Source of the DNA: a virus
Length of the DNA: 64,000 nucleotides
Strand: one strand, 5' to 3'
Virus record (IMG/VR): IMGVR_UViG_3300037225_001188
Coordinates: 66,794-130,793 of that record
The position numbers were made by a program, and so were the translations under genes. The notes under the pieces were generated by a model. It worked only from the letters and a program-made list of their open reading frames with translations, was not told the DNA's origin and did not search any database. This document shows, piece by piece, positions 1 through 64,000 of the stretch (positions are counted from its first letter, which is position 1; every line of letters begins with the position of its first letter).

Positions 1-13
1 TACCAGGTTCTCC

Positions 14-643
14 CTAGCAAGTGCAGCCGTCCGGGATGTCGTTCTCCTGCTCGGGCTGGCCGTTGACGTGGGCGATCGGCTCGGAGTCCAGCTCCGTCTC
101 CGTCTCCAGCGTCCCGCTGCTGAGGGCCGTGAACGGGAACAGCTGGAAGGCGTCGTCGTAGTCCGGGTGCTCGAGCTGCAGCACGGTCTCCATGCAGTCG
201 GCCTGTGCCTCGGCGGTGCCGTAGCCAACGGGCGCCACATCCTGCGCCACGACCATCTCCGCCACCACCAGGTCCAGGGCGTCGGGCTGGCCGGCCAGCA
301 TCTCCATGACCGCCGGGAAGCAGGAGTACGCCGGGCGGTCGGAGCGGGGCGCGGTGGCCTCGATCGGCGCCAGCTCCACGGCCATGGTCCGCACGTTGCA
401 GCGGCCGCCGTAGCGGAGGCCGGTCTTGTGGTCGACCGCCGTGACCCACTGCTCGTCGTCGGGGACGCTGCCGGAGTGACCGCGCTTCTCCACGCCCAGC
501 ATGAAGCCGGACGCCAGCAGCACGACGCAGCGCTTGCTAGTGAACGTGCCGCCGAGGCGCGCGGTGGTGGAGTACAGGGCGCGCATGGCCTGGCGCTTCT
601 CCATGTCGCCGCCGGCCGGTACGAATCCTCCGTTGTCTGCCAT
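14..643 (-). CDS. hypothetical phage protein (~209 aa, MADNGGF...)
   Basis: ORF 14..721(-); ATG at 643 preceded by AGGAG; GC3-rich codons. Confidence 0.65.
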   Translation of the reverse strand: MADNGGFVPAGGDMEKRQAMRALYSTTARLGGTFTSKRCVVLLASGFMLGVEKRGHSGSVPDDEQWVTAVDHKTGLRYGGRCNVRTMAVELAPIEATAPRSDRPAYSCFPAVMEMLAGQPDALDLVVAEMVVAQDVAPVGYGTAEAQADCMETVLQLEHPDYDDAFQLFPFTALSSGTLETETELDSEPIAHVNGQPEQENDIPDGCTC

Positions 644-697
644 GGTCTTGCTCCTGGTATCTCCCGAGCCTCGCCCGGGTGGTTGGTGCTGCGTTAG

Positions 698-756
698 TGC
701 CTGCCGGTGGAGTCGAACCACCGAGCCGCTGTGCTAGCCGGCCGTCCCACGTAGGC
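698..756 (-). other. tRNA-like mini-element (T-arm plus imperfect acceptor stem, no D-arm)
   Basis: minus strand GCCTACG...GGTGG-TTCGACT-CCACC-GGCAGGC-A; perfect 5-bp T-stem and TTCGA loop; acceptor stem only 5/7 paired. Confidence 0.35.
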
Positions 757-805
757 TCCCTTCTCAGGCTCCCTTCTTCGATCTCCCGGGTATCGCGCCC
801 AGGAT

Positions 806-1153
806 CTACGCCGCCCGCGCCAGGCGCACCGTGCAGAGCGCCTTGGCCGTCTCTCGGCTGGGCCGGTGGCCGATGCACTTGCGGGTACGGCCGTTGCTCC
901 AGTAGCAGGCCCAGTCGGTGCCGGAGAACTCCACCGCCCACGCCAGGTGGCCGGAGCTGGCGCTGGAGACGTTGAGGTGGTCGGTCCAGGCCAGAGCGGC
1001 GGCGGCGTCCAGCCTGCTGGCGTGCTGCATGGTCTCTGCCTGCTTCACCGCGTACCCGGCCTGGAAGCCGGAGACGTACTCGGGGTCGGTCCTACACATC
1101 CCGCGCCCGGTCTCCCGGGCGGTGTAGCCATGCTGGTAGCCGAGCTTGTACAT
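806..1153 (-). CDS. hypothetical phage protein
   Basis: ORF 806..1168(-); ATG 1153 with GAGG upstream; GYxxGY...YxxGF pattern common in small phage proteins. Confidence 0.55.
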   Translation of the reverse strand: MYKLGYQHGYTARETGRGMCRTDPEYVSGFQAGYAVKQAETMQHASRLDAAAALAWTDHLNVSSASSGHLAWAVEFSGTDWACYWSNGRTRKCIGHRPSRETAKALCTVRLARAA

Positions 1154-1253
1154 GGGAGAGCCTCGCAAATAGGTTGGCGGTTATAAACCGGTGGCACGTC
1201 CACCCTGGATTGCTAGGGCATAAAGTACAGGGGTAGTACGGTATATCTCAGGA

Positions 1254-1429
1254 CACACTACTCCCTTGGGGGGTGGCCCTGCTAGGTACATGGTACTAGG
1301 TACATGGTACTACGGCCTATATGTAGGCACACTACTCCCTACATGGTAGGCTAGTCTCTGGCCCGTCTGCTCTGCAAGGTTGACGGTGCCGTCTCTACAC
1401 GCGCGGGAGTACTCTAGGGGAGTACTCTA
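1254..1429. repeat. short direct repeats in non-coding DNA
   Basis: CTAGGTACATGGTA x2 tandem (~1282-1309); CACACTACTCCCT at ~1254 and ~1328; GGAGTACTCTA x2 (~1406-1429). Confidence 0.7.
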
Positions 1430-2054
1430 CCGCGCCAGCTTGAATCGCGCGTCATCAAACCGCGCGAAGTGCGCGCGATTGCTCATTTGGTGCCGCACTC
1501 GCCTTTGAGGCTAGCCCCTGACTGGTGAATCCCAGTCTAAGCGTGCGGCAGACACCTTAGCCTCGCGTTGTGTGACCCTCTGCTAGCGCACAACCATGCC
1601 TAGCTATCTCCAGCCTACATGGGGTAGCTACACTCCCACAAAGCCTGCTAGACTCGCTGCACGCGGCACGTTCGAGTCACCCAACGTTCGCTCAAGTGTC
1701 TTACCACGGTATCGCCTAGCTACCCGTGGCCCCTTCCCTCACTCGCCCGGTACGCTACCTCTGGGAGTGTTCTCGCCTCGAAAGGCTCGACTCCGACGAT
1801 AGACCGGTTAAGGGGAAGGTGGCGATTCAATTGTCATAGAACGTCGGTTTGCGATGCTCCGAAGCTACGCTGCTAGCGTGCCACATCGTACCCTCACACT
1901 AAGACGCCTCGACCATGTGCTACAGGCTATCTCCTGGCTTATACTCCAGGGTGCTCAGGTATCGGCTGTCACTAGCCCGACTCCTCCGGTATGTCGCTGC
2001 CTCTGTCCCTTCCACGCGCTTATCGCTTGTGGACCTGAGGCACCGTTTACCTAG

Positions 2055-2312
2055 CTAGGTGGTGGTTTCCTTTCCCCACGTGCGATAAGCGCCAGTGGTA
2101 GTCGCGTATGCTCTACCGCGTACGAATGCTGCGCGGTATGTCGCGTTTTTCACGCTACCGGGGGCCATGTGGCGCCCATGGTAACCGTCGAGATAGCCTT
2201 GCTCAGCCGCGCGATATCCTGGCATGTAGGGGCCAGAATCGTCGGGGCGGCGGATGAGCTGCGCTTGATGCTTAGCTCGCATCCTCTTCTGCACCATGAC
2301 TGGATTGGCCAT
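2055..2312 (-). CDS. hypothetical phage protein (85 aa)
   Basis: ATG with GGAG upstream; GYxDGY...Y...F..G pattern like 806..1153. Confidence 0.55.
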   Translation of the reverse strand: MANPVMVQKRMRAKHQAQLIRRPDDSGPYMPGYRAAEQGYLDGYHGRHMAPGSVKNATYRAAFVRGRAYATTTGAYRTWGKETTT

Positions 2313-3034
2313 GGTTTACGCTCCGAATCTACGGCTAGCCGTGCGCACTATGCGACGGCTTGAGTAACTACCGTGTAACCCGTGGTTAACGTCTAGCGGG
2401 CTGGCATTGCCGCGTGCTGCGTGGGCGTAGTCTGCAAGCCAATGCCGCGTGACCTTACGGCCCGTCCGGCACTTCCCACCGAGCAAGGCGCCAGCTACTA
2501 GCGCGATGATGACGAGGAGTGCCATGCTAGGTGTCCCCAAGGATACGCGCAACGGCATCGGCAACCGTGGGTGCCCACACCGCGTGACCAGCGTGGTAGG
2601 CTTCCACGATACCGGAGTCGAGGCGCATAAAGGTCCAATCTTCCGCAGTATCGGCAGCGAGCTTGGACGCTATGGCGTGGCGCGCGGAAGCCAGGGGGCT
2701 TTGCTCTGCCGTGTGTGCCGTCGCGTTAACCATGCCAGGGAAGCATTGCAACGTCAGGGCCAGGAAAGTGTGACTGCGATATCATGAGCTTGCGCGGTTT
2801 AGGTGAGGTCCAGACTCCCACCATTGACGGCCGGCGCGAGAGTGAGGCGCGAGAGATATTAAGGCGTTGCGCGATCTACATTGGAAGCATGGGGATAAAT
2901 CCCCATAGGCAAGGCATTGGGACGACTGCGGTTTGCGGAGCGATAGGAACCATCGCAGGGAAGGGTGGGGGAGAAGACCCCACCTATAGTCATTTCCGCC
3001 ATACGTTGCAATACGTTCTGATATGTAAAGCCTA

Positions 3035-3124
3035 CCTACATGTACCCCTTTACATATGGTGTCTTGAGCCCCCAATTGACACGCGCATTGTACACCATAC
3101 CTACATGTACCCCTTTACATATGG
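3035..3124. repeat. 25-bp direct repeat pair
   Basis: CCTACATGTACCCCTTTACATATGG at 3035-3059 and 3100-3124. Confidence 0.85.
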
Positions 3125-3405
3125 GGGCGCCAGCCCCCATCTACTAACCGATGGTCATGTGACCTGTGCCTGTTAACCGTCGGTCGTATCCTATCGACCG
3201 GAGTGATACGGGTGCAACGTCGTGATATTACTAGCGTGCGCTCATGTACTCCCTACTGTATGCCGTGCTACCGTACCCTTACAGACGCTCCGTCCTACCA
3301 GCTGGGGCCTAGAGGCTACTTGATCATGCTCGCGCGCACAGAATAGTTTTCAAACTACGTTCCAAGTTTCACGCCTCCTTCAAATCTTCCCTCGTACGCT
3401 TCAGC

Positions 3406-3885
3406 ATGAAGAACCTCAAGCACTACCAGCGAGCCTATGATTCTAGGCGCCGTCCTAACCGCTCTCCGGATGCATTGCTCTCCGACGTCCTAGACAAGGT
3501 TGCCACCGCCCACACCATCCTCGAGCCCGACTTCACCCCAGGCAAGGATGCTGTTGCCGCCACCCTGCTCGAGCTGGTCTACGCCTTCGAGCGCCTCGAC
3601 TCCTGGTTCTCGCACGGAGGGTCTAAGCCGCGGCTCTGGGCCAGGAAGAAGCTGCAGCATACCTCTCCCGTTTCTCCTGACGAGGTAGAGGTCGTGGTCT
3701 CCAGGCGCGGTCTTCCATGTCCCCTCAGCGGCGTCGAGGTCACTCTCACTGGAGAGTCCCAGGAGTTCGCGTGCCCGTGTGGGGCGATGTTTCAGGTCAC
3801 CGGGTTGAGGACGCTCTTGATCGGTGTGCACCTGGCACAGCTGTCGTGGTGGTTCAGGACGTACGGCGACTTCATCAGGCCTTAA
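3406..3885 (+). CDS. hypothetical protein
   Basis: 159-aa ORF with ATG; first rightward gene after the non-coding zone. Confidence 0.5.
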   Translation: MKNLKHYQRAYDSRRRPNRSPDALLSDVLDKVATAHTILEPDFTPGKDAVAATLLELVYAFERLDSWFSHGGSKPRLWARKKLQHTSPVSPDEVEVVVSRRGLPCPLSGVEVTLTGESQEFACPCGAMFQVTGLRTLLIGVHLAQLSWWFRTYGDFIRP

Positions 3886-4088
3886 CCACAGCCTTCCTCT
3901 CCAGGTTCTCGCGCCTCGCGCAAAACCCATCTCGTACAGCTTCTTACCGCCGCAGGCCTTTCACCTATGAGGCCTGCTTCACCAGGCGGTGAGGGGACTC
4001 TTGAGTGGCGATAACCATGCGCGGCGCCCGCGACTTCGTGCTCTGCGCTGCTGGCTGGGATGGCTTGGCACTTGATTAGGAGGAAGGC

Positions 4089-4712
4089 GTGAAAGTTCGC
4101 GAGCTGGTAGAGAAGCTGCAAGCCCTGCCGCAGGACCTCGACGCGTACGTTCAGGAGGGCGACTCGCCTAGCTACGCCTACCGGGCGGTCGAGTCCGCGG
4201 TGCGGCCGGCGGTGATCTCCGATGACGGGCGGCTGGCTGCGCTCCTCGCGGGTCGTCGTGAGGGGACCGTGCTCGACGGGGGTCTGAACTTCCGCGACGC
4301 CATGTCCGATGCCCTCCAGCGTGAACAGCTTCAGCGAGCGGTTCAGGGTCTTCACGATCACCGGCGTCGGGGGTCGACCGCGCCCGTCCCTGACGGCCTT
4401 GGCGACCTCGCCCTTGACCAGGCTGCGCAGCTCGCGGACCGACAGCTCCTTGCTGAGCGACACCATCGAGGACAGCTTCAAGGAGAGCGTTTGCCGGCCA
4501 CGTCTGCGAAGACGACGAGCGCTTCGCGGTCGGAGACCGTGTCTCCGTCGGGACCTCAGACGAGGCGGCGCCTAACGCCACCGTGCAGAGCCCGCCGTTC
4601 ACGGAGCGCGGCAAGCTCCGCATCTTGTTCGACGGCAGCTCGGTCACCTACGACATCCCGCGCTCGCTCTGCAAGAAGATCTGAAAATCCTCTCTCGTAC
4701 ACTTCCTCATGA
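4089..4712 (+). pseudogene. scrambled/mosaic small phage gene(s)
   Basis: N-terminus MKVRELVEKLQALPQD with AGGAGG; 4310-4489 codes better on the minus strand; 4490-4684 codes in another plus frame with no start. Confidence 0.4.
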
Positions 4713-5488
4713 AGCCTGATCGACCCCGCCTCTACCGCGGCCGCCCCGTCCGGCCGAAGGCTGCGGCCGACCGGCCCGGCCGCACGGGCAACCCGCTCGT
4801 CGCCGTCGGGTACATCCGCGTCTCGAAGGATGAGCAGGACCTCTCCCCCGAGGCCCAGCTCGAGGCGATGGAGGGATGGTGCCGCGGCCGAGGCGTCGTC
4901 CTCGCCTCGTGGCACGAGGACCGCCTCTGCAGCGTCACCGCGGTGGACCAGCGCCCCGGGCTGATGGAGGCGCTCGAGCAGGTGCAGGCGCTCGGGGCCG
5001 GCGTGCTCCTCGTCGCCAAGCGCGACCGCCTCGCCCGCGACCCCATCATCACCGCGATGGTCGAGCGCCTGGTCGAGCGCGCCGGCGCCCGGGTGCAGTC
5101 CGCGGCTGGCGAGGGCACGGACGGCGACGGCCCGGTCGACCAGCTCATGCGGCGCATCGTCGACGCCTTCGCCGAGTACGAGCGGGCCCTCATCCGCCAA
5201 CGCACCAAGGCCGCGCTGGCCGTCAAGAGCCGCCGCGGGGAGCGCGTCGGGGGCGTCCCGTACGGGTGGCGGGTCGCCGCGGACGGGGTGCACCTGATTC
5301 CCGACGAGGTCGAGCAGCACATCATCAAGATGGCGAGCGAGCTGCGCGACCAGGGGCAGTCGCTCAACGAGGTCTCGGACTCGCTTGCTCGCTTGGACCT
5401 CGTCTCGCGCCGCGGGGTCCCGTTACAGAAGATGTCGATCAAGCGGATGGTGAGCGGGCGGAGGCTCGCCCAGGTGGACCTGACTTGA
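4709..5488 (+). CDS. serine recombinase (resolvase/invertase family with C-terminal extension)
   Basis: GYIRVSKDEQ (catalytic Ser), LLVAKRDRLARD, FAEYERALIRQRT, GGVPYGW. Confidence 0.92.
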   Translation: MKPDRPRLYRGRPVRPKAAADRPGRTGNPLVAVGYIRVSKDEQDLSPEAQLEAMEGWCRGRGVVLASWHEDRLCSVTAVDQRPGLMEALEQVQALGAGVLLVAKRDRLARDPIITAMVERLVERAGARVQSAAGEGTDGDGPVDQLMRRIVDAFAEYERALIRQRTKAALAVKSRRGERVGGVPYGWRVAADGVHLIPDEVEQHIIKMASELRDQGQSLNEVSDSLARLDLVSRRGVPLQKMSIKRMVSGRRLAQVDLT

Positions 5489-5655
5489 TCGTCTGTGACC
5501 ACTGCCGGCAGAGCGTGCTCGCCAGGCGCCGGGTCGTCTGCCCGCACTGCGACGCCGACCTGTGCGAGGGCTGCTACGACTCGCACCGCTGCCACGGGCG
5601 CGAGGACGCCTGCCGCTGCCGAGAGGAGAGTCATGCTCCAGACCGACCTGCTTGA
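5485..5655 (+). CDS. small Cys-rich (zinc-finger-like) protein
   Basis: TTG overlapping recombinase stop; CDHC...CPHC...CEGC..HRC. Confidence 0.4.
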   Translation: MIVCDHCRQSVLARRRVVCPHCDADLCEGCYDSHRCHGREDACRCREESHAPDRPA

Positions 5656-6901
5656 CCGCATCGCCGCAACCACTAAGAAGAACGAGAAGCTCGCGCTCCT
5701 GAAACAGGTCGAGGGGGAGACCCGCGAGCTGCTGCGTCTGGCGCTCGATCCGATGGTCACCTTCGGGCTCACCGTCGCCGAGTGCACGAAGCATGGCTGG
5801 AGCGGCGACCCGCAGGAGGTCCAGCATGAGCTGCTCCAGGAGGCGGAGTGGTGGCCGGTCCTGACCGACCTGGCCTCCAGGCTGGCGTCGCGCAGCTTGA
5901 CCGGCAACGAGGCGAAGGAGGCGGTCCACGTCGTTTGCCAGTCGGCGCCGAACGCCGCGGCCGCGTTGTGGGCGTCGCGGATGCTCAACAAGGATCTCCG
6001 CGCCGGGGTCGCCGGCGGCATCGTCCTCGACGCCATCCCCGACCTCTACGAGGAGTTCGAGGTCTGGTTGGCGAAGCCGTACGAAGACCAAGAGCTGCCA
6101 GAGACAGCAGTGCTTGAACGCAAGCTTGATGGGTTACGCATGGTAGTGATGGGAGGCAAAGCCTTCACGAGAAATGGGCACGTCATCTCATCAGTCGATC
6201 CGATAATCGAGCAACTACCAGATCAAGTTCGTAATAAATTCGTAACCGACGGTGAGATCGTTGGAGCCGAGTTCGATGATACTTCCGGTCAGGTGCGACA
6301 AAAGAAAGGACGAGCATCTGAATCGCTCGTGTACAATGTCTTTGATCTTATCTCCTTGCAAGAGTGGAAATCGCGAGACACAGCTATTCTTCTAGAGCGG
6401 AAAGAAATGATGACCGAGTTGCTCATCCCATATCAAACTGAGAATATCGGCGTTGTTCCGTGGGACATTGTCAAGAATATAACAATTGAAGTAGCTATCG
6501 CTAAACGCGATAATTACTTGAGCCTCGGGTACGAAGGCGTAATGATCAAGGACGCATCGAGTCAGTACGTGTGGGGGCGTAACAACTCGATGATGAAACT
6601 CAAGAAGATGGACAACCTCGATGGCATCGTCGTCGGCACATATGAAGGGAAGAAGGGTAAGACTAAAGGCAAGCTCGGAGGTCTGAGCGTAAGACATTCT
6701 GGCAAGATCAAAGGCGGTCTCGAAGTCGAAGCCGTGACCGATGTCGGTAGTGGATTCACTGACAAGCAACGTGTTGAATTGTGGGCAATGCGTGAGCAGC
6801 TTGTCGGTTGGTGTGTCGAGATTCAATTTCAGAACTTCACGTCAAAAGAAGGAAGAATGCGCTTCCCGGTCTATCTTGGAAGGCGTCCAGATAAAGAATG
6901 A
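5633..6901 (+). CDS. lig: ATP-dependent DNA ligase (phage type)
   Basis: motif I ERKLDGLR, III DGEI, IIIa YNVFD, IV EGVMIK, V KLK, OB-fold VGSGFTD, VI RFPVY..RPDK; ATG 5633 after GAGGAG. Confidence 0.95.
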   Translation: MLQTDLLDRIAATTKKNEKLALLKQVEGETRELLRLALDPMVTFGLTVAECTKHGWSGDPQEVQHELLQEAEWWPVLTDLASRLASRSLTGNEAKEAVHVVCQSAPNAAAALWASRMLNKDLRAGVAGGIVLDAIPDLYEEFEVWLAKPYEDQELPETAVLERKLDGLRMVVMGGKAFTRNGHVISSVDPIIEQLPDQVRNKFVTDGEIVGAEFDDTSGQVRQKKGRASESLVYNVFDLISLQEWKSRDTAILLERKEMMTELLIPYQTENIGVVPWDIVKNITIEVAIAKRDNYLSLGYEGVMIKDASSQYVWGRNNSMMKLKKMDNLDGIVVGTYEGKKGKTKGKLGGLSVRHSGKIKGGLEVEAVTDVGSGFTDKQRVELWAMREQLVGWCVEIQFQNFTSKEGRMRFPVYLGRRPDKE

Positions 6902-6981
6902 GACTTGGCTCGGCGGGGCTCGGTTAGGCGGGGCTTGGCGCTGCAAGGCAAGCTACGGCTCGGCGTTCCACGGCAAGGGAT
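6902..6981 (+). ncRNA. 5-nt periodic GGY-NN array; candidate guide-like ncRNA
   Basis: GACTT GGCTC GGCGG GGCTC GGTTA GGCGG GGCTT GGCGC TGCAA GGCAA GCTAC GGCTC GGCGT TCCAC GGCAA GGGAT; 11 of 14 units from 6907-6976 begin with GGY; intergenic, directly upstream of a Cas7-like gene. The periodicity is observed; the RNA role is inferred. Confidence 0.7.
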
Positions 6982-7015
6982 TCATTTAGTTAGTAGAACG
7001 CCAGAAAGATAATCA

Positions 7016-7591
7016 ATGCTGATCACGATAGAGATCAAGGGTCGCACTCCACTGTTGATGAACCGCTTCGGCGAGGTTCCTGAAGTCGCCACGACCAGCG
7101 GGCATGCTCCGGTTATGACGTCTTCGTCAGAGCGTGGCACTCCACGTACTCAGGCGGAGAAGGCCGCGTACCGCGACGCGAAGACCGGAGAGCTGTTCAT
7201 CCCAGGACCGAACGTCCTCTCGTGCCTTGTCGAGGCCGGGAAGTTCACGAAGGCTGGGAAGACGAAGCTCACGACCCAGAAGTCGACGCTCGTCACCGCC
7301 GGTTTGATGCTGAACGAGGTCGCGCTCCCGCTCCACGTCAGCGAGTTCGAGGTCGACTCGCGCGGGGTCGTCATCCCGGCTACCGGGGGGCGCGTCATTC
7401 GTCATCGTCCGCGGCTCGACGAGTGGAGTTTGACGTTCTCGCTAGACGTCGACGAGACGATGTTCTCCGAGTCGTTGGTCAGGACGCTCGTCGACGATGC
7501 CGGGAAGAAGATCGGGCTCGGAGACTATCGTCCATCTCGCAAGGGTCCGTTCGGCAGGTTCGACGTGGTAGGATGGAAGGTCGAGAAGTAA
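7016..7591 (+). CDS. solitary Cas7/RAMP-like protein (191 aa)
   Basis: RAMP-like first strand ITIEIKGRTPLLMN; LFIPGPNVLSCL matching the IP..S.KG helix of Cas7/Csm3; C-terminal Gly-rich loop IGLGDYRPSRKGPFGRFDV. Confidence 0.75.
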   Translation: MLITIEIKGRTPLLMNRFGEVPEVATTSGHAPVMTSSSERGTPRTQAEKAAYRDAKTGELFIPGPNVLSCLVEAGKFTKAGKTKLTTQKSTLVTAGLMLNEVALPLHVSEFEVDSRGVVIPATGGRVIRHRPRLDEWSLTFSLDVDETMFSESLVRTLVDDAGKKIGLGDYRPSRKGPFGRFDVVGWKVEK

Positions 7592-7592
7592 C

Positions 7593-7838
7593 ATGCCGCG
7601 AGGGCCGTACGAACACGACAGCCTGACCTTCGCCCCGGACCGGCAACTCGAGTGTCGGGGGTACGGCAAGTGCCTCGACGTCGCGCTCAGCAGCGGTTGG
7701 GTGTCGTGGTGTTGCACCGGGTGCACGAAGTTCGTCGAGCTGACGGCCGAGGAGAAGACCAGCGACATGATCGCCCTGCTCCACATCCTCGGGGAGCTGG
7801 AGTTCCCGCTCGGCATCAAGAAGAGGCACGACCCGTGA
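7593..7838 (+). CDS. small Cys-rich protein
   Basis: 81 aa; C..Y..C...W.CxxC; starts 1 nt after the Cas7-like stop. Confidence 0.6.
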   Translation: MPRGPYEHDSLTFAPDRQLECRGYGKCLDVALSSGWVSWCCTGCTKFVELTAEEKTSDMIALLHILGELEFPLGIKKRHDP

Positions 7839-8467
7839 GGCCGGATCGCTACGACGGCGACCCCGACCTCGACCGCCTTGAGCGCACCGTCGCCGGGCTC
7901 GACGGCGTCGTCGAGATGGCGGTCACGGCCGCTCGCGAGAAGATCGGTGAGCCGACGTGCGCCGGGTGCCGGAGCCCGGGGTGCTGCTACCAGCGCGTGT
8001 CGGTGACGCTGGCGGAGGCCCTGCCGATCGCGCGCCGGCTCATCAGCCGCGGGTTCGACTCCCCCGGGGTGCGGCGGCGGCTCGCCGGCGAGGGTGAGGA
8101 GATGTCGTCGCGCACGCCAGAGGAGTGGTGGGCGCTGTCGAGGCCGTGCTTCTTCCTCGGCGAGGGGCGGTGCTCTATCTACGACGTGCGCCCGGTGGCG
8201 TGCCGCGCTCGCTTCTCGTGGAGCGACCCGGAGTTGTGCCAGCCGCCGGCCGTCAGCGACGTCGTGACCGTCGACATGGTCGGCGCCGCCCGAGCCGTGG
8301 TGCAGCTCAACCTCGAGCTGTGCCGCGGCCTCGGCCTGAATGACGTCGTCACCTACGCCGGCGCCATGCCGCGGATGGTGGCGGTCGCGCTCGAGGCGCT
8401 CAGCAGAGACACCGCCGCTGCCGTCGAGTACCTATGGGGGCTGGAGTTTCCGATCGCGGGCCGCTGA
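7835..8467 (+). CDS. YkgJ/FliB-type Cys-cluster (Zn or Fe-S) protein
   Basis: CAGCRSPGCC ... PCFFL..GRCSIYDVRPVACR; GTGA overlap start. Confidence 0.8.
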   Translation: MRPDRYDGDPDLDRLERTVAGLDGVVEMAVTAAREKIGEPTCAGCRSPGCCYQRVSVTLAEALPIARRLISRGFDSPGVRRRLAGEGEEMSSRTPEEWWALSRPCFFLGEGRCSIYDVRPVACRARFSWSDPELCQPPAVSDVVTVDMVGAARAVVQLNLELCRGLGLNDVVTYAGAMPRMVAVALEALSRDTAAAVEYLWGLEFPIAGR

Positions 8468-8502
8468 GCCGTCAAGCAAAACCTCGCGACGTACACCTCG
8501 AC

Positions 8503-8751
8503 ATGAAGATCAACGACCCGCTCGAGGCAGTCCGCGAGATCGACGGCAAGGTCAAGGAGGCCCTCTCCGGCGTCGAGCCTACCGGCGAGGTCCGGTCGGC
8601 CGTCACCAAGTATCTGCTCGCGATGGCGGCGACCGTCGCGAGGTCCGCCGGGGCCAGCGTCAGCGACTACCTGGAGGAGGCTCGGCAGACGTGGGACGAG
8701 TCAGCCGCGCCGCAGCAAGCGCCGACTGCCGAGCCGGCGACCATCAACTGA
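8503..8751 (+). CDS. hypothetical protein
   Basis: ATG start, GC3 bias, coupled to next gene (TGATG). Confidence 0.55.
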   Translation: MKINDPLEAVREIDGKVKEALSGVEPTGEVRSAVTKYLLAMAATVARSAGASVSDYLEEARQTWDESAAPQQAPTAEPATIN

Positions 8752-9062
8752 TGCGCCAGGTCGTCACTATCAATGTGGTCTCCGGGTCCCCGAGACCGTG
8801 GACGTTCTACACCGTCTACCAGCTGCCGGACCTGAGCTACGTCGCCTCGCGGCGCAGCGAGGTCGACCTCGGGTGGCGGCTCGGGCAGCTCATAGGCCTC
8901 AAGGACGGCGAGATCGTTGGCTACGTCGCGACGCTTAGGACGTGCGGTGATGCGCAGAGCTGGTCCCACGTCTTCATGTGCGGGAGCCTCATCGTGGTTG
9001 AACCCGACGACTACTCTCAGGGGATACCGACCGTGCTCTATCTGAAGGTTGATGATGCGTGA
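8751..9062 (+). CDS. hypothetical protein
   Basis: ATG overlapping previous stop; MRQVVTINV... Confidence 0.5.
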   Translation: MRQVVTINVVSGSPRPWTFYTVYQLPDLSYVASRRSEVDLGWRLGQLIGLKDGEIVGYVATLRTCGDAQSWSHVFMCGSLIVVEPDDYSQGIPTVLYLKVDDA

Positions 9063-9264
9063 CAGCGACCCGGTGTGCGAGTTCCAGGTGAGGGTGAAGC
9101 GAACGACCGACGCAGCGATCTGCTGCCACGTTGAAGGCGTCGCGGAAGACGTGTGGTTCCCGAAGTCGCAGATCAACCTTGACGATTCGGACGTCAGCGA
9201 AGTCGGCGACACCGGGTCATTGATCGTCAGCGAGTGGATCGCGCTGCAGAAGAACCTGATCTGA
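9049..9264 (+). CDS. small phage protein (TDAA...VWFPKSQI...EWIA type)
   Basis: motif pattern recurrent in phage hypothetical proteins. Confidence 0.65.
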   Translation: MMMRDSDPVCEFQVRVKRTTDAAICCHVEGVAEDVWFPKSQINLDDSDVSEVGDTGSLIVSEWIALQKNLI

Positions 9265-9271
9265 ACGGAGG

Positions 9272-10165
9272 ATGAAGATGTCTGAGAAGCGCAAGCGCAC
9301 CGCGATCGACGCCAAGCGCGGCGTCGTGTTCTGGGTCGAGCAGGACAAGCTCACCCTCATCACCGACGAGTCACGCCCGCTGTTCGACCCGTCGGCGCTC
9401 TTCTCACCCGACCCCGAGCTGGTTCAGAGCCTCATCGTCGAGGGCCAGGTGCAGGAGTTGCTGGCCCGCCGCAACGGCCCGCTGCTCGAGATCATCGACG
9501 GCAACCGTCGCTACAAGGCCGGCTGCCTCGCTGGCAAGAAGCAGGGGCGGCCGTTCGTGTTCCGCGTCCGCGTGGTCGACGCGGCCAGCGACGCCGAGTT
9601 CTACCGGATGAAGCTGGCAGCCAACCTCCACAAGAAGGCGCCGCCGACTGTGGAGGCACAGCGCATCTCGCGCTTCCTCAAGGCCGGCGGGACCGAAGAG
9701 GAGGCGATGGTCGCCGTCGGGGCGAAGAGCGTGACGACCGTGCACAACAAGCTGGCGCTGCTGCGCTGCTGCGCCAAGGTCCAGCGGATGGTCGACTCCG
9801 GCGAGCTGACCGAGACTATTGCGGTCGAGCTGTCGGGCCTGACGCGCGAGAAGCAGGAGCAGGCGGTCGATGAGATGGAGAAGAACGGGACGCTGCGCGG
9901 CGAGGTCGCGCGGCGGTCGGTGAAGGCAGCGAAGAGCGGCAAGAAGCTGCCGACGAAGGATGGGCCGCGGCCGCTCACTCAGTCGAAGCTCGAGAAGCTC
10001 TCCGACGAGCTGTCGAACTACGCGGAGTCGAGCGACTTCGTCGCCTTCATCGCCCTCATCCTCGGCGACGAGAAGATGTTCGAGGACCTGCCGTCGTTCG
10101 TGAAGGCGGCCTACGACTCGGTCACGAAGGCCAAGAAGGTGTCCAAGGAGAAGAAGGCGGCGTAG
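9272..10165 (+). CDS. ParB/Srx-like N-terminal domain protein with HTH
   Basis: LEIIDGNRRYKA, later AANL, followed by HTH-like helices; GGAGG RBS. Confidence 0.8.
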   Translation: MKMSEKRKRTAIDAKRGVVFWVEQDKLTLITDESRPLFDPSALFSPDPELVQSLIVEGQVQELLARRNGPLLEIIDGNRRYKAGCLAGKKQGRPFVFRVRVVDAASDAEFYRMKLAANLHKKAPPTVEAQRISRFLKAGGTEEEAMVAVGAKSVTTVHNKLALLRCCAKVQRMVDSGELTETIAVELSGLTREKQEQAVDEMEKNGTLRGEVARRSVKAAKSGKKLPTKDGPRPLTQSKLEKLSDELSNYAESSDFVAFIALILGDEKMFEDLPSFVKAAYDSVTKAKKVSKEKKAA

Positions 10166-10227
10166 CTCATGAGCGCAGTACCGATCGAAGACTTTGCCGC
10201 CAACCTCGTCGCGCTTGAGGCCACGCC

Positions 10228-10962
10228 ATGACCCGTCTCTCCCTGCTCGAAGCCGTAGTCGCCGAGGTCCGCGATCTGGATCGGCGCTACCGTGCGATCA
10301 CGGGCCACCCGGCGGCGGGGAGCGACAAGGTGCTGGCGGCAGTCGCAGCCCTCGACGCAAACGACGCGGCGCAGTTCGATCCCTGCGCGGTCTGCGGCCA
10401 TACGCTCGACTCGGCCGTCTGTCCGCAGTGCGGCACGGACGCCTGGCGTCACTGGGCGCGGGAGAACGCCAACTGGAACGACGTGGCCGACCCAGAGGCG
10501 GAACTCGGGCGCGAGTCGCTGGCGCCCGCCTGCCCTGTCTGCGCGGCGAACCCGCCCGGTCCCGACGAGCCCTGCCCTGACCCGTTGGGGCCGCTGCTCA
10601 AGGCGCTGGGGAGCGAGGCGCCTGAGCCCACCGCCGCCATCCTCGACCGCGAGGCGGCGCGCCGGCGGCGGGACCTCGCCGAGGTCACGCGCGGGCCGGT
10701 CGAAGGCGACGCGGGCGCCGACGCCGGCTCGTCGCCGGAGATGCCGGTGAGCGGGTGCGTGCCGGAGAGGGAGTCCTGGCGCGTGGAGCGTTTCGGCTCG
10801 GGTTGGTGCTGCTACCGCGTCGACATCGACGGCACCCCCATCGGAGTGCTGACGGAACGTGACGACGGGCTCGGCTACTGCGTGCGCAACACCGAGGCCG
10901 CCGCCCGCGCCGACGGTGAGGCGAGCGGGCTGCCGGAGTACAAGCAGCCTGAGAAGGTCTGA
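10228..10962 (+). CDS. hypothetical protein with CxxC pairs; partial paralogue of 20158..21471
   Basis: CAVC, CPQC, CPVC; shared EAARRRxDLAEVTR and EAAARADGExSGLPExK blocks. Confidence 0.6.
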   Translation: MTRLSLLEAVVAEVRDLDRRYRAITGHPAAGSDKVLAAVAALDANDAAQFDPCAVCGHTLDSAVCPQCGTDAWRHWARENANWNDVADPEAELGRESLAPACPVCAANPPGPDEPCPDPLGPLLKALGSEAPEPTAAILDREAARRRRDLAEVTRGPVEGDAGADAGSSPEMPVSGCVPERESWRVERFGSGWCCYRVDIDGTPIGVLTERDDGLGYCVRNTEAAARADGEASGLPEYKQPEKV

Positions 10963-10991
10963 ACGAGTACGGCAAGCCGTAAGGAGATGCC

Positions 10992-11357
10992 GTGAAAACC
11001 TCCGACGCAGAGTACAACGCATCGCTGAAGCGGGCCGGTCTACTCGACCAACGCGAGGACACCCTTGAGGCTCTGGCGGCACTGCTCACGGCGGCTCTCA
11101 AGCGTGCTGAGGGCGGTCCTCGTCTATTCGTCCGGGTGCGCATCCCGATCTGGCTGTGCAACCGCGTGCGGAGCGAGATCGCCGGCATCGTCCATGAGAT
11201 CCACAACCGGAACCTGCCTCTGCCGCTGTGCCGCCTCCCAGGCTGCGGCGCTACCTCGCGGATCTATGGGATCGGTGCAACGGAGGAGCAGGACGCCCAG
11301 TGTCCTGCTCATGCTAACGGCCATCCGCACGACTGCGGCTGCGACGAGTGTTTCTGA
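10992..11357 (+). CDS. hypothetical Cys/His-rich protein
   Basis: GTG after AAGGAG; C-terminal HPHDCGCDEC. Confidence 0.6.
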   Translation: MKTSDAEYNASLKRAGLLDQREDTLEALAALLTAALKRAEGGPRLFVRVRIPIWLCNRVRSEIAGIVHEIHNRNLPLPLCRLPGCGATSRIYGIGATEEQDAQCPAHANGHPHDCGCDECF

Positions 11358-11407
11358 GGAGTGGCTACTGCGCAAGCTGGTTCGCTGGATGCAGTAACCT
11401 TTTCTGC

Positions 11408-11435
11408 TTGACAAGCGCAATACAGGCGTTATACT
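11408..11435 (+). promoter_or_regulatory. sigma70-type promoter, probably leaderless transcript
   Basis: TTGACA-N16-TATACT, ATG 6 nt downstream (11442). Confidence 0.7.
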
Positions 11436-11441
11436 AGTCTC

Positions 11442-11693
11442 ATGATGACTAACAAGCCCGAGTTTCTCCGGTGGCGTGGAGCCACCCTCCTCACCCTCTC
11501 GTCGGCGAAGGGGCAGCTCCTCTGCGTGCAGGACGAGCTGGACTCGGACGCGGTGCGGACAGCCCTGGCCGCTCTGGAGTCCACGACGCACCTGGTCGAG
11601 GCGCTCGCCCATGACGACGAACCAGCGTGCGATCACGAGTTCGATTACATCACTAATCGCTGTGTCAAGTGCGACGTGCGGGAGCCGCTGTGA
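11442..11693 (+). CDS. hypothetical protein
   Basis: 83 aa, C-terminal CDHEF...CVKC. Confidence 0.6.
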   Translation: MMTNKPEFLRWRGATLLTLSSAKGQLLCVQDELDSDAVRTALAALESTTHLVEALAHDDEPACDHEFDYITNRCVKCDVREPL

Positions 11694-11950
11694 GCGGTCC
11701 GCGGAGAGCGCCGACGACCCGGCGCGTGCTCCTGGAGTTGCACGACGCCGTGCAGCGTCTGCTCACGACCTACGGCCACCGGCCGGCCGAGCAGGCGTAC
11801 CTCGCGCGGGCGCTCAACTCCGTCTGCGTTGACGAGGAGATCCGCGATCAACTCGCGTTCTACCTCAGTGCTCCCGACGACGGATTTCTTCCGCCGCACG
11901 GGCCGGACTGCACCTGCTCCGACTGCTACCGCACGCGCGAGGCCCCATGA
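11690..11950 (+). CDS. hypothetical protein
   Basis: GTGA overlap start; C-terminal HGPDCTCSDC. Confidence 0.55.
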   Translation: MSGPRRAPTTRRVLLELHDAVQRLLTTYGHRPAEQAYLARALNSVCVDEEIRDQLAFYLSAPDDGFLPPHGPDCTCSDCYRTREAP

Positions 11951-12129
11951 GTAAGCCCACCAAGCCGACCGCCGCCCTGCACCCCGTCATGTTCCGCCTG
12001 AGCCCGGAGCACATCGCGGCCCTCGACACCATCGGCCGCGAGTTGGCCGAGCGTGACCGCTCGCCCAAGAGCCGCACGGACGCTCTGCGCCACGTCCTCA
12101 ACACGTACCTCGCGAGGCGCAAGCCATGA
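11947..12129 (+). CDS. ribbon-helix-helix-like DNA-binding protein
   Basis: VMFRLSPEHIAALD...SRTDALRHVL. Confidence 0.6.
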   Translation: MSKPTKPTAALHPVMFRLSPEHIAALDTIGRELAERDRSPKSRTDALRHVLNTYLARRKP

Positions 12130-12374
12130 GCCCAACCCGCCGGCGCCCAACGCGCCGTGATCTGCTCATCGTCATTGAGCAGCTTCAGGACATCATTGGC
12201 CGCGCCCGGGGCGCCAATCACGACCGCAACCCCAACCGCTTTGCCGAGGTTGATGGGTTGCTCAGCGCGGCCTTCGACTACTGCCTCAAGGCGCGGAATC
12301 ATGATCCGCCCGTCGGGTCGCGCCCGAGTCCGTGGCGCGGCATCATCGTGCCGCGAGACACGAGGTTCGTGTGA
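12126..12374 (+). CDS. hypothetical protein
   Basis: ATGA-coupled 82-aa ORF. Confidence 0.5.
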   Translation: MSPTRRRPTRRDLLIVIEQLQDIIGRARGANHDRNPNRFAEVDGLLSAAFDYCLKARNHDPPVGSRPSPWRGIIVPRDTRFV

Positions 12375-12438
12375 CCTCGCCTTACACCACTGGAGCAGAA
12401 GCGGCACCGCATCAACCGACCCAAGGGAGGACCGACCG

Positions 12439-14004
12439 ATGAAGACCAAGAAGCCGATCATCTACACGCTCACCGACGCCCACCGTAAGCGCCTTAAGCC
12501 GTGGGCCGACCAGTGGATCGCTAACGCCCTGTCGACCAAGCCGATGGACGACGCCGAGCGCGAGATCGTACGCAAGGCCGTCGCCGGGCTCTACGACGCT
12601 GCGAAGCTGCCGCAGCCGAAGGCCGTCGTGTTCTCGCGCGGTCCGATCTCGGGCGCCATCGCGGCTGGAGTCGCGGCGGGCGTGTGGCACCTGCGGAAGC
12701 ACCCGGAAATCCACGCGAGCCTGTTCGGCCGCAGCGTGACCGAGCGCGAGATCACGGCGGCCATCGGTCCGGCGTGTGCGCGCGCGACGCTCGCGGCTAT
12801 GCGCGGGATGGCGAATGGACCGCCAGTTCAGCCTGCGCTGAAGGCGGAGAAGCCTCAGAAGCGCGCCGCCACCGACGCCGCCACCCGCGCCGCCACCGAC
12901 GACGCCACCCGCGCCGCCACCTACGCCGCCACCACCGCCGCCACCGCCGCCGCCACCGACGACGCCACCCGCACCGCCACCCGCGCCGCCACCCGCGCCG
13001 CCACCTACGCCGCCACCTACGCCGCCACCGACGACGCCACCCGCGCCGCCACCGACGACGCCACCGACGCCGCCACCCGCGCCGCCACCGCCGCCGCCGC
13101 CGACGACGCCACCCGCACCGCCACCGACGCCGCCACCCGCGCCGCCACCCGCGCCGCCACCGACGACGCCACCGCCGCCGCCACCCGCACCGCCACCGAC
13201 GCCGCCACCGCCGCCGCCACCTACGACGCCACCGCCGCCACCGCCGCCGCCACCGCCGCCGCCACCGCCGATCTGGCTCCGGTGGTCAAGTTCCTCGTCC
13301 TCTGCTGCGGCTACAACTGGCGCATGCGAAACGGTGGCAACCAGTGGTCCGGGTGGGTCGCGTTCCTGTCGTTCTTCCGCCACGTCGCGAAGCTCCCGCT
13401 CGACTACGCCAAGTTCGACCACTACGAGCAGACGGCGCAGCACAGCGGTCCGCGCTTCACACACGCCGACTTCTGCCTCGTCTGCGACCGCCCGACGGTG
13501 CTCACGCTCGACAGCAATCACCGACCTCACGGCGAGTGCGGGCCGTCGCACCGCTGGGCCGACGGCTGGGCGCTCTACTACTGGCATGGCACGCAGGTCC
13601 CCGCGAAGCTAGTCGAGACGCCTGAGTCCTACACGGCGGCCGACATCGCGGCCGAGACGAACAGCGAGATCGTGCGCGCCCTCGCCGAGCGGCTGGGGTG
13701 GGAGGCGTTCGTCAAGCGGCTCGACGTGCAGACCATCAACTCGTGGACCGACCCGACGACCGGCCTCGCCTACGAGCTGCTGGAGAGCCGCACGCGCATC
13801 GGCGACGGCCAGCCGCGCTTCCTGCGGATGACCTCGCCCACCCTCAAGGACGGCTCGCAGCCGCAATACGTCGAGCCGGTCCACCCCGACCTCGCGACTG
13901 CGCAGGCGGCGCGACGCTGGCAGGGCGTCGACCACGACGGCAGTCGGCCAAGCGTCGCGGACTGCAACGCGCACCCCGAGTGCGCCTACGAAATGGAGGC
14001 GTAG
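12439..14004 (+). CDS. phage protein with Ala/Thr low-complexity core and DUF6745-like C-terminal domain
   Basis: ATG after GGAGG; AAT[D/R/Y] repeats; C-terminal DRP..L..D...RPH...GP...WADGWALYYWHG..VP. Confidence 0.75.
   Translation: MKTKKPIIYTLTDAHRKRLKPWADQWIANALSTKPMDDAEREIVRKAVAGLYDAAKLPQPKAVVFSRGPISGAIAAGVAAGVWHLRKHPEIHASLFGRSVTEREITAAIGPACARATLAAMRGMANGPPVQPALKAEKPQKRAATDAATRAATDDATRAATYAATTAATAAATDDATRTATRAATRAATYAATYAATDDATRAATDDATDAATRAATAAAADDATRTATDAATRAATRAATDDATAAATRTATDAATAAATYDATAATAAATAAATADLAPVVKFLVLCCGYNWRMRNGGNQWSGWVAFLSFFRHVAKLPLDYAKFDHYEQTAQHSGPRFTHADFCLVCDRPTVLTLDSNHRPHGECGPSHRWADGWALYYWHGTQVPAKLVETPESYTAADIAAETNSEIVRALAERLGWEAFVKRLDVQTINSWTDPTTGLAYELLESRTRIGDGQPRFLRMTSPTLKDGSQPQYVEPVHPDLATAQAARRWQGVDHDGSRPSVADCNAHPECAYEMEA
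12864..13270 (+). repeat. coding 12-bp-based minisatellite (GCCGCCACCNNC)
   Basis: ~400 bp of GCC/ACC/GAC/CGC/TAC codons encoding AATD/AATR/AATY/DATR. Confidence 0.9.
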
Positions 14005-14005
14005 C

Positions 14006-14344
14006 ATGGCGACCACGACGACGACCACGACGCAGCCGACGGCCTACCGCCACGGCGACCTCATCATCCACGCGACGGACAAGGCGCCCGTGAAGGGCCT
14101 CAAGGTCATCCCCGGCAACGCGCTGGCGACCGGCACGGCAACGGGCCACAGCCACCGCTTCACGCCCGCGGCGAACGCCAAGCTCTACGCGGGCGAGAAC
14201 GGCGTCATGCGCCTGCGCGTCATCAAGGCCGTGCGCCTCACCCACGAGGAGCACGCGGACCTCAAGCTCGCGCCCGGGGACTACTTCGTCGCCCACAAGC
14301 GCCAGTACGACCGCGAGAACGGGTGGGTCGCGGTCCAAGACTGA
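14006..14344 (+). CDS. His-motif phage protein, partner of the DUF6745-like gene
   Basis: YRHGDL...LATGTATGHSH...HEEH...LAPGDY....RQY. Confidence 0.75.
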   Translation: MATTTTTTTQPTAYRHGDLIIHATDKAPVKGLKVIPGNALATGTATGHSHRFTPAANAKLYAGENGVMRLRVIKAVRLTHEEHADLKLAPGDYFVAHKRQYDRENGWVAVQD

Positions 14345-14388
14345 TGGCACTGGAGTAGATCTCCCGTTCGCTCGAAAGGAAGGTTGAG

Positions 14389-14748
14389 ATGGCAACGTTC
14401 GAGGAGTTCAAGACCGAGGCCGAGTTCCAGGCGGCCTACAACCTCATGCAGCAGAACGTCGAGATCGCGTGCAGCGACATCGACTGCCTGATCATGAAGC
14501 TCCCGCGCGACTGCATCGCGATCCACGGCTTCGCGGCCAACGCTCACGACCTGCGGGCGGCGGCGCAGCGCATGGCCCTCTGCATCCCCGATGTGCGCCG
14601 AGCCATCGTCAAGGCCCACGGCCTGAAGGTGGACCCGAGCGAGCCGATGGGGAGCCACACCTTCGCCGTCGCTATGCCCGGGAAGGCCGCCAAGCCCGAC
14701 ATGCGCGTGAAGGCGAATCGCCCGGCGAAGCCGCGCCGCAAGCGGTGA
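14389..14748 (+). CDS. hypothetical protein
   Basis: ATG after AGGAAGG; strong GC3 bias. Confidence 0.65.
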   Translation: MATFEEFKTEAEFQAAYNLMQQNVEIACSDIDCLIMKLPRDCIAIHGFAANAHDLRAAAQRMALCIPDVRRAIVKAHGLKVDPSEPMGSHTFAVAMPGKAAKPDMRVKANRPAKPRRKR

Positions 14749-14785
14749 ACGGCTTACCTACAGAAGTCGTTTCCCGTCGAGGAGG

Positions 14786-15046
14786 ATGACCATGCGCTGC
14801 GAGCTGTGCCGCGACCCCGGCTACATTCCGAAGAACGTCGAAATCTGCCGCGACTGCGCGCCGCGGTACTACGCGATGGAGGAGGTGGCCGACGCCGCGC
14901 TAGCGTGGTGGGCGACCAAGCGCCCGCGCGATTTCACGGTCGCCCAGCACATCGACACCCCGGCGGTCAACTGCACGACGACGAGCGAGGTCAAGATGGC
15001 GCTGGCCTGCGCGAAGCTCGCCGCACTGGAGGTGTCCCGTGGCTGA
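14786..15046 (+). CDS. hypothetical protein with CxxC pairs
   Basis: GAGGAGG RBS; CELC...CRDC. Confidence 0.6.
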   Translation: MTMRCELCRDPGYIPKNVEICRDCAPRYYAMEEVADAALAWWATKRPRDFTVAQHIDTPAVNCTTTSEVKMALACAKLAALEVSRG

Positions 15047-15256
15047 CCGCTTCGCCCTCTCGCACCGCCGCGTCTCCGCTCGCGCCTGGACGTACAGGGC
15101 GACGGCGTCGGATTGGCACTACGACCGTTCGCTGCTGCGCGTCCTCGCGGCGTGGCAGGGGCGTGGTACCGACCGGCCCTCGCCGTACCTGCTCTGCCGG
15201 ACCTGCGGCGACCCGGGCTTTGCCTCAGAATGCCCCTCTGTCTTGGCTGATCGTGC

Positions 15257-15285
15257 TTGACAACCGCTAGCGGTACGTGTACGGT
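15257..15285 (+). promoter_or_regulatory. sigma70-type promoter with palindromic operator in the spacer
   Basis: TTGACA-N17-TACGGT; perfect palindrome ACCGCTAGCGGT at 15263-15274; ATG at 15292. Confidence 0.6.
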
Positions 15286-15291
15286 GATCGC

Positions 15292-15510
15292 ATGATGCCA
15301 GAACCACTTCTGCCGGTGTTCTTCCGCTTCCCAGCCTCGCTGACGAAGCGGCTTGCGGAGTATGCGGAGGCGCGCTGCCTCAGTCGCAGCGCCGCCGCGC
15401 GCATGCTCCTACTCCACGCGCTCCATGCGCCGCCGAAGGACTGGGTAGCGTTCGGCGTGGCCGAGGAGATGGAGCGCACCGAGCGCAAAGCGAAGCCGCG
15501 GAAGAGGTAG
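15292..15510 (+). CDS. CopG/RHH-family regulator
   Basis: VFFRFPASLTKRLAEYAEARCLSRSAAARMLL. Confidence 0.7.
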   Translation: MMPEPLLPVFFRFPASLTKRLAEYAEARCLSRSAAARMLLLHALHAPPKDWVAFGVAEEMERTERKAKPRKR

Positions 15511-15632
15511 ATGATCCGTGCGTTCAAATACCGGCTCACGCCGACCCGTGCTCAGGAGCGCACTCTCGACGAGTGGCTGCGCCTGACGAGGGAGCTTTTC
15601 AACGCCGCGCTCCAGGAGCGCCGAGACGCCGT
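15511..15632 (+). pseudogene. tnpB: truncated TnpB (IS200/IS605 OrfB) N-terminal fragment
   Basis: MIRAFKYRLTPTRAQERTLDEWLRLTRELFNAALQERRDA is a typical TnpB N-terminus; no RuvC or zinc finger follows. Confidence 0.8.
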
Positions 15633-15666
15633 GCCATGCGTGCGGCGGGAAGGACAAGGAGACGCC

Positions 15667-15972
15667 ATGCTGACGCCCGACCGCATCGAGAAGATCCGCA
15701 CCTTCCTCGCCGTGTCCGCGGAGACGAGCCGTGGCGTGGAGCGCGACCTCATCGCTGACTGCAAGGCCGATGGCGACGACCCCGAGCAGAGCGACGACGT
15801 TGGCGACCAGCGGGCCGCGACGGGGTACGTCGAGGACGCGGGGGAGGCCCTCGCTGCCTACGAGCGCGTGGCGGCGCTCCTGCACGCCAAAGTCGAGGTC
15901 GCCCGCGGCTGCGTCGACGAGCCGGTCATCTCGTGCGACGAGCTTCTGGCGGCACTGGACGGCACGCCATGA
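15667..15972 (+). CDS. hypothetical protein in frame with the TnpB remnant
   Basis: own AAGGAG RBS and ATG (MLTPDRIEKIR...). Confidence 0.6.
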   Translation: MLTPDRIEKIRTFLAVSAETSRGVERDLIADCKADGDDPEQSDDVGDQRAATGYVEDAGEALAAYERVAALLHAKVEVARGCVDEPVISCDELLAALDGTP

Positions 15973-16355
15973 AGCCCGACAAGATCGCCAGCCTGCGCGA
16001 GTGGCTGCGCGTGGCCCGCGCGTTCGATCACATCGCGGAGTCGGTGGCGCGGGACTTCAACGACTCCCTCGACGCCCTCGCCGAACGACCGGCCCTCGTG
16101 GCGCGCGTGGCGGCGGCCGAGGGGAGGGCAGCCGAAGCCGAGCGGCTCAAGGAGGTGTGGCGGTCGGCGTCGTTCAACAACGAGCGGTTCGCGATGGACT
16201 ACAAGTCCGCTCTCGAAGCCGCTGCCCGGTCGCTAGAGTGGATCGCGTCGAATGGCATCGACGACGAGGATCCGAGGTCGCTGCGAGCGTACACACGCAA
16301 CCGCGCGATGGTAGCACGCACGGCCCTCGCCGGGCCGCAGGAGGGACCGAAATGA
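15969..16355 (+). CDS. hypothetical coiled-coil protein
   Basis: ATGA-coupled at both ends. Confidence 0.55.
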   Translation: MKPDKIASLREWLRVARAFDHIAESVARDFNDSLDALAERPALVARVAAAEGRAAEAERLKEVWRSASFNNERFAMDYKSALEAAARSLEWIASNGIDDEDPRSLRAYTRNRAMVARTALAGPQEGPK

Positions 16356-16960
16356 CCCACTGGAGCGACCTGCTACCACCTGACGCCTGCACGTCCGCCG
16401 TGGAGTGGGCGCGGTCGCAGCCTGACTACGCCACTGCCTGGGCCGCCTGCCAGCGCGGCGACTGGCTGCTCTGGCTCGTGGGCCGGATGGCGGCCGGCGA
16501 GCCCTTCTCCGCGCGGCGCAAGCCCATCGTGCGGGCGGCGGCGCGTTGTGCGGCGCTGGCGCTGCCGTACGTGCAGGACGAGTACGTGGAGGGTGTCTGC
16601 CTCAGCACCATCCAAGCGTGCGTGGCGTGGACCGAGGGCGAGGCGACGGACGAGGAGACGCAGGAGGCCGCCTACGCCGCCGACGCCGCCTACGCCGCCG
16701 CCGCCGCCTACGCCGCCTCCGCCGCCTCCGCCTACGCCGCCTACGCCTCCGCCGCCTCCGCCGCCTCCGCCTACGCCGCCACCGACGACGCCGCCTACGC
16801 CTACGCCGCCTCCGCCGCCTCCGCCGCCTCCGCCTACGCCGCCTCCGCCACCGCCGCCGTCGCCGCCCGTGCGCGCATCCTCGCGCAGTGCGCGGACCTC
16901 GTGCGCGCGGAGTGCGCGCGGCCGAGGCTCGCCGGGCCGCAGGAGGACGAGACGCCATGA
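16352..16960 (+). CDS. phage protein with Ala/Tyr/Ser low-complexity tract
   Basis: N-terminal AC...VEW....AW..C.RGDWLLW; AAYAA repeats at ~16667-16867; C-terminal ADLVR. Confidence 0.7.
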   Translation: MTHWSDLLPPDACTSAVEWARSQPDYATAWAACQRGDWLLWLVGRMAAGEPFSARRKPIVRAAARCAALALPYVQDEYVEGVCLSTIQACVAWTEGEATDEETQEAAYAADAAYAAAAAYAASAASAYAAYASAASAASAYAATDDAAYAYAASAASAASAYAASATAAVAARARILAQCADLVRAECARPRLAGPQEDETP

Positions 16961-17232
16961 GCCCGCCAAACCTCCCCGTCCTCGTCGCTGCCGTCGAGGC
17001 GGCCGAAGCGCACCTCCGGTCGGCGGTCGCGGCGCATAACGACGCCGAGTTGCCGAGACTCGCCGCGATAGTGGTTCGCACCCGCCGCGCCGCCGCGGGC
17101 GCCGGCATGACCGAGTGCTGGTTGTCGCGCGAGACGGTAGACGGGCTGCGCTCCTCGGCACGCGCGGGCGTGCCTTTCGGCGGGGAGCCGCTCACCCGCG
17201 ACCTCGCGGCCGTGCTCAAGGAAGGAGCCTGA
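16957..17232 (+). CDS. hypothetical protein
   Basis: ATGA-coupled after AGGAGG. Confidence 0.45.
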   Translation: MSPPNLPVLVAAVEAAEAHLRSAVAAHNDAELPRLAAIVVRTRRAAAGAGMTECWLSRETVDGLRSSARAGVPFGGEPLTRDLAAVLKEGA

Positions 17233-17233
17233 G

Positions 17234-17446
17234 ATGAACATCTATGTCGTCGAGGGTCGTGCCGCCGGCTGCCGCGTGTGGGCACCGATCCAGACGTTCA
17301 TCGAAGGCGTCGGCTCCGTCCCCGAGACCTACTACAAGCGCCGCGAGGCGGTGTACGAGTGCCGTCGACTGAATGACTGGCAGCGCAACCAACCGAAGGT
17401 GACCTGCGTGTACCGCGTGACCAAGTACGGGCCGGTGTCCAAGTGA
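17234..17446 (+). CDS. hypothetical protein
   Basis: ATG after AAGGAG; 70 aa. Confidence 0.6.
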   Translation: MNIYVVEGRAAGCRVWAPIQTFIEGVGSVPETYYKRREAVYECRRLNDWQRNQPKVTCVYRVTKYGPVSK

Positions 17447-18204
17447 CCCCCGCCCCCTTCCTCGCCTACCTCACCCGCGCCCGCCGCCTCAAGCGCAAGC
17501 GGGAGGCCAAGGTCCGGTGGGCCGACAGCCGGGCGCTGCGCCAAGATAGCCGCGCCGTCCCACGCCTGCTCGAGTTGCTGAGGGACAAGGACGACGAGGT
17601 GGTTGCGGCTGCTGCGGACGCCTTGGGCCACATCGGTTCGCCGGCGCAGCGCGCATGGCGGGAGCTGCTGGACGTACTGTTGGCCAAGTCGCGGCCCGCT
17701 TGGGTTCGCGACACGGCGGCCTACGCCCTCGGGATGATCGGCGAGTCCAACGCTGTCGTCCGGTGCAATCTAGCCGTAGCAGCTCACGACGCCGAGAAGA
17801 ACGTCTCGCGCTGTGCCCGGGAAGCTCTAGCAGCCCTTCGCAGCGCAAGCCCCGCACGCGCACGCCGACTGCTTCGCCCGCGGCGTCCCGTGCTCGACCG
17901 GCTGCCCCGCGCCGGTGCGTGGCCTATGACCCGCACCGAGGCCCTCGACGCGCTGCCGGGGGAGGCCCGTGTCATCACCTGTCCGGCCTGCGGCGAGAGC
18001 TACGCGCACCCGGACGACCACGCACTGCCGTACCCGGCGGCCCCGCGACTGCAACCGCTGCCCGGTTTGCTCCTCGGGGTCGAGTGCGATTGGGGCTGCT
18101 GCTGCAACAAGAAGGCGACCCGCCTGCGGTACGACGAGAACAGACAGGACTGGCTCCCCGTGTGCCCTGCCTGCGCCACGCTGGCGCGCGTGAGGGTGCC
18201 ATGA
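17443..18204 (+). CDS. HEAT/PBS-lyase-like repeat protein in frame with a small Cys-rich gene (internal ATG 17926)
   Basis: AVPRLLELLRDKDDEVVAAAADALGHIG; VRDTAAYALGMIG; VSRCAREAL. Confidence 0.65.
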   Translation: MTPAPFLAYLTRARRLKRKREAKVRWADSRALRQDSRAVPRLLELLRDKDDEVVAAAADALGHIGSPAQRAWRELLDVLLAKSRPAWVRDTAAYALGMIGESNAVVRCNLAVAAHDAEKNVSRCAREALAALRSASPARARRLLRPRRPVLDRLPRAGAWPMTRTEALDALPGEARVITCPACGESYAHPDDHALPYPAAPRLQPLPGLLLGVECDWGCCCNKKATRLRYDENRQDWLPVCPACATLARVRVP

Positions 18205-18240
18205 CCCCCGCCCCCTTCCTCGCCTACCTCACCCGCGCCC
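17444..18240 (+). repeat. 39-bp exact direct repeat at two gene starts
   Basis: TGACCCCCGCCCCCTTCCTCGCCTACCTCACCCGCGCCC at 17444-17482 and 18202-18240. Confidence 0.9.
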
Positions 18241-18376
18241 TCCGGCGGGCGCAGGGGCGGCGTCGCGATGTCGAGGCGTACTCGTGTCAGTGCTACTGGG
18301 ATGGCGAGGTCGCCGCCCTCACGCGGGCGCTCAAGCAGGCGAGACATTTCACCACCATCACGAAAGGAGTTGCCCC

Positions 18377-18718
18377 ATGAAGTTCGACGACCTGACGATT
18401 GGCGAAGCGAAGGAGTTGGCGCGGATGTTCGGTGGCACGGTGCCTGCTGCGACGAGCCATCCCTACATCATCGGCCAGAACTACATCATCCGCACGGTTA
18501 CGATGATCGACGTGGGTCGGCTGGTTGAGGTTCACCAGAACGAGCTGGTGTTGGAGGATGCGGCGTGGATCGCCGATACGGAGAGGTGGGCGGACGCGCT
18601 GGCGAAGGGTACGCTGCGCGAGGTCGAGCCCTTCCCGGATGGGCGCGTGATCGTCGGGCGCGGTGGACTCATCGACGCCTGCCAATGGAAGCACGATCTG
18701 CCGCGGGTCCAGAAGTGA
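18377..18718 (+). CDS. phage protein (DUF6948-like, Sm/SH3-like beta fold)
   Basis: IGQNYIIRTVTM..VGRL......ELVLEDAAWIADT.RW; AAGGAG RBS. Confidence 0.7.
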   Translation: MKFDDLTIGEAKELARMFGGTVPAATSHPYIIGQNYIIRTVTMIDVGRLVEVHQNELVLEDAAWIADTERWADALAKGTLREVEPFPDGRVIVGRGGLIDACQWKHDLPRVQK

Positions 18719-18918
18719 CCACCGCGATTCTGCGAGCGGGTTATGATCGGTCGTGGTCGCGGTCGGGGTCGCGGTCGCGGTCGCGGTCGCGGTCGAGGTC
18801 GCGGTCGGGGTCGTGGTCGGGGTCGCGGTCGTGGTCGGGGTCGTGGTCGCGGTCGCGGTCGGGGTCGTGGTCGTGGTCGCGGTCGGGGTCGCGGTCGGGG
18901 TCGGGGTCGTGGTCGTGA
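18715..18918 (+). CDS. Ser-X dipeptide repeat microprotein (SR/SG/SW)
   Basis: GTGA-coupled start; 28 x GGTCGN at 18749-18916. Confidence 0.5.
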   Translation: MTTAILRAGYDRSWSRSGSRSRSRSRSRSRSGSWSGSRSWSGSWSRSRSGSWSWSRSGSRSGSGSWS

Positions 18919-18943
18919 TGCTACGCGCAGCACGGAGGATGCG

Positions 18944-19261
18944 ATGAGCCTCGACGAGTACATGGATGGGTGGCGGGCTGGTGTGATGTTCGCACATCTA
19001 GATCCTGCGTCTGACGACAGCCACGTCAGCGCAGACGTGCGCTGTGGCTACGCCGCCGGTCGCGCCGCCTACGAGAGCGCGCGGCGGGAGGAGGAGGCGC
19101 GGGCGAGGCGGTGCGAGGTATGCGGTGGGGATGGCGTCGGTCCCGACAATCCGCACGGCCCGAACTGGCCGCAGACGTTCGAGGAGTTCCGCCGCACGCG
19201 ACCAACGTGCGGTGCCGTGACAGGCACCGGCCGGAAGCCCGCCCCGGCGGGCGAGGAGTAG
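18944..19261 (+). CDS. hypothetical protein with DnaJ-like CxxCxGxG
   Basis: GGAGG RBS; CEVCGGDG...CGAVTGTG. Confidence 0.55.
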   Translation: MSLDEYMDGWRAGVMFAHLDPASDDSHVSADVRCGYAAGRAAYESARREEEARARRCEVCGGDGVGPDNPHGPNWPQTFEEFRRTRPTCGAVTGTGRKPAPAGEE

Positions 19262-19265
19262 GACG

Positions 19266-19499
19266 ATGAGCGAAGGGTGTTTCTCGCCGCGGTACGTCGA
19301 GATGATGAAGAAACGGATCGACATCTGCGAAATCGAGGTGAAGACGGCCAACGCCAAGCTCTACCGCGCCGAACAGCGCGAGGCCGAGTGCCTTGATATG
19401 CTCGAAGCCGCGCTCAAAGTTATGCGGGAGGGCATCGGCACTCCCGATCTGTGCGGGCGCATCGAACGCGCGCTGCGTGATTGGAGGCCGGGTCAGTGA
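19266..19499 (+). CDS. hypothetical protein
   Basis: 77-aa ORF in the coupled run. Confidence 0.5.
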   Translation: MSEGCFSPRYVEMMKKRIDICEIEVKTANAKLYRAEQREAECLDMLEAALKVMREGIGTPDLCGRIERALRDWRPGQ

Positions 19500-19873
19500 C
19501 CCGCGCCGAAGCCACCGCCGCCGTGATCGCCGCCGCGCGTGAGATGCTCGCGAGTTCGGCGCCAAAGCACTGGCCCACGCTCCGCGCGGCCCTCACAGCC
19601 CTCGACACGCTGCCGGTGGAGGCGCCGCTCAAGCCGGGCGACTGGACGATCATCTGCCGCGAGGGTGTCAACGGCGGCGCGTCCGACCTGTTCTTTCGCG
19701 TCGTGCCCGACGGCGTGGACATCCTGCAGCGGTACAGCGCGACCGCCGTCGCCGCCGATGGCACCGTGAGCTACACCGACGAGATGCGCGTCGACCCCGA
19801 TGCCGGGCTGTCGCTCACCCACGCCCAGGCCGCCGAGCTATGCGCCACGCTGGCGCGCGCGAGGGTGCCATGA
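19496..19873 (+). CDS. hypothetical protein
   Basis: GTGA-coupled; shares end blocks with 17926..18204. Confidence 0.55.
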   Translation: MTRAEATAAVIAAAREMLASSAPKHWPTLRAALTALDTLPVEAPLKPGDWTIICREGVNGGASDLFFRVVPDGVDILQRYSATAVAADGTVSYTDEMRVDPDAGLSLTHAQAAELCATLARARVP

Positions 19874-20157
19874 CCCCGCCGCCCGCAAGCGCCGCGAGCA
19901 CCGCAGGCGGGTCGCCCAGCGGCGCTACCACGCCCCGCGGACGCCGCCCAAGCCGCGCGCCTACCCGGTGGCGCCTGCGCCCATCCCAGAGCCGACCAGA
20001 GGCCCCATGGAGCTGCCGATCATGGTGCCGCCGAAGCCGGAGCCGGAGCCGGCGACCTTCCCCGCCGACGACGTGGACGACGACACCGCAGCGCCGGGTT
20101 TGTTGGACCGCCTCGTCGAGAGCATGAAGACGTGGACGCAGGTGGAGGAGAACCCCG

Positions 20158-21471
20158 ATGTCGACGACCCCGATCCCATCATCTGAGCCGAAGCCAGCGC
20201 CGACGTGGACACCGAAGGGTGTGCCGCGTTGCGCTGCTACCTGTCCGCGCTGCGAGGAGAGCGCGAGCGATCAGACCCACGAGTGCTACCACGTCGACAT
20301 AGGGCAGACGTGCGAGCCGTCGATCCGCATCCTCGCCATGACCGACCGCGACCTGCTCCTGGCGTTCTGCGCCTCGCTCACCGAGGAGGACTTGGATCGC
20401 CTCGACCTGCGGATGAACCCAAATAACCGCACCGACTACGAGCGGCTCGTCGATCGGTTCCTCGCGTCCCGCCGCGCCGTGGACCCCGCGCCCGACCCGC
20501 TCGCCCCGCTGCGTGCCGCCGGCGTGCTGGACCCGCAGACCTGCGAGTGCGGGCACCCGCACGCGGAGCACGACGCCGATGTCAACGGCTGCTACTGCCG
20601 CGTCGAGGGGTGCGACTGCGGATGCCACGAGGCCGAGGCCGCCCGGCGGCGCGCAGACCTCGCCGAGGTCACGCGGCCGAGCGGATCTCGACTGTCCCAA
20701 GCCGCCCGGGACGCCCGCAAGCCCCCGCCGCCCGGCGAGCTGGTTGACGCAGACATGAGCCGGGTGCCGACCGCTCCCGCTGTGAGCCGACCGGCGCGGA
20801 GCGCGAAGGTGCGGCACGCTGGCCTCGCTCCCGGCGCGGTCCAGCGCGAGGCCGACGCCGCTCCGGCGCCGCTCGAGAGCCGCGGTCCGCTTGGCCTCGA
20901 CTGCGACGACTGCGGTGAGGAGGTCGTGCCAGCCGGTATGCCCACGTCCGACGGCGACGAGCACGTCTGCTCCGACTGCGGCGCACGGTGGATGGTGAGC
21001 GAGGACTCCGAGAGCGCGCTGTATCTCGTGCGGCCCGAGGATGACGCCGTGCGTGACGGCGGCTCGTCGCCGGTGATGGTGAGCGAGGAGGACGCGCAGC
21101 CGCGTGGCGTCCCTGACGTTGTTGATGCCGTCGAGGCCGCCTGCCACGCCTGCGACGAGATCGAGGCCGCCGAGGAGCCGCGCTTCGCCCTGAGCACGCA
21201 CACGGTCCCGGCCCCCGAGCCCGCGCCGCGGGAGAACGTCGCGACACACTGGGTCGTCTGCTCGTGGATGGACACCTACGGAGGCCGGGAGTGGCGTGCG
21301 CGCAGCGTTCACGCCACCAACGCCCCTCCTTCGTTTGCCCCGTGGGAACACGTCGCGTGGCTCGGGCCGCTGTACCTGGACGGAGCGGAGTCGGGTTCGG
21401 CCGAGGCCGCCGCCCGCGCGGACGGCGAGCGGAGCGGGCTCCCCGAGTGGAAAGGACCGCCCCATGCGTGA
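20158..21471 (+). CDS. mosaic Cys-rich hypothetical protein
   Basis: several CxxC and CxCGH motifs; start uncertain. Confidence 0.55.
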   Translation: MSTTPIPSSEPKPAPTWTPKGVPRCAATCPRCEESASDQTHECYHVDIGQTCEPSIRILAMTDRDLLLAFCASLTEEDLDRLDLRMNPNNRTDYERLVDRFLASRRAVDPAPDPLAPLRAAGVLDPQTCECGHPHAEHDADVNGCYCRVEGCDCGCHEAEAARRRADLAEVTRPSGSRLSQAARDARKPPPPGELVDADMSRVPTAPAVSRPARSAKVRHAGLAPGAVQREADAAPAPLESRGPLGLDCDDCGEEVVPAGMPTSDGDEHVCSDCGARWMVSEDSESALYLVRPEDDAVRDGGSSPVMVSEEDAQPRGVPDVVDAVEAACHACDEIEAAEEPRFALSTHTVPAPEPAPRENVATHWVVCSWMDTYGGREWRARSVHATNAPPSFAPWEHVAWLGPLYLDGAESGSAEAAARADGERSGLPEWKGPPHA

Positions 21472-21772
21472 CCCCGCCCGGATCGACCGCATCTGCGACC
21501 TCCTGCGCGCCTACTGGCACGCGCACCCGGACCTGCGGCTCGGGCAGATCGTCGGCAACTTCACGCCAAGGCGGATCGATGCCATGGCCCGCCACTACCC
21601 CGAGGCGGTGTTCCCAGAGAAGCAGCCGAGCGAGCCGTGGCCGCTCACCGAGACGGGCCTCACCCTTGCGTCGGCGTCGCTGGCCCGGCACCTCGCGCGA
21701 ACATGGGCCGAGGCCATGAGACGGGACCTCGCCGCCCCCCCGCGCCCCGGCGCCGCGCAGGGGACGCCATGA
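21464..21772 (+). CDS. phage protein (MRDP.RI...W...PDLRLGQ family)
   Basis: N-terminal motif recurrent in phage proteins; AAAGGA RBS. Confidence 0.65.
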   Translation: MRDPARIDRICDLLRAYWHAHPDLRLGQIVGNFTPRRIDAMARHYPEAVFPEKQPSEPWPLTETGLTLASASLARHLARTWAEAMRRDLAAPPRPGAAQGTP

Positions 21773-22479
21773 CGGAAGCCGAGCTTGCCGCGCACGTCGT
21801 CGCCTACCTCGAGAGCCAGCACGCTGACGTGTACCAAGAGGTCCAGATGACGACTGGCTCCGGGATCGCCGACATCGTGGCGCAGACCGGCCCGGTGCTG
21901 CACGTCGTCGAGACGAAGATGTGCCTGTCACTCACCCTCATGGCGCAGGCGTTCGACTGGCTCCCGTACGCGCACTTCGTCTCGGTCTGCATCCCCGATC
22001 CGATCCGCGGCGATGGCTACAAGGCGCGTCGCCCGCGGCACGAAGGGTTCTCTCGTGTCGCCCTGCACCACTTCGGCATCGGCCTCATGTACCTCAAGAC
22101 GAAGTACCGAAAAGAGCCCGAAGTGGACGTCGTGGTGAGGCCCGAGATGCGGCGCCCGAGGTTGGCCTACCGCCTCCGCGATGCGCTCGTGCCCGAGCAG
22201 AAGACGTTCTCCAGGGCAGGTTCGCCGAACGGCAGCGCGTGGACGCCGTACCAGCGAACGTGCCTCGCGCTCGCGGAGTTCGTAGCGGCGCACCCCGGAT
22301 CGACGCTGCGCGAGGGCATCGAGGCGATCCGCCACCATTACAGCAACGACAAGTGTGCCATCGCAAGCCTGCGACATTGGATCGAGAAGGGCGTCGTCAA
22401 GGGCGTGCGACTGGACCTCGCCGGGAGGATCGCCACGCTGCACCCGTCGCCCCTCCCCGGCGCCGCGAAGGGGAAGTGA
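21769..22479 (+). CDS. PD-(D/E)XK restriction-endonuclease-like protein
   Basis: MTEAEL...YQEV....GIADIV......VVETK......QA. Confidence 0.75.
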   Translation: MTEAELAAHVVAYLESQHADVYQEVQMTTGSGIADIVAQTGPVLHVVETKMCLSLTLMAQAFDWLPYAHFVSVCIPDPIRGDGYKARRPRHEGFSRVALHHFGIGLMYLKTKYRKEPEVDVVVRPEMRRPRLAYRLRDALVPEQKTFSRAGSPNGSAWTPYQRTCLALAEFVAAHPGSTLREGIEAIRHHYSNDKCAIASLRHWIEKGVVKGVRLDLAGRIATLHPSPLPGAAKGK

Positions 22480-22632
22480 GATGGACTACGTCTACCCGCG
22501 CCCGGCACCTCCCACCACCTGTCCCAACTGCGGCTGCACCCGCATCGGCCTCGTCGGCCGGCTCAAGCGGCTGTGCAACGGGTGCTGGCGGGTGTTCGTC
22601 GTGGGCGCGCGAGCCGCCGCAAAGGTGACATC

Positions 22633-22902
22633 GTGAGGGTCGCCCGCTGTCCGCGATGCGGCAAGCCTCCCGAGGAGTACTGGGAACGGTGGACCGACTT
22701 CGGCATGATCTTCTCGGCGGACGCGCGTGGCGTTCCCGAGCGTATCGGCTACCTTGTCGATGGTGGCCCCGTTGGCGTCGACGCCATCTGCGCCTGTGGC
22801 TATCGCTGGTGTCTGCGCGGCGTGCGGCAGATCACGGAGCTGCGCCCCGACGAGACAGACGACCCCCTCCCCGCCCCCGCGGGCGAGCCCCGGGAGGGGT
22901 AG
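22633..22902 (+). CDS. small zinc-ribbon protein
   Basis: CPRCGK...CACGYRW. Confidence 0.5.
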   Translation: MRVARCPRCGKPPEEYWERWTDFGMIFSADARGVPERIGYLVDGGPVGVDAICACGYRWCLRGVRQITELRPDETDDPLPAPAGEPREG

Positions 22903-22948
22903 GGCGATGAGCCACTGGCCGACCAAGCCCGTGCGGAACGGTGTCTCA

Positions 22949-23452
22949 TCACCCGACCTTGATCGCCCCACCGCCGGCCGGCGCCATCCCGGCCGCCGCG
23001 AGGATCGCATCGGACAGCGGCACGCCCGCGCCCGAGACGCGCACGATCAGCGCGCCCGTCGCGAGGTCGCTGCGAACATCGTAGAGGCCCGGCTCGATGC
23101 CGGCCTCGGTCTTGGCCGCGTCCCACTGCGCGGACTGCGCGGTCTGCGCGTCGGCGAACGCGGTCTGCGCGGTCGTCAGCGCGTCGGCCGCGGCCGTCAG
23201 CGCCGTCTGCGCGGTCGCCAGTGCGTCAGCCACGTCGTCGCCGCGGTCGCTCTGGTACTGGAGCACGTTGGCGTCGAGCGCGGCGAGGTTGGCGCCGTAG
23301 GTCGCCGCGACGTGCGCGGCTTCGGCTGCCACTGCGGCCTTGTAGGCGGCGGCGAGCGCGTCGGCCGTCTCGGGCGCGAGGGAGATCGAAACCTCCGTCG
23401 GCGGATCGGTTGCGATTGGATCGGGCTGCGGGTCGGGGCGGATGATCGGCAT
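22949..23452 (-). CDS. Ala-rich coiled-coil protein (possible fibre chaperone)
   Basis: ATG after GGGAGG; third gene of the leftward operon. Confidence 0.65.
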   Translation of the reverse strand: MPIIRPDPQPDPIATDPPTEVSISLAPETADALAAAYKAAVAAEAAHVAATYGANLAALDANVLQYQSDRGDDVADALATAQTALTAAADALTTAQTAFADAQTAQSAQWDAAKTEAGIEPGLYDVRSDLATGALIVRVSGAGVPLSDAILAAAGMAPAGGGAIKVG

Positions 23453-23461
23453 GATGCCTCC

Positions 23462-26368
23462 CTATTTGCTCAGCAGTTGCAGCCGCGCGAAGATGGCCCG
23501 CGCAGCGTTGGCGCCCGCGGTGTCTGCGCCTACGGCCACGGGGGTACAGTCCGCGGCGCCCGGTGTCCACGCGGCGCCCGCGTAGGACCCAATGACCGCG
23601 GCCCCGTCCTTGACGACGAGACTGCCCGTCGCAGCGTTCCACTGCACCTTGAGCGTGTGTCCCAGGTTGTCGAGGGTGCCGCACATGATGGCCGCGCCGC
23701 CGATGAGCGCGGGCGTGTTATCCCAGTTCCGCACTCGCAGGTTCGCCGCAGACATGAACAGCGGCGCCAGTTGCAGGTTGCCGGCGTAGTCAATGATGAG
23801 TGCTCCCGGCGCGCCCTCGGCACCCAGGGAGAGCAGGACAGGACGGGTGGAGTAGACCGTGACGGTGTTGCTACCGTAGTTCGCGATCCACGCCTGACCG
23901 AGCGCGTCGATGGCGACACTAAAGGGGTTGACGCCCGTCGCGTAGGTGCCAACGAGGACCTTCGTCGCGACGTTGTAGACCGTGACGGTGCCGCCGCCGT
24001 AGTTCGTGATCCACGCCTGACCGAGCGCGTCGATGGCGACACCATAGGGGCCGGTGCCCGTCGCGTAGGTGCCAACGACCGCCTTCGTCGCAACGTTGTA
24101 GACCGTGACGGTGCTGGCGCCGTAGTTTGCGATCCACGCCTGACCGAGCGCGTCGATGGCGACACCAAAGGGGTTGGCGCCCGTCGCGTAGGTGCCAACG
24201 AGGGCCTTCGTCGCAACGTTGTAGACCGTGACGGTGTTGGCGCTGTAGTTCGTGATCCACGCCTGACCGAGCGCGTCGATGGCGACATCTCTCGGGTTGG
24301 CGCCCGTCGCGTAGGTGCCAACGAGGACCTTCGTCGCGACGTTGTAGACCGTGACGGTGCTGCTACCGTAGTTCACGATCCACGCCTGCCCGAGCGCGTC
24401 GATGGCGACACCAACAGGGTTGGCGCCCGTCGCGTAGGTGCCAACGAGGGCCTTCGTCGCGACGTTGTAGACCGTGACGGTGCCGCCGCCGTAGTTCGTG
24501 ATCCACGCCTGACCGAGCGCGTCGATGGCGACACCATAGGGGTTGACGCCCGTCGCGTAGGTGCCAACGACCGCCTTCGTCGCAACGTTGTAGACCGTGA
24601 CGGTGCCGCCGCCGTAGTTCGCGATCCACGCCTGACCGAGCGCGTCGATGGCGACACCAAAGGGGTTGGCGCCCGTCGCGAATGGGCTCCCCGCCACTGC
24701 CACCGGAGCGCACCCGGCTGGGTTGACGAACCCCGCCAGCGACAACGTGAGCGAGCCCTTGGCCGGGGTGTAGCGCGCGTTCCCGACGTTGGTGCACTGC
24801 TCGCTCGGGATGCTCGTGCTCACCGCCGCCCCGGCCGCAGTCGCACGGTACGCCAGCGGCGGAACCGCGGTGCCCGTCATCGCCCACGCCTCGGAGAACA
24901 CCACGGTCCCCGTCGCGGCGCCGATCTGCGGGTAGCAGCGCATGACCGCGCTCGTCTGGCCGGCGTGCGCGCACTGCGCCGACCCGTACCAAGTAGGGCA
25001 CTTGCCGTCGGCGTCGGGGTAGGTGGACTCGGCGACGGGCACGGTGCCAGTGAGGGTCTTGCAGATGATCTCCTCGGCGCCTCCGCCGCTGCCAGACAGG
25101 TACAGGCTCACCGTGGCGTTCGTGTCGGCCGCGCCGCGTCGTGCGAGGACGCCAGCGGCGAACGAATCGCCGATGTGAGTGCTGAGCCCGGTCGCCGTGC
25201 CCGACGAAGCATAGCCGCCGTTGGACGTGGAGGCGACCTGCACAGCGTCACGCATGCCCGACGGGCCGTCGGCGGCGGTGAGGGTGGCGTTCGTTCCGGT
25301 CCAACCGGGCAGGTTCGCCGAGTTGATCCCAAGGAACGCCATGCCCACGTTGAGCACCTCGCCAGTGAGCAGGGCGTTCGCAGCATCCACCGGCAGGCTC
25401 GGGTGGTAGGCGAATGGCACCTGCCCCGCGCCGAAGCCGCCGATGCGGTTGCCGGGCACCGCGACGCGGATCGGGTTGGTCCGCGCGTAGGTGTTGGTCA
25501 CGCCTGCGAGCCCGGCGGCGAGCGCGTGACGCCAGAAGGCAGCACCGTCGGCCGCGGTGAGTGCGGCGTTCAGGACGTAGCACACCGCGATCTGCCCGGC
25601 GAAACTGCTGGCCGTGTAGCCGAGGCTGCAATGTCCGGCGTTGGTCACGCTGCCGGTATAGGCCGCACTCGTCGCCGAGCCGAGGTCGGAGAACAGACTG
25701 ACCACTTTGCCCGTATCGTCGAGAGTGAGGATGAACCAGTGCCATGCTCCATCACGCGGATCGACGGCGATCGAGGCCCGCTGCGTGGTCCCGCTGCCCG
25801 CGGCCGTGGCCCGCAGGTAGGTCGAGGAGCACGAGAGCGTCCAGCCGTGCGTGCCGTCCCACTTCGAGGCGATCCACGTCTCGGTGGCAGCAGCGCCCGG
25901 TCGGATGCGGAATGCCCCATGAACGGTGACGATGCTGCCGTTGGCGTTGCCGAAAGCCGTACCCGCGTCGGCGTAGTATTGCGCTCCGCCGAGTAGCTCA
26001 ATCGCCAGCTTCGCCGCGAAGGAACTGCCCCCCGCCAGCGCCACGGCGACCCGGCTGTCCAGCGCCAACGTCTGCGCGAGGTTCGGACCGAGCGCGAGAC
26101 TGTCGATCTGAGCACCGATGTTGGCGCACAGATACGCAGCCTGGACATTGGCCGCTATCGCGGCCGTCCCGGGCATGGCCGCGAGGTATGCCGCCGCCGT
26201 CGCCGGGAACGGCTGCACCATGCCCGCGATCCCCGGCGTGAGCCCGAGCAGGGAGTTGCTGCGCGCGTCGAGCTGCGCCAGCACCTGCGCCGGGGCCGCG
26301 ATGAGCCCGCCCCCGCGCCCGTGCAGCGCGAGGCCGGACCCGCCGAGCCCGGGAGCCCCGAGTGCCAT
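23462..26368 (-). CDS. putative fibre/adhesin: LamG/ConA-like domain plus YVTN/YncE-type 7-blade beta-propeller
   Basis: DGAWHWF...FAGQIA LamG-like segment; seven 41-aa repeats ATGxNPxGVAIDALGQAWIxNYGxxTVTVYNVATK. Confidence 0.8.
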   Translation of the reverse strand: MALGAPGLGGSGLALHGRGGGLIAAPAQVLAQLDARSNSLLGLTPGIAGMVQPFPATAAAYLAAMPGTAAIAANVQAAYLCANIGAQIDSLALGPNLAQTLALDSRVAVALAGGSSFAAKLAIELLGGAQYYADAGTAFGNANGSIVTVHGAFRIRPGAAATETWIASKWDGTHGWTLSCSSTYLRATAAGSGTTQRASIAVDPRDGAWHWFILTLDDTGKVVSLFSDLGSATSAAYTGSVTNAGHCSLGYTASSFAGQIAVCYVLNAALTAADGAAFWRHALAAGLAGVTNTYARTNPIRVAVPGNRIGGFGAGQVPFAYHPSLPVDAANALLTGEVLNVGMAFLGINSANLPGWTGTNATLTAADGPSGMRDAVQVASTSNGGYASSGTATGLSTHIGDSFAAGVLARRGAADTNATVSLYLSGSGGGAEEIICKTLTGTVPVAESTYPDADGKCPTWYGSAQCAHAGQTSAVMRCYPQIGAATGTVVFSEAWAMTGTAVPPLAYRATAAGAAVSTSIPSEQCTNVGNARYTPAKGSLTLSLAGFVNPAGCAPVAVAGSPFATGANPFGVAIDALGQAWIANYGGGTVTVYNVATKAVVGTYATGVNPYGVAIDALGQAWITNYGGGTVTVYNVATKALVGTYATGANPVGVAIDALGQAWIVNYGSSTVTVYNVATKVLVGTYATGANPRDVAIDALGQAWITNYSANTVTVYNVATKALVGTYATGANPFGVAIDALGQAWIANYGASTVTVYNVATKAVVGTYATGTGPYGVAIDALGQAWITNYGGGTVTVYNVATKVLVGTYATGVNPFSVAIDALGQAWIANYGSNTVTVYSTRPVLLSLGAEGAPGALIIDYAGNLQLAPLFMSAANLRVRNWDNTPALIGGAAIMCGTLDNLGHTLKVQWNAATGSLVVKDGAAVIGSYAGAAWTPGAADCTPVAVGADTAGANAARAIFARLQLLSK
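23852..24680 (-). repeat. 7 x 123-bp coding tandem repeat
   Basis: GATCCACGCCTG recurs at 23885, 24008, 24131, 24254, 24377, 24500, 24623. Confidence 0.95.
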
Positions 26369-26370
26369 GA

Positions 26371-27681
26371 CTACGCGCTCACGCGGGCCGCGCTCACCAC
26401 CGCGCCCACGAACGCCGCGTCGGCGTAGCCCACGAGCACGTCATTGACCGCCAGCGGGCCGTAGGGGACCGGCGTCGGGGCGTTGCTCGACTGCGGCGGG
26501 CGCAGTGCGTAGCCCGAGAGGATCGACCCCGGCGCCCCGGCCGACCCTGCGCCGCGGTACGCCTGCGCGAACGTCAGGGCCGTGTCGGAGCCGCTGGTCA
26601 CGCACGTCAGCACGCGCACGGCCTTGGTCACGCCGTCGGCCGTGATGTAGACGCGCATCCCGACCTTGACGTTGCACTCGGGCTGCGTCACGCCGAGCAC
26701 CTTGCCGGTGTTGGCGCCGGCCGTGATCTGGAGGTTCGTCCCGTTCGTCGCGGCGGCGTCGGCCACGCCGAACACCATGCCGCTCTGGTTGGCCGCGCCC
26801 AGCGTGCCGCCGTAGGCGTTGGCGAGGGTGAGCGTGACCGCCCCGCCGCCGCCGCCACCGATGGCCGTCACGCGCTCCGCGAAGTCCGGTGTGTCCGCAG
26901 CGTTGTAGAAGAACTGGCCCACGGCGACGTTCATGTCGCCGAAGTGCAGCGCCGTCAGCGTGACCGTCGTCGAGGCGGCGATGGTGATCGTGGCGTCCGT
27001 CGCACCGCCCGCCTTCGTGACCGCGGCCGGCGTGCTCAACAAAACCCGCACGCGGGCCTCCAGCGGCGCCGCCGGCGCGCCGAGCGGCTCGATGGCAAGC
27101 GCGTGGACGCCCGCGACGCGCGCGGCGCAGACCAGCGCCGGGACGGCCGAGCCCATGACGGTCGAGAGGTGACCCGCGAGGTCCAGTCCAGGTCTGTTCT
27201 GCGCCATGACGTCGAGGTCAGCCACGCCCGGCCCGTCGGTTGCGAGGGTGACGCGGGCTGCCGTCGCCTTCGTGCCACCGCCCTGCACGAGCGCCTGCGC
27301 GTTGCCCCCGGCGTCCACCGCCGGCATGACCGCCTGCGCTGGACTCGGGAACGCTGCTCCCGGCGCCACCACGTCGGCGCCTACTCGTCTGGAGGCCGTG
27401 CGGATGCCCATCAACGCGCCGCCGAGCGACTCGACCTGCGCAGCCTGGGCGTTGCCGGTGTCGTCCTTGGCCCCGATGACGACGGCCGAGACGACGGCCG
27501 CGCCCGCAGCCTTGATGACGTTGAGCAGCGCCGCGCCGACATCGACGCCGCCGCTGAGGAGCTTGACGTACCAGGGCTTGGTCGCGTCGGTCTGCGGGGC
27601 GCCTTGCGTGACCGTCCCACCTCCGCCTCCGCCACCTCCAACGATCTCGGCTTGGACGGTCTTCTTGCCCTTGTTCGCCAT
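26371..27681 (-). CDS. Ala/Gly/Thr-rich structural-like protein
   Basis: ATG 27681 after GGAG; GTVTQG motif and two similar beta modules ending LTLANAYGG / LTFAQAYRG. Confidence 0.7.
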   Translation of the reverse strand: MANKGKKTVQAEIVGGGGGGGGTVTQGAPQTDATKPWYVKLLSGGVDVGAALLNVIKAAGAAVVSAVVIGAKDDTGNAQAAQVESLGGALMGIRTASRRVGADVVAPGAAFPSPAQAVMPAVDAGGNAQALVQGGGTKATAARVTLATDGPGVADLDVMAQNRPGLDLAGHLSTVMGSAVPALVCAARVAGVHALAIEPLGAPAAPLEARVRVLLSTPAAVTKAGGATDATITIAASTTVTLTALHFGDMNVAVGQFFYNAADTPDFAERVTAIGGGGGGAVTLTLANAYGGTLGAANQSGMVFGVADAAATNGTNLQITAGANTGKVLGVTQPECNVKVGMRVYITADGVTKAVRVLTCVTSGSDTALTFAQAYRGAGSAGAPGSILSGYALRPPQSSNAPTPVPYGPLAVNDVLVGYADAAFVGAVVSAARVSA

Positions 27682-27746
27682 GGCATTCTCCAAAATTTGG
27701 TGTCTTGCACAACGATAACTGACTTGATACTCTGCTTGCAAGAACC

Positions 27747-28751
27747 ATGTCAGAAAAGGTTGGATATACCAGGAAGCTAGACGAGCGCCTGCACATCAGG
27801 CGCGAGATCCGGAAGCTCATCACGGAAGGTAGGTCGGACGACGATATAAAGGCCGAGCTGTGCTTGTCCGACCACGACTGGGAATCCTACCGAACGGCGT
27901 TCATAAGCCAGGAGAGTTCCAAGGCTAAGCGACCTGACATCGAGATCTTCATCGAGTACCAGCTCCGCCAGCTCGGGCACATCGACGAGCTTGAAAAAGC
28001 TCGACAAGTGGCCGTGAAAAAGCAGCAGCCGCAACACGCAGTGTCGGCGACAAAAGCCAAGGCCGAGCTGCTGGATAAAATCATCCAGCGCGGTCAGGAT
28101 CTCGGAATCTACCACCGGGAAGGTCAGAAGTTGATGGTCAGCGGAGCGATGGGGCTCGTACACCTGACGCCTCACCAACTGGCGGAGCGGTTGGACCGCA
28201 GCGTCATGAGGTTGAAGGCGCTGTCGGACGACCTCGGCCACCCGCTGGAGCTGTCTGGCGTCGTCGATGCAGTTCGCGAGGAGCGCTCGCTGAAGATTGT
28301 CGATGTTGCTGCAGAAGATGCCGCAGAAGTGCCTGAAGAACAGGCCCCTGACGAGCCCATCGGCGTCCCGGAAGAGGAGCTTTCGAAACCGCGGTTCCAG
28401 ACGAAGGTCAGGTCGGTCTCAGCAAGCCTCAAGCACGGCGACGGCGACCCAGGCCCAGACCACCCATTGGCAGAGCGCGTCTACAAGGCGGCCATGGAGC
28501 CGAGGGCAGGGGCCGGAAGACCGACTGGTGGCGAGATAGCTGGAGATCCAGCAGGCCTTCGCGGGAGGGTCTTTGGGACGTGCCCGAAGTGCCCGAAGCG
28601 CTGCCTCGGGGTTCCTGGGCTGCAGCGCCACATCCGCTTCATCCACCAGGTAGACGAGGCGACAGCCCTCGACCTGGCGAGGAAGGCCATCGACGACGAG
28701 CGCATGAGCATCGCTCGCGGGTACGCGGCTACGATCGAAGGCGACCTGTAG
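27747..28751 (+). CDS. probable terminase small subunit with C-terminal C2H2 zinc finger
   Basis: first gene of the packaging operon; HTH-like N-terminus and helical core; CPKC...LQRHIRFIH. Confidence 0.6.
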   Translation: MSEKVGYTRKLDERLHIRREIRKLITEGRSDDDIKAELCLSDHDWESYRTAFISQESSKAKRPDIEIFIEYQLRQLGHIDELEKARQVAVKKQQPQHAVSATKAKAELLDKIIQRGQDLGIYHREGQKLMVSGAMGLVHLTPHQLAERLDRSVMRLKALSDDLGHPLELSGVVDAVREERSLKIVDVAAEDAAEVPEEQAPDEPIGVPEEELSKPRFQTKVRSVSASLKHGDGDPGPDHPLAERVYKAAMEPRAGAGRPTGGEIAGDPAGLRGRVFGTCPKCPKRCLGVPGLQRHIRFIHQVDEATALDLARKAIDDERMSIARGYAATIEGDL

Positions 28752-28948
28752 ATGCTGTCTCACAAGATAATCAGAAAGAAGTTCGTAGTAGAAGAGACGA
28801 TCCTTTCGAGAAAGTTCGGCGGTAGTTCCAGCTGCAGTTCCTACTGTTCTTACTTCAAAGAACGCCCAAGGAAGCTCGACAGCGTCTTGTGCGTCAGCTG
28901 CCAAGATCGTCATCGCTGTCTTGAGAGAATCCAGCAGGAGGAAGGTCG

Positions 28949-29416
28949 ATGAGCGACTACGCGACGGTAAATCAGTTCGGCGTCAAAGGCAACAGCGTCC
29001 TCCCGGAGCACCCGGAGTGGGGCGTCTATCGTGTAGTCAGCGAGGTCGACTCCGACCTGCCGACCAAGCTGCAGGCCGGCGTCGTGGCCTCGGACTGGGA
29101 TTCGGTTTGGCTCGACCTGGCGTTCGAGAACGTCGTGGTCGGGACGACCAGCAGCGTCAACACGGCGTCGATCCAAATCTTCTTCTGGAGCCCGGCCGCC
29201 ACGGTCGCGGTGGACCCGGTCACGGGCAAGTACGTGTACACCGGCGGGTGGGTTGCCCAGGACGTCCTCGACACGATCGACGTCATCGCCGGAGACGACG
29301 GGCACAAGGCGGTCCTCCTGTGCATCGACCGGCGCCCGTTCTACCTGAAGGTCACGGCGCTCGGTGACCTCGCGGTGGTCCACCTCCTCGTCTCGGGGAA
29401 CAAGCGGGTCGGCTGA
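28949..29416 (+). CDS. hypothetical beta-rich protein
   Basis: ATG after GGAGG; GC3 bias. Confidence 0.7.
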   Translation: MSDYATVNQFGVKGNSVLPEHPEWGVYRVVSEVDSDLPTKLQAGVVASDWDSVWLDLAFENVVVGTTSSVNTASIQIFFWSPAATVAVDPVTGKYVYTGGWVAQDVLDTIDVIAGDDGHKAVLLCIDRRPFYLKVTALGDLAVVHLLVSGNKRVG

Positions 29417-29426
29417 GAGCGCGTTG

Positions 29427-30980
29427 ATGTCAGTGCGACAGCCGTTCGCCTCGCCCAAGCGCTCCGGGTACGAGCCTGACCAGGAGCGCATCAAGGCGGT
29501 CGGTCGAGACCGGTCGAAGGAGACCCTCGCCGGGTCGATCGTAGAGGTCGACCAGATGTATCGCGACGCGCTCCGCCGGTCGATTGTCGAAGACGAGCGG
29601 GTCGACCTGCTCATGACGCACGTCCTCGGGTACGATTGCGCTCCGCACCACCGCCAGATGCTGGCCTTCCAGCGAGAGCACCCGCAGAGCTTGATCCTCG
29701 CCTTCCGTGGCAGCGGGAAAACGACGGCATGTTCCGTCTCCAAGGCCATCTGGTACCTGTGCGCCAATCCGAACTTGCGCATCGTCATCGCCTCCAAGAC
29801 CGGCCCGATGGCGAAGGCGATCCTGCGTGAGATCAAGCAGCAGCTTTCTGCCAATCAGGACCTCATCGAGATGTTCGGCGAGTTCGCGCCGCGCTCGTTG
29901 AACGATCCGAACATCATCTGGAACGAGAGCGAGATCAACATCAGGCAGCGGACCGAGTTCACCAAAGAGGCCAACGTAACCGCCATCGGCGGCGAGACCG
30001 CGGTCGTCGGCAAGCACTACGACGTCGCGATCATCGACGACCTCGTCGACGAGGAGAACAGCCGCACCGTCACCCAACGCGACAAGCTGAAGACGTTCTA
30101 CTACAAGACGCTCGACCCGTGCCTCGAGCCGCCTGACAAGAAGGTGAAGCACCGCGGCGACAGGCGAATTGTCGGGACTCGCTACCACCCTGACGATATG
30201 TATGGTTATCTGCTGAAAGGTGAGCTGAAGGAGCACACTCAGATCATCCCGGCACTCACGAAGGTCGGCGATGACGAGCGCGGCCAACCGGTCTACGAGA
30301 CCCCGTGGCCTGAGAAGTTCTCGATCGAGTTCTTCCTCAAGGCCAGGCAGGTGAAGGGGCCTTCGATCTTCGACTCGCAATACCAGTGCAACATCGACAC
30401 CATGCGCGGCGACGTCTTCCCGCGCGAGTGGTTCGAGCACGACCAGGTCTACTACGACAAGATCCCGGAGACCGCGATGACGTGGTCCGGGGTCGACCTC
30501 GCCATCGGGCTCCGCGAGCGCAACGACAAGTTCGCCCACGTCACCATCGCCCGCGACCTCAAGACCGGCATCGTCTACCTGGTCGACTACCTCGTCGGAA
30601 GGTATAGCTTCACCCAGCAGACGTCGATCATCGGCGAGCGCTTCAACTCCCAGCACCCGATCCGGGTCGGCATCGAGGCCGTGGCGTACCAGGCCTCGCA
30701 GTTCCAGAAGGTCGTCGAGCAGTACCCGGAGATGAAGGGGCGGGCAGTCCCGGTGTTCACCAAGGTCGACAAGCTGACGCGAGCCTGGAGGCTGACCGGC
30801 CTCTTCGAGTCGAAGCTCGTCAGGATCAAGCAGCACCACACCGCGTTCGTCGACCACATGGTCGCGTTCCGCGGCGATGACGGCGGCGATGACGACCTGT
30901 TCGACGCCTTCGAGATCGCCGTCACCATGTCGCAGAGTGGGGCCCGCAAGCGGCGCGAGGACGAGCCCGGCGTGTACTAG
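29427..30980 (+). CDS. terL: terminase large subunit
   Basis: Walker A AFRGSGKT, Walker B IIDDL, coupling motif VGTRYH, RNase H-like GVDLA...IEA...DDLFDA. Confidence 0.95.
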   Translation: MSVRQPFASPKRSGYEPDQERIKAVGRDRSKETLAGSIVEVDQMYRDALRRSIVEDERVDLLMTHVLGYDCAPHHRQMLAFQREHPQSLILAFRGSGKTTACSVSKAIWYLCANPNLRIVIASKTGPMAKAILREIKQQLSANQDLIEMFGEFAPRSLNDPNIIWNESEINIRQRTEFTKEANVTAIGGETAVVGKHYDVAIIDDLVDEENSRTVTQRDKLKTFYYKTLDPCLEPPDKKVKHRGDRRIVGTRYHPDDMYGYLLKGELKEHTQIIPALTKVGDDERGQPVYETPWPEKFSIEFFLKARQVKGPSIFDSQYQCNIDTMRGDVFPREWFEHDQVYYDKIPETAMTWSGVDLAIGLRERNDKFAHVTIARDLKTGIVYLVDYLVGRYSFTQQTSIIGERFNSQHPIRVGIEAVAYQASQFQKVVEQYPEMKGRAVPVFTKVDKLTRAWRLTGLFESKLVRIKQHHTAFVDHMVAFRGDDGGDDDLFDAFEIAVTMSQSGARKRREDEPGVY

Positions 30981-30990
30981 GAGAGATCTG

Positions 30991-32775
30991 ATGGAGACCA
31001 CCGAAGGACAGGGGACGTTCAAGATCCGGCAGCGGGACGACGAGCCGAGCCTCTTCCAGTTCAGGACGGCCGAAGACTCGTCGTTCTCGCCGTACGAGAG
31101 GATGGGGGTTCGCCGAACCTCCGACGAGATGATCGAGGTCGAGAAGGCCGTCGACGGGACCGTTGACAAGGCCAGCCAGCAGATCATCGAAGATCCGTTC
31201 CGCCTCGACTACGACGCGTACGGGGTCATCCGACCGCCGATCAACCTCCTCGAGCTGTCGTCGCTCTGGGAGAAGAACACCATCCTCGGGCCGTGCATCG
31301 AGGCGATGAACATCAACTGCGAGGCCTTCTGGCACATCTTCGAGCCGCGCTTCAAGCGCGATGACGTCGACGACGCCACCAAGCACCGGATGGACGTCGA
31401 GTACAGCATCCTCGAGAACTTCTTCAACAACGCCTCGGTCAACGAGCCGCACCTGTCATTCACCGATCTGCGTCTCCGCAAGCGCACCGATCAAGAGGGG
31501 GTCGGCGGGGCGTTCTGGGAGGTCGTCCGCAGCAACGACGGCGAGCTGATGGGCTTCAACCACATCCCGGCGCACACGTGCCGCTGGGGGAAGCTGACGA
31601 CTGAAGAGATCGAGACCAAGCAGAAGATCGTCGTCTTCTCGCAGGACGGGAAGGCCGACTTCCGCTACCGCACCGTCAGGCGCAACTTCAGGCTCGTGCT
31701 CCAGCGGCGCGGCATCCGGCTGGCCTGGTTCAAGACGCTCGGAGACCCGCGCGTCATCAACCGCCACAACGGCTACGTCGCCGATGAGGACCTTCCGGTA
31801 GCCGACCGAGCCAACGAGGTGGTGTTCTTCCCGAACGTCTACTCGGGGCGCACCCCGTACACCTTCCCGCGCTTCACCGGAGCGCTGTTCTCGATCTACG
31901 GGTCGCGCAGCGCCGACGAGATTAACTACACGACGTTCGAGAACAACATGATCCCCTCGATGGCGATCATGGTGAGCAACGGCATGCTCACGAAGGGCTC
32001 GATCGGGCGGTACAAGGAGTTCACCGAGGCCAACATCGTCGGGCGGAAGAACTACTCCGTCTTCCTGCTGCTGGAGTCGGAGCCGATCACCGAGGGGGTT
32101 GCGAATCCAGGGACGATGAAGCTCGACATCAAGCCGTTGACCGGGGTGCAGCACAAGGACGAGCTGTTCCAGGAGTACGATAAGAACAACCGCGACAAGG
32201 TCCGCGGCAGCTTCCGCCTCCCGCCCATCTACCTCGGCAACGTCGTCGGGTACAACAAGAGCACGGCCTCGACCTCGCGCAAGCTGGCCGAGGAGCAGGT
32301 CTTCGGGCCTGAGCGCGAGCGGTTCGACCAGTTCATCAACGCCGTCATCCTCCCGGAGCTGAACATCCTGTACTGGAAGTTCCACTCGAACTCTCCGGAC
32401 ACGACGGACAACGAGGACCTCATCAAGCTGCTCGTCGGCGGGGAGAAGTCGGGCGGATCTAACCCGCGCATCGCCCGCGAGGTCATGAACCGCGTCTTCA
32501 GCAAGAACCTCGGGCCGATCAAGGGGATCGACCCCGAGGTCCCGTACTCGATGCAGCTCGCCGAGGTCATGCAGGCCGGCGGCGTCCCGGAGAACAGGCT
32601 CAGCGTCCCTGGAGAGAACTCGGTCAACCGCGCCGGTAAGCTTCCGAGCCTCGACTCCGCGACCGCGATCGACAAGGCCGAGAAGCTCAGGCGCTCGCGC
32701 GTCAACATGGAGCGCATGTACCAGGAGTTGTTCGACGACTGGCACTCCAGCGCCTTCCAGGACGAGCAAGACTGA
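30991..32775 (+). CDS. portal protein (PBSX/XkdE-like)
   Basis: follows terL; GGAFWEVVR...HIPAHT; FENNMIP; FRLPPIYLG; YNKSTA. Confidence 0.92.
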   Translation: METTEGQGTFKIRQRDDEPSLFQFRTAEDSSFSPYERMGVRRTSDEMIEVEKAVDGTVDKASQQIIEDPFRLDYDAYGVIRPPINLLELSSLWEKNTILGPCIEAMNINCEAFWHIFEPRFKRDDVDDATKHRMDVEYSILENFFNNASVNEPHLSFTDLRLRKRTDQEGVGGAFWEVVRSNDGELMGFNHIPAHTCRWGKLTTEEIETKQKIVVFSQDGKADFRYRTVRRNFRLVLQRRGIRLAWFKTLGDPRVINRHNGYVADEDLPVADRANEVVFFPNVYSGRTPYTFPRFTGALFSIYGSRSADEINYTTFENNMIPSMAIMVSNGMLTKGSIGRYKEFTEANIVGRKNYSVFLLLESEPITEGVANPGTMKLDIKPLTGVQHKDELFQEYDKNNRDKVRGSFRLPPIYLGNVVGYNKSTASTSRKLAEEQVFGPERERFDQFINAVILPELNILYWKFHSNSPDTTDNEDLIKLLVGGEKSGGSNPRIAREVMNRVFSKNLGPIKGIDPEVPYSMQLAEVMQAGGVPENRLSVPGENSVNRAGKLPSLDSATAIDKAEKLRRSRVNMERMYQELFDDWHSSAFQDEQD

Positions 32776-33779
32776 TGGACGAGCGTCTCGAGCACCTTGA
32801 GGGCGTCTGCGAGTGCGCCCTCCACGCCCACCTGATGCTCGAGATGAGCGAGCATCGAGTGGCGAAGGCCGCCGGCGACGAAGAGGACGACGTTCGCGAC
32901 GTCATCCTCCCGCCGCTCGTCATCACTCTCGCGCGCCTGCTAGCCGCCCGCTTTCGCCGCCGCGCCGATTCGGTCGTCGACGAGGCGGTTGCCGGGTTCG
33001 AGCAAGCCAGGACTGCTGAGCAGATCGCCGCGGTAGTGGAGAAGCTTGGCGTCGCGCTCGGAGCGGTCTTGGCCTCGGCCAGCTCGGGCGACGTCTCCAA
33101 GGCGGTCCAGGCGATGTTCCAGAAGGCGAAGGCGGCCGCGGCCGGTGAGCTTCACGTGCAATCGACCTTCTCTTCGCTTGACGGACGCACGCAGGAATGG
33201 CTGCAGCGGGCCTACCCGTGGTGGATCGGAGGCTACCACTCCAGCGTCCTCGCCAAGCAGATCGACGCCATCGCCAGGTACGCCATCATCGAGCGCGGGC
33301 TGTCCGGCAGCGAGCTAGCTGCGCTTATGCGCGACCAGCTCTCGCGGCTCTACGGGCTCGGGCGCGGCAGGAAGAGTCCGGTGGTGGTCCCGCGATCGTT
33401 CCGCGGTCAGCCGGACCTGTATTGGGTCGGGCTGGCGAACAACGCTGCGACTCAAGCCATGGCCTTCGCCAGGTTGTCGGCGATGCGCGAGGCCGGGGTC
33501 TTGCGCTACGCCATCGCGTCCGTCGGGGACGAGCGCGTGTGCGCCCTCTGCCGCTTCATGGACGGCAAGGAGTTCTCGATCGCTGATGGAGAGAGCTTCC
33601 GCGATGCGGTCATCGCGACCAAGACGCCGGATGAGTACAAGGCGGTCGCCGGGTGGATGACGGTGAAGGTCGCCATGAAGCTGTTCGACGAGGGCGGAGA
33701 TGCGGCGTTGGCGAAGACAAGCCTGCTGCTTCCGTCGTACCATTTCCTCTGTCGTTGTACCGTGTCGCCTGTGACATGA
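32775..33779 (+). CDS. minor head protein (MuF/SPP1 gp7 family)
   Basis: DERVCALC..MDG and terminal PSYHFLCRC; follows portal. Confidence 0.88.
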   Translation: MDERLEHLEGVCECALHAHLMLEMSEHRVAKAAGDEEDDVRDVILPPLVITLARLLAARFRRRADSVVDEAVAGFEQARTAEQIAAVVEKLGVALGAVLASASSGDVSKAVQAMFQKAKAAAAGELHVQSTFSSLDGRTQEWLQRAYPWWIGGYHSSVLAKQIDAIARYAIIERGLSGSELAALMRDQLSRLYGLGRGRKSPVVVPRSFRGQPDLYWVGLANNAATQAMAFARLSAMREAGVLRYAIASVGDERVCALCRFMDGKEFSIADGESFRDAVIATKTPDEYKAVAGWMTVKVAMKLFDEGGDAALAKTSLLLPSYHFLCRCTVSPVT

Positions 33780-33789
33780 GAGGTTCGTT

Positions 33790-36700
33790 ATGGACGAAAG
33801 ACTGGACCGGAAGAACCGGAGAGCAGTCCGCGAGGCCGAAGCTGTGAAAAAGCAGTCGGCCGCGTTAGCCCCAGCCGCGCCGATCGTGCCCTTGGATGCC
33901 GTCGACAAAGCCGTGGCAGCCAAGGACGTCACGCCCGACATGTTCGACGGTATGGACGACGAGGACCTCAAGTCGGTCGCCAATGAGGTCGCCGAGCTGT
34001 GGGCCAGCATGTACGGGTCCGCCCTCGACGCGCCGAAGCAGGCCATCGCCGAGACGAAGGTCGACCTGCCGGCAGACCAGATCCAAGCCCTCCGCGACCG
34101 GCGCAAGCGCACGGTGGTCAACGACGAGGCCTTGCCGGCGGCAAAGGTCTACTTGGTCACCAACGACGGCAAGGCCTACGGCCTGCTGTCGATGGGGGCT
34201 CCGCGCGAGCTGTCGGTGGACGAGTTCATGGCTGAGGACCTCTCGGCTGACGAGCAGGCCCAGCGCTGGCCCGACGCCAACCGCCTCTTCTGCCACGACG
34301 TCCTGGCGTACTTCGACTTCGGCGAGCCCGTCGATCCGAGCCAGGTCGAGTACAAGGCCGTCTCGAAGATGACGCGCGAGGACCTCGTCAAGATGGCGGA
34401 GAAGCTGCACGCGGAGGCCGAGAAGAGAAGCCTCGAGTTGGGCTTCCCGCAGGACCTCCAGCGCCAGCTTCAGGTCGCGAAGAGCGACAGCCACCCGCAG
34501 TCGCCAGACCTCTACATGCCGCCGAACGATCCGAACCCTGAAGCTGAACCGCCGTTCGGGCAGCAGCCGAAGGAGTACGCCAGCAACAAGGTCAAGGTCC
34601 CAGGGGTGAGCGATCCGATCGATGGACCGAAGGGGCACGAGTGGGGCTCGAACAACCCGGCCCAGCAGGAGTGGGACGCCGGCGACTACTCGCACTACGG
34701 GGAGGGTGACGCAGGCGGCTTCTACGAGTTCTCGACCAGCGGCGGGGCTCGGTACTCGGCGGGGGCGCCGAACGCCGGCGAGAGCCCGATCGCGTCCGGG
34801 TCGCTCGCGGCCGCCGGGAAGAAGAACCCCATCATCGCTCGATGGCGAACGACGCTCACGAAGGCAGCCGTCGTCCCGACGGTTCGGATGCTTCTCGAGG
34901 CCCGCGTGCACGAGGCATTCACCGTCACGGCCGACTACCTGTACTCCGTCGGGCTCCTCGAGCGCGACGAGCGCGTCTCGCTGTCCGGGCTCGTCGGAGA
35001 CTTGCTCGACGCCTTCGGCGGCGCGATGCCGTACGACCTCGGGGTGCGGCCACTCAACAGCGTTCCTCAGGTCGAGACGAAGGTCGTCACCAAGGGGTCG
35101 GCGAAGACCCCGCCCGACATCATCATGTCGGTCCAGTCCCCGGTCACGGTCGGCCCCGCCTCGGCCTCGCCGGAGTGGGGGCCGACACCGGTGGCGAAGG
35201 ACGGCTCGCTTGCTGCGGAGCTGAACGCCGCCCTGGCGTCAGAGTACGGCGCCTGGCTCACCTACGTGAGCTGCGGCCACGCGGCGAGCGGCCTGGAGAG
35301 CGACGCGGTCAGAAACCTCTTCTTCGACCACGCCGACGAGGAGTACGAGCACGCGAAGCTCCTCGGGCGCAAGATCGTCGGCCTCGGCGTCATGCCGACG
35401 ATCGACGTCGACCTGGCCGTCCGCGGGGCGACCCTGACGACGGTCCCGCGCAGCCTGGCGGCCATGGTCGCGCTGAACCTCGAGATGGAGCACGCGGCCA
35501 CCGCCCGCTACGAGCAGCTGCTCTCCAGGAGCGACCTCGACTCGGCGCTCACCAACGACCTCCAGACGATCGCCTCGAAGGAGGCCGAGCACGCCGAGGA
35601 GCTTGGTCGCCTCTGCGTCGAGAAGGACGCCCAGTTCATCGTTGGCGAGCCGCCGCAGACCGAGCAAGACGTCCGCGGCGGGCACTTCGAGGGGGCGCCC
35701 GACGACTTCGCAGTCACCCAAGCCTGTGGCACGAAGTACCCGTTCGTGATGCAGCACGTCTTCAGCGGCCTCCGCGGGCAGCAGGAGCGGGCCGACCTGA
35801 AGAAGGCGCTCGACCAGGTCAAGGCGATGGCTGCCGGAGGCGACGCCGCGGCAGACGCGGCCCTGGCAGACATGTGGAAGAAGCACGACCTGAAAATAAT
35901 CACCACCAACCTTGAAAAATTGTCGGCATCGCTGCAGGCAGCTGACGACGGTAGAGGTGACGCCTCGTCGGTGATGGCGAGCTTCCTGGACAGTTCTCCA
36001 CCGCAAGCCATAGACTTGCATAAGGTTTTGGCGAGCGTCGTCACCCCGGGCAGCGTGCACACCGATCTCCTAATTCAATCGCCCGAAGGTGACTGGTTGA
36101 TAGGTTGGATGATGGACACCCCAAAAAGTGTGCTGCAGACGTTGGACGGAAAGCTGTTGCGCGTCATGCGCAACAAGGTCCTCGAGCACGCTCCTGGTGA
36201 CGTCGTCGCCTGCCAGAAGACCGGACGCCGCGAGACCGGCAACCTGCACCTGGTCAGCCCGTCCAGCTCGGTCTTCAAGGACGAGTCGACCAACGGACAG
36301 CCAGTGGGCGAGGTCAGGTTCCTCGACCGCGGCGAGGCCATCTTCGGGGTTCAGAAGCCCGACTACCACGAGATGTTCCTCTCGTTCGAGAAGAACCAGA
36401 AGCTCAGCGGCCGCTGGGAGTTCAAGAGCGCGGAGCCGCCGGACGCGTGGCTCGCCGAGCGCCCGGAAGTCCAGGCCCCGTACGCCGTCACCCACAAGGA
36501 CCCCGAAGCCGGGGCGGCGTGGAACCAGGCGGCGGTGGACCTCCTGCGCGAGATGAAGTACCCGGACATGTCGGACCCGGCCGAGTCGGTGTCGAAGTTC
36601 GTCCAGGTCTTCAAGAGCGCTTCCACCGAAGAGCGGACCGTGTTCGGCGTCGTACTCGAGCCCGAGACCATGGACGCCCACGGCGACGTGATCTCGATCA

Positions 36701-37005
36701 GCGAGATCCAGAACGCCGCCTACACGTACATGGAGTTCTACCAGCAGAAGGGGTTCCAGCACGGTAAGAACCCTCGCTACCCGGCCTTCCCGGACGGCCT
36801 GCGGCTGCTGGAGAGCTACGTGCTCGACCCGCAGCTCTTCCCCAACGGCATCGACATCGGTTCGCGTCACGTCAAGCCTGGCACCTGGCTGATGCGGATG
36901 CGTGTGGACCACGACGGCCTGTGGAGCGACATCAAGACCGGTCGCATCACCGGGTTCAGCATCGGCGGTTTCGCTCGGTCGATCTCCGAGCAAAGGGCAG
37001 CCTGA
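33790..37005 (+). CDS. multidomain prohead protease (XkdF-like C-terminus) with ferritin-like and other domains
   Basis: C-terminal ERTVFGVVLEP...DAHGD...QH...LLESY...GTWL...ITGFSIGG; ferritin E..EExEH..E..ExEH at ~35200-35613. Confidence 0.88.
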   Translation: MDERLDRKNRRAVREAEAVKKQSAALAPAAPIVPLDAVDKAVAAKDVTPDMFDGMDDEDLKSVANEVAELWASMYGSALDAPKQAIAETKVDLPADQIQALRDRRKRTVVNDEALPAAKVYLVTNDGKAYGLLSMGAPRELSVDEFMAEDLSADEQAQRWPDANRLFCHDVLAYFDFGEPVDPSQVEYKAVSKMTREDLVKMAEKLHAEAEKRSLELGFPQDLQRQLQVAKSDSHPQSPDLYMPPNDPNPEAEPPFGQQPKEYASNKVKVPGVSDPIDGPKGHEWGSNNPAQQEWDAGDYSHYGEGDAGGFYEFSTSGGARYSAGAPNAGESPIASGSLAAAGKKNPIIARWRTTLTKAAVVPTVRMLLEARVHEAFTVTADYLYSVGLLERDERVSLSGLVGDLLDAFGGAMPYDLGVRPLNSVPQVETKVVTKGSAKTPPDIIMSVQSPVTVGPASASPEWGPTPVAKDGSLAAELNAALASEYGAWLTYVSCGHAASGLESDAVRNLFFDHADEEYEHAKLLGRKIVGLGVMPTIDVDLAVRGATLTTVPRSLAAMVALNLEMEHAATARYEQLLSRSDLDSALTNDLQTIASKEAEHAEELGRLCVEKDAQFIVGEPPQTEQDVRGGHFEGAPDDFAVTQACGTKYPFVMQHVFSGLRGQQERADLKKALDQVKAMAAGGDAAADAALADMWKKHDLKIITTNLEKLSASLQAADDGRGDASSVMASFLDSSPPQAIDLHKVLASVVTPGSVHTDLLIQSPEGDWLIGWMMDTPKSVLQTLDGKLLRVMRNKVLEHAPGDVVACQKTGRRETGNLHLVSPSSSVFKDESTNGQPVGEVRFLDRGEAIFGVQKPDYHEMFLSFEKNQKLSGRWEFKSAEPPDAWLAERPEVQAPYAVTHKDPEAGAAWNQAAVDLLREMKYPDMSDPAESVSKFVQVFKSASTEERTVFGVVLEPETMDAHGDVISISEIQNAAYTYMEFYQQKGFQHGKNPRYPAFPDGLRLLESYVLDPQLFPNGIDIGSRHVKPGTWLMRMRVDHDGLWSDIKTGRITGFSIGGFARSISEQRAA

Positions 37006-37007
37006 CG

Positions 37008-38345
37008 ATGGCACGACGCCTGGTCAATCTCCTGGTGAAGTGCGTCGACCTGGTCGACGAGCCAGCCAACCAAGAACCGTTCCTCGTCGTCAAGGACAAG
37101 GGCGGAAGCTCGAAGGTCGAGGGGGCAGTATGGTCGACCGCTGAGGTCAACCTGCTCCCCGACTCGAGCTTCCTCCTCGTCGATGACGGCGGCACCAAGG
37201 ATGGTGAAGGCAAGACGACTCCACGTTCGCTGCGGCACCTACCGTACCGCGACAAGGACGGCAAGGTCGACCTCGCTCACCTGCGCAACGCGCTCGCCCG
37301 CATCCCCCAGATGAAGACGGACGAGGCCACCAAGAAGCGTCTGACGGAGCACGCCCGCCAACTCCTCGAGCAGGAGGGCGGCGGTTCCAAGGAGAAAGCA
37401 GCGATGGAGACCACGACCCAGGGAGAGGCCACCGCCAAGGCGGGGGCGGCCCCCGCAGAGACCCCGTTCACCATGGCCATGGCGAAGGCCGATTCGATCC
37501 TGGGTGCCGACGCGGCACTCGCCAAGTCCCTTGGCGACGCCGTGCAGAGCGTCATCCAGAGCGTCGTCGTCAGCAAGACCATGACCCCCGACAAGGTCGC
37601 CGAGGCGATGAAGGCCTCGACCGACCTCGTCGAGCAGGCCATGTCCGAGCCCGACGCGGAGCTGCGCAAGAGCGCCCTGTCGAAGGCGAAGGACCTCATG
37701 GAGCGCCTCCACAAGAGCGTGACCGCGATGCAGCCCGGCCCCCAGGTCGGGATGCCGGCCGGCGCGGGCGGCGAGCCGTGGAATGGCTCCGGGAAGCCCG
37801 AGGGCGACCTGAAGCCGCAGTTCACCGCGAAGGCGTTCACCGCCGGCGCCGGCGCGAACGGCAATCACACGATCCCGACCGCGGCCGGCGGCACCCCGCC
37901 GGAGGGCGCTCCGACCTCGGAGCCGAAGCCGCAGGTCACGTCCTTCCCGGGCGGCGCGGACATCACCAACGCCGTACGGAAGGCGGCCGAAGATCTGACC
38001 AAGGCGCTCGGCAGCCTCGCGAAGGCCTTCGAGCCCGCGGCCCCGGCGTGCGCGCCCGAGGCGAAGGCGGCCGAGGAGCCGAAGCCGCCCGTCGCGCCCG
38101 AGGCGAAGGCGGCCGAGGAGCCGAAGCCGGCGGCCGAGGTCGAGAAGAAGGGCACCGTCGGACCGCAGGCGTCCGGCGAGGGCCCGGTGGATGAGGTCGC
38201 CAAGGCCATCGGCGAGGTCAGCCGGCGCCTGCAGCTCCTCGAGAAGGGGAACATCGGCTCCGGGACCAAGGCCGCGCAGGGCGGGGCCGAGGGCGACGCG
38301 GCCGGCAAGGCGGTGGAGAAGTCGTTCTGGGCGAACATCGTCTAG
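37008..38345 (+). CDS. scaffold-like protein
   Basis: between protease and capsid; N-terminal VDLVDEPAN; LPDSSF...RHLPY...HLRNALAR domain; A/E/K/P-rich; APEAKAAEEPKP x2. Confidence 0.75.
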   Translation: MARRLVNLLVKCVDLVDEPANQEPFLVVKDKGGSSKVEGAVWSTAEVNLLPDSSFLLVDDGGTKDGEGKTTPRSLRHLPYRDKDGKVDLAHLRNALARIPQMKTDEATKKRLTEHARQLLEQEGGGSKEKAAMETTTQGEATAKAGAAPAETPFTMAMAKADSILGADAALAKSLGDAVQSVIQSVVVSKTMTPDKVAEAMKASTDLVEQAMSEPDAELRKSALSKAKDLMERLHKSVTAMQPGPQVGMPAGAGGEPWNGSGKPEGDLKPQFTAKAFTAGAGANGNHTIPTAAGGTPPEGAPTSEPKPQVTSFPGGADITNAVRKAAEDLTKALGSLAKAFEPAAPACAPEAKAAEEPKPPVAPEAKAAEEPKPAAEVEKKGTVGPQASGEGPVDEVAKAIGEVSRRLQLLEKGNIGSGTKAAQGGAEGDAAGKAVEKSFWANIV

Positions 38346-38425
38346 AGCGATCGTCTCGACCATAGACGCAGTAAACGAACACGAGCAAGCGGCGCACTGA
38401 CGCCGAGAGTCCCAGGAGGAAGTTC

Positions 38426-39631
38426 ATGAGCCAGATCTCCAACGCCACGCTGGTCGAGAAGGCCGTCATCGCGACGGACGCACTCGCGACCGCCGGCAAG
38501 CTCAACCCCCAGCAGAGCGACAAGTTCATCGACTACGTCTTCGACCAGACGATGCTGCGCCAGAACGCGCGCACCATCAAGTTCACGCCCGAGACGCTGA
38601 ACATCGACAAGATCGGCGTCGGCAAGCGCGTCGCCGTGGCGGCCACCGAGGCAGAGGACCCCAGCGTCCGCCGCGGTATCACGGCCACCAAGGTCACCCT
38701 GACGCCCGTCGAAGTCATGGTGCCCTTCGAGATCGGCGACACGTTCCGCGAGATCAACATCGAGGGCCAGAACGTGGACGAGCACATCGTCCGCATGATG
38801 GCGACGGTGTTCGCGAACGACCTCGAAGACCTCTTCATCAACGGCAACAAGCTCGGCCCGGCCATCCTGGAGGCCGACTACAAGGACGGCGGCAGCGACT
38901 CCCAGTACGTGAAGGACGCGTACCTGGGCCTCGTCGACGGCTGGCTCAAGCTGGCCGAGGACGCGCACCGCGTCGACGCGCTCAGCGCGAACGTCGCCCC
39001 GGGCCTCTTCTCGAAGATGCTCAACAACATGCCGCCCAAGTTCAAGCGCGACCGCAAGAAGCTGCGCTTCCTGGCGAGCATCGAGACCGAGCAGCTGTAC
39101 CGCGAGCGCCTCTCGCAGCGCGCGACGCCCGGCTCGGACCGCAGCATCGAGAACGCCGACGCCATGACGCCGTTCGGCGTGCCGCTCGTCGGCGTGCCGC
39201 TGCTCTCGCAGACCCCGAAGGTCGTCGAGCACGTCGCGGTCAACAGCGACGGCACCACGGCGACCGCGCTGAAGTACAGCAACATCGACAACGTCGTCGT
39301 CTCCGCGTCGACCCTGAGCAGCACCGCGGCCACGCCGTACATCGCGAACACCGACTACACGGTGGACCTCGTGAACGGCAGCATCACGCGCCTCACGGGG
39401 CAAGCGATCGGCTCGGCGGCCACCGTCAAGGTGACCTACACCACCACGAGCCGCATTCTGCTCACCCACATGGAGAACTTCGTCGTGGGCATCGGGCGCG
39501 ACGTCCGCATCGAGAAGCAGCGCAACATCTTCCGCCGCGTCAACATGTACGCGATCACGGCCAAGGTGGCGGTGCAGGTCGAGGAGACCGACGCCCTCGT
39601 CGACGGCTACAACATCGGCCTGACGATCTAA
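38426..39631 (+). CDS. major capsid protein (HK97 fold, XkdG-like) with insertion domain
   Basis: GKLNPQQSDKFID; NIEG; ANDLEDLFING; DGWLK. Confidence 0.93.
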   Translation: MSQISNATLVEKAVIATDALATAGKLNPQQSDKFIDYVFDQTMLRQNARTIKFTPETLNIDKIGVGKRVAVAATEAEDPSVRRGITATKVTLTPVEVMVPFEIGDTFREINIEGQNVDEHIVRMMATVFANDLEDLFINGNKLGPAILEADYKDGGSDSQYVKDAYLGLVDGWLKLAEDAHRVDALSANVAPGLFSKMLNNMPPKFKRDRKKLRFLASIETEQLYRERLSQRATPGSDRSIENADAMTPFGVPLVGVPLLSQTPKVVEHVAVNSDGTTATALKYSNIDNVVVSASTLSSTAATPYIANTDYTVDLVNGSITRLTGQAIGSAATVKVTYTTTSRILLTHMENFVVGIGRDVRIEKQRNIFRRVNMYAITAKVAVQVEETDALVDGYNIGLTI

Positions 39632-39642
39632 GGTCAGCGAGC

Positions 39643-39677
39643 GGTGCCGAGGCCTCGCAGCCAGGGGCCTCGGCACC
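39643..39677 (+). terminator. 12-bp stem hairpin after the capsid gene (stabiliser/attenuator)
   Basis: GGTGCCGAGGCC...GGCCTCGGCACC; no U-tract. Confidence 0.6.
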
Positions 39678-39700
39678 ACCACGTAACGAGGAGAGCTGCG

Positions 39701-40009
39701 ATGCCCGTCAGGACGAAGGTCGGTAGCGACCAGAAGACAGCTCCTCGAGACGACGTTCAGCGCGAGGAGGCCATCTCCCGCCTGCTGGGCGAGCCCGAGG
39801 TCAAGGGTGAGGACCAGGCTCCTGAGCCGGTCCAGAAGCCGAAGCCGTCCGCCATCGTGCGGCTGATCGTCGGCATGTCGAACATCTCGCACGGGAAGTC
39901 CTACCTGAGGGACCGTCCGTTCATCGTCACCGACGAGGCGAGGATCGAGGAGTTCAAGCACGACGGCAACTTCTCCGTCGAGATGGTGGCCCAGAAGAGC
40001 GCCGGGTGA
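39701..40009 (+). CDS. small head-region protein
   Basis: ATG after GAGGAG. Confidence 0.65.
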   Translation: MPVRTKVGSDQKTAPRDDVQREEAISRLLGEPEVKGEDQAPEPVQKPKPSAIVRLIVGMSNISHGKSYLRDRPFIVTDEARIEEFKHDGNFSVEMVAQKSAG

Positions 40010-40013
40010 CCGC

Positions 40014-40415
40014 GTGCTGAAGGTCCACCTCGCCGACGGAAGGACGCTGTCCTTCGAGCTGGGAGACGAGGCGCAGCGAGGGGCATGGGAACGATCGGCA
40101 CAGAGCAGCACCTTCCAGAGCACCATCCGCGGGGTGGCGCTGCTCCACAACCGAACCCTCCACACGCTGCCGCTCCCGAAGCAGTTCAAGTCCCTCCGTT
40201 TCTCAGCCGAGCTGATCACCAGCAAAGGCGAGGGCGGGGAGAGGGTCACAGGAGAGCGCGTGGTCTGCCAGGCTGACGCAGTGCGGGTGTCCATCACCGC
40301 GTACTACACCCAGACCCCGAAGATGGTCAGGGTCGACGTCGCCAGGACCGGACGGATGCGCTTCGACGGGAAACCAGGAACGAGCCCCGCGCACGGGCAA
40401 GGAGCAGTTTCATGA
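40014..40415 (+). CDS. hypothetical protein
   Basis: 133 aa, coupled to next gene. Confidence 0.65.
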   Translation: MLKVHLADGRTLSFELGDEAQRGAWERSAQSSTFQSTIRGVALLHNRTLHTLPLPKQFKSLRFSAELITSKGEGGERVTGERVVCQADAVRVSITAYYTQTPKMVRVDVARTGRMRFDGKPGTSPAHGQGAVS

Positions 40416-40960
40416 AGACCAACCGATTCGACTCGAACCCCTACCAGGGCGGCGCCGGGCTCGCAGACGGGGGACTCGCCAGCGACCTCAGCGCCCTCGT
40501 CAACGGCCTCGCGAAGAGCGACAGCGGCATCCTGGGCGGCGGCTTCGTCACGACCGCCACCCACACGCAGGTCGCTGGCACCGGCGCGACCACGTGGACC
40601 GTGGGCATCACCGCCCTCGACACGCTCGTCGACGGCGTCTACAACCACGACAACCTCAACGCGGCCTTCGCCGTCCACAACTCGACGTGCCTCGTCACCG
40701 ACGGCCAGTCGGTCTACGCCTGGCTGCTCGAGAAGCACGGCGCCGGGACCGTGACGACGGTCGCCGTCAAGGGCACAGCCGCGGTGCACGGCGCCGAGGC
40801 CGTGCCGACCGACGACGAGATCCAGCTCGCGCTGGGCGCCGGCGTCACCTTCATCAAGCTCGCGCTGCTCCACATCTCCCGGACCAGCACGACCCTGACC
40901 GAGAAGATCGACATGTCGTACCGGCAGCCGCACGGCGTCGCCGGCATGAACGGTTTCTAG
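40412..40960 (+). CDS. putative head decoration/structural protein
   Basis: T/G/A-rich beta composition; capsid-like codon bias; AAGGAG RBS. Confidence 0.6.
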   Translation: MKTNRFDSNPYQGGAGLADGGLASDLSALVNGLAKSDSGILGGGFVTTATHTQVAGTGATTWTVGITALDTLVDGVYNHDNLNAAFAVHNSTCLVTDGQSVYAWLLEKHGAGTVTTVAVKGTAAVHGAEAVPTDDEIQLALGAGVTFIKLALLHISRTSTTLTEKIDMSYRQPHGVAGMNGF

Positions 40961-41012
40961 CCGTTCGACGGGCTCCTCGCGAGCCCACCAACCGCGAAGG
41001 AGGCTTGGCCCG

Positions 41013-41693
41013 ATGGGCACAACTCCGGTAGTGGCCTACTGCATCCCATCCTGCAATCCTGCTCGGGCGGCCGCGGCCGTAGAGCGCTGGCACGCCCGCG
41101 GTTACCTTGTGCACCTCGCCGTCGAGGGCGTGTTCCCTGACGTCGGCGCCGACCTGGTCCAGCGGTCCGACTCCTACCCCGGCTACTCGGTCGCCTCCAA
41201 CACCCTGGCGGTCGCCGCGGTGGCCGCCGGGGCCGACGTCGTCGTCTTCGGCGGCGATGACATGGACCCCGAGCCGTCGCTCACCGCCCAGGAGATCGCT
41301 GCCCAGTACCTCGAGCACTTCGGCGGCTCGTTCGGCGTCATGCAGCCGACCGGCGACCGGCCCGAGACCTTCGGCACCGACCGCATCTGCGGCTCGCCGT
41401 GGCTCGGGCGCGACTGGGTTCTCCGGGCCTACGGCGGCCTGGGCGCGGTGTGGCCCGGGTACCACCAGTTCTTCATGGACGAGGAGCTGCAGAACGTCGC
41501 GAAGAAGCTCGGCGTCCTCTGGCAGCGTCCCGACCTCACGCAGGAGCACCACCACTGGCTCCGCTACGGCCTCAGCACGAAGACCGCGTACCAGGTCTCC
41601 AACGACCGTTGGTGGACGCCGGACGAGACGATGTTCAAGGCGCGGAAGGCCGCAGGTTTCCCGGGCAGCGACCCGCTGCCGGAGGTACGATGA
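41013..41693 (+). CDS. glycosyltransferase, GT-A fold
   Basis: GYSVASN, VVFGGDDMDP, YHQFFMDEEL, EHHHW. Confidence 0.8.
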   Translation: MGTTPVVAYCIPSCNPARAAAAVERWHARGYLVHLAVEGVFPDVGADLVQRSDSYPGYSVASNTLAVAAVAAGADVVVFGGDDMDPEPSLTAQEIAAQYLEHFGGSFGVMQPTGDRPETFGTDRICGSPWLGRDWVLRAYGGLGAVWPGYHQFFMDEELQNVAKKLGVLWQRPDLTQEHHHWLRYGLSTKTAYQVSNDRWWTPDETMFKARKAAGFPGSDPLPEVR

Positions 41694-42283
41694 GCTACTC
41701 CCAGGGCCGCGAAGAGGCCGTCATCCTCAGGTTCTTCAAGCACGCCAAGGTCGGGCGCTTCCTCGACGTCGGCGCCTACGACGGCGTGTTCCTCTCCAAC
41801 ACCAGGGCGCTCGCCGAGCTGGGCTGGGGCGGCGTCGTCGTCGACGCCTCGCCGCTCGCCTACGCCGCCCTCCAGCGCACCTACCGCGAGCGCGCTGACG
41901 TGGACTGCGTGCTAGCGGCCGTGACCCCGAGCGACGTCGGCCCGACCATCGAGCTGAACGAGTCGGCTGACGCCCTGTCGACGACCGACGAGGCCAACCG
42001 GGTGAAGTGGGCTCCGACCGCCGGGTTCCGCAAGGTCACCGTGCCGGCGCTCTCGGCCGCCGAGCTGGCGCGGCGCTTCCCGGGGCCGTACGACTTCGTC
42101 AACGTCGACACCGAGGGCACGTCGATCGCGGTCGCGAAGGCACTCCCGCTCGCCGACCTCGGGGTCAGGGCGCTCTGCGTCGAGCACGACGGCCACTACC
42201 GCGAGCTGGTAGACCAGCTCTGCGGCGACGGGTGGGCGATCATCCACCTCGACGACCTGAACCTCATCGTGGGCCACCCGTGA
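41690..42283 (+). CDS. FkbM-family methyltransferase
   Basis: YSQ..EE; FLDVGAYDG..LSNT..L...GWGG; FVNVDTEG; CVEH. Confidence 0.9.
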   Translation: MSYSQGREEAVILRFFKHAKVGRFLDVGAYDGVFLSNTRALAELGWGGVVVDASPLAYAALQRTYRERADVDCVLAAVTPSDVGPTIELNESADALSTTDEANRVKWAPTAGFRKVTVPALSAAELARRFPGPYDFVNVDTEGTSIAVAKALPLADLGVRALCVEHDGHYRELVDQLCGDGWAIIHLDDLNLIVGHP

Positions 42284-42909
42284 GCGGTGAGGTCGAGGCG
42301 GTCGCCGCGGCGCTCGGGTGCGCCGAGACCGTCATCGAGGTCGGGGCCTTCGACGGTAGCATCGCCGAGCGTATCGTTAACTTGCTCCCGGAGCCGCCGG
42401 TGCGCTGGTATGCCTTCGAGTGCGACCAGCGGAACCTGCCAGGTTGCCTCGCCGCCCCCGTCTACCGTCGTCCCGGCTTCGAAGTCGTGCCCTGCGCGGT
42501 CGGCGAACGCGACGGGGTGACGACTCTCCACCCGTCGTCGGCCGACGACCAAGAGTGGACCGCGTCGAGCAGCATCTGCGGGCCGGCGCCGGCGATGGCT
42601 GACAACTTCCCTTGGCTCAGGTACCGTTCCGAGCACCGGGTTCAGGTGCCGATGCGCTCGCTCGACTCGTTCGCGGCCGAGCGCGGGATCGGGGGTGTCG
42701 ATCTCCTCTGGGTCGATGTCGAGGGTGCCGAGCGGCGCGTGATTGAGGGCGCCCGCGCTGTCCTCGCGCGGACCCGCCTACTCTTTCTCGAGGTCTGGGA
42801 GGCACGAATCTTCGAGGGGATGTGGACCTACGCAGAGACGCTCGCCGCGCTGCCTGAGTTCGAGGTCGTGCAGCGCTTCACTGGAGACGTCCTGTTGCGG
42901 CGGAGGTAG
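42280..42909 (+). CDS. FkbM-family methyltransferase
   Basis: IEVGAFDG; YAFE; SLDSF; DLLWVDVEGAE. Confidence 0.9.
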   Translation: MSGEVEAVAAALGCAETVIEVGAFDGSIAERIVNLLPEPPVRWYAFECDQRNLPGCLAAPVYRRPGFEVVPCAVGERDGVTTLHPSSADDQEWTASSSICGPAPAMADNFPWLRYRSEHRVQVPMRSLDSFAAERGIGGVDLLWVDVEGAERRVIEGARAVLARTRLLFLEVWEARIFEGMWTYAETLAALPEFEVVQRFTGDVLLRRR

Positions 42910-42912
42910 CCG

Positions 42913-43788
42913 ATGAGACTCGCGGCCTGCGTCCTGGCGTACAACGACGAGTGGTGCATCGGGCTCTCCGCCCGCGCCCTCCTCCGCTTCTGCGACGTCC
43001 TGCTCGTGGGGCTCCACCGCTCGACGGACCGGACGGCGGAGATCCTCGCGGAGGTGGCTGCGGAGGTCGGGTCGGACCGCGTTCGCGTGGTCGAGCAGGA
43101 CGACGTCGTCCCCCGGGTCGAGTACCCTATCGAGCAGAGCGGGGGGACCCTCCGGCGCGACCACCTCGGGAACGTCGCGCGGGAGATGGGGGCCACCCAC
43201 GTCCTCGTCATCGACGACGACGAGGTACTGACCGCCAACGTCGCCACGGGCTTCCGCGACCTCCTCGCGGCGGTCGGGATCGTCTACCTGCCATGGATCT
43301 CCGTCTGGGACGACCCGGACGCCTACCGGACGACGTGGCGGCAGATGCTCCCGTTCGCCTTCCCCGTTGACGCGGGGACCTCCTGGTACGAGTCCGCGCA
43401 CGGGCGATTCCCGGTGGCGGTGGCGGCCGCTCCCTACCCGCCCGCGCCGCACGTTCCCTGGGACGCAGGGGGCGCGATGCACCTCCAGTACCTGTCCCGG
43501 CGCCGGCTGGCGGCGAAGCGACTCATGTACCGCCTCTACGAGCGGATCGTGTTCCCGACGCTTCCGGCGGACGTAATCAACGCGCGCTTCAACGAGTCGA
43601 TCGTTCCGCCGACGCCGGCGGAGATGGCGCCGATCCCACCGGCGTGGTGGGCGGGGCTCGAGGACCTCCGTGCGCGCCACCTCCACCCGGAGACGCCGCC
43701 CTGGCACGAGGAGGAGTGCCGCCGGATCGTCCGGGAGCGCGGGCCGGGGGTCCTCGACGGGCTCGAGCTTGGCGGGGTCGAGTTGTGA
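42913..43788 (+). CDS. glycosyltransferase family 2-like
   Basis: LAYNDE; STDRTAEI; GATHVLVIDDDE. Confidence 0.85.
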   Translation: MRLAACVLAYNDEWCIGLSARALLRFCDVLLVGLHRSTDRTAEILAEVAAEVGSDRVRVVEQDDVVPRVEYPIEQSGGTLRRDHLGNVAREMGATHVLVIDDDEVLTANVATGFRDLLAAVGIVYLPWISVWDDPDAYRTTWRQMLPFAFPVDAGTSWYESAHGRFPVAVAAAPYPPAPHVPWDAGGAMHLQYLSRRRLAAKRLMYRLYERIVFPTLPADVINARFNESIVPPTPAEMAPIPPAWWAGLEDLRARHLHPETPPWHEEECRRIVRERGPGVLDGLELGGVEL

Positions 43789-44648
43789 GGCTCGTCGCCC
43801 TGATGCTCGCCCGCAACTCCGCTTGGGTCCTCCCAGCGAGCGCCCGCGCCGCCCTGCGCTGGTGCGACGCCCTCGTCATCCTCGACCACGCCTCTACCGA
43901 TGGGACCTGGTCGGCGGCGCGCGAGGTGATGGAGGAGCACCCCGGGCGGGTCTCGCTCCTCCACGAGGCGAACTCGTGCTGGGACGAGATGGACCATCGG
44001 CAGCGGACCCTCGACGCCGCCAGGGTCATGGGTGCGACCCACGTCGCCAATGTCGACGACGACGAGGTCCTGACGGCCAACGCCGAGGGGCTCGTCAAGG
44101 CGGCATCAGGGGCGCTTCCGCCAGGAGAGTCGATCGAGCTGCCGTGGCTCTCGGTGTGGGACGGCCTCGATGCGCGGCGCGTCGACCGTTCGCACTGGTC
44201 GTCTTCACAGGTACATGTCGTGTTCGCGCTCTCCGACCGGACCCACTACCGGCGCGCTGACGACGGGTACCAGCACCACGCCCGCTGCCCGCGGGGTAAC
44301 GACGGGACATCTCGGCGGCCGCTCAAGGACCATTCCCAGGGCGGTCTGCTCCACCTGCAGTTCTCCAGCCGGCGGCGTCTGCGCGCGAAGCAGGCGCTGT
44401 ACAAGATGAACGAGGTCCTCAGGTGGCCTGGACGCATGACGGTTGCAGAGGTGAACTGCCTGTACGACGGGACGGCCCTGGCCCCCGGGCTCGCCTTGAC
44501 GGAGTTCCCGCGCGAGTGGTGGCCTGAGGGGGCGCGCGAGCGTGTCGACCTCGAAGCCGAACCGTGGCAGGAGGCTGAGGTCAAGCGCCTCCTCGCGCTC
44601 CACGGTGTCGAAGCGTTCGCCGGGTTGGATCTTTACGACGTATGCTGA
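43785..44648 (+). CDS. glycosyltransferase family 2-like (paralogue of previous gene)
   Basis: LARNS; LDHASTDGT; GATHVANVDDDE; HLQF. Confidence 0.88.
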   Translation: MRLVALMLARNSAWVLPASARAALRWCDALVILDHASTDGTWSAAREVMEEHPGRVSLLHEANSCWDEMDHRQRTLDAARVMGATHVANVDDDEVLTANAEGLVKAASGALPPGESIELPWLSVWDGLDARRVDRSHWSSSQVHVVFALSDRTHYRRADDGYQHHARCPRGNDGTSRRPLKDHSQGGLLHLQFSSRRRLRAKQALYKMNEVLRWPGRMTVAEVNCLYDGTALAPGLALTEFPREWWPEGARERVDLEAEPWQEAEVKRLLALHGVEAFAGLDLYDVC

Positions 44649-45508
44649 GCGTTGTCTACATCACGAACCGGGGCCTTTACCCGCTCGTCGACAAGGACGA
44701 GCTGAACGTCAGTCAGTATGACCTGCTCGCCTCCTCGTTGAAGGTCCAGACCATTCCCCTGGAGCAACTCGAGCTGGTGGTCGTCGACCAAGTGAACCCG
44801 CTCCCGCGAGAAGAGCTGAACTTCCTCGGCGATCGCGTGAGGTACGTCAGGCCGCGGGATACTCCGTGGCGCCGCGCCGGAGCCTTTGCCCCGGCCTCAG
44901 CGCGCAACAGCGGGTTACTGGCTACGACCGGCGAGACCGTCCTCGGTCTTGATGACTGCGTGACGTTCGGCCCCGACCTGCTCCGCGGAGTCCATGACCA
45001 CGCGCAGCGCGGAGAGTACATGGCCCTGGAGTACGTCGCCAAAAGTGACGCGCAGGTGCCTGGTAAGCTCCGCGAGGTCAAGCAGTGCGGCGGCCTCGTG
45101 GCCTACCCCAGGGAGGTGGCGCTCGCGACAGGGATGCACGACGAGCGCTTCGACGGGGCCGAAGCCTACGAGGACATCGAGTTCTCGGAGCGGCTGCAGC
45201 TGGCCGGGGTGCGGTTCTTCATGGACGGGAGATTGAGGGTGGTGCTGCACCGCCACGAGCGCATGAAACGAAAGCTCGCGAAGTGCGCCATCTTGGCGTA
45301 CCACCTCGTGAAAGGCGGTACCGTGGCGAACGTGCCGTGGACTTCCAAGCAGATCGACCTGCTGTGTCGACCATGCAAATTTCTTGCCGGCCGGAAGTGC
45401 CACATCACCATGGACAGGTGCCGCAGCCGAGCTGCTTCGACCAAGGCCGGCGTTGAGACGATCTCCGAATACGAGTCAAAATCGTGGGACTTCAAGAGAA
45501 ACTTCTGA
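44642..45508 (+). CDS. glycosyltransferase family 2 (galactosyltransferase-like C-terminus)
   Basis: ELVVVD; ASARNSG; LDDC; DERFDG...EDIEFSERL. Confidence 0.88.
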   Translation: MLSVVYITNRGLYPLVDKDELNVSQYDLLASSLKVQTIPLEQLELVVVDQVNPLPREELNFLGDRVRYVRPRDTPWRRAGAFAPASARNSGLLATTGETVLGLDDCVTFGPDLLRGVHDHAQRGEYMALEYVAKSDAQVPGKLREVKQCGGLVAYPREVALATGMHDERFDGAEAYEDIEFSERLQLAGVRFFMDGRLRVVLHRHERMKRKLAKCAILAYHLVKGGTVANVPWTSKQIDLLCRPCKFLAGRKCHITMDRCRSRAASTKAGVETISEYESKSWDFKRNF

Positions 45509-45580
45509 GACTTCGCCGCGGCGAGATGATACGATCGAGAGAAGGGGTCGTGTAAAACTAGGAGATCGGACCTGGAACCC

Positions 45581-46072
45581 ATGCCGACGCTCTCGCAGAC
45601 CAACGAAGTCGTGGACATCGTTCTGAAGATCGCCGGTGGTCTGCTTGCCATCCTCCTCACTGTCACCGCCTTCCTCCTGCGCCGCCACATCAAGCGCTGG
45701 GACGACGACATCAAGAAGCTCGACGAGAAAGCTGAGGTCCTCCAGAAGCGGATCGAGGAGGTCGCGGGCCTCGTGACCGAGCGCTTCGAGGAGTGCCTGT
45801 CATCGATCACAGAGGGGGCGGTGCACGACCTCCACGCCGAGGTCGAGTCCCTCAAGCGTGAGTGGTCCGACCTCAGGGTGCACATCCCTGAGCACTACCT
45901 CCCGCGCACCGACTTCGTGCGCGACAACACCATCATCGACGGCAAGGTCAGCGCTCTCTTCAGGAAGTTCGACCGCATCGAGGTCGCGCTCGACTTCCTG
46001 AAGGAGCAGCTCGACAAACTCCTGGCACGGAGGTCAGCATCCAATGGGCAAGGCACTGGAGATGCTGCGTGA
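45581..46072 (+). CDS. single-TM coiled-coil protein (holin-like)
   Basis: hydrophobic IAGGLLAILLTVTAFLL then coiled coil and Y..R.DF.R motif. Confidence 0.55.
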   Translation: MPTLSQTNEVVDIVLKIAGGLLAILLTVTAFLLRRHIKRWDDDIKKLDEKAEVLQKRIEEVAGLVTERFEECLSSITEGAVHDLHAEVESLKREWSDLRVHIPEHYLPRTDFVRDNTIIDGKVSALFRKFDRIEVALDFLKEQLDKLLARRSASNGQGTGDAA

Positions 46073-46304
46073 GGTCGACGTGCGCTACCTTCGCAACGGG
46101 TGGAAGGACACCAGAGGGGTCCCTCACTCTCCGATCTTCGAGCCAACCGGCAGGACAGACAAGGTGATAGCGTTCTCGGAAGAGCATGAGGTCGGGCGCG
46201 ACTACGCCGACCTCGCCAAGCGATTCGACGACCTGAACGAGCGCGCTGACAAGGACCTCCTACCAAAGTTCGACGCCCTCCTGTCCAAGTTCCAGCTCCT
46301 CTAG
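46044..46304 (+). CDS. hypothetical protein
   Basis: ATG after GGAGG. Confidence 0.6.
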   Translation: MGKALEMLREVDVRYLRNGWKDTRGVPHSPIFEPTGRTDKVIAFSEEHEVGRDYADLAKRFDDLNERADKDLLPKFDALLSKFQLL

Positions 46305-46444
46305 AACCTTCCGTTCGTCCTTGCCTCGTAGTACAATACGAGCATCTACTGGGCGGTTCTGCCCGAGTTGAAAAAACTTGGCAGGCGCTGAGCCCTGAGG
46401 CGAGGCGTCTTGGGTGGGTCGGTAGGTCCGACCCGGCGGTGGAC

Positions 46445-47431
46445 ATGTCTAACATCACGTTGACGATCACCGTCTCTGACGTCATCTCGGTCACAACCCA
46501 GTATGATCTCATCAAGATCTACCGGTCGAGCATGGGGGCCGACGGCGACTACGTCGAGGTTTCGACGCCGGCGTCGCGCATCCCGCTCATTGGTAGCATC
46601 TACGAGTATCAGTTCGTAGATGCCGGCGGAGATGCAGCCTTTTTCTACAAAACCTCGTTCTTCAACTCCGACACCGAAGACGAGAGCGACCTGTCGGCGC
46701 CAGTCAAGGGCGACCTGACCGGCAACTACGTCTGCGTCCAGGACTTGCGCGAGGAGGGCTTCACCTCCGCTCAGATGCCCGACGCTAGGGCGCTAATGCT
46801 CATCCAGCTCTGGGAGGACTTCGTCGACCAGTTCACGGGTCAGTGGTTTAACCCGCGGGCGGCGCGCCTCGAGCTTGATGGGTCGGGTTCGTACCTGCTC
46901 CAACTTGGGGTCCCCATCATCCGGGTTGACTCGCTCCAGATCAACGGGTCGAGCATGGTCCTCCCGACAAGCCAGTACGTGGTCTACGACGGGGTGGAGA
47001 ACCGGCAGAACCCGCGGATCAAGATCAGGAGCGCAGCTTCGAGCGAGTCGGAGAATTTCTACCAGGTGGTCGGCGGAGATCTCAACGGAGGCACGTACAA
47101 CACGCTCTTCGGCCTGGGGTTCAATCGCGGTGAGCGCAACCAGGTCGTGACCGGGCTCTTTGGCTACGTCGAGAAGGACGGCACGGCGCCGCTGCTCATC
47201 AAGTACGCCGTTCGCAAACTCATCTCGCTGAACTCGGCGAAGATGGGCTTCGGTCAGGCGTCAACCATCGCCGGCCCCGTGGTCGAAGAGGTGACCGACC
47301 GCCACAAGATCCGCTACTCGGAGAAGATGCTCCCGACCGCCACCTTGACGGGCGACCCGGAGCTGGACCGCATCCTGTGCCGTTACCGCCGCCCGGCCAT
47401 CATCGCAGCCCCATACGGGGAGCTGGTCTGA
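46445..47431 (+). CDS. head-tail adaptor with extra N-terminal beta domain
   Basis: Y....DL....FVDQFTGQWF...LDGSG...FNRG..N..V...FGY...P..IK.A...TG..ELDRIL.RY. Confidence 0.8.
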   Translation: MSNITLTITVSDVISVTTQYDLIKIYRSSMGADGDYVEVSTPASRIPLIGSIYEYQFVDAGGDAAFFYKTSFFNSDTEDESDLSAPVKGDLTGNYVCVQDLREEGFTSAQMPDARALMLIQLWEDFVDQFTGQWFNPRAARLELDGSGSYLLQLGVPIIRVDSLQINGSSMVLPTSQYVVYDGVENRQNPRIKIRSAASSESENFYQVVGGDLNGGTYNTLFGLGFNRGERNQVVTGLFGYVEKDGTAPLLIKYAVRKLISLNSAKMGFGQASTIAGPVVEEVTDRHKIRYSEKMLPTATLTGDPELDRILCRYRRPAIIAAPYGELV

Positions 47432-47432
47432 G

Positions 47433-47837
47433 ATGCGCCCCTACCCGCGCCTCCTCCACCCGGTCCCGGTCGAGTTGCGCAAGCTCAACCGGGCGCAAAC
47501 CGCGTGGGACAAGAAGGCGCGGGAACCCATCGGGCACGCTGTCCGCGACGTCGCCGTCGTGCTCGAGGCGCAGGTCCGCTACAACCGCATCGAGCAGCCG
47601 ACCGCCGACTTCGAGGGCGTCCTGCGCGACAGCAAGGGGATGCTCCTCTTCCGCTTCTGCGACCTCGAAGCCATCCCGATCACGATCGAGCGCGGTGACA
47701 AGGTGAGCAAGATCGGCAACCGCGCCTGCGACTTCTTCGTGTCCCACTTCGAAGACGCCGGGCACCTACAGGACTACGGCGGTGCTACGCTGCTCGCGGT
47801 GTGGTTCGTCGACCGCACGCCCGGGGAGTCGAGCTGA
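47433..47837 (+). CDS. head closure (stopper) protein
   Basis: position, size, WD...REP and I.RGDK motifs. Confidence 0.7.
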   Translation: MRPYPRLLHPVPVELRKLNRAQTAWDKKAREPIGHAVRDVAVVLEAQVRYNRIEQPTADFEGVLRDSKGMLLFRFCDLEAIPITIERGDKVSKIGNRACDFFVSHFEDAGHLQDYGGATLLAVWFVDRTPGESS

Positions 47838-48514
47838 TGGCTGCCTCGGTCCGCATCGACACCTTCAAGGGCTGGGACCAGTTCGCGGCGGCCACGGACC
47901 CGAAGAGGTTCCGCCAGGCGCTCGCGAAGGAGATGTTTAAGGCGACGACGAAGAGCTGCAACGAGATACGCGACGAGATCGCCAAAAGCATCATGGGCAA
48001 GGGGAAGGTGTATGAGAAGAACTCTGGCCTCACTATCCTCTTCAAGCGGACCAGCACGCCTCTGATCGGCGGCAACTTCGGCATCGGCCCGGAGATGGGT
48101 GGGGGCACCGACCCCGGCGCGACCATGTACAAATCGCTCGGGATCGACGCCAAGACCTACGAGGGGTTCATCGGGGTGGTGCGGAATCGAGGCGGGTTCA
48201 ACGTCGCCTACATCGTCCATGAAGGGGCAACCCTCAGGATAACCGAGAAGCGCCGGAAGTGGCTCGCGGCCGCGATCGCCTCGGCCATGGGGAAGCAGGG
48301 CAAGGACTTCTCTAGGAAGGGGCAGGCCTTCACCGTCGACATGAACGGGAAGGAGAAGCGCATCCCCTCAGCGAAGGGGTCGAACAACGTCGGGAGTGCC
48401 ATCATCATCCCGCCGCGGCCGTTCATCCGGCACGTCATGCAGGACCCGGCCCTGCAGCGTAGGGTCATCGATCGCTGGGGCATGGCGGCGGCGAAGGCCC
48501 TGATGGTGAAGTAG
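47837..48514 (+). CDS. neck/tail completion protein (HK97 gp10 / Mu gpG-like)
   Basis: AYIVHEG...IIIPPRPFI. Confidence 0.8.
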   Translation: MAASVRIDTFKGWDQFAAATDPKRFRQALAKEMFKATTKSCNEIRDEIAKSIMGKGKVYEKNSGLTILFKRTSTPLIGGNFGIGPEMGGGTDPGATMYKSLGIDAKTYEGFIGVVRNRGGFNVAYIVHEGATLRITEKRRKWLAAAIASAMGKQGKDFSRKGQAFTVDMNGKEKRIPSAKGSNNVGSAIIIPPRPFIRHVMQDPALQRRVIDRWGMAAAKALMVK

Positions 48515-49827
48515 TGGAGAAGCTCGTCCACATTCCGAAGATCTTCGAGTTCGACGAGGACGAGCGCTGGCGCTTGTCCTTCAGCTCGTCGAAGATCCGT
48601 CTGTCGGTCGAAGACCGAGCCGTCACCCTCAAGCGGGTCGAGCCCGGGTTCCTCGGGTACTTCGGCAGCGACCCAGTCTACCCGACCGACGAAGACCTCT
48701 GTGTCAAGACCTGGGTCACGACCCCGCAGGCGCTCACGGCGTGGGTCGCCTTCGACGCCTGGGCCTACGCTCCTCCTGGGACGAGCATCGGCTTCCGCCT
48801 GTCGCCCGACGGGGCCGTCCAGAAGTACTGGGACGGGTCGGCGTGGGTCGATGCCCACGACGGCCACCTGGTTGGGACCACCTGGGTCGAGGGCGAGTGG
48901 AGCACGCTCCAAGAGGTCAACGATCACATCTCCGCCTTCCCGGTCGCGCAGAAGGCGGTCCAGGTCATCGTCAACCTGCGCACCACCGACCCGACGGTCA
49001 CGCCCGTGGTGCACGGCGTCGGCGTCCTGTACGAGGCGTTCCTCAACCAGTACTACGACCTCATCTACGACTCGCTGCTGGCGTACGTCGAATCGATCTG
49101 CCCGTCCAAGGAGTGGGTTTTCAGGCTGGTCGACGACAGCGCCTACATCGACCTGAAGGCGGGGACCGAGTACAACGTCGGCACGTTCAACGTCGTCGAC
49201 GTGGCCAAGGTCTTCGACCAGACGAACGACCCGGGCCACGCGACGAACGTCAAGGGTAGCTACGACGCGACGACGAAGCGCCTGACGTTCGCCAGCACCA
49301 TCCTGGCCGGGACCGAAGTCTGGGTCCAGTTCTCGTACCAGCCGACCACGGCCGTCATCACGGAGCAAGACTTCGGCACGGCTGCCATCCCTGCGGTCGC
49401 CATCGTGGGCATAGACGAGCTGCGCGGGGCCCGCCTCCCGGCCGGCGTCTGGTTCAAGAACCGCGCCGCAGGCACGGCCGTCAACGTCCGTAGCCCATAT
49501 CGCACGACGCTGCGGCTCACCATGAGGATCGTGGCCGATCGCCAGCGCGACGTCTCCGCCATCCTCCAGCTGCTCCAGGAGAAGCTCTCCCAGGAGCCGC
49601 TGCTGACCGCCGTCGGGACCGACGAGCAGTACTCGATGCAGATCCAAAAGGGCATGTCCGACTTCGGCGGGCCGAACTTGTCGGACTTGGTCTACAAGAA
49701 CTTCATCATCGACATCCTGGACGTGAACTACTGGGTCGTGGGAGAGCGCACGGGCAGCCTAGTCACTTCAGGATTGAAAGCCAGCGGGGACCTGTCCTTC
49801 ACGTCAGGCCGCGCAGAGAGACCTTGA
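48514..49827 (+). CDS. tail terminator-like protein with N-terminal extension
   Basis: immediately upstream of sheath; C-terminal PAVAI...L.L.....R.RD pattern. Confidence 0.55.
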   Translation: MEKLVHIPKIFEFDEDERWRLSFSSSKIRLSVEDRAVTLKRVEPGFLGYFGSDPVYPTDEDLCVKTWVTTPQALTAWVAFDAWAYAPPGTSIGFRLSPDGAVQKYWDGSAWVDAHDGHLVGTTWVEGEWSTLQEVNDHISAFPVAQKAVQVIVNLRTTDPTVTPVVHGVGVLYEAFLNQYYDLIYDSLLAYVESICPSKEWVFRLVDDSAYIDLKAGTEYNVGTFNVVDVAKVFDQTNDPGHATNVKGSYDATTKRLTFASTILAGTEVWVQFSYQPTTAVITEQDFGTAAIPAVAIVGIDELRGARLPAGVWFKNRAAGTAVNVRSPYRTTLRLTMRIVADRQRDVSAILQLLQEKLSQEPLLTAVGTDEQYSMQIQKGMSDFGGPNLSDLVYKNFIIDILDVNYWVVGERTGSLVTSGLKASGDLSFTSGRAERP

Positions 49828-49837
49828 GGAGGAATCC

Positions 49838-52435
49838 ATGAGCCAGAGAGTCTACGGCCCGACCCAGGGAGCCGGCACCCAGATCACCGAGACGGACGCC
49901 GAGAAGACCATCGTTCCGTCGACCTTCGGGGTTACCGTCCACGTCGGCGCCTACCAGCGCGGCATGGTCGGGGCGTTGAACTTCGCGCCGAAGAAGAAGC
50001 AGTTCAGCGCCCAGATGGGCGGGCGCCTGGCGAACGGCCTCATCGCCCCCGACGCGGCGTTGGATTTCTTCGACATGTCAGAGGGCGCCGGGGAGCTGTG
50101 GTGCGTCCGCGTCACCGATGGCAACGAGGTCGCTTCTTCGGTGTACCTCTACAACCGCCGCGTCCCGCGCAGCGCGGTCGTGAAGTTCTCGGCGCACGAC
50201 GGCGGCCAGTGGGCCGGGCGCGCCGGCTTCCTCGTCGGCGAGATCGAGCAGACGACCGTGGGGACGACCACCTCCACGGACCTCACGGAGACCACGCTGT
50301 CGACCGGCAAGACCATGCTCAAGGACTACTGGGCCGGCGCCGTCCTGAAGCTGCACGCCGTCGCGACCAAGTCTTACCTCGTCCTCAGCAACACGGTCGA
50401 CGGCGTCCTCACCGTCGTGTCGGACACGACGATGCTCACCGACTACGGCAGCAGCGTCGACCTCGAGTACACCCTCGAGCTGGCCGACGTGGCGGAGCCG
50501 CTCGAGGTCTACGTCCACGACGGGACCCAGGCCCCGACCGAGGAGTGGGGCGCGGACATCTACTGGAACGGCGCGCTCGAGCAGCAGTACGACAACCTCT
50601 CCAGCGACCCGACCAGCCCGCACTACTTCGTGCGCGCGTTCAACGACGACACCGGGAACTTCTCGGTCAAGGTCCAGGATCTGTGGACCGGCGGCTACGC
50701 GGCGGACGTCCGCCCGGCCAACCACTACGAGCAGGTCGCGAGCCTGTCGAGCACGGTCGCGAAGCTCGAGATCGTCCAGGCCAAGGTCAACTCGGTCGGC
50801 GGCGGGACGGCGACGATCGGCGGCTGGAGCTACGGCCAGAAGGTTAAGGCGCAGTCGCTCACCATCACGTTCACGACCCCGACGGCCTACGGCGTCGTGA
50901 GCGACCAGTACGGCAGCGTGGGCACCGGCGTCGTGGGGGCGGCCTTCGTCCCGACCTTCGGCGCGGACTACATCCCGTCGTTCGTGGTCACGGCCGGCAC
51001 GTTCGCGATGGCCGCGCTCGACACGATCTCCGTCCTCGTGAACCCGCTGACCCCAGACGCCCTGGTCGGCGGCCTCATCTACCCGAACAAGGCGACCGAC
51101 CGCCGCACGTTCTTCGTCATCGTCTCCAACACCGTCGACACCGTGACGGTGAAGTCGGACAGCGACATGACGGTCGTCGCCGACGCCGGGACGCCCGGAT
51201 CGGTCACCGGGACCGCGACCGGCCCGACCTTCAGTACGGTCGGGAACACCGCCCTCGCGCTGCGGATCGACGGCGGGCCGATCCAGGTCGTGCCCATCCC
51301 GTCGGGCGCCACGGTCGCCGCGGCTAACATCGTCAACTCCATCAACAGCTCGCTCGGCATGACGATCGCCAGCTACACGACAGACAAGCACATCAAGCTG
51401 ACGAGCACCATCGGCGGCCGCTTCAGCGCCGTCTGGATCGGCGCCGGCGGCGCGAACACGCCGCTCGGCTTCACCGCCAGCACGAACCACCCGGGCGCGG
51501 TCGGGGACAGCGCGATGCTGCAGTGGCGCCAGCCGCTGGCCGGCGGCTACGACGGCCTCGCCAGCCTGACCTCGTCCGACTACGAGGCGATGTACGACCT
51601 CGACACGTCGCCCATCAACCGCCTCTTCGGACGCCTCAAGGGGCTCGTGAAGCTCGGCACCCCGGGCGTGACGAGCACGGCGCTGCAGAAGCAGGCGGCC
51701 GCGTACGCCGAGGCGCGGAACTACCAGTACCGCTACGAGTGCCCGGCCGACATCGTCACCGAGGACGCGGCCGAGGAGTACGTCAACGACACGCTCGGGC
51801 GCAGCGACTTCGCGGTCATGGCGTTCCCGTCGTACGCCTACATCGCGAACCCGCTGAAGAACAGCGTCGGCATGAAGCTGGTCAGCACGACCGGCGCCAT
51901 CCACGGCCGCGAGGCCAAGATGGCGAGCGCCTGGAGCGGCTACCACAAGGCCGCGGCCGGCGTGGACGTCACGCTGCCGGCGTTCCTGTCGCTGCCGACC
52001 GGCGACGCCGTCCTCGACGAAGAGAGCCTGAACCCGCAGGGCATCCAGGTGCTCAAGTTCGTCGGCGGGAACCTCATCATCTGGGGCGACCGCACCGTGT
52101 CGGCCGACCCGAGCTGGATGTGGAAGCACCAGCGTGAGCAGATGTCGCACTACGGGAACGTCCTGAGGGAGAACTTCGACTGGATCATCTTCGCCATCAA
52201 CGACACCGTGTCGTGGACGATGGCGTGGACCGAGCTTGACAAGTTCTTCAAGCAGGAGGTCACGAACCGCGCGCTCGACGGCTACAACGTCAAGATCGAC
52301 GCGGAGAACAACACGACCGACACGAAGGCCAAGGGTAACGCGAACTGCGACATCCGGCTGAAGTTCGTCGACACGATCGAGAGATTCCGCATCGGCATGT
52401 CGAAGGTCGGCGTGTTCGAGGACGTCGGGACGTAA
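49838..52435 (+). CDS. contractile tail sheath (865 aa)
   Basis: GTQITE N-terminus; HKAAAG; LNPQGI; IWGDRT; WIIFAIND; IERFRI. Confidence 0.95.
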   Translation: MSQRVYGPTQGAGTQITETDAEKTIVPSTFGVTVHVGAYQRGMVGALNFAPKKKQFSAQMGGRLANGLIAPDAALDFFDMSEGAGELWCVRVTDGNEVASSVYLYNRRVPRSAVVKFSAHDGGQWAGRAGFLVGEIEQTTVGTTTSTDLTETTLSTGKTMLKDYWAGAVLKLHAVATKSYLVLSNTVDGVLTVVSDTTMLTDYGSSVDLEYTLELADVAEPLEVYVHDGTQAPTEEWGADIYWNGALEQQYDNLSSDPTSPHYFVRAFNDDTGNFSVKVQDLWTGGYAADVRPANHYEQVASLSSTVAKLEIVQAKVNSVGGGTATIGGWSYGQKVKAQSLTITFTTPTAYGVVSDQYGSVGTGVVGAAFVPTFGADYIPSFVVTAGTFAMAALDTISVLVNPLTPDALVGGLIYPNKATDRRTFFVIVSNTVDTVTVKSDSDMTVVADAGTPGSVTGTATGPTFSTVGNTALALRIDGGPIQVVPIPSGATVAAANIVNSINSSLGMTIASYTTDKHIKLTSTIGGRFSAVWIGAGGANTPLGFTASTNHPGAVGDSAMLQWRQPLAGGYDGLASLTSSDYEAMYDLDTSPINRLFGRLKGLVKLGTPGVTSTALQKQAAAYAEARNYQYRYECPADIVTEDAAEEYVNDTLGRSDFAVMAFPSYAYIANPLKNSVGMKLVSTTGAIHGREAKMASAWSGYHKAAAGVDVTLPAFLSLPTGDAVLDEESLNPQGIQVLKFVGGNLIIWGDRTVSADPSWMWKHQREQMSHYGNVLRENFDWIIFAINDTVSWTMAWTELDKFFKQEVTNRALDGYNVKIDAENNTTDTKAKGNANCDIRLKFVDTIERFRIGMSKVGVFEDVGT

Positions 52436-52446
52436 CGGAGACAAGC

Positions 52447-52480
52447 ATCACGGTGGGCATCGAGAGGTGCCCACCGTGAT
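52447..52480 (+). terminator. 13-bp stem hairpin between sheath and tube
   Basis: ATCACGGTGGGCA...TGCCCACCGTGAT. Confidence 0.6.
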
Positions 52481-52515
52481 CGAGCAACGCAATCGAAGAA
52501 GGAAGGAGACGACCG

Positions 52516-52968
52516 ATGAGCCTCAAGCGCACCATCAAAGCCGACCACATGCCGGTCAACAACTACGAGATGCTGGTCAACGGCATGCCGAAGATCATCT
52601 TCATCTCGGTCGAGGGCCTCGACGAGGAGCTGGAGACCGTGGACCTGCCGGACCGCACCGCGCGCTCCGGCGGCAACACCAAGGCGCTGAGCTTCACCGC
52701 GAAGCAGCCGCTGCACCACGCGCTCGAGGTCCAGGCGATGGAGCAGTGGTACAAGGACTCGCAGCACCCGGTGAAGCCGGACTACCTGAAGAACGCGACC
52801 CTGATGTTCAAGAGCCTCACCGACATGCACTCGAAGAGCTACGCGCTCACCGAGTGCTTCCCGCACAAGCGGGTGCTCTCGAACGCCGACATGAACGACG
52901 AGGGCAAGCCGGCGGAGCTGACGTGGACCTTCCGGGCCACGGAGGTCGTGAACATCCCGGGCATGTAG
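52516..52968 (+). CDS. tail tube protein (T4 gp19-like)
   Basis: 150 aa after sheath; F.SVEGL..E.E; W; K.ATL; Y.L..CFP.K. Confidence 0.88.
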   Translation: MSLKRTIKADHMPVNNYEMLVNGMPKIIFISVEGLDEELETVDLPDRTARSGGNTKALSFTAKQPLHHALEVQAMEQWYKDSQHPVKPDYLKNATLMFKSLTDMHSKSYALTECFPHKRVLSNADMNDEGKPAELTWTFRATEVVNIPGM

Positions 52969-53050
52969 CATCGCGCAGCCGGCCGGGGGTGGTCCTCGGC
53001 CGGCATGAAGGAGCCTCACAAGGGCCAGGAGCCCACTTGGAGGAGTCCAG

Positions 53051-53830
53051 ATGAAGACGACGCTTGGTGAGTGGGGGCGGAAGCTCCCGGTCGGCATGGT
53101 GGAGGGGGACAAGTTCAACCGCGAGTTCACCTTCCGCGACCTCAACTTCGGGGTGGAGCGGGAGGTTCAGAAACTCGTGGCGAAGGAGGAGACCAAGACG
53201 CTGGGGTCGCACGCCACGCTGGTCCTCTCCCAGATCCTCACCAGCCTCGGCGGGCAGCGGCTCGATCCGGCCAAGTACGACGAGACGCGGGCGCTACTCG
53301 CGAAGTGCTGGCTCGCCGACGTCATGTACATGTGGCTGTGGGCGCGCCGCGAGTCGTGCGGCAAGGACCTCGAGATCAACTTCCCGTGCACCAACCAGGA
53401 GTGCCGGTTCGTCGAGTCCCCGACGCCGGTGTACGACCTCGACAGCTTCGACGTCGTGACGGCCGACTCGGTCGACCAGCTGCACGGACAGTACGCAACG
53501 AAGACCCCGTACGAGGTCCGCGGGCAGACCGTCAACGCCTTCCGCCTCCAGCCGCCGACGTGGTCCATCTACATGGGCAACGACGCCGTGAGCGCCGAGA
53601 TGGACGCCAAGGTCATGCTGGCCGGCATCTGCGGCACCGACAAGCACGAGTCCATCCTCCTGACGGACCAGGAGGTCGACTGCTTCCGCCGGCTGGACCA
53701 CGTCGGCGTCCAGGCGGCGATCAACAAGCTGGTCTTCGGGCCGAAGCTCGTGGTCGAGCACGCGTGCCCGAAGTGCCACCGCGAGTCGAAGCTGTTCCTC
53801 GACTGGCAGTTCGACAGTTTTTTCTCCTAA
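53051..53830 (+). CDS. tail assembly chaperone (T4 gp26-like, zinc-binding)
   Basis: between tube and tape measure; C....C and CPKC; ends FFS. Confidence 0.8.
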   Translation: MKTTLGEWGRKLPVGMVEGDKFNREFTFRDLNFGVEREVQKLVAKEETKTLGSHATLVLSQILTSLGGQRLDPAKYDETRALLAKCWLADVMYMWLWARRESCGKDLEINFPCTNQECRFVESPTPVYDLDSFDVVTADSVDQLHGQYATKTPYEVRGQTVNAFRLQPPTWSIYMGNDAVSAEMDAKVMLAGICGTDKHESILLTDQEVDCFRRLDHVGVQAAINKLVFGPKLVVEHACPKCHRESKLFLDWQFDSFFS

Positions 53831-54015
53831 CCCAGCCGCTCGAGCGGCTGGAGACGCTGCAGGAGGTCGAGTTCATCCTGCTGTACTGCGTGAAGGGGAT
53901 GAGCCCCGATCGGGTGGCCGGGATGGACCAGAGCGAGCGGACTTGGTGGATGAAGCGGCTGCTGAAGGAGAAGAAGGCGGAGCAGAAGGCGGGCGGCCTG
54001 GCCGGGCTGCTCTAG
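53818..54015 (+). CDS. -1 frameshift extension of the tail chaperone (G-T type)
   Basis: slippery T TTT TTC at 53818-53824; -1 frame open to 54015 with no RBS or start for its first half. Confidence 0.8.
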   Translation, partial: FFLLTQPLERLETLQEVEFILLYCVKGMSPDRVAGMDQSERTWWMKRLLKEKKAEQKAGGLAGLL

Positions 54016-54028
54016 GAGAGGCGGAGCG

Positions 54029-56869
54029 ATGGCGGCACAGGTGATCATCTACGACCTCGCGGGGCGCCTCAGCGTCCAGGGCGCCGACGTCGCGGCGCGC
54101 GAGCTGGGGAAGGTCAACCAGGCCACCAAGTCCGTCAAGGATGGCTTCAAGAGCCTCGGCGCGGTTGGTGGCCACCTCGCCCACGCCGCCACCGGCGTCG
54201 CCGCCATCGGCATCGGGTTCGCCGCCACGCTCGGCAAGATGGCGCACAGCGCCATGGAGTTCGAGCAGAAGATGGCCTACGTCGGCGCCCTCGTGGGCGG
54301 GAAGCACACCGATGACTTCAAGGCCATGGAGAAGGCTGCCAGGGAGATGGGGCTGACGTCGTACGTCTCCTCGACCAAGGCGGCCGAGGCGCTGTACGAG
54401 ATCAAGAAGGCCGGCTTCTCGGCCAGCGATTCGATCAACTTCCTCCGCCCGGCGCTCGCGCTCTCCACCCTCGAGCAGCTCAAGGTCGAGGAGTCGGCCG
54501 GCATCGCCGCCAGCGCCATCCGCAGCTTCGGGCTCGAGGCCAAGCGCTCCGGCGAGGTCGTCGACGCGATGGCCTTCGTGTCGAAGAACACGGCGGCCGG
54601 GATCAAGAACCTCGGCGACGGCATGCGGTACTCGTCGACGACGGCCCGCCTCCTCGGTATGGACTACAAGGACGTCCTGCTGTACCTGGGGCTCCTCAAC
54701 AACGCCAACATGAAGGGGTCGGTCGCCGGCACGACCCTGAACTCGATGCTGCTGCGCCTGTCGGGCGCGTCGATCCGCGGTTCGAAGTCGCTCAAGCAGC
54801 TCGGCATCGACATGACGTACGCCAAGGACACCACCGACGAGTTCGGGGTGGGCCACGGGAAGGGGGCGACGAAGTCTGCGGTCACCCTCATCTACGAGAT
54901 GGGCAAGAAGTACAAGGAACTCAGCGAGAAGGCCGGCGTCGGTCAGGTCGGGGCGACGAAGGTGTTCATGCGCTCCCTCGGCCAGGTCGGCGGCAAGGCG
55001 GTCGCGGCCTCGTTCGAAGCCACCGCATACCCTGAGATGATGAAGCGCCTCAAGGAGCTGTACGACCCATCGCATCTCAAGGGCTTCGCTGAGACGCTGG
55101 CGGCGCGTCGCTTCGAAAGCACGCTGGGCACTGTCGAGCTGCTCAAGAACTCCTTCTCGTCGCTGAGCATCGAATTGTCGAAGTCGAACCTCTTCGGCGG
55201 GTTCTTCACCGACAAGCTCAACAAGATGCTCGGAGTGATGCGTCTGGCCGCGTCGGCTGCTGGCGGTTACCAGTCGGCCGGGCGCGACACCATCATGAAG
55301 GTGTTCGGCATCAGCGAAGAAACGGCAGGGAAAGTCGAGAAGGTAGTCACCGGCATCAAGCGCGGCATCAGCGAGTCGATGTCGTTCGTCGAGAGGATGT
55401 ACCGCAAGGCGGCCGAGTTCCTGAAGAAGAACGCCGGCATCGGCGACCTTGAGCAGATTGCTGCGACAGCGACCAAGGTGGTGCTCGCGCTTGCCGCGGC
55501 CGGCCCAGCCATCTTCGCGGTCGCCCCGGCGATATGGGCAGTAACCGGGGGTCTCAAAGCACTCTACTCCGCAGCCGGCGCGCTGACCGGGTCTGGCGGC
55601 GTCCTCGCACTCGTCGGAACCGGCACGCTTGCGCTGTCCGGGTACACGAAGGGACAGACCTTCACCGAGGACATGGTCTCCGGGTTCAAGCGGATGTCGA
55701 AGGAGGGGTCCGGCTTCCTCAGCCTTCTGGCGAAGATCGCCAAGCATCTTGGACCCGGTGGAACGCTCGCGGTCGTCGTCGGCCTTTCGAACGCAAGGAA
55801 GATCGCGGGCGGCGCGCTCTCCGCCTGGGGCGCGGCGAAGAGCGGTCTGGCCGGGACGGTCGCCGGAGCAGTCGGGGCTTCCATCTCAGGCGCCCTCCCG
55901 GTGCAGGTCATGAACTGGCCTGCCGGAATCGGTATCGGCGGCGCTGGATCTCTCTTGAGCGCCACCGTGCCGGCCGGCGCGGCAAACGCGACGGCAACCG
56001 CTGGGATGTGGGCGACGGCGAACGGGCCGATGTCGATCAACACGGCGTCGTTCAAGAGCGTCGTCATGTCGGGTGCGTCCATCGCGGTCCCGGTCGGGAT
56101 CTCTGCTGCCCTCGGGTACACGTTCGGCGAGTGGCTGAACAAGCAGCTCAGCATTGACGACGCGATCGTCAAGTTCTTGACCGGGAGCAGGGTCGGAAGC
56201 TCGAACGGTTCCGATGAGGGTGGGGTCGGCGCCGTCGGAGACGAGACCTTCACCAAGTTCAGGAAGGCCGGCTACGCTGACGACACCGCCAGCGCCGCAT
56301 CGTCCTACTTCAGGAAGAAGAAGGCGTGGGAGAATCGCGGCGCTGTCGGGAGGTTCGTCGGCTCGATCGGGTCAGAGTTCGGCGTCAAAAACGATCGCGA
56401 CGAGGCGATGGGCGAGTATGCGAGGTACAGGGCCCTCCGCGCGCGAGATGAGGCGAGAGGGGTCTCCCCGAGAGGCTCAGCTCCGAACGCCGACAGGGGC
56501 GTAGGGGCTGCGACCCCTGAAGAGATACAGACCGAGCTGGCGCGAGTTATGGGACGCCTCACGAGCGTGTCCACGAAAGACAAGTCGTTCGAGACGCAGA
56601 AGGAGAAGATGCAGGACATGGCGGAGGAGAGGGCCCTCCGCGCTAGGATGAATGCATTGCTGGAGAAGCTTGCTCTCGCAAAGAACATCGAAGGCGTCGC
56701 AAGAGAACTCGTGATTCATCAGACGATAGAACTCTCCGGAGACGTTCTTCACAAGGGAATAGAGCGCTACAACATGAGCAACGCCGCCAGGGGCGGGGCC
56801 GGGGTCGGCTCCGGCCCGGCGACCAACGTGGCCGGCGACAGCGTCGGCTACGGCGTGATGTCGGAGTAG
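54029..56869 (+). CDS. tape measure protein (TP901-type core)
   Basis: FEQKMA.V; AREMG; AAEALY....AG; KGSVAGT.L; 946 aa. Confidence 0.95.
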   Translation: MAAQVIIYDLAGRLSVQGADVAARELGKVNQATKSVKDGFKSLGAVGGHLAHAATGVAAIGIGFAATLGKMAHSAMEFEQKMAYVGALVGGKHTDDFKAMEKAAREMGLTSYVSSTKAAEALYEIKKAGFSASDSINFLRPALALSTLEQLKVEESAGIAASAIRSFGLEAKRSGEVVDAMAFVSKNTAAGIKNLGDGMRYSSTTARLLGMDYKDVLLYLGLLNNANMKGSVAGTTLNSMLLRLSGASIRGSKSLKQLGIDMTYAKDTTDEFGVGHGKGATKSAVTLIYEMGKKYKELSEKAGVGQVGATKVFMRSLGQVGGKAVAASFEATAYPEMMKRLKELYDPSHLKGFAETLAARRFESTLGTVELLKNSFSSLSIELSKSNLFGGFFTDKLNKMLGVMRLAASAAGGYQSAGRDTIMKVFGISEETAGKVEKVVTGIKRGISESMSFVERMYRKAAEFLKKNAGIGDLEQIAATATKVVLALAAAGPAIFAVAPAIWAVTGGLKALYSAAGALTGSGGVLALVGTGTLALSGYTKGQTFTEDMVSGFKRMSKEGSGFLSLLAKIAKHLGPGGTLAVVVGLSNARKIAGGALSAWGAAKSGLAGTVAGAVGASISGALPVQVMNWPAGIGIGGAGSLLSATVPAGAANATATAGMWATANGPMSINTASFKSVVMSGASIAVPVGISAALGYTFGEWLNKQLSIDDAIVKFLTGSRVGSSNGSDEGGVGAVGDETFTKFRKAGYADDTASAASSYFRKKKAWENRGAVGRFVGSIGSEFGVKNDRDEAMGEYARYRALRARDEARGVSPRGSAPNADRGVGAATPEEIQTELARVMGRLTSVSTKDKSFETQKEKMQDMAEERALRARMNALLEKLALAKNIEGVARELVIHQTIELSGDVLHKGIERYNMSNAARGGAGVGSGPATNVAGDSVGYGVMSE

Positions 56870-56873
56870 GACC

Positions 56874-57875
56874 ATGCCAGATAACAAAACAGGTACTGGC
56901 GTCAAAGAAGGAACCGACTTCAACACCGGGCTCCCGACCGGGCTCCCGGCGGCAGGCGGGCCGGCAACCCCCGGCGGCGGCCCGACCGATAAGGACCTGA
57001 GCGGCGGCGGGGGCGGCGGCGTCTCGTACCCCAACCAGCTCGGCGGCAAGGGGCAGAGCAGCTACTGGAAGACCCCGGGCGACGTCGGCGCGGCCGGCAT
57101 CGGCGCCGGCGGCAACAAGCCGCGCTCGAAGCCGCAGATGTGGGTCATCTCGAGCGATGAGATCCAGGTCACGGTCACCGGGCAGTTCCCGGTCGACGAC
57201 CTGCAACTCAACACGATCGGCGGCAACTACGCGGAGATCACGAGCGTCAACCAGCAGAACCCGATCTCGCAGTGGATCCGCGGGCAGCTCGAGACTGTCA
57301 CTCTGACGTCGGAGTTCTTCGCCCAGCACTCGCAGGAAGACGTCGTCGACAAGTTCGACCACCTGCTGATGCTGACCAGGAGGGACGACTACTTCTTCCG
57401 CCCCCCGACGTGCGTCTTCACCTTCGGGACGAAGCTCTCCCGACAGTGCCAGCTAGAGCATGTCTCGAACATCGCCTACGGGCCCCTGCGGCCTGACGGC
57501 ACGCCGCAGCGCATCCGCTTCACGATGACGCTGCGCAATTACGACCCGAGCGTCGTCCAGCCGACCGACCCGACGAACGTCGTGAAGCAGAGCCGCATGC
57601 GGGCGGCGAAGACCGGCGACACCTACGAGTCCATCGCGGCCGACGAGTACCGCGGGAACGCCATGGCCGGGGAGTACCTGCGGCGCTGGCTGCGCTACCA
57701 CCCCGACCTGGTCGAGGGCGACAAGGTCCACATCCTCACTCAGGACTACATAGCCCAGCAGGGACCGGTGTACCCGCAGTCGCCGCTCCTGTTCGCGATG
57801 ACGGCGTATCAGAAGTTCTCCGCGGCCCTGTTCGACGCGAGGTCAGGCTCGCTGACGGTGACGTCGCGTGGCTAA
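56874..57875 (+). CDS. tube-initiator/LysM-like baseplate protein
   Basis: PP.C.F.FG...DGTP; LysM-like KTGDTYESIA..EY. Confidence 0.8.
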   Translation: MPDNKTGTGVKEGTDFNTGLPTGLPAAGGPATPGGGPTDKDLSGGGGGGVSYPNQLGGKGQSSYWKTPGDVGAAGIGAGGNKPRSKPQMWVISSDEIQVTVTGQFPVDDLQLNTIGGNYAEITSVNQQNPISQWIRGQLETVTLTSEFFAQHSQEDVVDKFDHLLMLTRRDDYFFRPPTCVFTFGTKLSRQCQLEHVSNIAYGPLRPDGTPQRIRFTMTLRNYDPSVVQPTDPTNVVKQSRMRAAKTGDTYESIAADEYRGNAMAGEYLRRWLRYHPDLVEGDKVHILTQDYIAQQGPVYPQSPLLFAMTAYQKFSAALFDARSGSLTVTSRG

Positions 57876-59364
57876 GGCTGCCAACCCCAACACCACCGTC
57901 AGCCCGGCCCACGGCAACGTCCAGGGCACGGGCGGCGGGTTCGGCTACAAGAACGTCGGGCTTGGCAGCAAGGACAACCCGTACGGCCAGTTCATCGACG
58001 GCAACAGCTTCAGCTCACTGACGGCGGGCACGAGGTACGACTTCATCGCTCCGCGCTACCTAATCCTCGTGAATGACACGAAGCTCCAGGACGACATCGC
58101 AGCCCGCATCCGCGACATCCACGTGGACTTCGACGTCGACAAGGCGACGGAGATCAAGATCTCCGCCCACGACCACGACGGCAAGCTGCGCGACTACAAG
58201 TACCTCGCGCCCGGAAGCCTCATCCACGTGTGGGTTGGGTACGGCGCGGCGCTCGAGTACCTCGCCAGCGGGGAGATCGTGAAGTGGACTCCTGGGTACC
58301 CGAAGGACGGGCCACCCACGATCGAGGTCTGCGCCTACGACGGGTCGCATGCGAACATGGACCGCCAGGGGCACAAGGACGGGTCGACGATGAAGAGCGT
58401 GCGCGACTCGAAGGTGGTCACGCACAAGATCACCGAGCACATGGGGCACATCGCCGACGTCGACGAGACCGACAAGATCATCTCGCGCCTCCAGCGCAAG
58501 GGCATCTCCGACTACCAGTTCGTGAAGCGCCTCGCGCTGCTCAACGACTTCTATTACTGGTGCGACTTCGACATTAAGAACAAGAAGTGGGTCGGCCACT
58601 TCCGCGACAAGCGCAGCCTCCGCAAGCAGCAGGAGGCGATGTACTCGTTCATCTACGGGATGGATAACGCGGTCAGTCTCATCGACTTCAAGCTCGACTT
58701 CACGATGCGCGGGATGTCGACCGACATCGAGGTCGTGTCCTGGGACAACGACCTGAAGAAGCCCATCAACGCGGTCATCAAGGAGACCGAGGGCATCTAC
58801 ACCGACCACGCCGGCGGCCGCGGCGGCGCCAACCCGTCTGAGCGACAGAAGAAGCAGCGCAAGGCGTCGATCTTCGTCCACAAGCAGAACAACGAGAACA
58901 CGTACCAGGCGCTCGGGCAGTACCTCCACCAGAACACGCTGATGGAGGACAGCTCGTTCACCGACCTCGAGAAGTTCCCGGCCCCGGCCAAGGGGACGAT
59001 GCTCACGTTCACCTGCTTTGGCCAGCGCATCTTCGTCGTCGCCGACAAGCCGTTCAAGAACCAGAAGGACGCGGCCGGCTGGGCGACGCGGTTCATGAAG
59101 GCGCGCCTGGAGAACTTCATCCACGGCAACGGGACCGTGGTGGGGACGCCGAACCTGCGACCGCGGCAGATCCACTACCTCGGGACCGGCGACCACTTCG
59201 GCGGGCGCTGGGAGTTCACCAAGGTCACGCACAAGATCTTGACCAACGGTCCGTACGAGGTCGACTTCGAGGCCCGCCGCATGTACGAGCCGACGGACCC
59301 GAAGGCGAACCAGGCGAAGGACGTCCCGGTCGTCCCGCGGTACCTCATGAAGGGAGACCGCTGA
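57868..59364 (+). CDS. baseplate hub (gpD/late control D-like)
   Basis: Q...SDYQFVKRLA; G.P.LRP; FGGRW....VTH. Confidence 0.88.
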   Translation: MAKAANPNTTVSPAHGNVQGTGGGFGYKNVGLGSKDNPYGQFIDGNSFSSLTAGTRYDFIAPRYLILVNDTKLQDDIAARIRDIHVDFDVDKATEIKISAHDHDGKLRDYKYLAPGSLIHVWVGYGAALEYLASGEIVKWTPGYPKDGPPTIEVCAYDGSHANMDRQGHKDGSTMKSVRDSKVVTHKITEHMGHIADVDETDKIISRLQRKGISDYQFVKRLALLNDFYYWCDFDIKNKKWVGHFRDKRSLRKQQEAMYSFIYGMDNAVSLIDFKLDFTMRGMSTDIEVVSWDNDLKKPINAVIKETEGIYTDHAGGRGGANPSERQKKQRKASIFVHKQNNENTYQALGQYLHQNTLMEDSSFTDLEKFPAPAKGTMLTFTCFGQRIFVVADKPFKNQKDAAGWATRFMKARLENFIHGNGTVVGTPNLRPRQIHYLGTGDHFGGRWEFTKVTHKILTNGPYEVDFEARRMYEPTDPKANQAKDVPVVPRYLMKGDR

Positions 59365-59993
59365 TGAGCGGCGCCTTCTACGAGGTCCACACGGGGACCG
59401 TGACGAACATCAAGGACCCGGAGAAGCGCGGGCGCCTGATGGTCAAGCTGCCGACCCTGTTCGAGGACGACTATCCCGACTGGGTCGACCCGTGCTTCCC
59501 GTTCGCCGGCTCGAACTGCGGCTTCTTCGCGCTCCCGCAGGTCGGGGTGGCGATCGAGTGCGAGGTACACCGCGGGAGCGGCCCTGACGCCTCGATCGAC
59601 ACGCCGAGCTGCAAGTGGCGCGGGGCGCTCTACAACCGCGTCGACCAGATCCCAGAGGAGTTCCGCGAGCGCTACCCGTTCTGCCTCGGGTTCAAGAGCC
59701 CGGCCGGGCACATCTTGATGTTCGACGACAGCGAGGGGAAGGAGTTCCTCCTCCTCAGCCACGCGAAGAAGCAGAAGACCCTGCTCTGCTTCGACCGGAA
59801 CGGCAGCGTGGCCCTGCACTGCGAGGCAGCCTCGGGCGCCGTATTCGGGATCGAGTTGGACGCGACCCGCGGGATGGTGCAGGTCTCAGGCAACGCGATG
59901 GTCGAGATCAAAGCCAAGGGCCACGTCTCCATCGACGCCCCCGCGGTCACCATCTGCGGCCGCCCGGTGGCCCACAATGGGGAGCCCCTCTGA
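59364..59993 (+). CDS. baseplate spike (gpV/Vgr OB-fold)
   Basis: GTVTNIKDPEKRGRL; G.F.LPQVG; KSPAGH...FDD. Confidence 0.92.
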   Translation: MSGAFYEVHTGTVTNIKDPEKRGRLMVKLPTLFEDDYPDWVDPCFPFAGSNCGFFALPQVGVAIECEVHRGSGPDASIDTPSCKWRGALYNRVDQIPEEFRERYPFCLGFKSPAGHILMFDDSEGKEFLLLSHAKKQKTLLCFDRNGSVALHCEAASGAVFGIELDATRGMVQVSGNAMVEIKAKGHVSIDAPAVTICGRPVAHNGEPL

Positions 59994-60760
59994 TGGCCGA
60001 TCGCGGTGAGTACAAGGTCGAGCTGACTCCGTCGCTGCCGCCGGCCATGCCGTCGCTCGGCCCGGGAGGGCCGACGTCGTTCAAGGTCAACTACCCGGGC
60101 GGCGTCCAGATCGGCGCGTCGCCGCAGCAGTCGCCGACGAGCGACTGCCGGGTCATCATCAACAACCTCCTCCCGAGCATCACCATCATGCTCGGGCCGC
60201 TCGGCTTCCTCTTCTGCGTCCTGAACGTGGTGATGAAGATCATCGACTGCGTGAAGGCCGTCCCGGACTGCATCACCCAGCTCAGCCCGACGCCGCTCAC
60301 CGACGCGCTGAAGTACCTCGCGCTGGCGGTCATCTGCCTCGCGAAGTTGATCCCGCAGATCAGCATGCTGTACATGATCAGCGACATCCTGAAGATCATC
60401 ATCGCCTTCTTCGACTGCCTCATCTCGGCGCTGGCGTCGCTCCAGGCGATCTACCGGCAGCTCGCTGAGGCGGTGAACAGCGCCGGAAAAGACACCGGGC
60501 TCAAGACCCAGCTGGCATCGGCGCAGGCCCAGACGGACGTCATGGTCAGCCAGACGATCACCATGACGAACCCGCTGGTGCCGCTCTTCGACGTGCTCAA
60601 CCTGTTCCTCCCGCTGTTCGGAGCGTCGAAGATCGACTTTACCGTGCCTGACCCGCAGCACATGCCGCTCGACGTCATCATCACGACGTTCTCGCAGATC
60701 CGCGAGACGCTCGCGCAGGTCAAGACGCTGCTCGACTCGATCATCTCGGGCGGGAGCTAG
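59993..60760 (+). CDS. hydrophobic helical protein in the baseplate operon
   Basis: TGATG-coupled; long I/L/C-rich helices. Confidence 0.7.
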   Translation: MADRGEYKVELTPSLPPAMPSLGPGGPTSFKVNYPGGVQIGASPQQSPTSDCRVIINNLLPSITIMLGPLGFLFCVLNVVMKIIDCVKAVPDCITQLSPTPLTDALKYLALAVICLAKLIPQISMLYMISDILKIIIAFFDCLISALASLQAIYRQLAEAVNSAGKDTGLKTQLASAQAQTDVMVSQTITMTNPLVPLFDVLNLFLPLFGASKIDFTVPDPQHMPLDVIITTFSQIRETLAQVKTLLDSIISGGS

Positions 60761-60770
60761 GAACACGCCG

Positions 60771-61160
60771 ATGGAAACTGGGCTCGCCTCTCCGCTTGCC
60801 GTCACCTCCAAGGGCACGGCCGTGGTCCTCACCGGCAGCGACCTCATCAAGCAGCTGCTCTTCACCGCGCTGCGCGACTGCTCGTCCGGGAACCCGTTCC
60901 AGCAGCTCGGCGTCAGCGACGAGAACATCTTCTCCATCAGCGACGCCCAGTCGATCGCGAAGCTGCGCCTGGCGGTGCAGCGGGTCTTCGCCAGGTTCGA
61001 GGTTCAGAGCCTCGCCCGGCTGGTCCCCGGGGATACTGGCCTCGTGTTCTCGAAGAGCGCGGAGGGGGCCGTCGACGTCCAGGTGAAGTATGTTGACCTG
61101 GAGACCGACAAGCCTGAGACTGTCAACGCGAGCTACTCGTCAGCCGGCGGGTGGAGGTAA
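60771..61160 (+). CDS. baseplate wedge gp25/GpW-like
   Basis: 129 aa; IKQ.L...L; FE..R; V.V.Y...T; precedes baseplate J. Confidence 0.75.
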   Translation: METGLASPLAVTSKGTAVVLTGSDLIKQLLFTALRDCSSGNPFQQLGVSDENIFSISDAQSIAKLRLAVQRVFARFEVQSLARLVPGDTGLVFSKSAEGAVDVQVKYVDLETDKPETVNASYSSAGGWR

Positions 61161-61164
61161 GGCA

Positions 61165-63363
61165 GTGGCCGACCAGGTCATCACGGTCCCGGACTTCAAG
61201 TTCACCGGTCAGTACTACGCGCAGATCTTGCAGACGCTGCGGCAGTGGCGCCGCGTCTACGCACCGGAGATCACGTCCGAGGACGACCACGAGCCGTTCG
61301 AGCAGGCCCTCCGCGCCTACGCGCTGGCGAGCCACATCTCGAACGTCCTCTGCGACCAGGTGGCGCTCGAGCACTACCTGCGCACGGCGAAGCTCCTATC
61401 GTCGGTCAGGGACCGGCTGCAGCTCATCGACTACCAGCTGGCCCAGGCGACGCCGGCGGAGGTCGAGGCGCTCATCACGCTGGCGAAGGTCTTCACGACC
61501 CAGACCATGATCATCGGGCCGCCGAGCCAGCACATGGTCCAGTTCGCCACGGAGCAGACCGAGGTCGACAACGAGATCATCTTTGAGTATCTCGACCTGG
61601 CCGACGCCGGCCTGTTCGTCCAGCGCACCGACAAGCTCGGCTGCTGCGTCTGGAGCGAGAGGGCTCATCCAGACGACCCGGACACCCTTCCGCTCATTGA
61701 CGTCACCACCCAGGCCAACGAGGTTGGGGCCGACACCTTCGCCCCGTGGAACACCCCGAAGCGCAACGATGCCATCTACTTCGGCCACGCCGACGTGATG
61801 TTCGACCGCCTCGACCTGACCATCAACACCGGGTCGAGCGGCGTCCAGGGGGTCTGGGAGTACTACGACGACGCTCGGTACAGCGTGAACCCGACGGCCG
61901 TCTCGAACAACGGGTCGACGCTGACGCTCGACCTCACCTCGCTCCTCGGCGGCCTCGACCGCACCGGGGCGGTGGTGCGCGCATGCTACCTCCCGACGGG
62001 GGCCTACGAGGAGGTGATCTCCAAGTTCAGCAACCACAACTACATCGACCTCACCGGCATCATCGGGCAGACGTCGGCCCCGAGCACCGACCCGCAGGAC
62101 TACAGCGTCGGGTGCCAGTGGAGCGTCCTCCCGGAGTACGTCGACGAAACGTCAGACCTGCAGCAGAGCGGCAAGCTGACGTTCGCCCTGCCGCAGACGC
62201 TCAGCTACCACTGGGACCAGACGACCGTCAACGGGTTCACCGGGTACTTCGTCAGGTACCGCATCGTGAAGGTGGTCTCGGCCACGAGCCCGGTGATCGA
62301 CGCGGCCGACCTCAGCAAGGGGGATCAGTACCTGCTGCTCGTCGTCGTGCAGGGGCGCACCGTGTCCGACGAGCCGCTCGGGTCGTCGAACGGAACCGCG
62401 AAGCAGAGCTTCAAGCTGAAGCAGACTCCGCTCATCGACGACACCCTCATCATCGAGGTGAGCAACGTCATCTGGACCCAGGTCGACAATTTCCTCCTGT
62501 CGCGGCCGCAGGACCTGCACTTCAGGGTGTGGTACGACGACGACGGGTACGCGGTGGTCGAGTTCGGCGACGGCATCAACGGCGCCGTCCCGCGGATGGG
62601 CGTCAACAACGTCGCCGCCTACTACCGCATCGGCGGAGACCAGGACGGCAACGTCCCGGTCGACAGCCTCACCTCGAACACCAGCGGCCTGGCGTACGTC
62701 TCCGCGGTCACCAACCCGCGCCCCGGTGATGGGTGGAAGATCAACGACGGCGGCAGCGACGCAGACATGGCGCGCCTCAAGGTGGCCGGCCCGGCATCGC
62801 TCAGGACCATCGGCCGGGCCGTCAACACCGGAGACCTGGAGGCGCTGGCGGTGGCCTACAAGGCAGCCGACGGCTCGAGCCCGGTGGCCCGCGCCTACGC
62901 GGTCGAGGAGGCCTACGGGCCGAAGACCATGGAGGCGATCGTGGTCGGGGCCGGCGGGAACTACCTGCTCTCCAGCCAGATCGCCGAGTTCTCGACGTAC
63001 CTCAACGGGGACCGCACCGCGTCACCCCCGGTGCACGGGGCGATCTTGGCGAACCACCAGGCCGTGGTCACGAACTACCAGAAGCGCCCGATCGACGTGA
63101 CCGCCACGGTGTACGGCGGGAACGAGACCGAGATCAAGAACGCGCTGATGTCCCTGCTGTCGCCGATGAGGCTGAAGGACGACGGCGTGAGCTACCAGTG
63201 GGACCTCGGCGGAGAGGTCCCGATGTCGGTGATCATCGAGATCATCCACGGGACATCGACCACGGTGCGCAAGGTGACGCTATTGAGCCCGACGACCGAC
63301 GTCATGCTGAGGAAGTACGAGCTGCCGCAGCCCGGGACCATCTCGATCATGATCGTCCCGTAG
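61165..63363 (+). CDS. baseplate J-like protein (large form)
   Basis: LIDYQL; SNG.A.Q.F.L; FGDGING.VP; YRIGG...GNV; NP.P..G; RAV...D.E.LA. Confidence 0.92.
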   Translation: MADQVITVPDFKFTGQYYAQILQTLRQWRRVYAPEITSEDDHEPFEQALRAYALASHISNVLCDQVALEHYLRTAKLLSSVRDRLQLIDYQLAQATPAEVEALITLAKVFTTQTMIIGPPSQHMVQFATEQTEVDNEIIFEYLDLADAGLFVQRTDKLGCCVWSERAHPDDPDTLPLIDVTTQANEVGADTFAPWNTPKRNDAIYFGHADVMFDRLDLTINTGSSGVQGVWEYYDDARYSVNPTAVSNNGSTLTLDLTSLLGGLDRTGAVVRACYLPTGAYEEVISKFSNHNYIDLTGIIGQTSAPSTDPQDYSVGCQWSVLPEYVDETSDLQQSGKLTFALPQTLSYHWDQTTVNGFTGYFVRYRIVKVVSATSPVIDAADLSKGDQYLLLVVVQGRTVSDEPLGSSNGTAKQSFKLKQTPLIDDTLIIEVSNVIWTQVDNFLLSRPQDLHFRVWYDDDGYAVVEFGDGINGAVPRMGVNNVAAYYRIGGDQDGNVPVDSLTSNTSGLAYVSAVTNPRPGDGWKINDGGSDADMARLKVAGPASLRTIGRAVNTGDLEALAVAYKAADGSSPVARAYAVEEAYGPKTMEAIVVGAGGNYLLSSQIAEFSTYLNGDRTASPPVHGAILANHQAVVTNYQKRPIDVTATVYGGNETEIKNALMSLLSPMRLKDDGVSYQWDLGGEVPMSVIIEIIHGTSTTVRKVTLLSPTTDVMLRKYELPQPGTISIMIVP

Positions 63364-63494
63364 GCGCAGAAGGTTCCGCCTACGCCCATGGATGATTGCG
63401 CCTCTACTCGTCGACCTAGGCGAACAAGTGCGGTCGCTGAAGTGGGAACTAAACCGTGCTCACTTGTGGGCACACATTAGAAAGCAGACCGACG

Positions 63495-64000
63495 ATGTCA
63501 CTCCCAGACCTCCCGTGGGGAACTACGTACCCGGCCGAGCAGGACACGGTCGGCAGCGAGCAGCCTGACCTCCGCAACGAGAGCCACCCCAAGGCCGGCG
63601 ACGGGAACAACTTCCTCGTCGAGCACGTGCACGCGCTGAGAGACAAGGCGCAGGCGATCGCGCTGAAGGTCGGAGACGACTCGAACCTCCCGGCCGGCTC
63701 GCTACTCGCCCGGGTCGCCGCGCTTGAGCTTGAGCTTGAGCTGGCCAGCAACGCCGGGTGGGATCGAGCCTACCTCGCCAGAGCGGTCGCGAAGACCGGG
63801 ATCCCAATGAAGGAGATCGGCTGCTACTTCGACGAGTTCGACGGGGGCGAAGAAGACCGCTGGATCCCCAGCAAGCACGGCGCCGTCGGGCACGTCGAGA
63901 CGCTCGGTGGCGGCCTCATGAAGCTCCACGCCGCGGCTGACAGCGAATGCAACCTCGGGCTCTACGGCTACCCCGTGGGGCGCCTGCTCGTGGACATGGA
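63495..64000 (+). CDS. putative tail fibre/structural protein (runs off window)
   Basis: open frame from ATG 63495: T.YP...D...H.HAL.D...AI..KVG. Confidence 0.55.
   Translation, partial: MSLPDLPWGTTYPAEQDTVGSEQPDLRNESHPKAGDGNNFLVEHVHALRDKAQAIALKVGDDSNLPAGSLLARVAALELELELASNAGWDRAYLARAVAKTGIPMKEIGCYFDEFDGGEEDRWIPSKHGAVGHVETLGGGLMKLHAAADSECNLGLYGYPVGRLLVDM

What the first reader, a model, noticed from the sequence alone, without database searches (positions are those of the whole stretch)
6905..6976. The variable dinucleotides may spell a gapped target code
Seen: the NN positions read TT,TC,GG,TC,TA,GG,TT,GC,AA,AA,AC,TC,GT,AC,AA. They are diverse, unlike a slippage microsatellite, while the triplets stay nearly fixed and the tract closes with GGCAAGG. 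Inference: information is stored only in the NN slots, read contiguously or with a skipped base (TCnGGnTCnTAnGGnTTnGCnAA...). Skipping every third base would make recognition blind to codon wobble changes. I found no match inside this window by eye, so a target would be external.
Basis: inference. Interest (0 to 1): 0.8.

Follow-up and report, generated by a model that had tools for sequence, protein, structure and literature searches.

The report
Phage VIPR guide RNA repeat array
This stretch is the guide-RNA repeat array of a recently described phage system called VIPR, and its variable base pairs, read with every third base skipped, spell a conserved site in the DNA ligase gene of related phages.

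Summary
Window 6905-6979 holds 15 pentamers NN+GGC-like (11 of 15 triplets are GGY), unique in the 130.8-kb virus record. It lies 36 nt upstream of a 191-aa gene whose only PDB sequence match is 'SUSP1 Vipr protein' and whose model has a Cas7/Csm3-like RAMP fold.

I tested the code here. Across 53 arrays of this Vipr clade, matches to held viral loci are enriched only at gap 1: 109 hits against 13-19 in three controls, 8 at gap 0 and 18 at gap 2.

For this window, units 1-12 read antisense decode to [DE]V[FL][FL]A[KN]PY[DE]P[DE][KN]. That equals 12 of 12 codons of EVFLAKPYDPDK in two of the three closest homologues of the ligase gene just upstream of the array. The phage's own ligase site matches 19 of 24 bases.

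No perfect DNA-level target was found in the collections I could scan, and the DNA of those homologues was out of reach. Expression, tail structure and an accessory gene are unconfirmed.

Verdict: a new member of a known kind, with a predicted target.

The parts
5633..6901 (+). ATP-dependent DNA ligase gene, immediately upstream of the array. Its homologues in related phages carry the predicted target site.
   Evidence: Pfam DNA_ligase_A_M 8.7e-13 and DNA_ligase_OB_2 1.1e-09; phrog_114 3.6e-88; database protein P0121 is 422 aa and 100% identical. GC3 is 0.67, against 0.91-0.95 in orf81 and the ParB-like gene.
6059..6093 (-). The phage's own copy of the predicted target site (codons of EVWLAKPYEDQE). 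It is a partial match to guide units 1-12.
   Evidence: Best 1-nt-skip match in the whole virus record: 20 of 30 over 15 units, 19 of 24 over units 1-12, 17 of 18 over units 4-12. All skip bases fall on codon position 3. On total identity it is not significant alone: 26 of 200 shuffled guides reach 20 of 30.
6905..6964 (+). vrRNA guide region: repeat units 1-12 (NN + GGY). NN = TT TC GG TC TA GG TT GC AA AA AC TC.
   Evidence: Sequence. Ten of the 12 triplets are GGY. The antisense decoding equals 12 of 12 codon classes of P0123 and P0124. Permuted unit orders reach at most 8 (n=100).
6965..6979 (+). Units 13-15 (GTTCC ACGGC AAGGG): the end of the tract, probably part of the 3' tail rather than guide.
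   Evidence: They add no match in any of the 105 aligned ligase proteins (104 homologues and the phage's own); the score over 15 units equals the score over 12 in all the best rows. The GGC-AAGG(A/G) ending recurs at the end of arrays in related loci.
6962..7002 (+). Possible tail hairpin: GGCGUUC pairs with GAACGCC.
   Evidence: Minimum-free-energy folds. Weak: z-score -1.23, and 24 of 200 shuffles fold as well. Inferred only.
7016..7591 (+). vipr gene: a 191-aa RAMP-fold protein, homologue of SUSP1 Vipr.
   Evidence: The only PDB sequence match is 36pp_D 'SUSP1 Vipr protein', E 3.5e-07 for the single sequence and 2.7e-10 for the profile. AF2 model pLDDT 83.7. Top Foldseek matches are subunits of type III-A Csm and type VII complexes, E from 4.9e-07. 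phrog_4652 9.9e-21; no Pfam family.
7593..7838 (+). 81-aa Cys-rich ORF that starts 2 nt after the vipr stop. It is a candidate accessory gene, unconfirmed.
   Evidence: GC3 0.91 marks this as the coding frame, while the overlapping frame of the 7652 ORF has GC3 0.48 up to 7840. No Pfam or PADLOC family. Atlas neighbours are unnamed ~80-aa proteins. No tblastn match in the 80 related loci.

Best explanation
The tract is the single vrRNA gene of a VIPR system (Viral Interference Programmable Repeat) carried by a 131-kb uncultivated virus. By analogy with the SUSP1 system, copies of the Vipr protein encoded at 7016-7591 bind the transcript one per pentamer. They hold each GGY triplet and present the NN dinucleotides, which pair with DNA in which every third base is skipped. 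Units 1-12 (6905-6964) are the guide. Units 13-15 and the following ~25 nt are the 3' tail. Read antisense with a 1-nt skip, the guide specifies the codons [DE]V[FL][FL]A[KN]PY[DE]P[DE][KN]. This is the site EVFLAKPYDPDK just before the KLDG (adenylation) motif of the DNA ligase of related phages. The likely effect is silencing or blocking of a rival phage's ligase gene. The phage's own ligase, right next to the array, differs at 5 of the 24 read bases. What is shown here: the repeat anatomy, homology of the protein to Vipr with conserved RNA-contact residues, enrichment of the 1-nt skip in this clade, and the codon-level match to foreign ligases. What is inferred: transcription and processing, filament assembly, DNA binding, repression, and escape of the own copy.
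For: (1) Anatomy: 15 NN+GGY-like units, unique in the record. They lie 36 nt upstream of the gene, within the 9-16 YNNGG units reported for vrRNAs (PMC13142463 Results). (2) Protein: the only PDB sequence hit is SUSP1 Vipr. In that alignment SUSP1 D177/W178/R179 and R138, named as contacts of G1, G2 and Y3 in the triplex preprint (Results part 1), align with D170/Y171/R172 and R131. D170, R172 and R131 are invariant in 33 family members. The model has a RAMP fold like the subunits of Csm complexes. (3) Family-wide linkage: 42 of 71 related loci have an upstream array, against 6.6% of control windows. In 912 called units, positions 1-2 carry 1.88 and 1.97 bits of entropy, position 4 is 96% G and position 5 is 98% pyrimidine (the caller favours xGY, so the last two figures are partly by construction). 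(4) Code in this clade: 452 ten-unit guide windows were scanned against 722 kb of held loci. Hits of 17/20 or better numbered 8 at skip 0, 109 at skip 1 and 18 at skip 2. At skip 1 the controls gave 13 (base-shuffled), 17 (unit order permuted) and 19 (backwards). 93 of the 109 hits lie upstream of vipr. The recurrent sites examined fall in a gene next to the relatives' arrays; 2 of the 9 translated copies were put to Pfam and both are DUF669. Hits fall on both strands, and in the example checked the skip is on codon position 3. (5) This guide: of 104 ligase homologues, P0123 and P0124 match 12 of 12 codon classes and P0122 matches 11 of 12. These are the three closest homologues (52-53% identity). 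The next best scores 10 and the phage's own ligase scores 8. 100 unit-order permutations reach 6-8. 5 of the 30 exact hits to units 1-8 in viral contigs lie in ligase genes; by position, checked for two of them, they fall at the homologous site.
Against: No perfect DNA-level target was found. Exact seeds in viral contigs gave 30 hits (units 1-8), 6 hits (units 7-14) and 33 hits (units 4-11). None extends beyond chance; the best are 24 of 30 and 22 of 30. A 20-base seed (units 1-7, 9, 11, 12) gave 0 hits in viral, 3 in genome and 3 in metagenome contigs. All lie in unrelated genes, and the best scores 26 of 30 in a low-GC MAG. The ligase match rests on protein sequences. Four of 15 triplets are not GGY. 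No promoter-like site lies between ligase and array. The tract and tail show no significant fold (z +0.25 and -1.23). No conserved accessory (vap) gene was recognised. The similarity to SUSP1 Vipr is remote and covers residues 45-184 only. The own ligase site at 19 of 24 (79%) is close to the 80% cut-off the authors use for calling targets, so self-avoidance is not shown. Hits are not independent: the windows overlap and the target genes are homologous (62 guide-target locus pairs).
Confidence: 0.8

Rival explanations
1. The guide acts on the phage's own ligase gene: VIPR tunes expression of the adjacent gene through a partly matched site, and foreign genes are not the purpose.
For: The best 1-nt-skip match in the whole record lies in the adjacent ligase gene, in the wobble register. 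It matches 17 of 18 bases over units 4-12 and 19 of 24 over units 1-12.
Against: Foreign alleles match better: 12 of 12 codon classes against 8 of 12 for the own gene. In relatives the own site is also lower than the best foreign site, for example 25 against 29 of 34 and 18 against 27 of 32. The authors report no self hits at 80% or more NN match (methods section). 20 of 30 is reached by 26 of 200 shuffled guides.
Confidence: 0.07
2. The guide pairs with RNA, not DNA. It is antisense to the ligase coding strand, so it could bind a rival's ligase mRNA.
For: The guide NN equal the template strand, so the RNA is complementary to ligase mRNA. The triplex preprint shows that Vipr-vrRNA can form a duplex with an ssRNA target.
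Against: In the same preprint ssRNA gave mostly incomplete filaments (66% were 7-subunit) and no triplex. In this clade many guides match the coding strand itself, for example L072, L077, L067, L062 and L080 on '+'. Those cannot pair with mRNA.
Confidence: 0.07
3. The tract is only a protein-binding leader: a TRAP-like or autoregulatory site in the 5' UTR of the downstream gene, with the NN as meaningless spacers.
For: The tract lies in the 114-nt gap directly upstream of the gene, and arrays in relatives end in the ribosome-binding region (AAACCAAGGAG). A 5-nt period of triplet plus 2-nt spacer recalls TRAP sites (recalled, not from a call).
Against: Spacers would not decode to 12 of 12 codons of a neighbouring gene's homologues. 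Nor would they give a skip-1-specific excess of matches across the clade.
Confidence: 0.04
4. The tract is a chance G+C-rich sequence, a slippage microsatellite, or part of the 82-aa ORF 6741-6989.
For: An ORF spans the tract, and the genome is G+C-rich.
Against: The tract is unique in the record and conserved in position across 42 of 71 related loci against 6.6% of controls. The NN are diverse. Similar 'ORFs' in relatives are translations of arrays.
Confidence: 0.02

Closest known systems
VIPR systems of Escherichia phage SUSP1 and a Pseudomonas fulva prophage (type II; preprints 10.64898/2026.04.26.720920 = PMC13142463, 10.64898/2026.04.26.720927, 10.64898/2026.10.15.759431)
   Same: A ~20-kDa RAMP protein stands next to a tract of YNNGG/GGY-NN pentamers in a virus. 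The G-loop residues D-aromatic-R and the thumb arginine are conserved. The tract has 15 units, within the reported 9-16. The 1-nt skip falls on the wobble position, and targets lie in rival phages.
   Different: The protein is only remotely similar (E 3.5e-07, residues 45-184). There is one vrRNA, upstream only, against four in SUSP1. No vap1-like neighbour was recognised. No pseudoknot-like tail was detected. The predicted target is a replication gene (ligase; a DUF669 gene in relatives) homologous to the gene beside the array, not a satellite, a lysogeny regulator or a VIPR locus. The type (I-VII) could not be assigned because the defining figures and tables are supplements that I could not open.
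Cas7-family backbone subunits of class 1 CRISPR effectors (Csm3/Cmr4)
   Same: The RRM/RAMP fold with a glycine-rich loop is shared. Top Foldseek hits are subunits of type III-A Csm and type VII complexes, E from 4.9e-07, TM 0.42-0.57. Binding along a guide RNA is periodic.
   Different: There is no repeat-spacer array and no cas gene among the neighbours scanned. The guide is read 2 bases in 5, against 5 in 6. Sequence identity in the Foldseek rows is 12-16%.
Free-standing homing endonucleases of T4-like phages (recalled from general knowledge, not from a call)
   Same: The element sits beside the phage's own diverged allele of the gene it recognises in relatives.
   Different: Recognition is RNA-guided and, as published for type II, by binding rather than cutting. 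No nuclease is adjacent here, and no gene conversion is shown.

Membership tests
VIPR system (Vipr + vrRNA) | A Vipr protein: a minimal RAMP homologous to characterised Vipr | tested here: met
   The only PDB sequence match is 36pp_D 'SUSP1 Vipr protein', E 2.7e-10 (profile) and 3.5e-07 (single sequence). RAMP-like fold.
VIPR system (Vipr + vrRNA) | Residues that hold the GGY motif (SUSP1 D177, W178, R179, R138, H17) | tested here: inconclusive
   D177/W178/R179 align with D170/Y171/R172, and R138 aligns with R131. D170, R172 and R131 are invariant in 33 sequences. H17 lies outside the aligned part, so it was not assessed.
VIPR system (Vipr + vrRNA) | A tract of 9-16 tandem pentamers of conserved GGY alternating with variable NN, in an intergenic region flanking vipr | tested here: met
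   15 units at 6905-6979, 11 of them with GGY, 36 nt upstream of vipr. NN entropy is 1.88 and 1.97 bits across 912 units of related arrays.
VIPR system (Vipr + vrRNA) | An invariable, structured 3' tail after the repeats | tested here: inconclusive
   A shared GGC-AAGG(A/G) ending appears in relatives. The possible hairpin at 6962-7002 has a z-score of only -1.23.
VIPR system (Vipr + vrRNA) | Target specified by NN joined with a 1-nt skip, with the skip at codon wobble | tested here: met
   Clade level: 109 hits at skip 1 against 8 (skip 0), 18 (skip 2) and 13-19 in controls. This guide: 12 of 12 codon classes in P0123 and P0124. The own site has all skips on codon position 3. The match is at the level of codons inferred from proteins, not of target DNA.
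VIPR system (Vipr + vrRNA) | An accessory gene (vap) beside vipr | tested here: inconclusive
   An 81-aa Cys-rich ORF follows vipr but has no family and no match in 80 related loci. Relatives carry a helicase (13 loci), a small protein (9 loci; 2 members scanned, both RusA), another small protein (5 loci; 2 scanned, both GemA) or AAA_24 downstream. The definitions of vap1-6 are in supplements I could not open.
VIPR system (Vipr + vrRNA) | The vrRNA is expressed as a ~100-nt RNA and co-purifies with Vipr | not testable with these tools
   This needs RNA data or an experiment.
VIPR system (Vipr + vrRNA) | Viral or proviral genomic setting | tested here: met
   The window lies in a 130,793-nt virus record rated 100% complete. 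All related loci come from viral contigs.
TRAP-type RNA leader (trp RNA-binding attenuation protein site) | About 11 GAG/UAG triplets separated by 2-3 nt (recalled) and a TRAP protein | tested here: not met
   The triplets are GGY, not (G/U)AG. None of the five neighbouring proteins scanned has a TRAP family hit.
CRISPR-Cas class 1 | A repeat-spacer array and cas operon | tested here: not met
   No such repeats in 5000-9000. The neighbours are a resolvase, a ligase, a CxxCxxCC protein and a ParB-like protein. Only the RAMP fold is shared.

The most novel reading that the evidence does not exclude
In this Vipr clade the cassette (vrRNA + vipr) sits directly downstream of the phage's own mismatch-bearing allele of the gene that its guide recognises in relatives: ligase here, a DUF669 gene in others. 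The best self-match lies within 600 nt upstream of the array in 10 of 38 related loci, against 3.3 expected (binomial p 0.0012), and in the adjacent gene in this window. Read boldly, this is an RNA-guided analogue of phage homing or marker-exclusion elements, or a natural 'silence-and-rescue' module. The guide disables rival alleles of an essential replication gene, while the linked resistant allele, which also offers a homology arm, is favoured or co-inherited. The words homing, ligase and DUF669 do not occur in the main texts of two of the three VIPR preprints. Their supplements and the third text were not searched for them.
Probability: 0.3. Interest if true: 0.7.

Novelty: new member of a known kind. 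Interest (0 to 1): 0.45.

Why it matters
VIPR was described only in 2026 preprints and characterised in two closely related systems. This locus extends the GGY/NN code to a distant Vipr clade in an uncultivated 131-kb virus that also turns up in peat-metagenome runs. The extension rests on an independent computational test of the 1-nt skip in that clade. The locus also comes with a concrete predicted target, the ligase gene of related phages. That target gives a ready reporter design for testing a compact programmable DNA binder (191 aa plus ~100 nt of RNA). It also raises the idea that such cassettes travel with a resistant allele of the gene they target.

Tried and rejected
- Rfam at gathering thresholds over the whole window: 0 matches. 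tRNA scan: none.
- blastn of 5600-9000 against GenBank phages: no match.
- tblastn of P0123 against GenBank phages: best 32.5% identity, so no close cultured relative to check at DNA level.
- The search for related loci with the ligase alone in viral contigs: nothing.
- Exact gapped seeds in viral, genome and metagenome contigs: only chance-level extensions. A 24-of-30 match has a chance of 4.1e-10 per position. It is therefore expected by chance in collections of tens of gigabases, and the 24-of-30 hit (L108) was set aside.
- The six 20-base seed hits share a peptide by construction of the pattern and lie in unrelated proteins.
- No self target at skip 0 or 2.
- Sequencing runs: no RNA holder listed.
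- Contigs of four DNA runs laid on 6400-7700: the parts of the tract that were covered (6920-7139 in X2, 6576-6939 in X3) showed no other letters, so nothing could be learned about NN variability between strains.
- Promoter scan: none.
- PADLOC: no family for vipr, orf81, the CxxC protein or the ligase.
- VIPR type (I-VII) and vap identities could not be assigned because the supplements are closed.
- My first idea, a TRAP-like protein-binding leader, was dropped after the PDB hit.

Full report
**What is there.** Window 6905-6979 (+ strand) is 15 head-to-tail pentamers: TTGGC TCGGC GGGGC TCGGT TAGGC GGGGC TTGGC GCTGC AAGGC AAGCT ACGGC TCGGC GTTCC ACGGC AAGGG. The tract ends at 6979, and 11 of 15 triplets are GGY. 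It fills most of a 114-nt gap between an ATP-dependent DNA ligase gene (5633-6901) and a 191-aa ORF (7016-7591). The window is part of a 130,793-nt virus record rated complete. The tract is the only one of its kind in that record.

**The neighbouring protein.** The 191-aa ORF has no Pfam family and belongs to phrog_4652, of unknown function. A search of 5.8 billion proteins scored 1,837 candidates, and 1,580 of them had E <= 0.001. Among the 120 listed, the few that carry a name are all called hypothetical.

A profile of 33 members has one match among PDB sequences: 36pp_D, 'SUSP1 Vipr protein', E 2.7e-10. The single sequence gives E 3.5e-07 over residues 45-184. The AlphaFold model (pLDDT 83.7) is most like subunits of type III-A Csm and type VII CRISPR complexes (E from 4.9e-07).

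In the HMMER alignment, SUSP1 D177/W178/R179 and R138 fall on D170/Y171/R172 and R131. D170, R172 and R131 are invariant in the family. The triplex preprint names those SUSP1 residues as contacts of the two guanines and the pyrimidine of GGY (Results part 1 read).

**What is published.** A full-text search led to three 2026 preprints.
- PMC13142463 (abstract, Results, Discussion and legends read; methods passages of the bioRxiv version). It describes VIPR: a Vipr RAMP protein plus vrRNAs of 9-16 YNNGG repeats and a 3' tail. The target is given by the NN dinucleotides joined by one skipped base. Targets occur on either strand, without a PAM, with the skip mostly at the wobble position. Targets lie in rival mobile elements. 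There are seven types, and some have a single vrRNA.
- 10.64898/2026.04.26.720927 (abstract and Results part 1). It gives the structural basis.
- 10.64898/2026.10.15.759431 (abstract and sections 8, 17 and 26). It adds satellite competition, and guides whose self-match is lower than their match to relatives.

**Is the array a family feature?** In 42 of 71 non-identical related viral loci, the 150 nt upstream of the vipr homologue hold 5 or more perfect GGY units in one register. That compares with 340 of 5,136 control windows (6.6%). With the looser xGY unit, 10 or more units occur in 50 of 71 loci against 6.2% of controls.

In 52 of 72 distinct array calls (score >= 5; the other 20 were left out), 912 units give 1.88 and 1.97 bits at the NN positions, 96% G at position 4 and 98% pyrimidine at position 5. 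The caller favours xGY, so those last figures are partly built in. Position 3 is G in only 57%, a 'related consensus'. Arrays commonly end in GGC-AA(A/T)CC-AAGG, or in GGC-AAGG(A/G) as here.

**Testing the code in this clade.** I cut 53 arrays (this one included) into 452 windows of 10 units. I scanned them against 81 held targets (722 kb; each array's own locus excluded). Hits of 17/20 or better:

| Skip | Observed hits | Base-shuffled guides | Unit-order permuted | Backwards guides |
|---|---|---|---|---|
| 0 | 8 | 14 | 19 | 22 |
| 1 | 109 (62 guide-target locus pairs) | 13 | 17 | 19 |
| 2 | 18 | 12 | 12 | 27 |

. Skip 3 gave 64 hits (16 with base-shuffled guides); I read them, without inspecting them, as arrays matching near-identical arrays in other loci, and the other two controls were not run at skip 3.

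93 of the 109 skip-1 hits lie upstream of vipr in the target locus. The recurrent sites I examined fall in a ~150-aa gene lying just before the array; 9 copies were translated and the 2 put to Pfam are DUF669. Hits occur on both strands, and the skip is on codon position 3 in the example checked.

The best full-length cases are L077 on L071 at 27 of 32, L093 on L076 at 29 of 34, and L088 on L091 at 28 of 34. Each is above that guide's own-locus best (18, 25 and 22). The hits are not independent, because windows overlap and targets are homologous. The specificity for skip 1 is still clear.

**The target of this guide.** Within the phage's own record, the best skip-1 match (20 of 30) is not significant on identity: 26 of 200 shuffled guides reach it. 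It does lie in the adjacent ligase gene on the minus strand, with every skip on codon position 3. It matches 17 of 18 bases over units 4-12, at the peptide EVWLAKPYEDQE.

Read antisense, units 12 to 1 give [DE]V[FL][FL]A[KN]PY[DE]P[DE][KN]. Among 104 ligase homologues, the three closest (52-53% identity) read EVFLAKPYDPDK (P0123 and P0124, 12 of 12 classes) and EVFLAKPYDPSK (P0122, 11 of 12). The next best scores 10 and the phage's own ligase scores 8. One hundred unit-order permutations reach 6-8 in either orientation.

Units 13-15 add nothing in any of the 105 aligned ligase proteins, the phage's own included. They overlap a possible hairpin at 6962-7002, which is weak (z -1.23). I therefore take units 1-12 as guide and the rest as tail.

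Independently, 5 of the 30 exact matches to units 1-8 in 2.9 million viral contigs lie in ligase genes. By position, worked out for two of them, they fall at the homologous site. By the genetic code, 23 of the 24 read bases are fixed by the peptide. Only the Leu codon read by unit 9 is open.

**What remains open.** No perfect DNA-level target was found with exact seeds in the viral, genome or metagenome collections. The DNA behind P0122-P0124 could not be fetched. Supplements that may list this clade, its type, its accessory genes and its targets were closed.

The 81-aa ORF after vipr is coding by GC3 but has no family and no counterpart in relatives. In relatives the downstream genes are ordinary phage replication genes.

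Transcription, processing, binding and repression are inferred from the SUSP1 work. The own ligase site at 19 of 24 is near the authors' 80% calling threshold, so escape of the own gene is an inference.

**A pattern worth a follow-up.** The best self-match of a guide lies within 600 nt upstream of its array in 10 of 38 related loci, against 3.3 expected (p 0.0012). For that count, loci with less than 700 nt upstream and arrays of more than 25 units were left out. Here too the best self-match is in the adjacent gene.

The ligase and vipr genes also have a lower GC3 (0.67 and 0.79) than the neighbours (0.91-0.95). This suggests a separately acquired module. A cassette that sits beside a diverged allele of its own target recalls phage homing elements. 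That comparison is recalled from general knowledge, and the reading is speculative.

**Verdict.** The element is a new member of the known VIPR kind, with a predicted ligase target.

Noticed in passing
window 6001-8000 (ligase 5633-6901, vipr 7016-7591): This stretch has 57.6% G+C, against 67-70% on either side. GC3 is 0.67 in the ligase and 0.79 in vipr, against 0.91-0.95 in orf81, the CxxC gene and the ParB-like gene. The ligase-vrRNA-vipr block looks compositionally foreign to the rest of the virus.
   Followed up: partly
L060, L062, L065, L067, L069, L071, L076, L080, L082-L084, about 200-340 nt upstream of vipr: Guides of several related viruses (L071, L072, L077, L093, L062, L067, L065, L080) converge at 1-nt skip on the gene next to the array in other members of the clade. 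Two of the 9 translated copies were scanned against Pfam and both are DUF669 (PF05037). Hits fall on both strands.
   Followed up: partly
L073 and L079 upstream of vipr; many loci downstream of vipr: Some relatives have very long tracts: 69 and 46 units in the first caller. In many relatives, short 'ORFs' just after vipr have the look of translated pentamer arrays (motifs like ARQGKA). That suggests further vrRNAs downstream, which this window lacks.
   Followed up: no
window 4709-5488 and 3406-3885: A serine recombinase (Resolvase domain, 1.6e-29) ends just before the long ORF that holds the ligase. An HNH endonuclease-like ORF (phrog_865, 1.5e-06) lies 3 kb upstream of the array.
   Followed up: no
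window 7841-8467 and 9272-10165: A CxxCxxCC (putative zinc/iron-chelating) domain protein and a ParB-like protein follow the VIPR block. The listed ORF start at 7652 is too early by GC3; the real start is after about 7841.
   Followed up: partly
window 6400-7700 in coded runs X1-X9: Five peat-metagenome runs hold 29-98% of the sampled words, and the best holder may be the source sample. Four of them (X2-X5) were laid, and their contigs are 95-100% alike with 3 single-letter differences, none in the array.
   Followed up: partly
L130-L135: All six exact hits to the 20-base gapped seed translate to K-P-(Y or stop)-(D/E)-P-E-(K/N) on the opposite strand. This follows from the pattern fixing codon positions 1-2 and is not a sign of homology. 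It is a trap when reading gapped-guide hits.
   Followed up: yes
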